Positions 1-64,000 of a DNA stretch of 64,000 nt are shown here, in pieces. The notes beneath the pieces were generated by a model. The model was given only the letters and a program-made list of their open reading frames with translations. It searched no databases and was not told where the DNA came from. Position numbers and translations under genes: made by a program. Source of the DNA: Macrostomum hystrix (lineage: Eukaryota; Animalia; Platyhelminthes); NCBI GenBank assembly GCA_950097015.1, contig CATNEN010000039.1, positions 20,398,001 to 20,462,000 of the forward strand, written 5' to 3'. The stretch's first letter is position 1. Each line of letters opens with the position of its first letter.

Positions 1-152
1 CCCCACCCCAATGTACACTCGCTGCTGACCAAGCGCAGCCACCCCACCCCAATGTACACTCGCTGCTGACCAACCACAGCCACCCCACCCCAATGTACAC
101 GATCGCTGCTGACCAACCACAGCCACCCCACCCCAATGCACACTTGCTGCTG
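1..152. repeat. 41-bp tandem repeat, ~3.6 copies, running off the window start
   Basis: Unit ccccaccccaatgtacactcgctgctgaccaa(g/c)c(g/a)cagcca recurs at 1, 42, 83 and ~126. Confidence 0.9.
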
Positions 153-687
153 AATATGCATTTGCTAAAATTGTGCAAATTACACAGGACCTATACCTAT
201 TGCCTAGCTACAGTCAAGTAAAATAAAACGCTTTTAGTTAAAAAGAAATATTGCAATTCGTAGTACACGAAAATACAGTACGAAGACAATAAAAAAAGAA
301 AAACCTAGAAAAAATATTTAAAACGTTAAGAATCACTCATTGACAAAAAATCCGATGCGAATGGAGAGCAAAAAATATCGAATGGATTTCAAAACGGCAT
401 TTTTCAATCGCAAATTTCACGCACTTTTGTGTTTTTTCTGTACACGGAAAAACTCCGAAAGGCTAAAAATAATTAGTAAAAGAACAATTTTAGTCAAGAT
501 TGGAATAAACTATTTCAATAAACTAAAGCTATAGAGTATTTCTTGTAGCTTTACTTGTAAAAAAACTGTAGAGAAATTATTATCACTGGATTCAAAAAAT
601 CTCAGCAGAAGACTTAATTAGAAAATTATTAATGTCATAATAATATTTAACACGAATTTATTATAATGTGCCTTCACTTACATTTTT

Positions 688-1136
688 AAGACTAGCAATC
701 CATTTGGTATTCTACCATCGCTAGGGAATAGACTAGCAATCCATTCTATTCAAAAATCTATGAGGAATAGACTAGCAGTCCATTCTATTCTAAAATATAT
801 GTGGAATACACTAGCAATCCATTCTATTCTAAAATCTATGTGGAATAGACTAGCAATCCATTCTATTCTAAAATCTATGTGGAATACACTAGCAATCCAT
901 TCTATTCTAAAATCTATGTGGAATAGACTAGCAATCCATTCTATTCTAAAATCTATGTGGAATAGACTAGCAATCCATTCTATTCTAAAATCTATGTGGA
1001 ATAGACTAGCAATCCATTCTATTCTAAAATCTATGTGGAATACACTAGCAATCCATTCTATTCTAAAATCTATGTGGAATACACTAGCAATCCATTCTAT
1101 TCTAAAATCTATGTGGAATACACTAGCAATCCATTA
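688..1136. repeat. 39-bp minisatellite, ~11 copies, just downstream of the FCHo stop
   Basis: Unit tctatgtggaata(g/c)actagcaatccattctattctaaaa. It explains the 13-aa periodic ORF 760-1137. Confidence 0.95.
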
Positions 1137-1169
1137 AAGTCCATGCTGAAAGGCTTCTGAAAAGTGTGC

Positions 1170-4100
1170 TCAGCCTGGCTCAGCTGAGTACTGCCCGCTG
1201 ATGAGGCGTCGCCGACTCATCGCCAGCTTGTAGGCGGCGCCGACTGTTTCGAAGGCGCACTCTGAGATGCAACAGTCATCGGCCTGGAAGCGCAGCCGAA
1301 CCAGAGCTGGGGAGCCTGGCCCTGAGGTCAGCGGGAAGCTGGCACGAATGCGTCCTGGCAGGCTAAGTTCCTCCCAGATGACGGAGCCAGTTGAGTGTGC
1401 CAAACGGCCAGGCGGTTCCGAGCGCATCTCTACGACGCCGCCCGATATCTCCGTCTGTGTTTATTGGGGCAAAATTAGACAGCCAATCAACTTAAAGAGA
1501 AACAACTTAAGGCCACTGAGATGACAACCAATTAGATTTGAGCGAGAGAAAAAGTACGTCAGCTAGATGACAGCCAATCAGAATGAAGTGAGAGAAAATT
1601 AGACGAATTAGATAATAGCCATCAGATTGAGGCGAGAGGAAAAGTAGGCCATTAAGATGACAGCCAATCAGATTGAGGCGAGAAAAACATGACACATGCA
1701 TAGCCAATAAGCGCAATGTCGCAAACACTCACACTAATTGCCACAGACTGAATGGGCAGCGCACATCCGGGATGCAGGCGAGCCCGCACCAGCAGCTCGG
1801 TGCTGTTTGGCAGGCAGCGCCAGACGGCTCTCAGTTGGACAGGCGCCTGGAAGTCTTCCAGCAGTGGCACCTCGTAGGTCAGCAGGTCTAAGTTAAGAAA
1901 TCGGGCGTCGGGTTTTCCTCTAGCCAATCGGAGCAGCTCTTCGGTCAAGACTGACGGATCAGATAAGAACTGGTCAGCCTGCTGCCTGCGATGGGTTAGA
2001 AAATTTGATAAGGCGCGCTGTAGCCAATTGGATAAGATCACGGCATATCAAAATGCAGCTTTGCCTAGTAAGTTAACAGCCAATAATAATGAAGCAAATC
2101 ATGTAAAGAATCTCTGCCAATAGGAATAATATAAATTATCTTAGAGACTACAACCAATTATCGCGAACCTAAATGGTCAGAAAAAGTCACAGCCAATCAG
2201 AATAATACTTTTCTTTCATACTCGTACTAACTAATTAAAATGAATTAAAAATTTCAAAACGGTGACAGCCAATCCGAAAAAGCCGCATTTTAAATTTCAG
2301 AAAAGCTAACAGTCATTCAATCAGAATGCTTTGAAAGGAGCTTGAAAAATATAAGAGTAAGATGGCCGTGACGTCACTCACTCCTTCACAACCAGCCGTT
2401 GAACGGGTGCTGCCGGCCCTGGCAGGCCGTTGAGACGAAACGCCAGAGCTGGCATCGGCGCAGAAGCTGATGTCGGAGACTGACTGCCACTGCGGTTCAG
2501 CACCTCGGATGCCGGTACCGACACCGTCACGCTACCCTGCGCCTTTAGCCGACACAATCCCGCACCGATGCCTCCGTCAGCGTCCAGAACTACGTCTAGA
2601 TCAACTTCGTCGCTGCTGTTAGTCGTCGACAATGTCGAAGATTTCGGCGGCGTCCAACGACAATGAAGGCATTCGCTGATACGAACTGCCAACGGAATCA
2701 CCGGCGATGTGGCTGACGACGTTGACAAGAACACGCTGCTAGTCAAGTCGCTTGAGGACCAGTCCGGAGTGTTGGCGCGTCTGGAAGGTCGACCGAGCGG
2801 CGGTGGCGGAGATCTCAGCTGCAGCGTTGACGCCTGCTGCTCGAATGCACTCAATGGACGCTGCTGTGTAGAGCTACTGCCGCCGCTGCTCCACTGAATG
2901 GTCGGCTGGAAATCGTCTAGAGAGAATGTTTTGCTTTCAACACCGGGGTTCGAGTCCAAAAGAAACGACTGTTGCTGCTGCTGCTGCTGCTTTTGCTGCT
3001 GCTGCTGCTGCTTCGAAGGCAGAGACAGGACTAATTGAGCCGAGGCTTTGAATAGATCGCCATTGTCAGTTTCGGGTACTTTTTGTTTAATAGAATTTAT
3101 CCGAACCTGCGACGTGACATGACAGGTGACATGGGATATTGGCATCATTAGCAATAGCGTGCAAGAATCTGATTAAACAGGTGACGCAGCAAATTGGTAA
3201 GGCGTAAACGTGCACAAGTCACACACACAGGTAAGGCACACACACATGTAAGGCACACACACACACAGGTAACAAGCGGACAATCAGGGTTAGCGGGGCT
3301 GCTCACAAAGCGGAATTTCGCCGCAGCTTGCTCAGGGTCTGAGTCATCCGACTCAGATTCTGAAGAGTCTTTGCCAGCGCTTAGGCGTCGGCCCCGACGC
3401 CAATCCTCGTGATCCCGGGCCTCGTCGCGCTCGATAAAGCCGTCGGCATCGACCCTAGCGGGCTCCGGGCTCGTTGGCGACAAAGGAGTGGCGACTGCGG
3501 CAGGTTTTTCATCTAAGGAGAGGGGACATAACAAAGCACAGCTGGAAACTCCTGTGAGCTTCAAAGAGTCAAACTCACAGACAAAAGTCGCTCACCCTTT
3601 CCTGCCCGCGACAGTCGGCCAGGAATCAGGCTGGAAAATATCTCGCGAACACCTTTGCCGCCACTGGAAGTTCTCTCAGGCGGCTGCTGCTGCTGCTGCT
3701 GCAGCGGGGCTGGCGACACTGGCAACGGAGCTGGCGACTTCTCGTCAAGAGACTGTTGACTATCTAGACTGAAGAGATTGTTCAGCGACTGGTTGTCAGA
3801 GTTGGCGGCAGTGCTGGAGCCGCCGAGGTCCAAGTAGGCTGAGATCGACTCCTCGATTGGCTGCGGTATCTCGTCGCCTGTGCCGTTGCGCTGCACCCAG
3901 TCGGTGAGCAGGTGGTCGGCTGAGTTGCTCAACATCTTCTCCTAGGAGCGTGCGACAGTTGTGGCTCAGTATTGATTTTATTTATTCACTCAGAATATTT
4001 TTATACAACTAATGGAAAATGAGGGTGATTTTTACACCCACCAATCAGAGAGTAGCGTATCTCTGACCACAACCAATCGGAAAAGAGCGTACCTTTTATC

Positions 4101-5916
4101 TCGACCAATCAGGGAATAGCGTATCTCTGACCAAAACCAATCAGGAAGCAGCGAATCAAGACAACAAAACAATCAGAGTATAGGTTGGCGTATCTCCTAC
4201 CCCAGCTAATCAGAACAAAAATAAAACAAGCATTTTTCAATTTAGTCAAATCAGAGCCAAGCCCATTCTGCCGAGAGAAGCAGTGATTTTAGTTTATTTT
4301 TAAATGCTTACCTGCAGTTGCCCTTTGACTTCAACCAATCGGGTTCCAGCCACCGCGATCGGGTCCAAAAATCGATCAACAAAGTCAAGCATCTTGGCTA
4401 GGTGCTGAGTCTCGGCCTCTTCAAAGTAAGCGCACGATTTTGTCATTCCGTCAACGAATGCGGCTCGAACGCCATTGTACTTTTCGACATTGAAGCTCAG
4501 CTCCTTCACTGCCGACTCCAGTTTAGCCACGGCGCGTCGCTTCTCTTTTTCGGTGGCAACGGCGGAATCCGACGATTGAAGACGGCGAGCCTCAGCCTGG
4601 CGAGTCTGACAGGCTTGCCGCTTGGCCAGCACCTGCGCTGAGAAGGTCTTGATGGCAGCGCTGCTGGCCTGCGTCTTCTGGTGTTCGCTGTCCTGGAGGG
4701 TCAGGTTTGAGATTGGTAGGATGGTATTTCCTGATGATCTGGTTGGTGTCTCCTTAGGATCTGGATGGTGTCTCCTGGGGATCTGGATGGTGTCTCCTGG
4801 GGATCTGGTTGGTGTCTCCTGATGATCTGGATGGTGTCTCCTGGGGATCTGGATGGTGTCTCCTGGGGATCTGGTTGGTGTCTCCTGGGGATCTGGATGG
4901 TGTCTCCTGGGGATCTGGTTGGTGTCTCCTGGGGATCTGGATGGTGTCTCCTGGGGATCTGGATGGTGTCTCCTGGGGATCTGGTTGGTGTCTCCTGATG
5001 ATCTGGATGGTGTCTCCTGATGATCTGGTTGGTGTCTCCTGGGGATCTGGTTGGTGTCTCCTGGGGATCTGGATGGTGTCTCCTGGGGATCTGGTTGGTG
5101 TCTCCTTAGGATCTGGATGGTGTCTCCTCGGGATCTGGATGGTGTCTCCTGAGGATCTGGATGGTGTCGCCTGAGGATCTCTATGGTGTCTCCTGACGAT
5201 CTGGATGGTGTCTCCTGAGGATCTGGATTGTGTCATCTGAGGATTTAGAAGGATTTTGGTGTCTCCTGAGGATCTGGAACGGATGTTGGTGTCTTTTGTG
5301 GATATGGAAGGGATGTTCGTGCCTTTTAAGGATCAGGGAGCGATGTTAGTGTTTTTCGAGTATATGGAGCATCCATTATATCATCCCTTGTTCCCCGTGC
5401 AACCTTGAACGCCTTGACTGTCTTGGCCAGCTCATCCGAATATTTCTGTGCCTCCTTCATCAGCGCCTGGTGGGCGCCGCTCATAGCCGCGTGCGCGCTG
5501 GCAACACCTTCAACAGCTTCGGCTAGTATGTCCCAGCAGGGCACGAAGCTGCCAGTGGAGGCACCGGCTCGAAGGCCGCCAATACGTTTGCCCAGTCTGG
5601 CGAGGCCCTTCTGATAAGCCTCCTCGCAATGGCCAAGCTCTCGCAGCACAGACAGAAACTCGGCAGCTGCTAGAGGGCCGCCAGTAGCAAAGTTGGCGTA
5701 GAGTACATCGAAACCCCTGCGAGTTGTTCATGAAAGCTAACCTTTTAGGTATTTATGCATGAGTTTCTAAGAAATATTCAATTTCTAAGAAAAGTGAAAA
5801 TATAATATATAATATAATATTGACTTTCACCTGTGTTTTTCACCCCAGAAGCTGGCTAGAAAAGATGACTGAAGCGTCAAAAGCGGTGGTGGACTCAATC
5901 CAGTCAAGGGAAGCAT
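1170..5916 (-). CDS. FCHO: FCH domain only protein (F-BAR + linker + mu-homology domain), clathrin-mediated endocytosis nucleator. Exons 5916-5831, 5716-5404, 4692-4312, 3941-3596, 3512-3307, 3106-2382, 1985-1733, 1454-1170.
   Basis: Spliced N-terminus reads ...FWGEKHRGFDVLYANF, the FCHo F-BAR start. WVQRNGTGDEIP marks the F-BAR end; the linker has VDADGF...SESDDSD; the muHD has IPLAVRISE, FLNLDLLTYEV and C-terminal YKLAMSRRRLISGQY. All 7 introns are GT-AG with compatible phases. Confidence 0.92.
4715..5310. repeat. 22-bp minisatellite in FCHo intron 2
   Basis: Unit ctggggatctgg(a/t)tggtgtctc, ~25 copies, degenerating at both ends. Explains the periodic ORFs at 4754-5236. Confidence 0.95.
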
Positions 5917-7999
5917 TTCGGTTTCTCTTGCTATGGTTGAGCCTGAGCAAGAGAATTTAGAGAATGTTGCTTATAAACTGCTTCCTTAGTAGTAAAACTT
6001 AGATCTGGTTGTTTTCGGCTAATCTGAAATAAGAAATTAAAAAGCAATTATACTTTTTTTCGCTGGAGAGGAGAAACTTTTATTATTATTTTATTTGGGT
6101 AAAATGGTAAGCAGCTTGGTTATATGGAAAAGTATTCCTACTCTGCTAATGTTTGCTTGACAAACATGAAAAATGAAAACAGTTTTACTAATAATAACTG
6201 ATTTAGTTCAGTTATTGATAGAAAATAATATAAATGATAGAAAATTTACATAAATAGAACAAAATAAATTAATAATATATAATATATAACATAGAAATTT
6301 ATAGTTTAATAGGTTAATAGATAATTAATAGGTTGAAGATTCTTTTTGTTTTGACCAAGAGGTTCAGCTTTTAAAACGATTCAATTTTTAACTAATATCA
6401 GTTGTAAGCTACTTGAAGCTTCATTTTTAAATCATTGAATTCTAAAAACTATGCATAGCTATATTTATGCTTACTTAAACTAATAAATCACGTTTCTTTT
6501 TACACATTTCAGCATTTCAAAGCTAAAAATTATTTCTGCTTTTTAAAATATACTAGAGTAAAAACAAAAATCATGTTGTAGGTAATAATAATGCAGAGGT
6601 TGTAATACATTTTATCTATAAGGAAATAGCTATTTTAAGTTTTCCTAGTTAAGTGCTACATGAAAAAGCAGAAATAAAATAACTGCTAGTTAGGTGATAA
6701 GCAGAGTGCATCCATAGATTCCAAAATGTGAACTGTTGTATTGTGGTAACATTGTTAGCGACCAAAAATCTATTGAATGAATATCTCTAAGCCGCAGTTA
6801 GCGTAAATTTTTTCTGTCCAAAGAACCAAACAAATACTACAACAAATAACAAACAAATGACAAAGAAGCAACCAGCAGGAAAAACTATAATTTGAATATT
6901 TCGCATAGCATTCGACAAACTGATTAAGCATATGATTATTTCTTTGAATGTTCACAAGTTAAAATGTATGCTGTAAACACCTTTTGATAGAAAAACAAAT
7001 ATTTTTCTGGCGCCATGTCATCGTAGTGTACTGTGATGAAAATTTTATTTGAGTATTAACTATAGTGGTTCAAAGCACAGGAAAGACAAAACAACTATTC
7101 CCATTGTGATTCTTAAATTTTTGGCTCTTGAAAGAATATCTTTGACAATATAGACTGCTAAAGATTCTGCTCGTGTTACTCTAAAAATCCTGGCGGCGTG
7201 CGGGACTGCACCAAAATGGCCTCGATCATCACTAATTTAAGCCTTTGGCAGCTTTGTAAGATTGATGATAATGAAGCCATTCGTAGATGTTACTTACGTA
7301 ATTTCCTATGATTATATTTGCGTTAATTGTATCTAAAATTGTATTTACACATATTTTTTCTTCGAAGCTCCAAACTAGATTTCGTAAATGTACAGTTACG
7401 ATGTATACATGCATTTTTCATGTTTTTTTCAATGTGTAAGCAAAAGTGCACGTAAATCCATAAAAATATCTTGCAAATTTATAACGTAGATTACATTGCA
7501 GTTAATATAGAGCACAGTACGTGTTCCACAGAATTGAATATTAGACAGTAAGAACATGCAAAAAAGAAAACTGCATGGATTTTAGGCCCTGCATGATCGA
7601 TCAGCAGCATTTGACGAAATTTCGACCCGCAGACATCGATTACGTAGACAATGCAACAAGACGTCGCGTATTTTGCTATACTTTATTCAATCTAGACAAT
7701 GAGTCCGCGATAGGATCTCATTATGATAGCACCATGTAGGGACTTGTTTGGAAGGCTCGAACATGAGCGCTTTGTCTAACGACGATGAGAATTTAATGGA
7801 TCTGAAACAAAGATTGCAGACAGCGTCCGGCAGCCCCATTTTTCAGCATTCCAACAGACGCACTATAATTAAGTTAGAGTAAATAACTTCAATAAGCTCT
7901 CCGCAGTGTAAATGCTCCTCCGCACGATGGCTGGAACTGTGGGATAATAACTTTCCAATTAATTAATTAAGCCGCCATCCATGGATTACTATAGCTATA

Positions 8000-8680
8000 A
8001 CTACTTGTGGTCCTTGTGCCAGCCCTCCACATCGTCTTTCCAGTTAACTTCAGATCAAAGTCATGCTGTACTCAGGAGCTCTCTTGAGACTTTAGTAATT
8101 AGCTGGAGACATTCCAACGCTTGGACGTGACAAGAGAACTATTGCTGTTGTGCCAGCATTAGTACATATAATTGAAGATAACTCATTCGATAAGAGAAGG
8201 ACTCTTCTTATTATCGTTCATGAAGCACAGTCTACCCCAGCAGCGTCGTCTTGTTCAGCGTTGGAAAGGCTTCCACACAAGTTGACTCAGGTCTCCACTT
8301 TTCAGGTGCTATTTCTTCAGACAAGTTCGCGTGACAAATTGAAACTTTCGACCAAGTGGCTGCAACCCCAGCCCGTTTGTTTCAGGCGATTTAATTCAGG
8401 AGCAGAGTCTTCTGATGGCTTAGTCCTCACGTTGGCCAATACTTAGGCTCTACAAGTAATAAAATGGGAACACTCTACAATAGCTGACGCTTTGAATGGC
8501 GTCGGCGTTGCGAGAAGTCAGTAAGCTATAGGTGTGACGCACTTCGATCTTCTCCGGAATGTTGAGAACACAGCGACTTGTATTGATTTGGATTCCGTCG
8601 TTGGCTTCACCACCACCCTTATTGTTCCAGTTCACACCAAAGCCAGCTTGATCAGCTCCCGCAAGACCTCTTTGAATTAG
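8000..8680 (-). mobile_element. Possible highly decayed non-LTR retrotransposon fragment (restriction-like endonuclease clade)
   Basis: Broken minus-strand frames give LGCSHLVESFNLSR and KWRPESTCVEAFPTLNKTTLLG, reminiscent of the post-RT region of Hero/NeSL-type elements. Many stops. Confidence 0.25.
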
Positions 8681-10646
8681 GAGTGCTCAAGACAACTCAA
8701 TTAAACAAAAGGAAAAAAACCAATGAAGTCAACCAGAAAGATAGCGCGCCACGCGAAGTAAATGTGCAAAAGAAGAGGTAGCGAGCGCAACGCCTCGCCC
8801 TGCGTTGAACATTAAAAGGGATCTAGGATTGACAGCCTGAGAAAGTGTACACAATGCACTAGATTGCCAACCGCTGCCCTGGTTTAACATCCATGAACCA
8901 TGCTAGGCCCGGTCAGAAAAACTAATTGTAGACTCACCCAGGATTCGAACTTAAGTACTTTCCTGCGAGAGTCGAATGCTTTAAATAGAACGTCGAATAT
9001 ATATAAGCTTAAACTAAAATTGTTAATTAAGAAAAAAAACGCGCACGCCATCCATGGGTACTGATTTTTTTCTTTTACTTCAAATATATTTTTGACAACA
9101 AATATTTTACTCGACAACAAAAAACTTGGAAAGTGAAGTTTTGTGGAATCAACTATTGAGCTAGAAAGGGAAAAGCAAAGGTACTAAAAATAAAAGCAGT
9201 AAAAGCACAAGGAACACTAGGAATAAAAAATTGATGTATATTCTTAAATTTTATTACGAGCTCGTAGCTTCAGGGCAGCTGTTCCCTTATTTTAGAGATA
9301 TCTATGATGTACTTTGCTAAAGCTTCAGTGGTTTCCCTATCGTCTTGTGCCATTATGTAGTTAGATTTCTCTTCTGCTTTAGGGATGCGAAATTGGGAGT
9401 TTTCCCTGAAATATTCTTTTCGAAATTCGAACGTGCTGCGCTATACATATTCCAACTGCACTTAAAAAGGAAGTGGACCTCGTTTTCAACTTCCGTTTTG
9501 CATTTACTACATTATCTATTCGCATTCGGAATTTTCGGTCTCGCAGTTCGCAATGTTTCGCAAGCTAGTTATGGTTTCTTAGTCTAAACGAGGATATGGT
9601 ACGTCTCAACTCCAGGTTGTATATTTGTTGTAAATATTTTTCGGCTGAATAATATTGCTTAAAGGAGTAATAGAAGTGACTTAGCTTGCCTGAGTTCTGT
9701 GTCCTTTGTCTCCAATGGGTATCGAACTGAGAAACATAGTTTTTCGTGTGGTTTCTAATTTCTTATGCAGGACTAATGCCTCTGCAGTTCAGTATTATGA
9801 CGAAGTTTCAGTTTCAACGAATAGGCGTAGCAGTTTCGGTTTATTTTACGAGTAAGGTAAATTATCAATCGTTACAAAACCTTGTAGCGGAAAGCACTCT
9901 CATGCAATAAATTGGGACTTCGAATTAAGAGATCGTCTTTACGGTGAATTCTGGCTATATTTTAGATGGGTTACAGAGCTACTCAATGGATTTCACTTGA
10001 AACACAGCTACGGCTACAGTTCAAATTAGCCACTGATACAATAACAACCAGCACTCAGTCGTAGAACAAGCCCGGGGAGGTGTGGGAGCCTTCCTGGAAA
10101 GGCCTAATTAGCACATTTGAATACGAAATACGACTAGTAGTACACTAAAATTAACAAAACCATTATAAATATTAATGGAAAACCGAAGAAATATCCCTAA
10201 CAAATATAGCTAACGAAAATAATGCACACAATTCTAACAGCATATTAAAATAACATTAAATTAGAGAGACAACGTCACAGTATAACCTCATTGTTGATAT
10301 TTGCTTTGATTCCAACATCACTGCGTATGTTAGGTCCGCTAATAACTTGAAAATTATGGAGTCCGGGCGGCTTGTTATGGAGGCTCAGTATGAAATGCTT
10401 CTTTTCTGGATGTTGTATAATAAAGGCAATCTGCCTGACTCTGAGCGGGCCCCGTTGCCATCTGTATTTTGGCTGACTATGTAGTATAGCTTTACAGCAC
10501 CTGATGTTTACCCTTTCAAAAAGACAACGGTCCCAAGGACCCAGGTTCCTTGAGACGTTGAGCTAAAAGCTCAATGAGACGTTAACGCTTTTATCCTATT
10601 TGCCTTCTTGCCGAAAATCTCGGTAAAAAGCGTGCAAGGAGCTATA

Positions 10647-10720
10647 GGGGGTGAGTGGGTCAGCGGCTAATGTCGCTGCCTCACTTTCCTATCGTCGCTG
10701 GTTCGTTCCTCCCTCCAAGT
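10647..10720 (+). repeat. tRNA-like SINE head (partial)
   Basis: ggggtgagtgggtcagcggctaa (A-box-like) ... ggttcgttcc (B-box-like). Resembles the head of SINE family A below. Confidence 0.45.
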
Positions 10721-10811
10721 CATGATTATTTCGGCGCTTAGTTGGAGGTTTGCGAAGTAGTGACTTGCGGAGATGCACCTTATTCTGTGCAACCAAAGCT
10801 AATTAAAAATA

Positions 10812-11200
10812 CCTGCCTTCCGCATGCCTGCTTGTTTGTGTTTGTGTTTGTGAGTTGGGCCGGATGTGAGGCGTTGCATAGGGGGTGGGGCGGGTGTGCA
10901 CCAGCCATGCGTGCTCTGAGCGGCGAGGTTTCACCAGCCGTCTGCGCGCGTGGCTTGGTCCTCTCGTCCCTACCCTTCAGGCATCTAAGTCCTCCCCTGG
11001 TTTGGTCAGCTCTGTGTGTGTGCGGGCCTGGGGTGAGAGGCACTCCGGCTGCCGCCCCCTTCTCCGCTTGGCTTGCGGCTGTGTGTGAGGTGCCTGAGTC
11101 CAGGGGTCCAGATGGCGCGCTGGGCGACTCCCGCCTAGTTCGCCGGCCTGGGGGGCATGCCGTTCCTGCGCTTGTGCGTCATGTGCCCCAGCCCCCTGCA
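10812..11200. mobile_element. GC-rich non-coding island, possible orphan terminal repeat of a retroelement
   Basis: Sharp GC-rich block in AT-rich DNA, with G-runs and tgtg tracts like the ends of the YR element at 26800 and the block at 57880-58160. No convincing ORF. Confidence 0.3.
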
Positions 11201-12340
11201 ATTAAGTATAAAGTAAAATCGGAAGAGCTATTATTTATTGGGGTGTGCTCAGCCAATGAGGCAATATTACATGTCGAAGATAAAAAATCTATGAAAATGG
11301 AAAAGTTCAAACAGTCCAGTATTAGAGGTGGGGAAAATCTCAATGCAAACTTTTGTTATATAAAAAATGGACAATTAAAAATAGGATAGAATAGAGCATA
11401 TCCAAGTTGAGAAATGTACAGCGTCGGCAAAGATTAGAACACATTGACGGTTAGTGTTCAATGATGGTGAATTTTAATGGTGGCACTTCACTTGAACGAT
11501 AAAAAGTACAATTAAAGAAAAATAATTGGATGGACCGAATGAAGAAACTTCAAAGCGGTAAATTTTGTGTTTTTTGTGTCAAATAAATTCAATTTTATAA
11601 TTATTTTAATTTATGCTCAAATTTAAGTTTGAGCAAAATAGTGCCGGATTAGAAATATGCACTTAATCTCTGAAAAACGATGGTTTAGGAAAACTTGTTT
11701 AATGTTTTTTTAATTATAGCGGACGAAAGGATCGTAAGACTTAAATATAAAAATAAAAGTCTTTTCTTGAAACCTTCGAGTAAAAATATTAAATCAACAT
11801 GCATAGCTTACGAGCTTACTTCGAATATTATGGTGACGATAGTACTTTTCACGTGATTGGACTTAAAAATTAAGTTTCTGGAAAAAATGGGTGCGACGAA
11901 AACTCGGTTTATCTAGATGAGCTTCTTGGTCTTACATGTTCTTCGAGAACCATTACTATACTAATTCATACCATTATTATTATTATTGTTATTATTATTA
12001 TTGAAGTGCGCACACCGATTGGGTGCTGATTTTTTTGTTTATTTGATGTTGGTAACAAGGCTGCATACCAGCTACCAACTCTATATGTTTGTGAACTGAT
12101 AATGGTCGAATAAGTAAGTGGCTCGGACGTTGTTGTAAAGTCGTAATAATGGGCCCTGTGTCGTTGACATTAAAATCTACGACGTCAATCTCTCGAAACA
12201 ACGTTAGAAATTTCAATACTAAGGGAAAGAATCTCATGTTGACCAGGAAAGCTCACTCTAGAGAAATAAACAACGCCTTTCATTACGGACATAAACCAGC
12301 GAAAATGAACAAAAATTATAAATCGAATCTGTCTTCTTGC

Positions 12341-14073
12341 TCAATCAGAAGAAGTTGAATTCGGCAGCAGACGGTCAATCTTCTGAAAGATGTCTACAAC
12401 CTCTTTGTACCTGGTCACATAGGACTCTCGCATGATCCTGTGCGCGTGCTGCAGCTGCTCCAGGTTGGTGCTGAACTTGGCGAACAGGTAGTACTCCAGA
12501 AAGTCGGCGCTCTGATCCTCCTTCAGCTCGTTGAACCAATCATCCATGCTCTGCAGCTCCGGGAGAAGGACTGCTCGTAGGCACTTGAGCAGACAGTCAA
12601 AGTTCATGTAGTACGCTGACTCGTTCGGAGCAACTCTCGCAGGAAAGTAATCGGCGAGGTCCAGCGTATCACCTATCTCTCTCTTTAGCTCAGTCAGGAA
12701 CTTCAGCTTGGGTCGCTCATTGCTGTGGAAGCAGTGCTTCCAGGAGTAATCATTTTGGTAAATCTCGCCCTTGATGTGCATACGAATGACATTAAGGTTT
12801 CGTTCGCTGGAGAGCTGAGTGGGAAATGTGAGATAGCGTCTGACTCTGTGCTGCGCGCTGCATCTCAGAATATCTTTTGCGCCTTCCATTTCGCTTTTAA
12901 TTCTCACACCATTTTCGTCTTTTTGATTCCATCTCTTCAGTTTGTAGAGAACCTTTAAACCCTCCCGAACTGAATAGGCACAGTCCGGCATTTTTAATAC
13001 AAAGTCATAGAAAGCTTCAGTATTTTCTGGCTTTTCATTGCGACTAATTTCAGTCAATGCGTTCTCCATAAGCCTTTGAATATCGGCATAGCTTTGTAAT
13101 GGATACTGTTTTCTTACAGGGGGAAAGTACGGGAAAATGGTAAAAGGATGGTAGTAGAACGGCTCCTGGCATTGTCCAAACTGACTAATCCTGGCTCTTT
13201 TGTGCTTTAGTCTCTGAACATACTCGTCGACATGCTGTGGTAAATGTTTGATTAGCCGCTTGAGGCTTTGAATGACGCTTTGCTTGTTCGATTCGCCACC
13301 CTTCAGGTAAAGTCTAGCATCTTTCAAGAAGAAATGGCACATGATCTCAAATTCGCCTCTTTCAGGCTTCTTGATTTCTTCTAGAAGAAAATTTAGAGCT
13401 TCTTTTAGTAGTGAAAACAAGTTGGAATCATTCCAGTTTTCTTGTTTCGTATTTTGTATCATGAAAAATAGTACGGTTTTCGCGTGATATGATTTTAATC
13501 CAGGCGCTTCAATAGACACTACTTCCCTCAGTAGATACTTGAGCAAAATAAACAGCTCACCTTGAATTGGAAGCAGCCGGTGCATGATTTCCTTTTCTAA
13601 AAAACTTGTGCTTATCCTAAGCTCTAATTTCATTTGTTTGTCTTCATCATCTTGAGATTTCTGCACCTCATTTTCTTCACATTTTCTTTGAGATCGAACG
13701 AGATGAAGACTGTAGCATCGCTTGTTGCCTTCCAAGTCAGCTTTTGAACATTGCATTGATTTTCGCTCTATATCCTCAGTCATTTTTTCTTGTAAAACTG
13801 CTTTGAGTAGATCAGGGACGTCTCCAAGATGCTCGAACATTTCTTCCGTCACTTTGGAATGCTCTGATTTGAAACTTTGTTTCGCTTCGGCTATTGGAGA
13901 TTTCCGTCTTTTGGCGCCAAATCGCTTAAATGCATCCAATATAGACGGGCGCAGGTGGCCCGGATTTTGAAAAGGCTCAATTAAATGATGAGGTGCGCAA
14001 CATCGGAAAGCTGAGCAATGATCGATCGGAGGTCTCAGCTCTGACTTCATGGTTGTTTGCGCGGGATTCGACT
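12341..14073 (-). CDS. Last exon: third catalytic Asp region, Mab-21/cGAS C-terminal helical lobe and helical tail
   Basis: ORF 12341-14050 has PPIDHCSAFRC, LHLV, ELRISTSFLEKEIM, LFILLKYLL, GLKSYHAKTVLFFMI, W...L...L...L and CHFFLKDARLY in the canonical Mab-21 order. Confidence 0.88.
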
Positions 14074-17000
14074 CTGAAAATGTAATTGTTTAACTGTTTT
14101 TTTAATTGCTAAAGTTTAGTTTCACTTTTACTATTTTAAGTGAAGGGCAGTATTTGGTGCCTTACTCGTTACTAGTTACCATTATGTTAATGATCGTTGC
14201 TTTTTTGCAACGTTACTTTTCCCACTACCATGGGCTTGTAACAAAAACGATGGTAACGAGTCGTAACCAACAGTGTGCATTTCCCGCTGCCGGTTTTCGT
14301 TACCAGTTTCCGAAAAAAATAATAACATAGCAGAACTGTAAATTATTTCTTTTGCAGCAATTAAAACAGTTTTGTATTGTCTTTTTCTACTTAATAATGT
14401 AAAAGATAGTCAGGTTTATATAATTAGAAACTTTAGTTATATTTATGTAGTCATTAATTTTACAGATTAACGAATAACGATAGTTTTTTTTCATTACCGA
14501 TCGTTACCACCATCTCCGTTACTTTTTGGTAACGCGCCCAACACTAATGAATGGGATATATTTTTATTTCAGAATTTATGTGGGATTTGGGTAAGCTGGG
14601 ATTTGACTTACCAGCGTTAAAGCACAGTACGTGTCCTGCCTCGCACTTATACACTTTTTTAATATCTTTGCAACCGCAACCGTCGATGTGGAAGACTTCA
14701 GTCTTTATCAAATGAGTAAAATCGACATCGGACAGGTGAAAGATGCCGTTAATGCAATAAAGATTTGATCCCCATCCATCGGCAAAGCTTCCGCAGATGT
14801 GAATTTCATGAATTTCACTATTTAGTTCATTGATGAATTTCTCGTGAAGCTCAGCAACACAGCGCTGGATGAATGCTCTTGAAAAGCTGATGCCCGCTTC
14901 CAGCAGCGCATTGTGCAGCCTGGTGTTGTTGGCCTGGCCATTGGACATGGGTCGTTCAATATTTTGTTTGTCGGACTCCATAAATGTTCTCGTATCATCA
15001 GAATTGATGAATCTGAAAAGTTTGCGAATTAAAAAATGTTATTCTAAAGATTGCTAATTGTTATTGGTAAAACTAAAATAAACTGATGTTAAAAGAAACT
15101 TGCCCATCAGGTATGCCTGACTTGACAATAACATTTGGCCGTAATATATCAAGTTGGTGTAATATTGCATGCCTTGCATGTCTTTTCGACACTTTTATTG
15201 CCTCAGCGATCAAAGATTTTTTAGATTGCATTAGAATGGTATTTTTGAGAGCTTTGACGATTCCTGGTCGATCAAAAACAATAGCTAGTTGTAACGCATT
15301 AAACTTAATTTTGTTTTCCAGTAGCAAATTCACACTTCCGCTGGTCAGGAGCTTCTGAATAATTTCCTTCTGGTCAGATATCACTGCATGAAACAGGGCA
15401 GTGTTTCCGTCCTCATCCATCATTGAAATATTCGCGTTCAACTTCAGAAGCTCATTCACGCAACCTTGATGTCCATATCTGACTGATAGCATTATTGCGG
15501 TCATTCCATTATTATTAGGTTTGTCAATTACACTAGAATTCGCTAAATCCTGAATCACACGCTTGCCTAGCAGATTCACAACATTCGCATGACCATTTTG
15601 AGCAGCAATCATGAGCGCGGTCATTCCGTGCACATCAGTCTTTTCGAGGTCTGCATCATGCTCAATAAGCAGTTTAACAGTTTTATCAAGCCCTGATTTT
15701 GAAGCCATGTAGAGAGCTGTTTGCTTTTCGACGTTTGAAGCGTTCACTAATGCTCCAGCAGATAAAAGAAAATCAGCCACGATGTGATTTCCAATTTCAC
15801 ATGCGTTGATAAGGATCGTACTGTTATTCGCGTCTCTAGTATTTGCCTGTGTATCTGTCAGAATAAATTTCTTCAAGTTCGATTCGATTTCATTGTCTGT
15901 GACTGAAAAAGCAAGCCGCGATAGATTTAAGTACGAGTGCATCGCGCCTGCGTCACGTAACAACCGGAATACCTTCGACTCAGGATCAGCCACACTTAAA
16001 GCTGATTGGTCAGAGTTGTTCAATGCGTTTAAATTTACTCTGGCTGCAATTAGGAGCTGAACGATTTTTGCATTTCCTCTCCGGGACGCTATAATAAGAG
16101 GAGTGCAGCCATTCTTTCCGTCTAAATTAACATTAGCACCTGAGAAAATCAGTAAATCAACCATAGCTCTCAGGCCTTCCTGGCAGGATATGTGCAGAGC
16201 TGCTGCTCCATCAGACCTTTGTGAGTCTAGCTGAACTCCAGAGCCGATGAGATACTTGGCGAGCGTCTCGTTCCTAGAAAAACAGCTTAAAGTCAAAGGA
16301 GTATCACCCTCTCTTGTTTTAACATCGATATCTGCCTGACAGTCAATTAAAAATTTAGCGAGATTTTCGTGCTCGTTAGCCACTGCCCTGTGCAACGCCG
16401 TAGAGCCGCCCTTACCTGCTTCGTTGATATTGCCACCAATTTTCAGAATCATCTGAATAATGTCTCCGTGACCTCTTTGAGCGGCGAGATGCAGAGCAGT
16501 GTCCATGTCGTCATCCTGAAGAGCATAATCCGAGCCGGAGTCGATAAGTAGTTCGAATATTTCTGTTCGTCCATGGAAAGCTGCCAGTCCAAGCGCTGTT
16601 ATATGATTGTGGTCCTTTCGGTCTAAATTAATATTTGCGTGAATTAGCTGTTGAACAATTTGAAGGCTCTGGGACACAACTGCAAAGTGAAGAGCTGTAG
16701 AGCCGTCGTTTGTCGCAGCATGGACACTAGCTCCAGCAGCAGTCAGTAGTTGGAATGTTGAAAAATTGCCATTTAGTGCGCTGAGTAACAGTGGAGTGCT
16801 ATCATTCTTTCCAGTTAGCTCTAGATCAGCATTAGCTGAAATAAGTACTCGTACAATGTCTGTATGACCCCACTGAGCTGCCAAATGCAAGGCGGTTGCG
16901 CCATTTCTTTCTCTGAAATTTACGTTTGCTCCAGCTGCTAGCAGTCGATTAACTGGTTTGATTCGCCCGAAGTATGCGGAAATCATCAAAGCCGAGTTCC

Positions 17001-20000
17001 CTTCTGAATCATGACTGTCCACATCTGCTTTCGCACTGATCAACATGTCGATAATAGATTCAGCGCAAACTGCTGTCGCAATGTGAAGTGCAGTCTTGCC
17101 ATCTGCTGCTTGCAAATTCACATCACAACTATTCTCAATTAAAAACTTGACAATGCTCTCGTGTTGTTTTGCCACTGCAAGAATCAATGGTGTGGCCTGA
17201 CCCTTTCCTTGAGTATCGATCGCACACTGTGCCTGTACCAGCATCTTCACGATCTCTAAATGTCCGTTTTGAGCAGCTGAGTGTACAGCTGTGCCACCAT
17301 TCGAGTCTCGCATATTCTGATCCGCTCCTGCGTCGATCAGGAATCGAACAACCGCGTCTTTGCCGAAATAGGCCGCCATAATCAGTGCGGTATCGCCATC
17401 GCTGTCCTGCTTGTCGATCAAAGCCTTCGCTTTAACAAGACGCTTCACAATTTCAACATCACCACCCATCGCAGCAACAGCCAGTGCTGTCCTACCTTGC
17501 TCTGCATCTGCGTCAACTTCGGCATGTCTTTCAAGAAGAAGTTTTAAAACCTGATGGTGTTTATTGTGAGCGGCCAAAATCAATGGCGTCGCGCTACCTT
17601 TACCTTTGGAGTTCATGTCACTTCCTGCATCCAGAAGCAGCTCAGCAACCTCAAAGTGGCCACTCTGAGCTGCCATATGCAGTGCTGTGCTACCAAACTC
17701 ATCAGTAAGTCTGACATTTGCTTTCGATTCAATGAGCTGCTTAATGATATCCCGATTACTGTTGAATGATGCCGCCATCAGCGCCGTTCTTCCATCTCGA
17801 CTTTGAAGATTCGGATTAGCGTTCATTGCTAACAATCTCTTAACCACATCTGAATAACTGTACATGGCAGCCAGCATGAGAGCAGAGTATCCGTCTTTGT
17901 TCACCGCATCAAAATTAGCGCCATGCTTTAACAATAGATCAACGACATTTTGACGACCATTGAGGGCGGCTCGAATCAAGGGAGTCGTTCCATTCTTCCC
18001 TTCCAGGTCTGTCTTCGCGCCGTTTTCCAGCAAAAATCGCGAAATTTCCAGATGCCCTTCTTGAGCAGCAGAATGGAGAGCAGTGCATCCGTTGGTATCT
18101 CCATGATTTATTTCAGCATTGCTAGCCAGCAATTGTGAAACAACTACAAAATGCCCAAAGTGTGCGGACACAATCAAAGCGGTGTTGCCGTCACTGTTAG
18201 GGATGTTAGGATTGGCACCATTTGAAAGCAAGAACTCGGAAATCTTAAAATAGCCAAATAAAGAAGCGTAGAAAAGTGCTGTGTTTCCAAGAAAGTCTTG
18301 GTGATTTACTTGCGCCCCTGATTCAACCAACAGCTGGACTGCCTCTGCATGTCCCATGCAGCTGGCAAGTATTATAGGTATTGCATCACCTTTTCCGATG
18401 CAATTGACATTTGCACCTTTGCTTACAAGCCATCTAATGAATGCTGTGTGGCCCATTTGAGCAGAAAGCAAGATTGGAGTGGCTTTGTCGTTATCGGCAT
18501 CGTTCACGTCAGCAAAGGCAGTGACCAGCATCTCAGCCAAATCCAATTTGTTTAAAAATGATGTGAGTAGAATTGGCGAGTAACCAAATTTATTTTTTTT
18601 ATTCACACTTGCCCCGGCAGACAGAAGCATTTGTACTATTTCATTGGACGTACGGAAAATAGCATAAAATAATGCCGTGTTTCCTTTGTTATTTTGAATG
18701 TCAACGCTGGCTTTTGCTGATAGAAGAGCCTGAACACATCTCTGGTGCCCTGAATAAGTTGCAAGGATAAGTGCTGAATCCCCATCGTCCGTGACAGCGT
18801 TAACATAGGCATCGTGTCTGATCAAAAGCTGCACAATCTCAAAATGACCAAAGGTCGCGGCTAAAATAAGTGCTGTGGCACCGCCCTGACCTTTTGCATT
18901 CACATTCACTCTAGCTTCTAACAATATGTTCACGATTTCAATGTGACCATTTTGGGATGCGCAGTGCAAAGGGTTGTGCTTGCCTGCATCAGCGCCGTCT
19001 GCGTTGGCTTTGTATTGTAAGAGCAGCTTTACAATTTCTGTATGGCCGCTAAATGAGCTGCAGATTAATGGAGTTTCGCCTGCAGCATTCGCTAGATTAG
19101 GGTTGGCTCCATTTTCCAGTACACACTGGATTACTGAAATGTTAGCAGAAGCGATGGCCACCAAAAGCGGAGTAGTCAAACCAGAGATAAGGCTTTGATA
19201 ATTGATGTCTGCCCCGCAAACTATTAATAGAAATATGATGCTTAAATTTCCATTCAGAGTGGCCACATGAAGAGCTGTCAATCCCTGATCATCTTCATGA
19301 TTGATGGCCGAATTTGAAGCTGCATTCAGCAGCAATTCCGCAGATTCGAAGCACCCAGACGCGCAAGCTAGAATTAGAGCCGTGTCCTTTTTGTCACTCA
19401 CGGCATTTATATCTGCACCAGCGTCCAACAGCAGCTTCACAACCCTGGGGTGTCTATTAAAACAAGCGAGAAGCATTGGTGTGGCTCCGTTTTTACCATG
19501 CGAATTTATATCAGCACCGGCTTTTATTAGCAGATCAGCAATGTCTATGCTACCTTCTTGTACAGCGCAATGCAAAGGCTGGACCTGTTCGCTGCAACGA
19601 GCGTGAATATCAGCTCCGTAATCTATAAGCAGTTGAACTATTTGAGCACTTTTAGAGAACGCAGCAAAATGTAGGGCACTCAATCCATCTTCTTCTCTCG
19701 CATTAATTTTCACACCACATTTCAAAACGAGGCTAATGAGTCCCAAATCTTCGTTTCTTGCTTTCATACAGGCGACCATTAGACAGGTGAGTCCGTTAGC
19801 CATGACTTGGTTGACGTCAGCCCCAGATTTTACAAGAAATTCGAAAATTTTTGGCCTTTTATTTAAGCATGCAGAGAAAGCAGCCGTGCTCTTGTTCTTT
19901 CCAGGACCGTCTAGGCTGTACATCATCGGAGCCAAAAACTTCACTATTTCTAACGAGCCATTTTGAACAGCGCAATGAAGTGCTTGACATCCTTCAGCAT

Positions 20001-23000
20001 TGCGAGTTTCTGGATCCGCTCCTGCATTGATCAACAACTCGGCGGATTTTTCGTGACAGAAATATGAAGCAAGAATTAAAGCTGTATTACCATCTTTGTC
20101 CTGCAGATTAACATTCGCACCAGCTTTTATTAGAATTTCGATGATTTGGCTAAAGCCTTGGACTGAGGCCATCATCAATGCAGTCTGCTTATCGAAGTCA
20201 ACAGCATCCAATTCGGCCGAAGATGCTAAAAGCTTAAGAACGTCAGTATGTCCTCTCATTGCAGCAGTAATCAAAGGGGAATGACCGAACATTCCAATCT
20301 GTTCTGGATTTGCGCCAATGGAAAGTAGCTTTGCAACTATATCTGCCTGATTAAAAAAGCAAGAATAAAATAGTGCACCAGATCGGAAGCTACATTGATG
20401 GTCGATATTTGCTCCAGAATTAATCAGTTCAGCTAAAGTTCCAAGAGAGTTTTTGACAACAGATAGCGTCAAGGAAGTATCGCCACTGTCATTTGTGGCT
20501 TCAATGTCTGCCCAAGCTCTAATTAACTCCTTGACGATTTCGGTTCGACCGTTGAATGATGCGATCGTCAGTGGCGTATTTCCGTTTCTTCCTTTTATTT
20601 CTAGTTCAGCACCAGAAAGCAGGAGCAGGACTAAGATTCCCAAGTGACCATTTTGAGCTGCCATATAAATAGCAGTCGCTCCGTTGCTGTCCCTTAAGTT
20701 AGGATTTGCGCCAGCAGACAGAAGCAGTGCTACAGAGGTGAGCCTTCCGAAATAGGCAGCTAGTATCAGAGCACTGTCATTATCATCATCCTGGTAGTTC
20801 GTATCAGCACCGGCAAGAAGAAGAGCTGAAACAATGTCATTATGACCTTGAAGACAGGCTAAAATTAAAGCGGTGCCGCCACCTTTTCCAATCCAGTTCA
20901 CATCAGCTCCAGCAGCGATCAAGTAAGTAACGATTTTTGTGTGACCATTTTGTGCAGCAAGGAGTAGCGGTGTCGCAAGAGTTGCATCAACGTGATTTGG
21001 ATTAGCGTCCGCCTCAAGCAAGAGCTTTACAACTGTCTGTTGTCCAGTATATGCGGAATGAACGATCGCTGCTCTTCCCATGTCGTCGCAAGCATTCACA
21101 TCCGCATTATTTTCAATGAGCAGCGACACAATTTCACTATAGCCAATTGTGGATGCCAAGATTATTGGAGTGGAGCCTCCTTTGCCAACGACATTTACAT
21201 TAGCGCCTGCTGCTAAAAGCTGGCGAACTATGTCGATGTGACCATTCTGAGCGGCAGAAGAAAGCGCAGAATTCCCTTGATTGTCAACAGCGTTGATCTG
21301 AGCTTGGGCTTTTATTAATATTCGCACGATGCTCTGGAAGCCCAAGTACGATGCGATGATCAGTGGAGTGTTCCCGCCATCAGCTCTTGTGTCGCAATTC
21401 GCTTCAAAAGAGAGGAGTAGCGAAACAACATCCGGATGACCATTTTGAGCGGCGATGTACAACGAAGTTCCGTTTCCTTTTCCTGCCCAGTCAACATTTG
21501 CTCCGGCTTGCAGAAGATCTCTGCAAAGATCTAAGTATCCAATCTGAGCAGCCATCAACAATGGCGGGGCATTCTGATAGTCTGCAATGTCAACATTTGC
21601 ATTCGCTTTAATCAGCACTTTCGCAGCCGACCGGTGGCCACCCTGAACTGCAAGGCGCAGTGGGGTTCCATCTCCTTTGCCTTTCCAGTCGACCTTTGCT
21701 CCGGCAATCAGCAAAGCCTCGCAAATTTTTGTGTGTCCGTTCTGAGCAGCAAATATGAGCGGCGTTGCGTTTTGCATGTCTGCAGCATCCACCTCAGCTC
21801 CAGCGTGAATGAGCAGACAAGCCACGCCATAGTGGCCTTCGTATGCAGCGTAGTGAAGAGCCGTCTTGCCCTCAATGTTTCTGTTGTTTATTTCTTCTGG
21901 TTCGTTTCTTACAATTCGCTCTACATCTTCTTTATTGCCACTCCATGCAGCTTGCATTAGCTCAGATCTCTGTGTGGCTGCGAAAAGATTCATTAGATCC
22001 ATCGGCATCTCAAAAGACTTTTTTTCCTGTTTTCGCATTGGCATGAACTGTTCATGCTTAAACTTGGGGGCACTGCTATTTGTTGCAGTTTGCAAACTTG
22101 ATAAAATTGCATGGCTTCTTGTCTCAAAAGCAACATCGTGTATGGAGAGTCCGCTGCTGTCAAAGATGTCAGCGTTCGCGCCAGCTTCTAGCAGCTGTTT
22201 CACAATGGCCTCCTGACCAGCTTGAACAGCCAGCCAGAGAGCAGTCCTACAGAACTGATCGCGACTTTCCAGCAGCTCCTTGATGTGCGTCAGCTGACTG
22301 ACGATATCTTCGTGGCCCAGCTGCGCTGCTATCATCAGGGGCGAGCAACCGACTCCGTTGGCGATTCGAGGGTCGGCACCAGCCCGCAGCAACTGAGCTG
22401 CGATCTCTCTGTGCCCTCCCTGACATGCGAGAAGCAATGGGCTCGTCGCATTATTCTCAAGTATATTAAGGTCAGCGCGGGCCTCAATCAGCAGAGCGAC
22501 TATGTTTCCGTGACCGTTTTGAGTCGCAGCTGAAAGAGGCGACCTTCCAAAGTCGTCCTGAGCGTTGATCTCTGCGCCTCGTTCCAACAAGAGTTTGACA
22601 ATTGCTTCATGGCCATTTTGAGCAGCAAGCAACAAGGCTGAAATGGGTTTTTCTGGAGCTTTGAGATCCTTGAATCGGCCCATCAACATCTTGAGAAATT
22701 CTTCACGGCCATGCTCGCTTGCAGTGATGACGTGCCAGCTGAGATCCACATTGTCTGGTGCGCACTGCAGCACCAGCTGAATTAGACGCTGTTCTTCCGT
22801 TCTGGCAGCTTGTTCCATCAGCTCATCGAACTCTTCCAGTCCAAGTGTCTGAGGATTCTTTTGAACGAGCATCTCCGCGACAGCCACGTGATCTCCTCGA
22901 AGCGCTGCGACTAGCGCAGTCTCACCTTCTCTGTTTTTCACATCCAGCAGCGTCACAGGTGAGGTTAGGAGTGCCCGGACTGAGGCCTCTTGCCCTTCTC

Positions 23001-25920
23001 TGGCTGCCAGCAGCAGCGGCGTGTCTCCCGCGTCATCCGTCGCGTTCGCATCGAAGCCCGCTTGGAGGAGCTGCAACACTCGATCTGGCTGTCCCGCGCT
23101 ACTCGCCACGTGGAGTGCAGTCCGACCTTGGCGATTACGACGCGTGCCGAACTGGTTTTCTAAAAAATTGATTGTGTTTTTTGCTTTCTTTGATGTTCTC
23201 AAGACGCTTATAAACAAAAACCAGTCTATGCAGAAACCAAAATAACCGAGATTTTAGTTTTTTATATCTAATACGCTCGTAGATAGTTAAAGACTAGATT
23301 TTGTTGCTCAAATTTCTGGATTATAATGTCAAACCATGCATTACTAAAGTATCATCATGATGCAAATTTAAATGCATGCAAAAAAGCCCACGCAAAAAAT
23401 AAATGATTTTTTTCATGTAGCACTGATAGATGTGGTACGACGTAAAAAGTGACAATTAAAGTGACTTTGTTTTGTCAGCATCAATTAGTACAGAAAGTGT
23501 GATTGTTCATATACGATTGTAAAAGACTCAATAGATGTTCGTTTGAATACTACTGCGTATTAAGCAGTCAGTGAAGTTTGCTTTTTGTCTATTTCAATAC
23601 AAGTAATAATAATCATCTCACGCCCCGCGCCGATCACAAGTGGCCAAAAAAAGGGGGGCGTCAAATCGCGCGCTTCGGGGCAAGGTCTCTGACGTGCTTC
23701 ACGCCGGCTGCCTGGCTGGGTGCTCGCGCATCATCAAAAAGACGGTCGATGTAGCGAGCCGTTCGTCCCTGTCCGCGCCTGCGAGGTCCCTGCGGAGTCC
23801 ACAGCAGGACTTCCTGCAGCGGCTCTGGGCAGTAGGCTTCGGCCCGGATGACATGCCCGGCAAGCCGCAGACGTCGCTTGCTCAGCAGGGCAGAAAACCG
23901 CGTCAGGCGCGCTCGCTGGTACAGGGAGTCGGTCGTCTCGCTGCCAGGGCCGCGGCGAGCGCCGAACGCGGCACGAACCAGAGCCGCATGCGCCGCGTCG
24001 AGCTGCCCCTCGAGCGCCCCGGTCAGCGTCCAGGTCTCAGCATTGTACAGGAGGGCAGTCTCGACAACAGCCTGGAACAGCTGGGACCTGGCGCTGTCCG
24101 ACAGGGCTTCCGAGAGCAGCACCGGCCGAAAAGATCGAAAGGCGGCCCAGGCCTTGCCGCGCCGTCTCGCCAGGTCGTCGCTCACGTCCGGCACCAGCCC
24201 GCCGAGGTAGAGGAACTGACGGCACTTCGGGAGCACCGTCCCAGGGGCATCGCCGTCTCGGAGTCGGAGTCGGATCTCGGCGGGTAGATTGTGCGGCACC
24301 GTCATTAATACAAGTACAGCTGTCATTACGCTCGTAATTGCATTTTCAATTAAATTCAGTGTAATTCAATGCTCCATTCTGGTCCTGAAACAGATCATAG
24401 TCGCTATACTTGGCTCCAGTAGAACTCTGCAGCCACGCTAGTAGGCATAGTAACAAGTTCCCACTCCTGCATGCGACTGCATGAGTACCCGCAGCCATCG
24501 CCGCTATATGGTTTAGCTTAGTCTGAGTCCTATTTAGTTAAATATTAGATGGTGTCTTTAGGGTGTCAGTAATAGGAGAGCAGTGGCCGTTTTTCCACGG
24601 TTTTTCGGATTCAGCCTGCCTGAATCTTTTCAGCCAATGAGAGCCCGTGAATGGCTCCAGCCAATGGCAAGGCAGGAAGGGGTCCAAACCGTCTATAAAT
24701 ACGAGACACCCGAGAGCCCTAAAACTAAGACACCCGCCCCCTCGCCCCGTCGCACAACTGTGCTAAAGTCTTATACTTGAGTTTGGACTCACATAGTCTA
24801 ATTAATAAGGGGAGACGCAACACTTACGAGCTTTTATTTAAAGGCTGCGATATCAGTAATAAACAGACAATGCAAAGCGTTAGTACGAGCGTGCAAGCAT
24901 ATATCAACGTAGGAGTGTGACGAACTTACAATGCAGCACTCACTAAACAGTATGATGGTTATACGAGGCGTGATGCATCATTTTACATATATATGTCTAT
25001 TTAGTATGCTAATGCTCCAATACACTGGTGCTATATCTGACCAAACAATAAGGCCACATATAGCCTGCATTTTCTTAGGTCTCAAAGGTATGAGCATTCT
25101 CACAATAGTTGTTTACCTGCAAAGAGTCTAGGATAATTAGGCACCCTAAAACGTTGCATTTGAAAACGTCTGACAGAATGATACTAAATAGACACCAGCA
25201 CAATTCTGCGTGTTCTTGCATATGACAGTTTCATCTCAGAAAAGGAACTCTCAAAAGACAGAAAATATTCGTTTTTACGCATGGAAGTTTAAAAGACTCA
25301 AGACAGTTGAATAAACAAGCATACATATAGCACGCACTGCCTGTCAAATCATAATATTTTCAGAAAGCTTTACTCAAATAATAATAATTTGCAGAAGGGA
25401 TGCGGGCAATGGCACGTCATTAAATGGTGACATTAGACCCTCAGCCAGCGAGGAGGCAATTCTGCCCATTTCGCTGACTCCTGAGCACGCACGCACTCAC
25501 AGGTGTGTACATCTGCCCTGACTTTCTCATCATTAAGCAGTGTACACTCTCACTGTCCTTTGGAGGTTGGCACTTAGGGCTGTAAATTGCACACGACAAG
25601 CCCCTAAGCCTTCTTTAGCCTTGCTGTGCTAAGCCTTGCCAAGCCCCAAATAAATGCGGCCTCGCCGCGGAATCGAGCTCGGGGACCTTGATGCGAGAGG
25701 CAAACACGTTAATTGCTCTGCCGTCGACCCTCTTTAAAAAGCTTTTTGCAAGCCCCAGTCTACGATGAATGTCATTTATAGTTGACAAAATTAACTATGG
25801 ACAACTACGAACGTTAATATTAACAATAACAAAGAATTAAAGATACTTTACGAGCGTAAATTTCTACCGCGAAAACTGCTTCTCACCAACACCATCTTGA
25901 TCGTCCACTCCAGCCTCCAT
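12341..25920 (-). CDS. Giant ankyrin-repeat / Mab-21 (cGAS-like receptor, cGLR-type) nucleotidyltransferase fusion, ~3,407 aa. Exons 25920-25887, 23159-15104, 15012-14612, 14073-12341.
   Basis: Phase-compatible junctions: GTT G|gtgaga...tttttag|AA AAC (phase 1); GAT GG|gcaagt...ttttcag|A TTC (phase 2, GC-AG); GCT G|gtaagt...ttttcag|AG TCG (phase 1). Total 10,224 nt, a whole number of codons. NTase motifs ICGS...SDVDF...IDH; Mab-21 C-lobe LRISTSFLEKEI, LKSYHAKTVLF, CHFFL. Confidence 0.8.
14148..14546. mobile_element. hAT-like non-autonomous DNA element (MITE) in the intron splitting the NTase core
   Basis: Imperfect TIRs cagtatttggtgccttact / ggtaacgcgcccaacacta, internal gttac/gtaac repeats, and a degenerate 8-bp TSD gtgaaggg (14140-14147) / atgaatgg (14547-14554). 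Confidence 0.6.
14612..15012 (-). CDS. Exon encoding the N-terminal spine helix and nucleotidyltransferase GS / DxD motifs
   Basis: ...IHICGSFADGWGSNLYCINGIFHLSDVDFTHL..., bounded by a ttttcag acceptor and a gtaagt donor. Confidence 0.85.
15104..23159 (-). CDS. 8-kb single exon encoding ~75 tandem ankyrin repeats
   Basis: Uninterrupted 2,714-codon ORF with continuous 33-aa G-x-T-[AP]-L-[HI]-x-A-A-x-x-G-H...LL-x-x-GA-D/N-V-N repeats. The count is by length estimate. Confidence 0.96.
23606..24306 (-). mobile_element. 5'-truncated RTE-clade LINE (RT thumb / C-terminus and 3' UTR) in intron 1 of the ankyrin-cGLR gene
   Basis: FLYLGG, GKAWAAF, LLYNAETWTL, RRLRLAGHVIR and RRRGQGR motifs; (ATT)n tail; 10-bp TSD aatacaagta at 23596-23605 and 24307-24316. 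Confidence 0.9.
25385..25730 (-). mobile_element. tRNA-derived SINE family A
   Basis: About 350-bp repeat shared with copies at 34075, 43050, 46710, 47290 and 54680. The minus strand begins with A/B-box-like motifs and ends in (TTA)n. Confidence 0.8.
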
Positions 25921-26987
25921 GACGCGCCTAATCCTTCGACCGAGAGGTCAGCAGGGCAGGCGGCAAGGTCAACTCGTGTTCACTCTGAATAAAATTAGCA
26001 AAAAAGTTAGATTAGCAAAATAACTTTTGATAACGAGAAGTTGACTACGGCTCGCATATACTATGTGATTTCGGGTTATTTATCCCAATTCAGCTGCGTT
26101 CAGCAACTTCAAATAGTTTGTTACAAGGCACAATTGCAAATTTTTTTGTGTCATGAACATCTAGTACAAGTATAATACAGTCTAATTTCTAAAAACGAGA
26201 AGGTAAAAATATGAAAACGATTGGAATAAGGCTGTTGACAGTCGAATCTCATTTGAATTTTGAACGCTAAGTTTCGTAAAACTTACGAAAAGCACTTTCT
26301 ACCTTTCTCTGTGCTATCGAGGTGGGAAAATTATGCCCAAAATCACTTTAAAACCTGGTCGGTGTCGTTAATCATATTTTTAGGGACAGACACAGAAATA
26401 CTTTCTAAATTTTTAATCACTAAAGCCTTACAGTTTACGAGCCCTAACAATGTGGATAAACGCATAAAACAGAAGTGTCTTTAAAAATTCCAAGGCATTA
26501 TAATATTTGAAACTGGCTGTCCATAAAGAAGGCAATAAAATGTGCTTGTGCAGCTATTATCTGTGCATAACGAAGAACTTACTTATCGTATCCTTCTTTG
26601 TCAGTTAGTAGACATTATAATTATGTGTTATCAGAAGACAGAGTAGATTCACAAAAATATGATGTCCTTGTAATGATGATCAATTTCGGCTCAGTTTTAT
26701 GCGCTTATCCGCAGTTAAATGAACAAGGTACAAACATTAAAACGTAATTTGATTCTGTGTTTAGTGCTGTACTTTCTAACCCACGTTTACAGTTTAATGG
26801 TCGAGCGTAGCTTGGTTGGAGGTTAAACCGGGGGGTTGGGGGCTTGTGCATTGGTGCGGAGGTGCATGTACGTTGCCTGGTCGCGGGGCCGCCCCCCTCT
26901 TGGGGTCGGCCTTGCCCAGCCCTATTTAGTGTGGCGCGCTGTGCGCCGGCGCGTCTCTCCGAGAGGCTTATTGATTTTTTTTGTGCC

Positions 26988-28106
26988 ATGGCTGACCGTG
27001 AGAGCTTACTGCAGCTTCGCAAGGCGGCCTTGCAAGCGTTGTGCACACGCGCAAATGTTAGCAATCGCGGTAACAAGACCGAACTCGTCAGCGCCCTTCT
27101 ATCGGCTCCGGACCAGTCATGGACAGAGGCCTTGCAAAACTTGGAGCGGGGCTCAACAGGATCGAATGCAGATGACGAGATCGTGGCTGGGGCGGCTCGG
27201 GAATCGGCGGTGGGCCTGGACGAAGACATCGCGAAGGCGCAGAAGGAGATCAGACTGCTTCAGCTACGCAAAGAAGCTGCTCAACTAAGGAAGGAGATCG
27301 GCAGCCTGGAAAGCGAGCGTCCGACGGCGCAGCCGAATAACCGCAGTGAGTTTACCAGACCTGTTGACCCTGATTGCCTCTTTGAATTGCGGGATGATCA
27401 GGAACAAGAGCAAGAGAATCGCAATGAGCTGCTGGAAAGACTGCTGTTACAGGACAGGGCGAATCCGAGTGCCGCGTGCCCTGGCCGGCGCAAAGCTCTT
27501 CTGATTCGCGACTTCTTGGATGGTTTTGAGCAGAAAGAGGTCCTGGCTAATGGAGCTGGAGGGCGAATTACTTACAAGAGCAGAAAGCCGAGCCCTGACA
27601 GTATCACAGCAGCGCAGTACATGGTCGGCAATTGCAGACTGATGATGCGGATGATCAAGGACGGAGATTTAGTGATTGAAAAGAACGGATCTGTAGATAC
27701 CACCAATTTGATGAATTATCTGCGCTACTCGATCCAGATTGGCGAGCTGTTCGAGGCTGGCTTCAGCCTGGCTCAGGTGAACCGATTTGACGAAGACTAT
27801 CGCTGCAAACAGGCCGAGACCGGCATGCGCTGGGGCAAGGAGTCCTTTCAGCTTGTGGCGAAGCATTTGATCAAAGCCGGAGCTCCTGCCAATCCGGCAG
27901 CAAATAAGTCAGCATCGCAGTCTCGGCAGCAGCGCTTTCAGAACCAGAAGCCAATAGACCCCAGGAGCCTCAGGACCCCAGACGGGGAGGAAATCTGCTT
28001 GCATTTCAACCACAGGGGTTGCTTCCGGTCAAGTTGCAAATTCCGGCACATCTGCCGCATCTGCTTTGAGGCCCACCCTGAGGCCAACCACCCCACAAAA
28101 AACTAA
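26988..28106 (+). CDS. Gag-like ORF1 of the YR retrotransposon (N-terminal SAP/HeH-like motif, coiled coil, C-terminal Cys/His finger)
   Basis: MADRESLLQLRKAALQALC...GNKTELVSALL; FDEDYRCKQA...RWG; ICLHFNHRGCFRSSCKFRHICRICFEAHP. Confidence 0.85.
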   Translation: MADRESLLQLRKAALQALCTRANVSNRGNKTELVSALLSAPDQSWTEALQNLERGSTGSNADDEIVAGAARESAVGLDEDIAKAQKEIRLLQLRKEAAQLRKEIGSLESERPTAQPNNRSEFTRPVDPDCLFELRDDQEQEQENRNELLERLLLQDRANPSAACPGRRKALLIRDFLDGFEQKEVLANGAGGRITYKSRKPSPDSITAAQYMVGNCRLMMRMIKDGDLVIEKNGSVDTTNLMNYLRYSIQIGELFEAGFSLAQVNRFDEDYRCKQAETGMRWGKESFQLVAKHLIKAGAPANPAANKSASQSRQQRFQNQKPIDPRSLRTPDGEEICLHFNHRGCFRSSCKFRHICRICFEAHPEANHPTKN

Positions 28107-29701
28107 TAGCGGCGGTGCCCAATTTTAAACCCGAAAACCCGTCCAGTGAGTATCAATTTTATAATATCAATTTTATCAATCCAACTGCTCAGAGTGGAGG
28201 AGCTAGTCTGCGTTTTTGTTCGTGGAAGTCGGAGCTGTTGGATGATCCGGATCGCGATTTTATTTTAGACGGCATCGCTAATGGTTTTCGCATTACTGAT
28301 GGCGAATTGCTTTAGGAAACTTTTCATGCTAATTGCATGTCAACCGATGCTTATCATCGTGCTGTTGAGCTGCAGATTAAAGAGGAGATCGACAATGGAA
28401 GATACCTGGTGGTTGCCGAGAAGCCAACTATGATGAGCCCTCTTGGCGCCATTGCTAAAGACAATGGGAAAGTTCGCCTCATTCACGACTGCAGCAAGCC
28501 CATAGGCTGCTCGGTTAATGACAACTATTCGAAAAAGCTCAGCCCAAAGTTCGAGTCCGTCAAGGAACAAGGACCAAGGACCAAGGTCAAGGAAGGCTGG
28601 TTTATGGCTAAGCTCGATCTCTCCCAGGCCTACAGAAGTGTTGCTATTCACCCGGAGGACTATCAGGCGACTGGCATTGGATGGCGTTTTAAAGGCAGTC
28701 AAGACCTGACGTGGCTCGTTGACACACGGCTGCCATTCGGTAGCTGCGCCTCGGTCGAGATTTTCTACCGACTGACCCAGGCGGTCAAGAGAATGATGGT
28801 GCGGCGTGGCCATAGCAACGTGTCAGTCTACCTGGATGACTTCCTGGTTGCCGCGGAGAGTAAGGAGGAGTGCATGAAGGCCCTTAACGAGCTGATCAGG
28901 TTGGTACGCGAACTCGGATTTGGCGTCAACTGGAGCAAGCTGGTGGAGCCAACTCAATGTCTGGTGTACCTCGGAGTTAAGATCGATACCGTGCGTGGCG
29001 TTCTCGGTATTCCGGCTGAGAAGTGTGAGGTGTTGCGCGATACTCTGCTTAGCTTCTCGCAGCGTAGGCGCCTCTCGAAGCGCCAGCTTTCGTCGCTCTG
29101 TGGCAAGCTCAGTTGGGTCATTCAGGTGGTGCATTCTGGGAGCTGTTTCCTCAGGCCCCTGTTCGACTTGCTAAATGCTCTTCAAAAGCCACATCACAAG
29201 ATCCGCGTTTCCGCTGACACCGTGCGTATTTTATTCTGGTGGCGTAGCGCCCTTCTGCAGTTTCCTGAGTTTCAGCTTTGGACGCGTCATTCGAATTCCT
29301 GGGTCATCGAGACGGATGCCAGCAGTGTTGGTGGTGGCGCTATTTTGCGAAATGCTAACGGCATGATTGATTGGCTGTACGTCAACTGGGAACTGGATGC
29401 CGCAGGAGTGTTCAAGGACATGCATATCACGTACAAAGAAGCCATTGTTCCTCTCCTGGCGATGGTGCGCTGGAGTGCTTTGCTTAATAATAGTTCTGTG
29501 GTGTTCTACTCTGACTCTAGCGCCGCTGTCGGCATGATTAATAGAGGTTGCTGCCGCAAGTCTGAGTTACAGCCGCTTTTTCAGACTGCCATGCTAATCG
29601 CAGTTAGGCGCGGTGTCGAAGTTCGTGCGTTTCATGTGCCTGGTTGGTACCAGCTTTTCGCAGATCCGTGCTCTAGACTGCACACTGTGTGCAAGATGTG
29701 A
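28082..29701 (+). pseudogene. Reverse transcriptase + RNase H of the YR element, with an in-frame TAG at 28313-28315
   Basis: FILDGIANGFRI, SPLGAIAK, KVRLIHDCS, AKLDLSQAYR, LPFG, VYLDDF, YLGVKID, IETDAS, FYSDS, ADPCSR. ORFs 28115-28315 and 28337-29701 share a frame. Confidence 0.9.
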
Positions 29702-29716
29702 GACTTTTTATTTCGT

Positions 29717-30790
29717 GTGTATGGAACAGTTAACTGTAGCGCTACTGAAATTGCAAGCCACGCTTTCTGCCGTTCTGCTTCCGCGTTTCTCTTTTTGCAG
29801 GCCGCTCCCGACCGGCTCAGCCAGCGCTGCGCATTTCTCCTCGGCAATGCATTCGCTCCCCACACGAAGCGGAGTTACCGGTCGCAGCTCGCGTCCTGGT
29901 TGCGTTTCTGCAGTTCCAAGCGCTTGACACCAGCCCGAGCGCAGCCGGTACACGTGGCTGAATACCTGGCTGAGCTGTCCAATCGGCTAACCGCTTTCCG
30001 CAGTTGCCATGCGTATGCGAACGCAGTCTCTTTGTACTTCAGAGCGATTGGTCGGCCGGACCCGTGCGAGACACCGATGGTCAAGTGGGTGCTTCGCGGC
30101 CTTCGCCGGTTTCTCGGTCGACAACAGCAATCGAAGGAGCCAATCCGAGTCGCCGATCTTCTCAAGCTGCACGCCTATCTTGACCAGAAATCACGCAAAG
30201 ACATCGCTTTCTGGTCGGCGATTCTGACGGCCTGGTGGGGAATGCTGCGAAAGGCGAATGTCACCACGCAGGCAGGGGAGCTCGATCTGGTGCGCGATTT
30301 GTCAGCGTCGAGTGTCACCTTCTCGGAGCGCGACTGTGAGCTGGTAATGAAGCATTCCAAGACGAACCAGTTTGGCAACAGAGTTCAGCGTGTGTTTCTC
30401 CCGAAGCTTCCGGATGGCGGGCTAGAGGCCATTTGCCCGTACCGAGCTCTGAAGCAGCAGCTGGCCGCCAACCTGGTGGATCAAGCCCCTGGTCCTGTTC
30501 ATCTTTTTGCGACCAGGTCGGCGAACGGGTGGACGGCCCTGACAGCTAGCGGTTTCGATGGCCGCCTCCGATCTCTGTGCGCTGCGGCGGGTTTTTCGCC
30601 GCGTGTCTTCACAGGCCATGGGCTGCGGCGTGGCGGCGCTACGACGGCGATGCAGCTCGGTGTTCCTCTGCCGGTAATCAAGCAGCTCGGTGACTGGAAG
30701 AGCGGCTCTGTGTTTCGCTATCTGTCTGTGCAGGACTCGGATGCAAGGGCAGCCGTGCATGGGCTGGCGCGTCGCCTGGGCGCTCTCTAA
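29717..30790 (+). CDS. Tyrosine recombinase (phage-integrase family) of the retrotransposon; start uncertain
   Basis: AFAPHTKRSY, GMLRKAN (catalytic R), HSKTNQ (K), GHGLRRGGAT (HxxR), LGDWKS (W), FRYL (Y). Confidence 0.93.
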   Translation: MYGTVNCSATEIASHAFCRSASAFLFLQAAPDRLSQRCAFLLGNAFAPHTKRSYRSQLASWLRFCSSKRLTPARAQPVHVAEYLAELSNRLTAFRSCHAYANAVSLYFRAIGRPDPCETPMVKWVLRGLRRFLGRQQQSKEPIRVADLLKLHAYLDQKSRKDIAFWSAILTAWWGMLRKANVTTQAGELDLVRDLSASSVTFSERDCELVMKHSKTNQFGNRVQRVFLPKLPDGGLEAICPYRALKQQLAANLVDQAPGPVHLFATRSANGWTALTASGFDGRLRSLCAAAGFSPRVFTGHGLRRGGATTAMQLGVPLPVIKQLGDWKSGSVFRYLSVQDSDARAAVHGLARRLGAL

Positions 30791-32877
30791 CTCAATCTTT
30801 TTTCTGTTCCCTGCTTCTCCTTTCCGTTTTGGGTTTGGGCCAGGTTCGAACTTGAGCCTGCCGTGCCAACCGCCTGGCTTCGACTCACTGGTTTAACTAA
30901 AATATAAAGTATTGAAGTTCATGAAGTATTACCGCGATAGCTTCATAGTTTTCGCATGTATAATCTGCAAATGTACATTTCTATTGTCTTGTTGTATTAG
31001 CTATTCCTAGCAGCTGTACATTGCTACTAAAAGTAGTTTAATAGCGACAACTAGACAAAATAAGACACTACGAGGCACAAACCCCTATGATTAAATTTCC
31101 TAATACTGAACCCAAATTTGCACAAACTCTGAGGCGGAGCACACTTTTACGTGGCTGTCAGCTCCGACTTTATTACAATAGGACTACCAAGCCATTTCGC
31201 CGCCCATTTTTTATACAAAGGGAGGAATTTCCCACCACCCTGTAATTTTTTGGCAGCGCTTGAGTGCTAACAGCGTTGGGTAGTGACTGATTGGTTGACA
31301 GACTAGGCGATGGTGTCCTGTGGTTGAGCTGCACCAAATATTTTCGCTTAAACAGTGAAATTTGAGAAATTCACGTCAGGGTGCCCATAGTGGCCTAGTT
31401 CCACCTTTTGTAGCCCTTGAAGGTCCAGCAGTCCGTCTAGATAAAGGTAGGTGACCACCAAAGACGGAGATGATGCAGGCACCTTCGGGTGACATGCTGA
31501 TAAATTTTGAAGGCCTGGCAAGGCCGCACTGAGGCGCAGTGCTAATTTGTGTATAGGGGTGTATGAAATACACTAGCGCTGAAGGAAAAAATCTGATCTT
31601 TGTCTAGAAACATTAAGTATCTTAACGGTGTGAAGAGCTGGTGACTTGGTTATTGTTTCAGAAGATGCGCAACAAAAAATTCGGTCCATGTTCGCGAGTT
31701 TTCGTGTGCTTGAATTCTTCCGTTCGGGTGCAGCACAAATAATTGCCAGGAGGGAATTACCCGCCCTTGGTAGTTCTACTTTAAATCTCGTCCACAAATG
31801 GAGTCGAATTTGTTATGTATTTAGAGTATTCGTTAGCCTTTCTAAAGTTTTTCAAATTTATATATTTTTATACCACGAGTAATTGCACTAAATTGAGTTT
31901 TCGCATTAAGGAGACAGCATTTTGATGAAGCCAAATTACCGTAGTTCCAAAAATACGTGTCGTATTTTATTCAGTCTGCACTCCACTCTTGCTTTAACGC
32001 TTGTATTTACAATCTTTGTCGCCCGAGCTCCTAAATCTCGTCCTGAGAGGTTACTGAGAGGTTTGGCCACAGATATAAAGCTAACTTGTGCAAAGGAAAA
32101 CGGTGGCGACGGGGGTGGGTGAGAGAGACGCTCAGCCAATCACGCGAGCGGGATAGGTTCGAAGACACGTTTCAAGTCATGGTGAGTGAGAAAGGTTGCA
32201 CACCATGGAAAATAATAAAAGAAAGTTGGAAGTGCGCAATTCAAAGAGGATTTCAGGATTCACAACACTATCCAGATTTTAAGGGAGATTGCGGAATAAA
32301 GATAAAGCTTTTCTTTTTCAAAGACCGTTAATTTTTATAGCCATTCATCTAATTAATCGATTAATCTATCTCAAGGCCTGAAACCTGAATTATAGAGCTT
32401 TTTTCCTCGCATAAACTCTTTGTGACCGGTGCCACCTCCCCAAAAGGTAAGTCAATTTCATTATATGTGTCACAGTTTCCTGCTGCATCGGAGTGCCCTA
32501 GGACAGTGTCACTCTAAGTCTACCCTTAGACAGCTAATGTTGTAAGGGCTATTCGATCAGCAGCAGCTATGAAAAAATCATCATCGTTAAATTATGCATT
32601 TACAACTGTCAAAAATGATTGCCAGGAAATAATTATGACAAGCTTAATTGCAATATTATTATTTTCAAAGTAGCAGTGGTGGCTTCTGATCACTGCAGAC
32701 ACCTCAGTGGAACGCTCTCCGGCCAATGGGAACCTGGCTTTGGGCTATAGCTGATCCTATTAAACTACCTGTTGCTACGTTAATAAGCGTCTGCAGCAGT
32801 TAAAATTCTAATGCACTTAAGCATATTCAGGTAACGAAATCAGGTAAATACCGGACTTATAGAGACTGTTTTCAGAG

Positions 32878-35800
32878 ATGGTGCCTCATCCATGCACCAC
32901 AACTTCTTTCTTTCTGACCCTGTGCATGGCCCTAATGGTCAGAGGCCAGGATATCGGTAAGCTATGCTTTTTGTGCTTCTTTCTATTTCTTTGTTTACAA
33001 GCACAGTATGCGGTAACTTGCACTCTAGGGCCCAGTCAGCTTGCCAAGCTCGCTCGGTCACCAGCTGGCCTCGGCGCCTACATGCCTTCAGCCTGGGCTA
33101 TACCAAAGTCAACAGTGGCCAATCAGGGCCAGCTATCGTTGAATCTCAGAGCCACAGCAGCTGGGCCGTTCATCCAGGGCGCCTACCTGGCCGAGTTGCC
33201 GGTGTGGATCTACTTTCCATTCGACTTTACCGTCACTGGCTTCCTGGTCTATGGCAATATGACGCGCTCGACCAGCCCACCGGGTCGGATTACGCATTTC
33301 AAGGCGGGCTACTCAGTGACCAAATCCTACCTGACCAGTGGCAGTACAATTTACATTCTGGATGGATCTGGCTCAGAGGTGAGAGGCTGAATCCAATTTG
33401 ATAGTTAGTATTTTAAATAAGGACAAAGGGCCGGCAGCCTTTGACGACGCCATTTCGCATTCCGCCGACCCCCCAATTAAATGTAACTCAAAACTGTCAA
33501 ATGTTAAGCGTAAAAATTGTTTACAACAAAGACAGGATTGCGCAAAGTGATATCAAGAAATTTCAAAACATAATACTTTTTAAGAGAATCTACACCGTTA
33601 CCTACGCGGGTCCAAGCGAGCCAAGCATGGTACTTCTAAACGTTTCCATAGTAACTCAGCTGGCACTGTTTGAAGTTGTCGCTTGTCAGACGGCCTGTGT
33701 GCTGCAGCTTGATCTTATTGGATACCCCAGTCCAACAGGTACGAATTCTGATATAGCAACTAGACTTTTGTATTAGCCCCATGAATTTTGGCATAAACAA
33801 CTATCTAATCTTATTGTAAACAAATTATCCTCGTGAGCAGCCTGTCCTGCCATAGCAACTGCTGAGTACACTTGGTCGATCGCGAAATCTGCTCAAGAGA
33901 CGGTGGTGATCCTGAACTTCACCCGAATCTACTACCTGACCAGCTTTGTGCTGCGCGGACTAGCAGCCGACACCAGCTTCTGGGTTTCGTACCAAAGTGT
34001 GCTTGGAGAGCCCGCACAGAACTTGACTCACGCGTGGAACTCCAGCCTCTATGTGGTAATGATAAGAAAATCATAACTCTGCAGGAGGGCTGTGGGCAAT
34101 GACAAATCATTTGGTGACAGTAGACCCGCAGTTAGCGATTAGTCAATTCTGCCCATTGACATATAACCAAGTGTGTGTAAACGTCTCAAGCTCGTGTATA
34201 GTTTATGGCCCAAATGCCATCAAAGAAATAGATTGAAGTGTGCAGTAAATTCCGCAACTGTGCGGTAAATGATGCCCCACTTGATCTCCGTGCCATCCCT
34301 CTTCTGAGCTACTATGCAGTAAATCCCAGACGGGTATTGTCTATGGGCCGAAGGAGCTGGTCTTGCGCACACACACTTGGTCATAAATCAATGCACTTAT
34401 GCTAGGCTTCCGAGTGCGTAAATAGTCTTGGCACGAGTGCGCGCAGCGCACAAGTGCCATAGACTATTTACGCACTAGGAAGCCTAGCATAAATCTACCA
34501 TTTCGCTGACTCCTGGGCACGCTACAGGCACACGGTCACACAGGTGGTCACACAGGTGTGTTTATCTGCCCTGACTTTCTCATCGTCAAGCAGTTTACAC
34601 TTCACTGTGCCTTGGAGGTTGGCGCTCTAGGGCGTAAATTGCACGACAAGCCTCCAAGCCTTCTCTCTGCGGCTGCGCCCTAAATGAATGTGGCCTCTTC
34701 ACGGATTCGAGCTCAGGGATCTTGGTGAGAGAGGCAAACTCAATAATAGCTCTGCTACTCACCCCCTCCTATTAGTACGTTGCAAGAAATTTTATATCAT
34801 TTGTTTTAGCTAAGGAATTTGTACTTTGTATTTGGGATTTTAGACTTTCCTTTTGTGAAAAAACCACTTTGAGTCTTAAACTCTGTTTTTAGTTTCCGGT
34901 GTCCTACACTGACGAGCGCTTCATTGTGCCGTTCATTCTGACACCGCTGCAGCTGCGGATTCACCTGTCGCCGACATCGGCAGTTACCTCGGTTGAAAGC
35001 CTGACTGGTTGCGCTATTGAGAGTGAGTATTTTCAGGCCACTTCATCCACTTCCTGAAAAATCGGAATGCCATGCTCTTTTCCTGTTTTTTTTTTCAAAT
35101 GGAACGCAGTTGTTTATCAGCCATTATCGCATTATTCTCATTCATTTACGTCGGAACTGCATGGATACACACACTGCTAGGCAAAGCAAGCAGTGTCCTG
35201 TCTAGTTGGAACGATAGCCTCCTACCCTATTGCTGGCTGAATATGGCCAGAAATAATTGCACTGAATAATTTATAGCTAGGCCACATCGCGTTGGCCACT
35301 AATTAAATTAGAAATAAATACTTTGACTGACAATTTAGCAGCATATTGAAACTATTCCCGCTAGCAAACAGCTTCTGATTAAAAATATTGTATTTAATCA
35401 ACGAGAAAGATTGTGCATAATTTTCATGCTCAAATCCAAATTATTGCCTACAACTTTATCGACAACAAAAATCCTATAACGTTAGTTTCAGACAGTAAAC
35501 TTCGACTAGGTAGCTGCAGTCATCTTATATTCATTTGCCTGCTCCCCTTGTCTATCTCGCCAATGCATTATATTATGCCATATCCCGCGTAGCAAAGGGA
35601 AGATTTTTACACGTTGTGCATTGTCTATGGTCCACTGTGCAATGGGCAATTAAGCATTAGTTGGTGACAGTCGACACGCACTCGGCGAGTAGGTTGTGAT
35701 TACGCCATTCCACTGACCATTACGCCATTACGCCAAGCACGCGCATGAGCAGTTGTGTACTTTTGCCTTTAAGTTCTTTAAGTTCTTAAGGCATTTAACT

Positions 35801-38800
35801 TTAAGTTTGTCTCCTCGGCTGCGCGTAATCGAGCTTAGGGACCTGATGATGCTTCCGAGCCTCACAGGCGTAGTTCATTCGCATGTGGTTCGCTTGACTC
35901 ATTGTGGGTGGTTGTGTTCCGAACCAGAACTAGAAAACCAGAGACCAGAGCCAAAGATCAGAACCAGAGGCCAGAACCAGAGAATCAGAGAACCAGAGAC
36001 CAGAACCAGAGGACCAGAGACCAGAACCAGAGAACCAGGGGCCAGAACCAGAACCAGAGAACCAGAGGCCAGAGAACCAGAAAACCAGAGACCAGAACCA
36101 GAGGACCAGAGACCAGAACCAGAGAACCAGGGGCCAGAACCAGAACCAGAGAACCAGAGGCCAGAGAACCAGAAAACCAGAGAACCAGAGAACCAGAGAC
36201 CAGAACCAGAGGACCAGAGACCAGAACCAGAGGACCAGAGACCAGAACCAGAGGACCAGAGACCAGAACCAGAGAACCAGGGGCCAGTACCAGAACCAGA
36301 GAACCAGAGGCCAGAGAACCAGAAAACCAGAGACCAGAACCAGAGAACCAGGGACCAGAACCAGAAAACCAGAGACCAGAACGAGAGAACCAGAGACCAA
36401 AACCAGAGAAACAGAGTCCAGAGAACCAGAGAACCAGAGACCAGAACCAGAGAAACAGAGACCAGAGAACCAGAACCAGCGAACCAGAGACCAGAACCAG
36501 AGAAACAGAGACCAGAACCAGAGAACCAGAGAAACAGAGACCAGAACCAGAGAAACAGAGACCAGAACCAGAGAACCAGAGAAACAGAGACCAGAACCAG
36601 AGAAACAGAGACCAGAACCAGAGAAACAGAGACCAGAACCAGAGAAACAGAGACCAGAGCCAGAGAACAGAGACCAGAACCAGAACCGTGCGCCACCAGA
36701 GATACTTATATGGCCACCCGCAGCCTGCCCTCCTGGCTGGATGCGAGGCCTCACCGGCTTCTGCTGGCACCGAGAGGAGGCCACAGTCTCCTGGTCTGAC
36801 GCAGATCAGTACTGCGCTAACGGACTCACTTGGGGCGGCCGACGAGGCAAACTCCTGCTTGCGAAGACTGTTGTGGAGAGAAATGTCTATGCGAATCCGT
36901 AAGAATTTTGACTGGCCTGTTTGATTTGACATGAAAATTAGAATATAGGAAACCTAATTTAAACTACATGTACATACAGCCTGTGGGGCTGCGACTCACT
37001 AGTCCTCGGACAGGAGTACGTCCACCAAAATTCTTCCCCACCTGATGCTGGTACCAATTTTAACAGTTGGATAAACTGAAGCAATTAAGAATTGAGCAAT
37101 CTTGCTTCCCTGGGGTTCCAACTCTTGACCATAGACCCAGGAACGCCTAGAAGTAAGTGATTAGTAGCATTAGTAATGCGTTTAGTACACAATATAAGTA
37201 AAGCTATTTAGTGACGTATATACAGTAATTTATTTAGGGAAATTCGTAAATTTAACCAAAAAACCACCGGCTCCTAAATCTGTTGACCGAAAAAATTAAA
37301 TAAGAGTAATAAGGAAGAATTGTGTGTCTCAGGTGTTAAAATTCCATTCGACCTTATCCTAACTGTTAATTTTCATTAATCCAGGGCTGACGAATCAGTA
37401 TTCGGTGTTTATCACATCGGATTGCGACGCAACTCCAGCACCGGCGCCTGGTTGTGGAGCGACGGCACGCAGCCGGAGGCCGGTGCGTTTTATATGACGC
37501 GACCACCGCCCGAGTGTGCGGCTCTGGACAGCAACGACGCTTTCATTGTCAGCGTGCCGTGCGATTCGCAGCTGCAGTTCATTTGCCAGGTCGACATGTA
37601 CCTAGGTAAGAGCGATTTTTAGGGCCAATTTGCGCCGTATTTTGAGTCCGGTTGGTGGTAATAAGTGCCTGAGGCCACTAAAGATGCAGCCTAAGTATCT
37701 CTTCATGGTGCGAGACTGTTTCATCGATTAGATTTAGCACAATTAAACGAATCTCGGCCGTTCTGTACTGAGCCTCGGTATTGGAATGTCCGAACGGCAT
37801 CATCAACTTGCGTTAAGTCTACTCAAGAAGATAATATTTACAAAAAATACCTGCTAAACTATGAAGTCTATTAATAATAATAATAACTGATTACGTCTGC
37901 CGTAATAGGGCCAGATGTACAGCCAACAGAACAGCCGCAGCTAATGTACATCTGAAGTCTGCAAACGGCTGTTCAGTCTATGGACTGAGGGGAGACGCCG
38001 CACCCATTCTCAATTAGCCCAACTAATGCTGGTTGCAATGCTAATAGCCATTGAAAGCTAAGTAAACGGAAGCAATTTAGAGTTACGCGTCTCGCTTAAG
38101 GACACAAGTTGTCCCTGTGGGATCAGAAACCGAACCCCAAACCTATTGATAAGTCTTGATTCTGATGCTATCACCACTAGGCTACAACCACCTTTATGGT
38201 TCATTATGGTCATTACTTTTGAGTTTCATACGAAAGTTGCTTCAAATGGCAAATACGGTTAGTAGTATTAAATCTTGCAGATCACGTGACTGACACGCAC
38301 AAAGTGATGCTGGTATCTCGCAGCCACTGCGGCGTCGCTGCCGAGGACGACGCCATGACGGTAAGCGGCTATGGCAACCTGCTGCGGCTGCAGACGCTAG
38401 ACAGCCTCGTCACCGACCAGATCGAGGTCTACAACACGTACGGAGCAGCCCGTTCCACCTTGACGAGCGTCGGCCTTTGCGACTCCGTAGATAGCATCTA
38501 CGGAGTTTACTATATGTTTCCTATTGATAAAGGTACGAACACACGAGTATGATCAGTTCCAGTTCCTCTCTTTGGGTAGATAAACTTATTTCTGCTAAAA
38601 TATTCCCATTCTACTATGGGAATTTTATCCCGATTATTACCAGTTGAAAGACACCGGGGAAAGACAACAGGGCCATTGCAAATACCCAATGCCTACTTCA
38701 CGATAGTTCCCAAACCAAATAACCAAAGTTTTCGTGAAAGTCCACCATCTGAATCTAAATTTTCCGCTCGTTACGATGAGCTAACTTTCAAAACAGCCTG

Positions 38801-41800
38801 ACTCTGCATCGTCGAGACATTTGTCGAATCTTGCGAATCTTGTCGACCCTGGTGTCAAATAAATTTATTCTATATAAAGCTCTTTTTGACAAATCCATAC
38901 CGGTTCAAAAGTGATACATTCAAAATAGAAACAATACAGTATAAAAAACAAAGGAAGCCGACTTTATTAAGTGATAAACTTTTGTGGGCAGAAAATGTTC
39001 GCCTTTTTGTGGTTTTTGCGACCAGACACCCCGATGAGAATAGTTGACTAACTCAAAGACACAGGTGTTTTGTGATTCTGGAAGTTGTTTTATCAGATGG
39101 AGTGGAAAATTTTAGCCCTAGTTCTGTATTTTCATGGAGATTGGTTGAATATGTTGAGAGATTCAGAAGCAAAGAAAAAATGTGGGTATTTGAAATATAC
39201 CCATTCCTTCTACCATTAAGTACTGCATTGTCCCATATCCGTCTCGTTTTTGCTTTAGTCCATCATATCGTACAGACATTTACAGACCTGATTAAATGGT
39301 TTTTACGAAGATGACGAGTTTCAGGTGCTTTAAGGACCTTTAAAATTCTAAATCGTGATCACTGCAGGCTGTGCACTGCCATTGTTCAGCATTAATGACG
39401 GCCAGTTGGGTGTGCGATTCGAGGCTTCCAGCAGCAACTATCGCAGGAATGCCAACTATTCAATTGTCGGAGCAGCTTCCGAGTATTCCGGTACTTAATT
39501 TTCTACGTCATGTTTCTTTAGTTTATTTTTATTATAATACCTGCCCCGATTGGGCCAGATGTGCAGCCAACAGCACAGCCGCAGCTATTGCGTCGCATCT
39601 GACCAGCTGGGTGAACTGAAGCAATGCAGAGTTAAGTGTCTTGCTAAAGGACACAAACTGTTCCAGTGGAGTCGGGAATCAAACCCCCGACCTTCAAGTC
39701 GCGAGACCGACGCTCTAACTCCTAGGCTACAACCTCCTGTAGCCTATTGGTTGGCTTCTTTTGACTTATCTAACAATTTCTTGTGACGAGAGTTTCAACT
39801 ATATTTTTGAGTTTTAACTAAGAGCTGGAAAATGCAAAAGAAACACAATTCAACTGCTAATTAAACCTGTCAGATCATCTGAAGTGCACTGTTGCCGGAG
39901 CTGACTATAAGTACTACGACTACGGAGTAACAATGACGGGTTCAGGTCGAGCTTGCAGAGCTCGCACAGGAACCTATTCTGCGTACAATCGTTCCTGCAT
40001 TACAGGTAAAACCAATGTCGTTTAAAAAGAGAGAATACTCAATTGATAGCACTTTCTTCTCAACTTAGTCTCAATTCATCGAGATAGAATGAATACAGAA
40101 ACTTCGAGATATTCTGCGCCCCTTTCCACCACTGCCATCTCTGGCTTTAATCACGCACATTTCCATATAAGGACATCGGATCGTGGGAGTCAAACGCTCA
40201 ACCCCAAGCCTAATTGGCGACGCTAACCTTAGAAAAAATTAATATCAAAGTCATGCGGAACTGTCAACAGACTAGAAAAACAAATCTCATCAATAGGCAC
40301 AGGGCGAACTCTGAATGAGAGCTCCTAAGACAATGGAATCCGAGGGTTGAAAAATCTGCTAAGTTCTGTCATTTATAATACAGGTTTCACAGAGATTTCT
40401 CCAGGGAAAAGTACCTAACAATTATCTGTAACCCAGAACAAGGGCGTACAATGTCCCGATTTCGTATGAGAAAAATACTTACACGTGGATCAACAACACC
40501 GCGTGTGAAACAAAATATTTTAGGCTAAAATATTTCGTTTTTTATTAAAAGAACAGTTTGCTCGATTTTTCGCACTCTACTGTATGCTTCTGTCACTTTA
40601 ATCGCCCATTATATTTCAAATCAACTACAATACACTTGCACATTTCAGTAACAGCAGCAGTAACAACCAACTGTCAGGCGCAAGGATCGGCGACAACAGA
40701 AAACTGTCACCCAAACTTCGATCAACTACTGTGCGGTTAGTACAGCTACCAGCAATGTACCGCTCGTGTTATTTGCTTATTTGAAATTTTTAATTACTAA
40801 TGAACACCAAATTTTATTCACTTATAGTTCCCAATTTCAAGCCACCGACGGACCTGTACTCAACAAGAGAGTTTTCAATAACATCACAAAAGGTTTTCTA
40901 CTACAACGACGTTCGCATCAGTAGCCCGACATTCAGTTTGGATAAAGTAACGCTAAATACAGGAGCAATATCGACTGCTACTCCTTCTCAGTATTGGCGT
41001 TTGGTTGTAGATTTGAAGTCCAATCATCACGTACTGTCGGGTGAAATAGTATTAACAACGGGAAGCAGTGAGTAGCGAAAATAGCTTTTTCTTTGTTTTA
41101 ATGTGTATAAAAACACAGTGCGACTTGACAGTTAGAAGAGAGATCAATATAGACAAAGCGAATTTGAGCAGTTTAAGAATCAATAAAATTCAGAAAGAAC
41201 TGACAACCCTTCGGCGAGGTTTCCCCTAAACTATGCCCCTAAATTTGTGGGGTGAAGGGGTGATTTGTAGGGACAGCTGTTCAGTCCATTGACTGGGGAG
41301 GCTGCCACACTTGACAGTAAAAATACCACGTTTTTTCCCACCCGTTGAAAAGATCACCTGTGTATTTTAAATACCCACTGCCTAATTCACGATAGCTCCC
41401 AAACCGAATGACCAATTTTGTGAAAGTCCACCATCTGAATCAAAATTTTCCGACCTTTACGATGAACTAACTTTTAAAGCCGACCAAGTCAGAATCGTCG
41501 AGATATTCAGCGATACTTGTCTAAGACCCTGGTGACAAAGACAACTGACATTGCTGTGTATACACGTCTATGGCGAATCCATATTTGGTTCAAAAATGAA
41601 AAAATTAGCAATTTAATCAATCCAAAATAGTAAAAATAAATAGCTGACATGGTTGAATGATGAAAATTTGTGAGCAGAAAACCCAGACACCAGACTACCA
41701 GAAGACAATCGTTAATTATCTCGACGATGCAAATACTTTGTGATTCTGGAAGTTGTTTAATCGGATAGAGCGGAAAATGTTATCTCGTGTTCTGGATTTT

Positions 41801-44800
41801 CGTGACGATTGGTTGAATATTTTAGGATATATAGAAAAATGAAAAAAGGTATTTGAAATACCCCGTGGTCCTTCTACTGTTAACGTACCACACTTTCTTA
41901 AAAATTCCAATAAAAAATCATTTCAGAATTGAATAACTTCTCCGTGAGAGTCAACTCTGATTGGAACATCAGCTCGGGTGAGTTGGCCTTCGAGGCTTGG
42001 CCTGTGTGCTACACCTACAACCTGCCGGAAGTGGCCTCCTCACCGCTGAGATTCTGGTGCGAACAGACACTAGCCGGTCGCTATGTAGCTTTCCTTCAAG
42101 GCGTTCAAATTGGTAGGCTCTCCATAACTTCCTTGCAACTGCACGCTGAGGAAGGTGGGTCAGAGCTTGTACTTTTAACTTGCTAATATAGTCTAGTTCA
42201 TTTGAGCTGTTATATTAATTTTGTTCGAGCTTTTGTGTTATTGATCAGTCATTTGACCCCCGCAGAGAAATTCGAAGAAACGGGCACTTTTCCCTCCCTA
42301 ATCCGTCGCGTTCCGGCTAAAGTGATGAGTTCAGACTCTGTGAAGCTGAACAACTCGCTAACAATGTCCGCTCGGCTGAGAAATTCTGGCCTAAAGCTGT
42401 GGCTCACGAATCAGTACGAGCACGCGGATATTCTCAATGCGGTGAGTGTCTGAAAGATTGCAATATACACGTAGAGCTGCTGACTGAGGTCGCTCTAAAA
42501 CTAATGATTGCTTTCGAAATTAACAGCCCCGTTGGGAGATTTCAATTAGTGGCAATGGCTCAGCCGCATTCGTCAGCGAGGCAGTTGTTCGCACCGGCGA
42601 CGCCACCAGTCCAAACACACTGTCCGCCATGATGCAGTCCAGTCCTAGCGGTCCTGTAGCTGTCATCACGGACGATTATCAGATTGTGCAACTAGTTTGG
42701 ACTCAGTCAGGCATCAATGTCAGCATAGCCGGGTCCCGGCTCGCCAGTTTGACTGTGACAAATCCTATCTATACGCTGGATTTAAGAACGATTGGTTACA
42801 CAACTCTCGGCGACGACTCGGAGGACACTAGAGCGCACGTTATGTTCGACTTTCCGAGTAAACCTTGGCACTAGTTTTGTCTTATAGGCGTGCAGTATAG
42901 AATCAGTGTCCTGCATTTAGATTTCGGCCATTCCTTTCAGATGATAGACAGCTTGGCATTTGGTCTCCAATGGGCGTTCTGGATTTTCCATCAGTGTGCG
43001 CATCATACATGCAATATATTCAGGTATGATTAGCTTAATAATAATCATAATAATTAAAGGAGAGCTGCAAGCAATGACACATCATTTGGTGACACTAGAT
43101 CCGCAGACAGTGAGGAGGCAATTCTGCCCATTCCGCTGACGCCTGAGCACACACAATGACAGATACCGTACGCAGGCATACGCTCACACAGGTGTGTACA
43201 TCTGCCTTGACTTTCTCATCGTCAGGCAGTGTACACTCTCACTGTGCCTTGGAGGTTGGCCCTCAAGGGCTTAAATTGCACGACAAGCCCCCAAGCCTTC
43301 TCTCCGCGGCTGCGCCCAAAATGAATGTGGCCTCGCCGCGGAATCGAACTTAGGGACCGTGTTGCGAGAGGCAAATGCCTTAACGGCTCAACCACCGACC
43401 TCCGGTATGATTAGCTTACTGAAACGATGCCTTTAATTCTAACATTCATAGCTCGTCGATAAATATGTAAATGACACTAATAGGGCCGGATGTACAGCTA
43501 GTGGCACATTATCCGTCGCTTCCAAAGGCTGTGTACAGCTGTACAGTCCGTGGACTGGGGAAGCCAATCAGACCTAAAGTTGTCCCTCACACTAATATCT
43601 AACCCAGCTTTAGACAGAGATTAGAACTATGATACCTTGTACCTGTTGTAAAGGCGGTAGCTTACTACAAAAGCAAAGTTCTTGTAAACTTTTACTTAAA
43701 TATGAAATAAAAGTAAAAAACTGATTTTAGGCCAAATTTACGAAGTCTGTCACAGTGTTTGTGCTAGCCATCCAGGGTGGTACGGACAGATCACTTGGAT
43801 ATTTGCAATATCCAAAGTATCTATCAGTCTCCTATTCAACTGATGGAGAATCGTTCACCCCGTTTGTCTTGGTGAGTCTGATGCTCAATGGAATGCCAAC
43901 TGATTGATTATTTTGATAAAAAGCAGTAATAAATAAACATAATTGCAGAAATTTCTGGGTGCTCGCAAGCCTACTTACACATCATTTCACGGCTTCTATC
44001 CTGAGATATTTGGCAGAGCGTTTCGCATGTACGCCAACACATTTCACTACCGATGGGAGTCCCGATGGATGCTGTACGGCTGTCTGTCCAGTATGAGGCT
44101 TCACTTTTACTCATAGACAGTTGAATGATAATGTCTAGTGTTTTTACGTCTAAAAGAACAATCTTATACTTTCTAGATCGCACAGCTTATCGGCCGCCTC
44201 CAGTGCTGATGTCGCAGTACCTCGCATTGGTAAGCAGCGACCCGAACAACGCAAAATACCTCACCGATGGTAAAAGAGGTCCTTTAACATTATCGTGGTC
44301 AGCTAATAGTGCTCAACCGTGGATAGCCGTTGACTTTGTCTCCCGAAGATACATCGAATTTGCACTGATTTTCGGCTACAGTCTTTATCAACACAGTGAG
44401 TGTGATGCAGATCAAAATTATAATTTAACAGTTAACAATGAGCAATGAAATATTTTTTAGACCTAGCGGCAAACGAAAGGAATGTATATTCGGCAATATT
44501 TGCTACTAACCAATCAACATACTCGGAAGCCACTTCCGTGTTGGTCTCTCGAAACTTCTTCACTGCCCTGAAGCAGCCATGGCGAGCCAATGTAGGCCTG
44601 GTGAGTTACATGAATTTTATAAACAGTAGAAAGACCTCCTGTGTATTTTAAACACCAACTGCCTAATTCACGATAGCTCCCAACCCGAATGACCGATTTT
44701 CGTGAAAGTCCACCATCAAAATAAACATTTTCCGCCCTTTACAATGAACTAACTTTCAAAGCCGTCCGAGTCTTGACTTACTTGACTTAGCTGCAGGGGG

Positions 44801-47800
44801 CATCCTTCGGATGCAGCGGCGAGGCATTGCCACCCATTCCATTAGCCCCTGGCGACCACCGGCAACTAAAGCTGCGGTGTCGCGCAGGGGGATCCGGTGA
44901 TGCCGGCGTCCACAGCGCGGTCCTCCTCCGGAGAGTTCAGGAGGTGGAGAGTCGCTCGCTCGGTGGGGCGTCCGAGTCATCATCGTCGAGATATTCAGCG
45001 ATACTTGTCGAAGACCCTGGTGACAAGAGCAACTGAAATCACTTTGTATAAACGTCTATGGCGAATCCATTTTTGGTTCAAAAATGAAAAAATTAGCAAT
45101 TTAATGAATCCAAAGTATTCAAAATGATAGCTGCTGACATGTTTACACGATGAAGTTATGAGAACAGAAAATTATGCCACATTGCCGGTTTTTGCCACCA
45201 GGCGAGAATCGTTGAATATCTTGACGATGCCGATGTTTTATAATTCTGAAAACCGTTTTTTCGGATAGAGCGGAAAATTCTAGCCAGTTTTCCAGATTTT
45301 CAAGTCGTTTTGTTGGATATTTTGGGATATACAGAGAAAAAAGAAATATGTGTGTATTTTAAACTGCTAAATATTGAATACCCAATTTTATTCAACTAAT
45401 CCGATATGCTTTTATAAAAAACAGGTGGCCAGAATGTTGGGACTGGCAAAGACTAACGTCAGTCTGTGTGCGCCGAACTGTCGACTTCAACTGATTGAGA
45501 TTGAAGTATACGGCAATCCTCTAAGTACGAACAATTTTTATCACAAATTACTATAAAAATGCCTTCGTTTTTAGAGAGTAGTTTTTTATCGAGTTAACTA
45601 CGAGTATATTCTATTTGGTTTGAGTATAGCCACTAGCACTAGTGACTCATATCACTCCAACTGCAATCAAGTGGTACAAGGACAGTAAGTCATTTATTTA
45701 AAGTGGTAAAACCAATAGCTCATCGCTGTTGGAATTCTCTCAATTGAGTCTCACTTTGCAGCATTTTGTAATTTTGTATAAAAAAATTGTCCAGATAGCA
45801 CAACTTCTTGGCGCTTTAAATGCCCCTTCAAGTTTAGCGTTGCTACGTGATACTCTTTGTGATTGCTTTGCCAATGATTATTATGAATCTAACTGCTTAG
45901 GAAAATAATATTTGCCTTAATCTTGTCATTTATTTGTGACGATCTTTTACTAAGCTAGGTGTCTGATTTTTTCTGCATAGATGTCACAGGCTCGAGCACT
46001 CCACGAGCTTACGACGTGGCAATCGGTCTTGGAAGTCGCTTTCCCGCCACCGGTGTGCAACACGGCGACGTTGGCAGCCTGTGCGACTTCTGCGCTGACA
46101 TGTACTCCCTGCCGCTGAACTTTCCTGGCGATGAGAGTTTTCACCACACCTTTATCAATCCGGATAGCAGTCAGTTCATGCTGTTCCTTCCACACACCTA
46201 TGCTCTAACTGGCCTGCTAATCAGAGGTGGATTCAAGAGGCTCGAGAGCGGCTCCCTGCATGGCATGGTAACCAGCTTCCGGCTGTCCTACTCGGCTACT
46301 GGAGGCAGCGATCGTCTCATGCCGTTTAATGACCTTCAGGACGGGTCAATAGTAAGCAGGGCAATTTGCTCTGCAGTTGAACTAAAAATGACTAGGATAA
46401 ATATCCCGATGTTTTCTGGTTTTGCAGTTAGCCCAGCTGCATTAATAAATAAACAAAGGCAATTCACGAGGGCTAGAGATGACTTGCTAACTGCAGCCAG
46501 TGGGGGGTAGACGTATTCTGAATATTTCACCCCAACCTCTGGGTAAAAATGGGTAACTCACGTTATGCCTTCTGCTAGCTAGTTTGACCCGTCACCGTTG
46601 AGCTACTTAAAAACACACAAATGCTTTGGGATAAAATTATCAAATGAGCATAGAAACAATGGAACCGGAAAGCAATAGCCTGATATATTACGCATACCGT
46701 AATAAAAAAATTGTTGGAGGACTGCGGGCAAGGGCACATCATTTGGTGACACTAGACACGCAGCTAGCGAGGAGGCAATTCTGCCCATTTCGCTGTCTCC
46801 TGAGCACATACGCACACAGATACTTTACGCAGGCATACGCTCACACAGGTGAGTACATCTGCCCTGGCTTTCTCATCGTCAGACAGTGTACACTTCACTG
46901 TGTCTAGGAGTTTGGCCCCATATTAATGTGGCCTCGCTGCCGAATCGAGCTCAGGGACCTTGGCGCGAGAGAAAAACGCGTTAACCGCTCAGCCACTCAC
47001 CCCCAATAGTATAATTAGTAATGCATTACCGTTTTCACTTAACCTCGAGTCAGAAGCAAGACTTGTTACTAATAAAAGTCAAGAAAAACCGCCGATATTA
47101 CTTTAGGTTACACTTCCTGGGCCAGACAACTACGTGGAGACATCACGCGTCAATTTTCAACGATCAATTTTGGCTAAGCTGGTCAAGTTGGAACTGCCGA
47201 GCTTTTGCAATAGGAGACAACTTAAAATGGACCTGATTGGGTACCCAAACGACCTGTGTAAGTGAATCTACCTAGAAAAATGATGTTGGATAGGAGGGCT
47301 GTGGGCACTGGCACCTATATTAGTATGCATCTGCTTTGACTTTTTCATTGTCAAGCAGAGTGTACTCTTACTTGTTTCGGTTGACCCTCAACAGCGAAAA
47401 TTGCGCGAAAAGCCACCAAGCTTTCTCTCCGCGGCGGTGACCCAAACGAATGTGGCCCCGCCGCGGAAAGGAGCTCAGGGACCTTAATGGGAGAGACAAA
47501 TGCGTCAACCACTCTGCCACTCACTATCTCTGAAAATCAAGTTAACAAGCACTTAATAAACAAACAAAAAACATATTTTTAGCTGCAGCAATTATCAATG
47601 ATCTCACCGTGTCTCAAACGGATGCAACTACCCTGCTTGTCAAGTTTGGCTCATTCTACCACATAAACAGCATTGTCGTTAACAGAACTGCCGGCTCCTA
47701 CCTCAGCTTTTACATAATCTTTACGGAAGTTGACGGAGAGGCAAACTTTACACTACAATTACAGGGAGACGTCTGGATGGTAACTGGTTTTTCTTATTCA

Positions 47801-50800
47801 GATCAAACGTTGATTGATAGCTGAAATACTTGATTACGGAGCTTTTAAATTAAATTTCCTGCTTTTGATTTAAAATTACAGTTCGAAACGAGAGACTCTC
47901 AAGCTACGTTCGAGTTTCCTATCCTTCTGGCCCCTTTAAGCTTACAAATTAAAACTGTCAACGGCTCGCTGACGCCTCAGGAGGTGTCATTCTTGGGCAA
48001 GCAATCCGAGCCTTGCCCGCCCGGATTCGTGCCCATGGGTGACTCCTGTATCCACCTGGGCCCAGTGACTGCTCTGAGAGAGTCGGCACGTCGTGTCTGT
48101 CGCTCCTTCGTCTGGGCTGGTGGCAGGGGCGACCTGCTGATGCTCAAGGATGCGTCTGTAATGAGCTACCTGGCTGCTTCGTGAGTACTTGCACATCAGT
48201 CATTGTGCCTCTTTCAAATACCCACTGCCTACTTCATTATAGCTCCCAAACCGAATGACAGATTTGCTTGAAAGTCCTCAATATGGATCGAAATTTTCCG
48301 CCCTTGTACGATTAAAAACTTTCAATTCAGCGGTTCTTGTCCAAGGCCCTGGTGACAAGAACATTAACTAACATTGCTCAGTGAAAACCTCAGTGAATGG
48401 CGAATCCGTATTTTTTTAATATAATAAGTGTCAATAATAAACAATACAATGCAATCAACAATAGATAGCTGACATGGTTGAATGATGAAATTTTGTGAGC
48501 TGAAAAGCTGTGCCTATAATAATCGTTTTTTTCACAAGACACCTCGCTAAGAATCGTTGAATGTCTCGACGATGCTGATGTTTTGTGATTGTAAAAATTG
48601 TTTCGACGGATTAATATGGATTTTCATTGCGACTTTTTTACTTTATTAGATTCAGACAAAAGAATGAAGGTATTTAAAATATTTTAAATGGTCCTTCTAC
48701 TGCTGAGGTTGTCAGATTCATTGAGAACATCATCATGTACTCGTATTAATTACAGCATCTCATTTTTAATTCGTAGCGTCGATTACCTTCTTCACGTTGG
48801 GATTGTGAGGAACGGAACCGACTGGTTCTGGCTTGACGGCAGCCCGGTGCCCAGCAGCCACTGGAGGCTGGGTCAGCCGGGGGATGTCTATGGTCTGTGG
48901 AGCACCAGCCAGGCAGCTCTGGTGGCAGCGGCAAGCGGAGAGCAGCGAATGTTCGCCTGCCAGTTACCACAGGCGTCGCAAGGCATAAGTAGGTTAAAGT
49001 ATGAATGACAGATTTTTCCAGATATTTTGATAAGTCGATTTGTCGTCTACATGCAATACTTAATTGAAGTATTGAAGTATCTAAATCTCGCGAACCTCCT
49101 GACACAACGCGATTGAATGATGCGAAGAAATCAAGCGTTTCACAACACCCTTGTGTTACTTGGTCGTAAAAACAAAAACATAGTGTTTGTACCGATTTCT
49201 AGTTACCCGAACTCTACAAGTGGGTCACGTGACCTTCTCGGACCAGCGCTCTAGCATTGGCGGAAACTTCGGATTGGCCTGCGTAGCCCAGAGCAGCCCT
49301 GGCACAAGCCGGTCCCAGCAACTGCTGTACAATCGAGTGCACCTGTTGGACGAGACGCTCAGCCGCTTCAGCATCAGTCACGTGCAGTCAAGCTCGACAG
49401 CCATCTTCTCCTGCAGCGTCACCAGCGACCTGCTGAGCGGAGCGGCTGACGCAAGCATTCGCACCATCTCGACTGTCCCTGTGGATAAAGGTGAACTCAG
49501 TGTGCCGCAAAGTTTCGCAAATTCAATATTGGAACAATTGTAATGGGAGGTTGCTAACTAAAATGCATTGAAATTTTAGGTTGTTTTCAGCCTCTTCTGG
49601 GACAATCAAGTGCGGCGCAGGTGACAGGTTTTCCTTTCTCTGCCTCGTTCTTTGACGCATCGAATGCGCACCTTGGCAGTGAGATGCGACTGCGACGTAA
49701 GTTATTTTGCTTGTTAGTGATGTAAAATGTGAATTTGAGATACATTGAAGTATCTAGCAACTCTGCGACCAACCATTATCTGTTTCATCTAGACAACTGT
49801 CTGATAGTCCAGGGCGACAGGGAAAACTATGTCTATCCGGTGAACGTCACAGCCTACGGTCGCGTGTGCATTAGCACAGACTCAGCTGGCTCCAAGAGGG
49901 ACTACAAGAATTACTGCATCAGTAGTAAGTTGCACAGTTATGATTTAACTGCACAGAAGAGCCGTCGGTGTATTACTTTATTTATCAATTAATAAATTAA
50001 TTAACTAATCAATATTGGCAGGTAATTAAAAGAGCAAGTAAATTCAAGCATAAAAATAAACTAAATTAATGACAAAGACTATTTTTTTTAATTTACCACC
50101 AAAACAATTTGAATTCATTGCCTTTATCTATAATGTTGCTGAGATAATCCGCTATCTTCTGTAATGCTAAGTGGGACACTTTTCCTTCCACTTATTCCTT
50201 AAGCACTTTCAAAACTTTTTGCGAAAACAAAAGTACTCGTATTTTCTTTAAAGTCTATTTCTACGTAATACTTGTTGGCCAAATGCATTCAAAGAGGAAG
50301 TGGACCTCATTTCTACTTAGTTTTGTCACTTTGGCCAAGTCCTGCTTTCAAAGTGCACTTTTGGACTAGTAGTTCAAAGCGTCTCGCAGGTCTCTAGTCG
50401 CGCTGGTGGTTGTCCAGAAGATAGTGGGATATTGTTCGCCAGTATTTTATAAAATAATAAGTACTCACAGAGTTAGGCATAAAAAGTTGATTTCTATTTG
50501 ATATTTTAGAGCTCTGTAAATACGATTTTTTCGTTTCCTCCCAGCTACCCCAACAGAGGCGCCGTTCTGCAATGTCGATGCGTTGAACACAAGGCAGAGC
50601 TGCATTCTGCACAACTGCTGTAAGTGCTAGCCAGGGACTATTCAAGTAATGTATATATACTCAAGTATACGTACTCAAGTATCTACTTAAGTTGTCCTTG
50701 GTGCTAGCATAAGCCAATTACTTGTTATGCGCAGCGAGGGACTCAAGTTTTTACACTTAAATGATAAACCTTGCAGTGCATAACTATAATCCCTGGAACA

Positions 50801-53800
50801 CAACTCGACTGTCGCATAACATCGCTTTCTTTAAGTCAATTTACTACAATGGTCAAAGATTGCAAAACCTGAGTCGAACTAGTCTAGGCTTCCTGCAGGT
50901 TCTCACTGGCTCATTGTCTGCAGCCGCTGGCTCGCGGTTTCACAGCTTAGTTGTTGACTTCAAAAGTGTTCATCTAATTAATGGAGTGGATATGATAGCA
51001 GGTAAGAATTTTAAGTTAATAATTTCCTGCAGCAGTGCAGTCAGTTGATGTTGTTATTTCCCACTTGTTGTTGGACGTTGGGCTAAGCTGGTCATTGGTC
51101 TTTTGCTTTGTTAGTTTTCCTTCGGCTGAGATTGAACCAACGATCTCAAAATTCGAACCTCTTACCACTGGGCTAAAACCTCTGTAGGTTGTTAATTGTG
51201 TGAAGCATCACCCTCAGTAGATCACAAATATTGATTTCAAGAATCATCAACCAAGCGTACACAAAATATTTTTATTCGCAGCTGGCAGCCAGCCAGGCCT
51301 CAGAATTCTGGTTGGGCAAACGTGGCAGCAATCGATGGCAGATTTCGCCTTCAATGGTTGGCGCCAGTGCGGAGCAGTCGAGGTCCCGCAGCTCAGCACC
51401 GATTACAGCATTGGCTGCTCAACTGACGGCCTGCCGTATCGATTTTTAGCTGTGATACGCCTGAGGGAGCTGGGCTCTTTGAACATCACGGCGATCATAG
51501 TCTATGGGAAGGAGTGTAAGTGCCTGAGGGTAAAAAAATTTCAGGATAAACTTAAACGCTTAAAATAGAACATTTTAGAACCTTTAGGAAACTTTAGGCA
51601 ACTTTAAGAAAAAAAGTTACCTGTGTGACCTGATGGAGAGATCTACTTAATAATTTGCTCTCTTCATTGTTTATAGTTTTGGCAGTGGGGTTGCTGGCTG
51701 GGAGTGAAATAATTATCCCTGTTAAATTTCCTGGTCAGGCCACCACGTAAGTGAGGATGCTAGTCGCAGAGGTTTTCTATCGCATCTATCTAATGAGCTA
51801 TCTATGTGCAATAAAAGTACATCTAAAAACAACCCATGATAGTTTTACGCACCTCTTTTAATACCTTTTTTTCTTCCTTTGTCAGGCAAGTTGCGTCGTC
51901 CGACGCTTTGTAGCAATTAATTTATCGGTTTTCATAGGTATGAGTCGCAGTTATAATCGAAAAAAAATTATTTTAAAAATCCTGCGGACAATTGACATCA
52001 CTATTTTATCGGTGCGAACTAAGTTATAAGTACATTTTCAAACAGGACCAAATGTCTGATCCCTTAATTTTCTGAAGCAATACAACTGTGCTTATTTCAA
52101 CTTTTAAACTTTCTAAAGCAAACTTTTTCAGACTTAAAAAAGTATCTTAGTCAGAGAAATAAGCCAGTACAATATTGCAGCGCGATCTCTTTATCATTTC
52201 CTGTTGGTTACGTTTGAGCAAGTTCTTGAGACATGAGTTGAACAGATGCATGCGGAAGTTAGTACAGGCAGGTGAAGACGATTTCAGGACTCTATTTTAG
52301 TGCAATATTTCCCAATTTTCTGTAAATTTGTACAAAATTTTAGTTTTTATTTGCGATATGCATAAATTTTATTTATTGCGTGCCTTGTTTTAAAACGATA
52401 ATGCAGTATTTAATCGGGTACTTCATCCGCAGACTTTAAACTCGACGAGCGCGTACAGTTGCGTCCCGAGTGGCTACCAGAAGTGATATCATCGCCTTCT
52501 ACGATGTTTGGACAGGTGAGCCTTCAGGCTCGTCTGCAGCAGCAGACTCTGAAGCTGTGGCTCACTGACCAGACGACGCCGGACGCTGCGATGTTGAATG
52601 TAAGTCTTTTACAGTAGGAAGACCACGCTATTTCCCCCTTGGGGAAAGTCCACGGGGCTATTTAAAATACCCACTGATTACTTCAACGTAGCGCCCAAGC
52701 CGAATGACAGATCTTCGAGAAGACCACCATATAGATCAAACGATTCTGCCCTTTACGATTGCTAACTTTCAAAGCCGTCCGATTCAGCACAGTCGAGATA
52801 TTCAACAATTCTTGTCGAAGACCCTGGAGACAAGGACATAAGCATAAACCTCAATGGCGAATTCATATTGGTTAAAAAATATAATAACTAACAATATAAT
52901 CCACACTATATAGTCAAGAGTAATAGTCATGATGCATTTTTTGAGCAGAAAATATAGGCCCTATTGATGGTTTTTTGCCTCCAGACACCTCGACGAGAGT
53001 CGTTGAATATCTTGATGATGCCGATGTTTTGTGATTCAGGAAGTTGTTTCGTCGGATAGAGCGGAAATTTTAGCCCGTGTTCTGCATTTTCATGGCGATT
53101 GGTTGAATATGTTTAGACACAGAAAAAAAGAAAAGTGTAGGTATTTGAATCATAGTTCTTTCTGGTGCTAAAAAGCCTCTCAAGCGTGTTTAAAATGATA
53201 ACTTTTGAACAATCCAACTATACTAAATCTCTATGATTAGCTTGTTTGTCTGTCCGGCTGAAACGGTCTACTGTTTGACAATTCTAACTAAAGCTTAAAA
53301 TATTGGACTTTTGAGCAGTCTGGTGAGCTGTTACCGTTTTAGAAGCGGTACATCGTTCATGTCTCGAGCAATGGCAGCGCCACCCGATTGTCAAACTGCA
53401 CAGTCGAGCACAAAGACTATGGCCAGGCGGACTTTATATTGGCTTCTTTGCCAATTAATACCACTGCTAGCTCGGCTTCGATCATGTTTGACACGGACAA
53501 CTTCGCAAATCTTACCATCGCTTGGCAAAGCGACGACTCAGTTGGAGCGACCAAAATCGAGGTGTACCTCGAGCGCCAGTTACTGGGCGGTTGCTGGGAC
53601 AGTATCTACAGGATCGGTGTGAGCCGAGTCGGCTATTCTGGACTTCTCATTCCCCCGGACCCTTATGGATCAGCTGTTGCGTCACCGCAGATTTGGCTCA
53701 ACCAGACAGATACCAGCACCATGGGTGCCTTCTCACCGAACTTGCTCTCTTATCTGTCAGACGGATCCAGTTCTACCGATGCAGTTTTTATTCAGGTAGG

Positions 53801-56800
53801 TAAACATTTTTGTTTTACTCTTTGATTTAAATGAATTTGTTTGTCAATAATTACCTGAAAACGTTTCTCTCCTTCATTCGCAGGCTATTTTGCAGCAGCG
53901 AACTCGTTTATTCTCCGTTGCGGTTGGTGGCGGAGCTGACGTCACCCAAGTTGTCAATGCATCGAGCAGTGTCACAGAATTCGCGGTCGCGTTAAGCGAG
54001 ACGGGCAGCTACTGGGAAATGTACCGCAGGGTGAGGAGCAAGCGGAGCATTGTTTAAGCAGGAAATGCCGAGAAAAGATAGTCAGAAAAATACAAAATTG
54101 TTCATGTCCACTGCACTCTAGAACCAGTCGGGAGTTTTCACAGCTCATCACGTGACCAAGCATCGGCTGCTACCCGCGCCAACAGTGCGCGGCGTACGCC
54201 TGTATCCACTGAGGTGGCAGCGCAGTCTGGAGCTTCGCTGGCAGCTCTACGGGTGTCCTGATGACAGTAGCTGTGAGCTGTGCTATATTACTCACCGTTC
54301 TTTTATTAGCAGTTGAATAAGCTTTTTAAGTTCACAATGTCCTATTACATGAAAAGTAGACATGTTTTTGTGTTCTTCTGAATCTAATTTAGAACAGAAG
54401 CAATTGGCATTTACTGATGTCACATATGCATAGAACAAAATTTTATCTACTGAAGATTAATTAAAAGCACGAAAAAGCTTTTAAAAGAGTCAAGAAATGT
54501 GCAAGACACTCTACTGAATAAATTGCAGAAGAGCGCATCGTTTCTTTCTTCGTCCTAATTAAAAAATAATTTGTGCTAATAAATCGTTATCTCTCCATTC
54601 AAATATTATACAGTTGAACATAAGCTGAGGAAGTTTAGAGATATTAGGATATTTATTAAATAGTTGTGTTATAATGAAAATAATTGCAGGAGGGCTGCAG
54701 GGAATGCCATCATTTGGTGACACTAGATCCGCAGTTAGCGATTAATCAATTCTGCCCTAATTCGTTGACTCCTGAGCACACATGCACACAGATACCGTAC
54801 GCAGGCAGACAAAAAACTCATTAAGTTGTGTACATCTGTCCTGACTTTCTCATCGTCAGGCAGTGTACACTTCACAGTGCCTTGGAGGTTGGCCCTCAAG
54901 GGCTTAAATTGCACGACAAGCCCCCAGACTCTCTCCGCACCTGCGCCTCAAAAGAATGTGGCCTCGCCGCGTAATCGGGCTCAGGGACCTTGGCGTAAGA
55001 GGCCAAGATTGACTTCTCTGCCACTTAACCCCCAATTTGTGTTAAACATAAACTTCAAACCTGATGGTCCTTTTCTATAACTTTTACAGTCCTACCGAGT
55101 CCAATTTTACTGTCTCGCCATCGACCAACCGGCTCAAACAATGGCACCAGTGCTTCAACCAACCTCGCGGTGGATGGCAACCTAGTGAATCACGTGCTCT
55201 CCGGACTGTGCTATCAAGCAGTGCCCACGGCTGGCCTGCCACATGTCTATTGGTATGTGAGTCTGGGTGACCTGCAGCTCATTGCCTACATATTCATCGT
55301 GGACATGGTGCAAGGAATGGGTAAGCTCATTATCATGGCTATCTTCTTTTTTCTATTAGCTTTTATCGACTAAAACTCCTCAACTCAAGCTTCTTCACCC
55401 AAAATTGCAGCAACTGTCCAACAGGCATTTGAGGACATGCAGTCAGTCAGTGTGTTCATTGGCAACAGCACAGACACATCCCTGGCAACCATTGTGGACA
55501 CTTGGACTGGTGGGTTTATGAAAAGTCACCTGTGGACCGTTAAAGTTAATCAAGTGAGTTTTCATCACTCACATTTCATTGGATTAAAATGTTTCGTGCG
55601 ATAGTAATTTTTTTAATTTTAGTTTCTTTCTATTTTCCAAGGCAATTCCAAGGCAAGGCAAGGCAGTTCTATAATTCAAAGCAGCATAATTCTACAGCCT
55701 TGAATGTGTTAGTTAAACAAGGGATGAGTGACAAAGCGATTAATGCATTTGCCTATCGCACCAAGGTTCCTGAGCTCGATTCCGCTGCGAGGCCACATTT
55801 ATTTGGTGCGCAGAGACAGCTTAGGGGTTGCCGTGCAATATAAGCGCATTTTGGAATAAAATTATTATTGGCAAACAGATTTTGCGATGTTGGTGGTAAT
55901 AACAATTACGTAGATGGAATCTACGTAATCTCGTAGATGGAATAGAACCACAGCAACATAACGTTCGAATACCCAACAAAACATGTAGCTGACTTGCTAC
56001 AAATGTTACTAGTTATTTAAGAGTCGGCAAAAGCTTGAGCTTGTCTATTTAGTTTTGTCGTGGGGTTACATTTAAGCCTTAACCGGGCGACTGTACATAA
56101 CGATAACAAGGGTCATAGACAATAAGCGGAAAGGAGGGAAATAAAAGTACCATTTGAATCTTTAAATATTAAGAGTTAAAAGAAAGAAGTGAATTTGCTG
56201 CTACAAGATACTCCCCCCACCCAAAACGGAGTTTATGCAAAGGTTTTGATTGTCGTTATGAAACAGTTAGAAAACGATTTTCAGTTAGGTTAATAATGGT
56301 TCAGTTGCGTAAAACTGTGTAACGGATGGTTCTGTGGAAAAACGAACGTGGGAAGCGGTTTTAGCACGTATGTTTGCTGCCGGTGGGTTTTCCGGTGTTA
56401 CAGTAGTTGCTGGTGCTTTGCTAATTGGTACCGGTGCTGGGAGTGTAGCTGGTTTCACTCGATCGATAGACACCACAGAAGGCTTGCCGTTGATTTCCAA
56501 TGTAAATTTCGTTTCGTGTCTCTCCAGCACTGCATAGGGTCCCTGGTAGGGTGCTTCTAGGGGACGTCGAACTCGATCTAGTCGCAACCAGACGTGGGTG
56601 CATGCAGCCAAGTCTGCTGGCAGATAAATTCTTACCTCGCGCGTTCGTGGTTGGCGATACGGAAAAAAAAGTTGGTGCAGTCTTGTGGAAAGTTCCTTGA
56701 CCGAGGAGGTGTCGGCAACTACAGGTGGGACTAATGGTTGTTCACCGGTAACGATGGAGAATGGCGATGCACCTGTCTCGTCTGCAAAAATGCGCATTCC

Positions 56801-59800
56801 GAGAAGCACGATGGGTAGCTGCTGCAGCTAGTTCTTGCCACGTGCTTTCAGCCCGGACTTTAATGTTCGGTGGGTTCGCTCGACGATGCCATTTGCCCTC
56901 GGATTGTAGGCTGAAGTGCGGATGTGATGGATTCCGAGCAGTGTAGCCAGGTTTTGCATGAACCTATGATTTCTAAATTGTTCTACAGCAAATGCTGACT
57001 GTTTCTGTACTCAAATATTTCAGATCGCATCGGTGGCCGGGCTTCTGAAGGCGTCAGCTCTAGGCAACTTTTCCTTCTGTGAATTCGAGGTCTACGGATA
57101 CCCAAACGTTGGTAAGCAACTTTTAAACTAAAATTCACACATTCTGGAGTGTACAAAGTGTTTGAGTTGAATGCATCCCCTAATCTCTGAGTTCCAACAT
57201 CTCCAGCTGCGTACTACTATATTAACTGGCCAATCGGTCTGGAAGATGGTCGTGTTCAAGCCAATCAATTGGGAGTCGGCTGGGCTGTGCCAGCGAGTCC
57301 ATTCGATGGTTTTAGCCATCCGACGCCGTACATGGCCGCACTGAATAGGCAGCAGACGAGTGGACTGTCTCCAGCTGCCTTCTTCGCTACTAGTGAGTTT
57401 GTTATTCTCGAGAAGTCGCTGTAAACTTTGTTATTTTTATTATTTAAGTTTAACAGCAGGACGACCAAGCCATTGTTTTTATACCAAGCCATTGTTATAC
57501 TGGGGAAACTTCCCGCCCCTAATGCATGCTGAGCGACGCCGGGGCGCCCGACACTGCCACCGGCGCGGACCATGTTCGCGCACTGGCTCTGCGGCGCGCC
57601 ATCTGACGCTGCCTTCTTGACTTTTGGGGATCGTCTTTTGCTGTTTTTGTTGTTTTTGTTGTTTCCCACCCCTGAAAATTATTTGTGCTGCACCCGAACT
57701 GAGCAAGAACTGACAGACAGACTAGCGTTGTTTATCCAATAACCGCTTGTACGAGTAATTAGACAAAGCGCAGAAATACCCTTAGCCAACAGGGCCAAAA
57801 GCAACAAGAGGGAAGGCACAGGCGTGGCGACAAAGGCAGCGGACGAACGAGTCCTGCGATAGCGAATATATTTTAGGATTTGGGGCGTCACGAAGGAAGG
57901 AGTAAAAAGGAAGTCACGAAGCAACGGAATAAATGGCAATACAGAAAAAAAATTTACGAGCCAGAGCACGCACGAGAGAGCGTGAGCGCACAAATAAAAG
58001 TGGGGCCGACGCCGCCACCCCCCAACCAAACCACCCCACCTGCCGGCCGGCACCCAGCACCCCACCTTGCGGCAGGGATGCACACGCGCGAGCCGCACGC
58101 ACAGACAGGCGGAGGGTCGGCCCAGTCGGCTAAACACGATTACAGGGCCAGTTAAAACCGGCCCCGAAATCGCAACCTGAATAACATTAGATTTTCTTTT
58201 AGAGGAGAAATGTGATAATAAAGTCTCAGAGAAACGATAATTTTTTCGATAATACGAAAGAATAGATGATGCGATCGAACAAGTTTTTATTCAAAACAAC
58301 TAAATTTCCTCTTTTTTCTCTATTTTTGCTTTTCGGTTGCACTCATTCTCAGCTCATTGTGATTAATTTAGATATATACAAAAAATCAACATCCTTATTG
58401 AGTATCATAACATTAATATTGACTTTTTGGTTCCTACATGAGCTGAATTTGGCAACACTTCCAGTTGGCTCAGACATCTACCTTGAGATTCAACTAGATG
58501 TTAGTCACACAATCTGCGGCCTGGTGTGGCAGGGCAGCGGTGTGTTCAGCGATCTGCGTTTCAACAACACCAGCAGTTATAATGCTTTCGTTACCACTGT
58601 CGAGATACTGTACGGCAACTCGACAAAAACTTTGCAGTACTACTCAATGTACGGGACTTCGGGACTGAGTTCGGTGAGTTTTTGTGTCAGATAATAAAAA
58701 ACATTTCTTTTTTATTTAAGTACGAACGTCAGAGTTTCATAAAAAATCTAATCTGATTCAGACAATCAGCACAGGACTAATAGACAGTGTGACACCTTTG
58801 CGAATGTCTGTGAGCAGTCCGTTCAAGGCGAAAATTGTTCGTATTTTGCCCAAGGGTGCTACAAATCTGCGACTGCTTCGAATGGAGATTCTCGGCTATC
58901 CGGAAGGTGAGTAGGCCTTGAGTAGAGGAGCGTAACGTGTGAGGCGGTTCTGATTTGGAATTTGAAATTCCAAACGTTTTGAAATTTATTTCCTTAAAAA
59001 TATAGATTAATCGATTTCTGTTATGCTCTATTTTATATATAATATTTTTTCTATTTACATGCCCTCCATTGTGCCTAAAAATACTCCGTACATTCTGCCC
59101 CTCAAAACAAAACACACTCGAAAACTAGCCGTTCTCTGATCAGTGATCAAGGCAATCCATTAATGTATTAATTAATTAACTAACATTTCTCCCCAGACTC
59201 TAGCCTTATGACTTGTTCATTATTGTATGCTTAGACCCTGATATTTTTATTACCGATATAATGTTATAGCTAAGTAAATTAGAAAACCGGATAAAGATAA
59301 ACTTTTTGGTAATAGAGTTGCCAAATTCGTCGGACCAACATAATAACAAGAGAAGAGCCTTGGATCTGCTTGAAATAAAACCGATTGCCGTTTAAACATG
59401 AAAAAATATTTTTCTTAACTCATAATTTCCTAACAATCTTTTTGGCAAAAATCCAGCCTTCTAAACAGTTTCTTTTTAACATAATTTCCCGTCCTTACTA
59501 CTCATAGTGGTCCTTGGTGTGAGAGTGTCGCTTGGGTTATCAGAATGGGCAGGATTGTCTCCTGAAAGTTTGTAGGGAATTTGTAGGATTTCTATACGAA
59601 TCATTGGTATTTTAGTCCATGTGGTTATAAATTTAAGAGAACCTGCTCATTGAGAAGGACGAACGCGTTGCATTTCAGACTGCGACTGGCTGGACTCGTC
59701 CGTGGCAACTGTCAGCGCTGTGTCACCTTCAGTGGTCCAAGTCTCGCTCTCCGCTGCCCACATCCTGACTGGATGGAAACTCAGCGCCAGTGTGTGGAAT

Positions 59801-62800
59801 GCCACCTTCAGTTTGAGCTTCGTCAGCCTGAGAAATGGGAGCGTACAGAATGTCAGTCTGGGCGGAACTGCGAGAGTAAGTGAATTCTTTTAACAGTAGA
59901 AATACCCCGCCATTTCCCCCTGGGCAAAGACCCTGGGGTATTTCAAATACCCACTGCCTACTTCACGATGGCTCCCAAACCGAATGACCGATTTTCGTGA
60001 AAGTCCACAATACGCTCGTATGGATCAAGATTTTCCGTCATTTACAATGAAATCACTTTACGAGTCCACTCGTACTTGAACTCACTCGTACCTTCAAAGC
60101 CGACCAAGTCAGCATCGTCGAGATGTTCAGCGATTCTTGACCCTGGTGACAAGGCCAACTATTATTGCCCTTTGTAAACCCCAGTGGCGAATCAATAATT
60201 GGGTAAAAATGTAAAAACTTAGAATAAAAAATATATATCAACTATAATAGTCTATATGGTTACATGATGAAACTTTGTGAGCAGAAAATTATGCCTATTG
60301 GTGTTTTCTTTCCACCATACACCCCGACAAGAGTTGTTGAATATCTCGACGATGCCGATGTTTTGTGATTCTGGAAGTTGAGAGTCGCGTGAATCGCGAG
60401 AAACTTTTCAGAAAGAACAGAAAGAACAGGGAGATACAGAAAGAACAGAAAGAACAGAAAGAACAGGGAGATACAGAAAGAACAGAAAGAACAGGGATAT
60501 ACAGAAAGAAAAATTTGGGTATTTAAAATATCACAGTGGTTACTCTGCTGTTAATTCAACATCGTAAATACACTTTGCTTAGCAACTAGTTTTTCTAGCT
60601 GTTTGAGCTGACAGAGCCAAAGCTCAAAATATCTCCCACATACTTATTTCAGTTGTTCAACTGCAGTCTAGGTAACGAGCAATATCTTCCTATGGCGATC
60701 TATACAACTAAATTGTTTATCAACTTTTCCGATCCGAGTCACTTAAGCACAGGAATTTCGCTTCGCGGCTGTCGCATGTTAGGTAAGTTTGAGTTGGTCT
60801 TGAAGTTTAAAAATACATCGTTTGTAAACAGTGATAAGCCCCAGGAAACGCCCGTTAGATCTCAACAATGTCATAGTCGTCCGTGTTCCTCCGACACTAA
60901 ATTTATGCTCCTTGAGCAGACTGTCCTGCGAATTCCTTTCGGCATGGCCGCCTGTGCTACTGGGTGCCATTCTCCGACGTCAACCGACCGCACACGGTGG
61001 CCAACAGACGGGTGGCGAATGACATCTGCCAGTCGCTCAGCTGGCTAGGTGAAGGTCGGCTGGCTCGCATGACGACAGAAGCAGAGCTGCAAATCATGAG
61101 CTTCATATTCAGGCAGCTGAGAAACAGGTGTGCGAATGTTCTCATGTATTTTTAATCTAATCTCGACACGTTTAAATTGTTTAAAAATATATCGTTTTCT
61201 TTTTTCAAGCTCTACTCCGGTCTACAAGTTTGTACATATAGATGGCCAACGCAGTAATATTACTCGCGAGTTTAACACCTACAATGGTCAGCTAGCGGCC
61301 GCGCACCTGAATAATTGGCAGACAACTAACGAGTCCGGTGACTGTCTAGTTGCTGAGATTGGAGAACGAATGCAGTGGCGAACAGTGGCATGCGATAGCG
61401 AGACCGCTGTGCATCCGTTCATATGCGAGATACCGGCTGCTCGGAGTGAGTACTTTAAGGCGGTTTAAGTTCTTTTAAGCACATTTAGTACTTTAAGAAT
61501 AGCCTCTTTAGTAAACAAGTTCAAGTCAAGTCAAGTCAAGATAATCAAGTCAAGATACTACTAGCATGTGTATGCTCGTAGTATCTTGTTGCTTTCCTGA
61601 ATTCGCACTGATCAGTTACTTGCTAGTCAATTCTGAAAACAAATTTCGGCTTTTCAGACTTCCAGTGCGACTCGAAGCTTTTCCTGCCGGCACTCAGTCC
61701 GACTTCTCTCTGGACAATCGACCAATACCAGGCTACAGAAGCGACGTCGAAGGCTCTCGTAGAGTGTCAACTGAATGCTACGCGCAACTGCAGCGCCGTT
61801 CGACTGGCAGACCCCGTTGCAACTTGCAGCGTCAGCTCTGTCAATGCGTTGCTCGGCCAGCCATTTGCAGTGCTGAACAGCTCTGTCCAGTGGTCTTGCT
61901 ATGGTAAGATTCGATTGGATTCGGGCCGATGTCGAAAGCTGGACCCCACTTCAATCGGATGATCGACGCCTCCCAAATCCATGGTGGCGCCCCACACCCC
62001 AAAATCCTCGTTGGCGCCTTCCAAATCCACGGTGACGCCTCCCAAATCCACGGTGACGCCTCCCAAATCCATGGTGACGCCTTCCTAATCCACCGTAAGC
62101 CTACCAAATCAAAGATGTCTCGGCACTATACGAAGTAGTGGCCCTATAAAAAAGTCTGTCTGCGGCTCAGGATTGAATAACTTATGTTTTGCTTGATCCT
62201 TATAACCAAGATATTAAAAAGGTATAATGCAAAACGATTTCAGATGCAAGCTGTGACAGTCCACTTGTCAGTACCAACACAATGACCCATGCCACCAATA
62301 CGACGGTAAAAGTTGCTGGCATAACAGCTAAATCCAGCCTGCCAGGATTTTCACCAGAACGAATAGCTTTCAACTTTTTAGCAAATGGCAAGTACTTTCG
62401 TTTTTCAGCGAAAATCCTGACTGCAAAATTTCTTTATATCTTATGTATATTTAATTGACTAACTGTAGTGAGTAATTTTTCGACCACTGTAGACTCCAAC
62501 GTTGGAACATTCGGTTTCTACAGGGCTGCCACCACCAGCCTGAACGAATGGTTTCAGGTGGAGTTCGTGCAGCAGGTGACAGTAAAGTCCGTCGCAATGT
62601 CTGGAATTTATTGCCTTCCTGGACTTGCCCGGGAGGCTGTGACTAGCTATATCATTTTGTACTCTCGCTCTGGTATTTACTGGGGTCTGGCGCCTGGTGT
62701 AAGTACTGCTTAACGCATAATAATGACTGAAGTAAAGCTTGAATTTAGTTTGATTTGCAATTGAAATTTTTTTCCGAAATAGATAATGCGAGGACCGGTG

Positions 62801-63939
62801 GGCTATCCCGACAGCTGCATCTCGACTGTGGAGCAGCTCTCAAGCCCAGTGGTGGGCCGCACATTCCGCATCTATCCGCTACAGCTCATTGGTAGACTAG
62901 CTGGCAAGCTAGAGCTGTTTGGCTGCTCAGCGGCTACCTCAGTGGAGGCTCCGGCCGTGCCTGTCTGGCCCCATCAGCTGACTGTCACTCAGCGATCGTC
63001 AGCCGGTGCCTTCACCAGCTGGCCAGACGGCCCGCAGTCGTTGCTGTTGCCACTGACAGTCATTAACAGTGACTCCATTGGTAAATCATACGAACTGCCG
63101 GTGAATGCGTCGGTTCGAGTCACCTTTCCTGTTCCACATCGCGTATACAGCCTGATAACGGCTGGCTACAATGGATCGTATATTAGCACCTACGATATTG
63201 TCTTTGGCTCGACTGACGAATCTAAACCGGCGAGAGTTCCTAGAGCCAGCTTGCCAGACCGAACGCTTCTTGGTGGAGTTATTTCAGAGTTGAAGTTCGT
63301 GGAGGACCTGCCGTCGCCTGTGATTGCCAAGTACCTTGTACTGACGCCCAAGCAATACTATGGGGACGCGAAGCTTCAAATTGGTATTCTCGCCTTTCCA
63401 GTCGGTGAGTCATAGAAACGATTTTTGTCTTTGTTTTACGCTCGATCATAAAGACTCAAACTGTATAGAGCTTTCCTCAACTTGAATCATTAGAGTGCCC
63501 AGCGATTGCCAACACGTCACTGAGCACAGCTGTGAGCAGTCTCCCTGGCCAGATACAAATTTCGTTCATGCTGGACAGGCTGCACTACCTTACTAACCTG
63601 ACAGTGGTAGTTCGGTTAGCGCCCTATACGACTGACACAAATATTCTGCTCAGGGTTAATGGCAGTCAGGAGTCTTTGGTGAGTCTTCTATCACAGATAA
63701 AAAAAGTTTGAAAACCGTGGACAGAAGATCCGGAAAAACGATCAACGAATTTTCTAAAATTCATTCTGTCGTTAAATACTCGTATTATCTCGGTCTTTCT
63801 CAGCTGATTCCCGTGATCAACGGCACGAATTTTGTTTGGCTCAACCGCACATTCGCGACCAAAGCTGGAATCTTGGTAGCCAATTTAACGACTGTCGCCA
63901 GTCTGACTTTGGCTGACGCTTTCGGTTGTTCTACTGGAC
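32878..63939 (+). CDS. Giant multi-exon extracellular mosaic protein, partial (continues past the window): signal peptide, then repeated F5/8-type C (discoidin), C-type lectin, kringle-like, F-type lectin, farnesoic-acid-O-methyltransferase-like and PAN-like domains; about 50 exons
   Basis: Hydrophobic leader [23 protein letters not shown] then donor G|gtaag at 32956. Many GC-richer plus-strand exons with GT-AG ends encode e.g. [18 protein letters not shown]...CWH...[15 protein letters not shown]...C...C...[47 protein letters not shown]...KLELFGC. Not every junction was phase-checked. Confidence 0.8.
33029..33738 (+). CDS. First discoidin (F5/8 type C)-like domain; exons 33029-33378 and 33585-33738
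   Basis: [18 protein letters not shown]...[10 protein letters not shown] ... [21 protein letters not shown]; junction phases compatible. Confidence 0.7.
34075..34766 (-). mobile_element. SINE family A copy interrupted by a ~340-bp insertion (~34158-34497)
   Basis: SINE sequence stops at caattctgcccatt (~34157) and resumes at ccatttcgctgactcct (~34498). Confidence 0.7.
35920..36687. repeat. Intronic complex microsatellite of CCAGA(A/G)-based units
   Basis: About 770 bp of accagagaccagaaccagaga variants, almost T-free on the + strand, giving spurious ORFs in all frames. Confidence 0.95.
36724..37605 (+). CDS. C-type lectin domain 1; exons 36724-36898 and ~37385-37605
   Basis: [30 protein letters not shown]...GKLL; [19 protein letters not shown]...ECAAL...[12 protein letters not shown]. 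Confidence 0.85.
37905..38191 (-). mobile_element. tRNA-derived SINE family B
   Basis: Minus strand starts ggttgtagcctagtgg...ggttcg and carries ttgtgtccttaagcgagac. Homologous to 39550-39738; partial copies near 36975-37150, 43480-43600, 41270 and 51100. Confidence 0.7.
38637..39218. mobile_element. Foldback MITE family, copy 1
   Basis: Shares aaataccca.tgccta.ttcacgatag.tcccaaacc and catcgtcgaga with five other copies. Confidence 0.75.
39550..39738 (-). mobile_element. tRNA-derived SINE family B (internally deleted)
   Basis: Minus strand: ggttgtagcctaggagttagagcgtcggtctcgcg...ggggtttgattcccgactccac...ttgtgtcctttagcaagacacttaac. Confidence 0.75.
40828..42153 (+). CDS. F-type lectin (fucolectin/FTP)-like domain; exons ~40828-41067 and ~41927-42153
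   Basis: [14 protein letters not shown] ... LNNFSVRV...PVC...[14 protein letters not shown]...LSITSLQLH. Confidence 0.65.
41313..41884. mobile_element. Foldback MITE family, copy 2
   Basis: Ends acagtaaaaataccacg / cgtggtccttctactgttaa; internal inverted repeat atcgtcgagata / tatctcgacgat. Confidence 0.8.
43050..43403 (-). mobile_element. tRNA-derived SINE family A
   Basis: Full-length match to the family; B-box-like gttcgattcc on the minus strand. Confidence 0.8.
44620..45370. mobile_element. Foldback MITE family, copy 3, with a nested insertion
   Basis: Starts aaacagtagaaagacc. Family sequence is interrupted at 44773-44968. Confidence 0.8.
44773..44968 (-). mobile_element. Short 3'-end LINE-type insertion nested in the MITE
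   Basis: GC-rich 196 bp flanked by a 10-bp TSD cgtccgagtc (44763-44772, 44969-44978), with a minus-strand (AAGTC)-type tail. Confidence 0.7.
46710..47004 (-). mobile_element. tRNA-derived SINE family A
   Basis: Minus-strand head ggggtgagtggctgagcggttaacgcg...gagctcgattc. Confidence 0.8.
47290..47524 (-). mobile_element. SINE family A, deleted/diverged copy
   Basis: Retains gagggctgtgggca, tctgctttgacttt, aatgtggcc and gagctcagggacctt blocks. Confidence 0.65.
47882..48982 (+). CDS. C-type lectin domain 2; exons ~47882-48181 and ~48776-48982
   Basis: [15 protein letters not shown]...ARRVC...GDLLML; [19 protein letters not shown]...WRLGQP...MFACQ. Confidence 0.85.
48195..48706. mobile_element. 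Foldback MITE family, copy 4
   Basis: tttcaaatacccactgcctacttc ... atggtccttctactg. Confidence 0.75.
52608..53171. mobile_element. Foldback MITE family, copy 5
   Basis: Starts ttacagtaggaagaccacg; family core throughout. Confidence 0.8.
54680..55033 (-). mobile_element. tRNA-derived SINE family A (a partial plus-strand head also lies at ~55718-55840)
   Basis: Full family match from gcaggagggctgc to gccacttaacccc. Confidence 0.8.
55888..56960 (-). mobile_element. Ty3/Gypsy LTR retrotransposon 3' remnant: integrase C-terminal half, polypurine tract and 3' LTR (55888-56205)
   Basis: [28 protein letters not shown] (DDE Glu), an in-frame TAG, then HVWLR...[12 protein letters not shown]...VSIDRVKP (GPY/F). 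PPT gggtggggggag at ~56211-56222; LTR bounded TGT...ACA. Confidence 0.88.
57150..58170 (-). mobile_element. Unclassified GC-rich intronic insertion, possibly the decayed 5' end of a retroelement
   Basis: G-run-rich leader (57880-58160) followed on the minus strand by a short basic [19 protein letters not shown]. No diagnostic motif. Confidence 0.3.
59889..60553. mobile_element. Foldback MITE family, copy 6, with an internal (cagaaagaa)n tract at ~60408-60510
   Basis: Ends ttaacagtagaaatacc / ggttactctgctgttaa. Confidence 0.8.
60920..61445 (+). CDS. C-type lectin domain 3; exons ~60920-61127 and ~61211-61445
   Basis: [14 protein letters not shown]...VANDIC...GRLARM; VHIDG...NW...GDCL...WRTVACDS...FICEIP. 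Confidence 0.8.
61963..62095. repeat. 21-bp intronic tandem repeat
   Basis: Unit gacgcctcccaaatcca(c/t)ggt, ~6 imperfect copies. Confidence 0.85.
62244..63404 (+). CDS. Tandem discoidin (F5/8 type C) domains
   Basis: CDSPL; [21 protein letters not shown]...VTSYIILYS; [11 protein letters not shown]...KLELFGC; [17 protein letters not shown]...[11 protein letters not shown]...LQIGILAFP. Confidence 0.8.
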
Positions 63940-64000
63940 GTAAGTGTCAATCTTACATCATTTTTAGTAGAAAAATCGGCCTATACTTCATGTCGCTGAA

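Follow-up and report, generated by a model that had tools for sequence, protein, structure and literature searches.

A probable innate-immune type sensor from Macrostomum hystrix with about 73 ankyrin repeats in frame with a cGAS-like nucleotidyltransferase module

Fusions of ankyrin repeats (ANK) to cGAS-like receptors (cGLRs) have been described before. ANK-cGLR is among the domain architectures given by Li et al. (2023, 10.1101/2023.02.22.529553; Fig. 1C), who class the family proteins of Macrostomum lignano as cGLRs, place M. lignano ANK-cGLRs in Table S2 alongside other invertebrates' fusions longer than 2,100 aa, and record in Table S3 five M. lignano family members cloned for a biochemical screen. 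The main text of that paper does not name these five, nor does it break down the 15 active enzymes by species; most of the screened cGLRs were inactive in vitro, likely because the ligand that would activate them is unknown. According to the same source, every cGLR of known ligand is a sensor of dsDNA or dsRNA that uses the back face of its nucleotidyltransferase (NTase) domain, and those that sense nucleic acid are basic, with a pI > 8.5. As far as that source goes, neither a function nor a ligand nor an activity has been assigned to an ANK-cGLR fusion, and cGLR ligands other than nucleic acids are treated as an open question.

Here we describe such a fusion in Macrostomum hystrix, found in a 64,000-nucleotide stretch of genomic DNA (the window; contig CATNEN010000039.1, positions 20,398,001 to 20,462,000). 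A preliminary description, made from the sequence, had considered it a candidate for a novel type of sensor. That novelty is not supported, given the fusions already listed and the five M. lignano members already cloned by Li et al. (2023). Transcript contigs join the ankyrin exon of the window gene to its NTase exons in frame; the gene belongs to a described class, and its unusual feature is the size of the array.

All three open reading frames (ORFs) on which the preliminary description was built are found on the minus strand, at 15073-23217 (2714 aa), 14544-14981 (145 aa) and 12341-14050 (569 aa) in the ORF list. As read from the sequence, the exons join at 25887|23159 (GT..AG, phase 1), 15104|15012 (GC..AG, phase 2) and 14612|14073 (GT..AG, phase 1), and the reading frame is kept across all three junctions, the exons adding up to 10,221 nt or 3,407 codons. 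The parts of the gene are:

25887-25920, minus strand: coding exon 1, modelled from the sequence; ATG, 34 nt, reading on in phase into exon 2; GT donor at 25886
23160-25886, minus strand: intron 1, modelled; carries a dispersed repeat of ~700 bp at roughly 23604-24305
15104-23159, minus strand: exon 2, ankyrin-repeat array; 2,684 whole codons, pI 5.7, Pfam Ank E=0
15013-15103, minus strand: intron 2, GC-AG, 91 nt; skipped exactly by X2, X3 and X5 contigs, plus-strand ends CT..GC
14612-15012, minus strand: exon 3, predicted NTase N-lobe; same homologues as exon 4, contig coverage
14074-14611, minus strand: intron 3, GT-AG, 538 nt; contigs of the three runs lack precisely this stretch
12341-14073, minus strand: coding part of exon 4; Pfam, AlphaFold2 model, structure searches
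12341-12343, minus strand: stop codon, at the end of the coding part of exon 4
12226-12340, minus strand: 3' untranslated end; contigs end at 12246 (X2), 12226 (X3) and 12238 (X5)

An upstream start exon is needed because the first Met in the long ORF is residue 116, and a start there would cost the first three ankyrin repeats. The spliced leader of M. lignano ends in ATG, and trans-splicing was considered in place of exon 1; by frame arithmetic, such an ATG placed directly at the acceptor (23160) would miss the reading frame of the ankyrin ORF, and it does not stand in for this exon. The dispersed repeat within intron 1 recurs across the genome in no fewer than 40 copies that are 84-98% identical, and a Pfam search of the ORFs inside it gave no matches.

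The two downstream junctions are confirmed by Logan contigs of the runs X2, X3 and X5, from which 14074-14611 and 15013-15103 are missing to the base; one mRNA thus carries both the ankyrin array and the Mab-21 part. The contigs match the window without a mismatch over 4,926 aligned bases, with coverage of exon 2 seen up to 17800, and stop ~100 nt beyond the end of the coding sequence. One contig measures 10,322 nt against 10,293 nt for exons 2-4 summed. The runs, all from one study, carry no RNA label, and we infer that their contigs are RNA-derived because they amount to ~42 Mb against a 220-Mb genome, skip the introns exactly and end just past the stop. Of the ~3,407-aa protein foreseen in the preliminary description, the splices 15104/15012 and 14612/14073 are thus borne out by contigs, and 25887/23159 is modelled from the sequence. 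One might still see two genes here, the junction between the ankyrin and Mab-21 ORFs being a read-through or an assembly artefact: the ankyrin ORF has a stop codon of its own (15073-15075), and a minor intron-retaining isoform would be compatible with the contigs. That codon, however, falls within intron 2, which three independently assembled contigs remove in frame at GCAAGT...CAG; instead of ending after it, the outcome that the preliminary description had set against its own model, they run through to the Mab-21 part. The order of ankyrin repeats followed by NTase also recurs in the M. lignano homologues and in 12 of the 13 paralogues examined. We consider two genes extremely improbable, and the ankyrin and NTase ORFs form a single expressed gene whose exon 1 is modelled.

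The array is followed by these elements of the NTase module and its C-terminal extension:

14787-14792, minus strand: GS motif, exon 3; family alignment
14721-14729, minus strand: DVD motif, exon 3; family alignment
14670-14678, minus strand: CxC, exon 3
14631-14633, minus strand: conserved His, exon 3
14021-14023, minus strand: third catalytic-type Asp, exon 4
13997-14002, minus strand: conserved CC, exon 4
about 13727-13939, minus strand: lineage-specific insert of ~70 residues in the NTase core, exon 4
13271-13549, minus strand: Mab-21_C, Pfam
12344-13114, minus strand: predicted TPR-like helical C-terminal domain, ~250 aa, exon 4; structure search

Searches were made with the separate exon products (minus strand, 15106-23157, 14613-15011 and 12344-14071). 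The proposal of a Mab-21-fold NTase after the array, for which Pfam and a structural comparison with cGAS, MB21D2 and cGLRs had been suggested as checks, agrees with both: Pfam Mab-21_C (PF20266) scored 33.2 bits against a cut-off of 24.1, and the AlphaFold2 model of the exon-4 product retrieved MAB21L1 (Z 12.7), Sp-cGLR1 (12.2), MB21D2 (11.7), Tribolium cGLR (11.7), Cv-cGLR1 (11.4) and cGAS (10.2), the next unrelated row reaching only Z 7.9. With the same model, the top Foldseek matches were all MAB21L1, cGAS or cGLR; against PDB sequences, the family profile matched only cGAS and cGLR1, and the exon-4 product alone gave just chance matches to Crl. The exon-3 and exon-4 products match the same homologues in the same order, the exon-3 match lying ~80 residues upstream. 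The model of one natural homologue, P0003 (pLDDT 88.6), matches full-length cGAS over ~350 columns (E 5.6e-7) and places GS on helix-β1-GS, DxD on β2 and the third Asp on a later β-strand; the mapping of motifs to cGAS residues follows the topology of this model, not a residue-level superposition. By way of P0003, the window protein would have a Pol-β-type N-lobe, and an MTPAP-like palm domain is weakly matched in 5 of 36 family members (best E 5e-4). The Pfam model of the Mab-21 N-terminal part, PF03281, matched neither the exon-3 nor the exon-4 product at E<=1, and it does not appear in a list of the 25 Pfam families with most matches among the 36 aligned members; the family has diverged too far from PF03281, which bears on the Pfam model and not on the fold. 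Judged from these models, the C-terminal module is a cGLR of Mab-21 fold, with the fold of the N-lobe predicted through the homologue. For the helical domain behind it, the structure search returned TPR-like helical repeats only, at an unspecific Z<=7.8, and the ESM Atlas gave no usable match; we call it TPR-like on the strength of its predicted structure.

Alternatively, the module could be a non-catalytic binding or scaffold domain, similar to MAB21L1 or MiD49/51, in a giant ankyrin scaffold sitting, for example, on the cytoskeleton or a membrane and making no second messenger. MAB21L1 and MiD49 do rank high among the structures that match the C-lobe; the charges of the NTase module nearly cancel (K+R 101, D+E 100), unlike those of the nucleic-acid-sensing cGLRs, and the main text of Li et al., which gives no species for the active enzymes, names no M. 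lignano member of the family. Among 26 family modules, however, the active-site columns are kept nearly throughout (G in 26, S in 25, the two Asp of the DxD in 25 and 24, the third Asp in 22), and the window gene retains them all: GS, DVD and the third Asp. Such retention in modules only ~30% identical to each other is unexpected for a pseudoenzyme, and Mab21L1/2/3 are given by Li et al. as being without a predicted functional active site. The window gene keeps the active-site residues of a predicted NTase and is free of the residue loss of the MAB21L1/2 type, and we find a scaffold without catalysis unlikely.

The ankyrin array falls into four blocks, here delimited with a repeat model derived from the gene's own sequence:

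22843-23136, minus strand: block of 3 ankyrin repeats
22168-22641, minus strand: block of 5 ankyrin repeats
16024-21879, minus strand: central uninterrupted run of 59 ankyrin repeats, spaced by 32-36 residues, almost always 33
15247-15780, minus strand: block of 6 ankyrin repeats

The count of ~75 in the preliminary description was close: the self-built model finds 73 repeats, 68 of them with E<0.01, and Pfam 62 Ank stretches in the exon 2 product. The repeats of the gene are on average 29% and at most 61% identical in pairwise comparison, and we found no repeat-to-repeat periodicity along the array. Tandem Repeats Finder returned 0 rows on the array DNA, and the array is therefore neither a recent DNA-level expansion nor an assembly artefact.

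A full HMMER search found 147 relatives; ten were looked up, including nine of the ten best, and all of these come from M. lignano. One M. lignano fragment, P0002 (114 aa), is 86% identical to the window gene and is probably its orthologue. The paralogues that had been suggested as a target for a genome search are plentiful: the window's own genome holds at least 76 paralogous cGLR modules. Those examined share an intron at profile position ~137 with intron 3 of the window gene, and their arrays have 9-21 ankyrin repeats against its ~73; within the family more widely, ankyrin repeats are present in 22 of 36 aligned members. The best identity of the window gene to any paralogue is 36-41%, and its sequence marks it as a divergent, oversized member of a Macrostomum-lineage expansion of ANK-cGLRs. 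Two relatives were set aside as counterparts: P0048, though 3,379 aa long, has few ankyrin repeats, and P0010, a Delta-like + Mab-21_C protein, seems to be a chimeric gene model.

Taken together, the window holds one expressed gene combining ~73 ankyrin repeats, a cGLR NTase and a TPR-like domain, an oversized member of the expansion that most likely serves as a sensor of innate-immune type. A messenger made by the cGLR would then be read by a STING-like receptor. The genome contains one STING_LBD-like open frame (G000:C2:9104529-9104996, E 1.4e-5), which at 25 bits lies below the Pfam cut-off of 27; its 14 PDB sequence matches are all STING proteins and all weak (E 0.06-1). What such a sensor would recognize is a separate matter. 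Every cGLR of known ligand in Li et al. (2023) binds dsDNA or dsRNA, and the exon-4 piece alone (pI 8.6) and its Mab-21_C segment (pI 9.5) are basic, as would suit a conventional nucleic-acid sensor whose array merely localizes or oligomerizes the enzyme and takes no part in ligand recognition. Yet the module as a whole is charge-balanced, the array is strongly acidic (net charge about -67), and 12 of 13 paralogues have kept their arrays, which argues for the array being integral to the function of the family; a conventional nucleic-acid sensor seems to us quite unlikely. A bolder idea, possible but held tentatively, is that the 59-repeat solenoid is itself the sensor, responding to a pathogen or host protein or to mechanical load and allosterically releasing the cGLR for synthesis of a nucleotide signal, with the paralogues as a diversified repertoire of non-nucleic-acid sensors analogous to NLRs. 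If true, this would mean an NLR-like repertoire of cGLRs in a phylum from which cGLR signalling has reportedly disappeared for the most part. "NLR-like" is here an analogy of design logic only, since no NACHT/STAND module is present: none of the three exon products has a Pfam match to the NACHT, NB-ARC or STAND families. With a transcript-supported extreme array, a series of paralogues with 9-21 repeats, intact catalytic-type residues and a candidate STING, the M. hystrix genome offers a concrete test case, and both RNAi and transgenesis are feasible in Macrostomum worms.

Among known proteins, the ANK-cGLRs of M. lignano (PAA86972.1, PAA45980.1, PAA68676.1; UniRef A0A1I8GXZ3, our P0001) come closest, with the same order of ANK, NTase, Mab-21_C and helical domain, the common motifs GSxxEGWG...SDxDV...PAxD and 33-37% identity over the module; the relatives checked are 1,100-1,400 aa long, against 3,407 codons for the window gene, which also differs by the ~70-residue insert in its NTase core. 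The ANK-cGLRs of other invertebrates (Stylophora pistillata; XP_027209269.1, with ANK up to residue 2193) likewise combine a cGLR core with ankyrin repeats, a likeness taken from their listed architecture. Human and mouse cGAS, Sp-cGLR1 (8gjy), Cv-cGLR1 (8gjw), Tribolium cGLR (7lt2) and MB21D2 (7lt1) have the bilobal Mab-21/cGAS fold that is predicted for the window protein and share with it GS, [DE]x[DE] and a third acidic residue, at an identity of just 14-21%. These are single-domain enzymes of ~350-520 aa whose ligand is nucleic acid or unknown; to this plan the window gene adds an N-terminal array of ~2,700 aa and the C-terminal TPR-like domain. MAB21L1/2 provide the best structural match to the C-lobe but are without a predicted functional active site, whereas the window gene keeps GS, DxD and D. 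As for the array, ankyrin-R/B/G with 24 repeats and NOMPC with 29 are also uninterrupted stacks of 33-residue repeats; they serve as membrane adaptors or tether channels and are not fused to enzymes, and the 59-repeat run of the window gene would be about twice as long.

The fusion of a long ankyrin array to a nucleotidyltransferase (NTase) of the cGAS-like receptor (cGLR) type is borne out by both the window sequence and assembled transcripts. The three open reading frames (ORFs) of the preliminary description are present at identical coordinates, and inspection of all three junctions base by base agrees with the in-phase splicing into ~3,407 aa that it had proposed: 3/3 junctions are in phase on sequence reading, and the four coding exons total 10,221 nt or 3,407 codons, exon 1 being modelled only.

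ORFs (from sequence reading) and splice junctions of the window gene
15073-23217, minus strand: ORF of 2714 aa (ankyrin)
14544-14981, minus strand: ORF of 145 aa
12341-14050, minus strand: ORF of 569 aa
25887/23159, minus strand: junction; exon ends on codon base 1, donor GTGAGA, next exon after TTTTTTAG
15104/15012, minus strand: junction; exon ends on codon base 2, donor GCAAGT (GC-AG intron), next exon after TTTTCAG
14612/14073, minus strand: junction; exon ends on codon base 1, donor GTAAGT, next exon after TTTTCAG

Four sequencing runs from one study contain 74% of the words sampled from 12341-15200, approximately the exon fraction of that stretch. Contigs from three of the four, and thus from a single study, were aligned to 11900-17800; each run gave one long contig (7,346, 7,857 and 10,322 nt) with no mismatches, and all three omit exactly 14074-14611 and 15013-15103, gaps whose ends read CT..AC and CT..GC on the plus strand and GT..AG and GC..AG on the gene strand. 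The contigs' 3' ends fall at 12226-12246, ~100 nt beyond the stop codon; a short repeat directly 3' of the transcript end, at 12009-12063, attracts many unrelated, loose-ended contigs. The runs carry no RNA label, and we infer that they are RNA because they assemble into ~42-46 Mb of contigs per run against a 220-Mb genome, lack the introns exactly and give a plausible 3' end. As the contigs leave out both introns exactly, a single mRNA carries the ankyrin ORF together with the Mab-21 part; transcripts stopping after the ankyrin ORF would have refuted the preliminary description by its own criterion, and the contigs instead run on into the Mab-21 part. The stop codon of that ORF lies inside the 91-nt intron, and a minor isoform keeping this intron may exist, compatible with the contig data. 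The 10,322-nt contig is 29 nt longer than exons 2-4 (10,293 nt), an excess that fits exon 1 and falls short of demonstrating it. The gene model is real, with the exception of the modelled exon 1. Inside modelled intron 1, at 23604-24305, there is a dispersed repeat of ~700 bp with at least 40 genome copies of 84-98% identity (from 246 first-look candidates); none of its ORFs, on either strand, matches a Pfam family, and the repeat is probably a transposable element of the non-autonomous kind. Directly upstream of the gene stands what looks like a DIRS-like retroelement, with domains for reverse transcriptase in its second ORF (454 aa; RVT_1, E 1.4e-16) and for tyrosine recombinase in its third (357 aa; Phage_integrase, E 1.5e-6):

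26844-30790, plus strand: three ORFs in succession, 420, 454 and 357 aa long

The array, put at ~75 repeats in the preliminary description, holds 62 Ank stretches by Pfam and 73 repeats, 68 of them with E<0.01, by a repeat model made from the window gene itself. These fall into blocks of 3, 5, 59 and 6, the spacing in the 59-repeat block being almost perfectly 33 residues, and the array is acidic (pI 5.7). TRF found no DNA-level tandem repeat in it, identity between pairs of repeats has a mean of 29% and a maximum of 61%, and pairwise repeat comparison found no periodicity; the array is therefore old, its repeats individually diverged. Judged by its sequence, it is neither a recent expansion nor an assembly artefact.

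For the C-terminal module, exon products were analysed one by one, by reference to window coordinates. The exon-4 product contains Mab-21_C with a Pfam score over the cut-off and has 147 relatives in a full HMMER search; ten of these were looked up, including nine of the best ten, and every one is from Macrostomum lignano. In most of the relatives checked, ankyrin repeats precede the module. The exon-3 product aligns to exon 4's homologues as well, its match lying ~80 residues before that of exon 4; with the same homologues in the same order, the two exons are thus collinear with homologues that have no such interruption. Among all PDB sequences, the family profile matches cGAS and cGLR1 only. 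The AlphaFold2 model of the exon-4 product is confident at residues 150-290 and 330-570, and its structure matches are MAB21L1 (Z 12.7), Sp-cGLR1 (12.2), MB21D2 and Tribolium cGLR (11.7), Cv-cGLR1 (11.4) and cGAS (10.2), the first unrelated structure following at 7.9. That of P0003, a whole natural homologue (pLDDT 88.6), resembles full-length cGAS, Cv-cGLR1 and MAB21L1, and places the three motifs listed below on helix-β1-GS, β2 and a later β-strand, as expected for a Pol-β-type transferase. On these models the Mab-21/cGAS fold first proposed is the right assignment, the N-lobe of the window protein being predicted from P0003. Residues 322-574 of the exon-4 product are a predicted TPR-like helical repeat, for which the structure search returned no specific match.

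Motifs of the family and of the window gene
VVGS-x-EGWG in the family, ICGSFADGWG in the window gene: G in 26/26 modules, S in 25/26
SDIDV in the family, SDVDF in the window gene: D in 25/26 and D in 24/26 modules
LRPAxD in the family, LRPPID in the window gene: third D in 22/26 modules

In the alignment the putative catalytic triad of the window gene is split between exons, GS and DVD falling in exon 3 and the third Asp in exon 4. Also kept, in 23-25 of the 26 family modules, are a Cys-x-Cys (14670-14678), a His (14631-14633) and a Cys-Cys (13997-14002) of the N-lobe; this conserved Cys/Cys/His/Cys set suggests a putative structural metal site, placed elsewhere than the cGAS zinc thumb.

The genome assembly (220 Mb in 42 contigs, the window being C39:20398001-20462000) has at least 76 scored matches to the exon-4 module, from 166 first-look candidates, with at most 36-41% identity to the window gene. 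Upstream ankyrin repeats number 9-21 in 12 of the 13 paralogues examined, so the window gene's array is 3-8 times larger; the profile position of an intron is shared among those examined. Module matches crowd on contig C18 (18379-186544, six within ~170 kb) and contig C3 (10.2-11.7 Mb), which suggests tandem paralogue clusters. The best public match, a 114-aa M. lignano fragment (P0002) with 86% identity, suggests that the window gene is its orthologue in a congener of M. lignano. In another M. lignano protein, P0043 (1099 aa), the cGLR module occupies residues 1-555, and after it come ankyrin repeats and a caspase domain (Peptidase_C14, E 2.7e-25); P0043 is a fusion of sensor and effector or else a chimeric gene model. 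The window's genome has a single STING-like match, a STING_LBD-like open frame of 337 codons on contig C2 (9104529-9104996, minus strand; locus L001:1000-2010), a putative divergent ligand-binding domain with an 'LRLILPKL' motif that scores 25 bits, below the cut-off of 27; its PDB matches are weak and all STING proteins.

It is reasonable to propose that the ankyrin array would act as a ligand sensor gating the putative synthase. Pfam found no NACHT-type module in the exon products, and 'NLR-like' is therefore an analogy only. Nucleic-acid-sensing cGLRs have pI > 8.5, and some acidic cGLRs probably sense other ligands (Li et al. 2023, 10.1101/2023.02.22.529553); the window gene's NTase module is charge-balanced (K+R 101 vs D+E 100), which is uninformative to mildly against nucleic-acid sensing. 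Our literature search found no papers on the function of any ankyrin-cGLR fusion (ANK-cGLR) or on Macrostomum cGLRs. Li et al. (10.1101/2023.02.22.529553) describe ~3,000 animal cGLRs, 87% of them single-domain, and small classes that carry a TPR- or ankyrin-repeat fusion; their Table S2 includes ANK-cGLRs of M. lignano and of other invertebrates, the latter with ankyrin matches past residue 2,100, and in their Table S3 five M. lignano proteins that share these motifs are given as clones for a biochemical screen, whose 15 active enzymes the main text does not itemise by species, naming no M. lignano protein. The ANK-cGLR kind, a 'candidate novel' sensor in the preliminary description, had thus already been described, and the best place for the window protein is among the ANK-cGLRs, as a new and extreme member.
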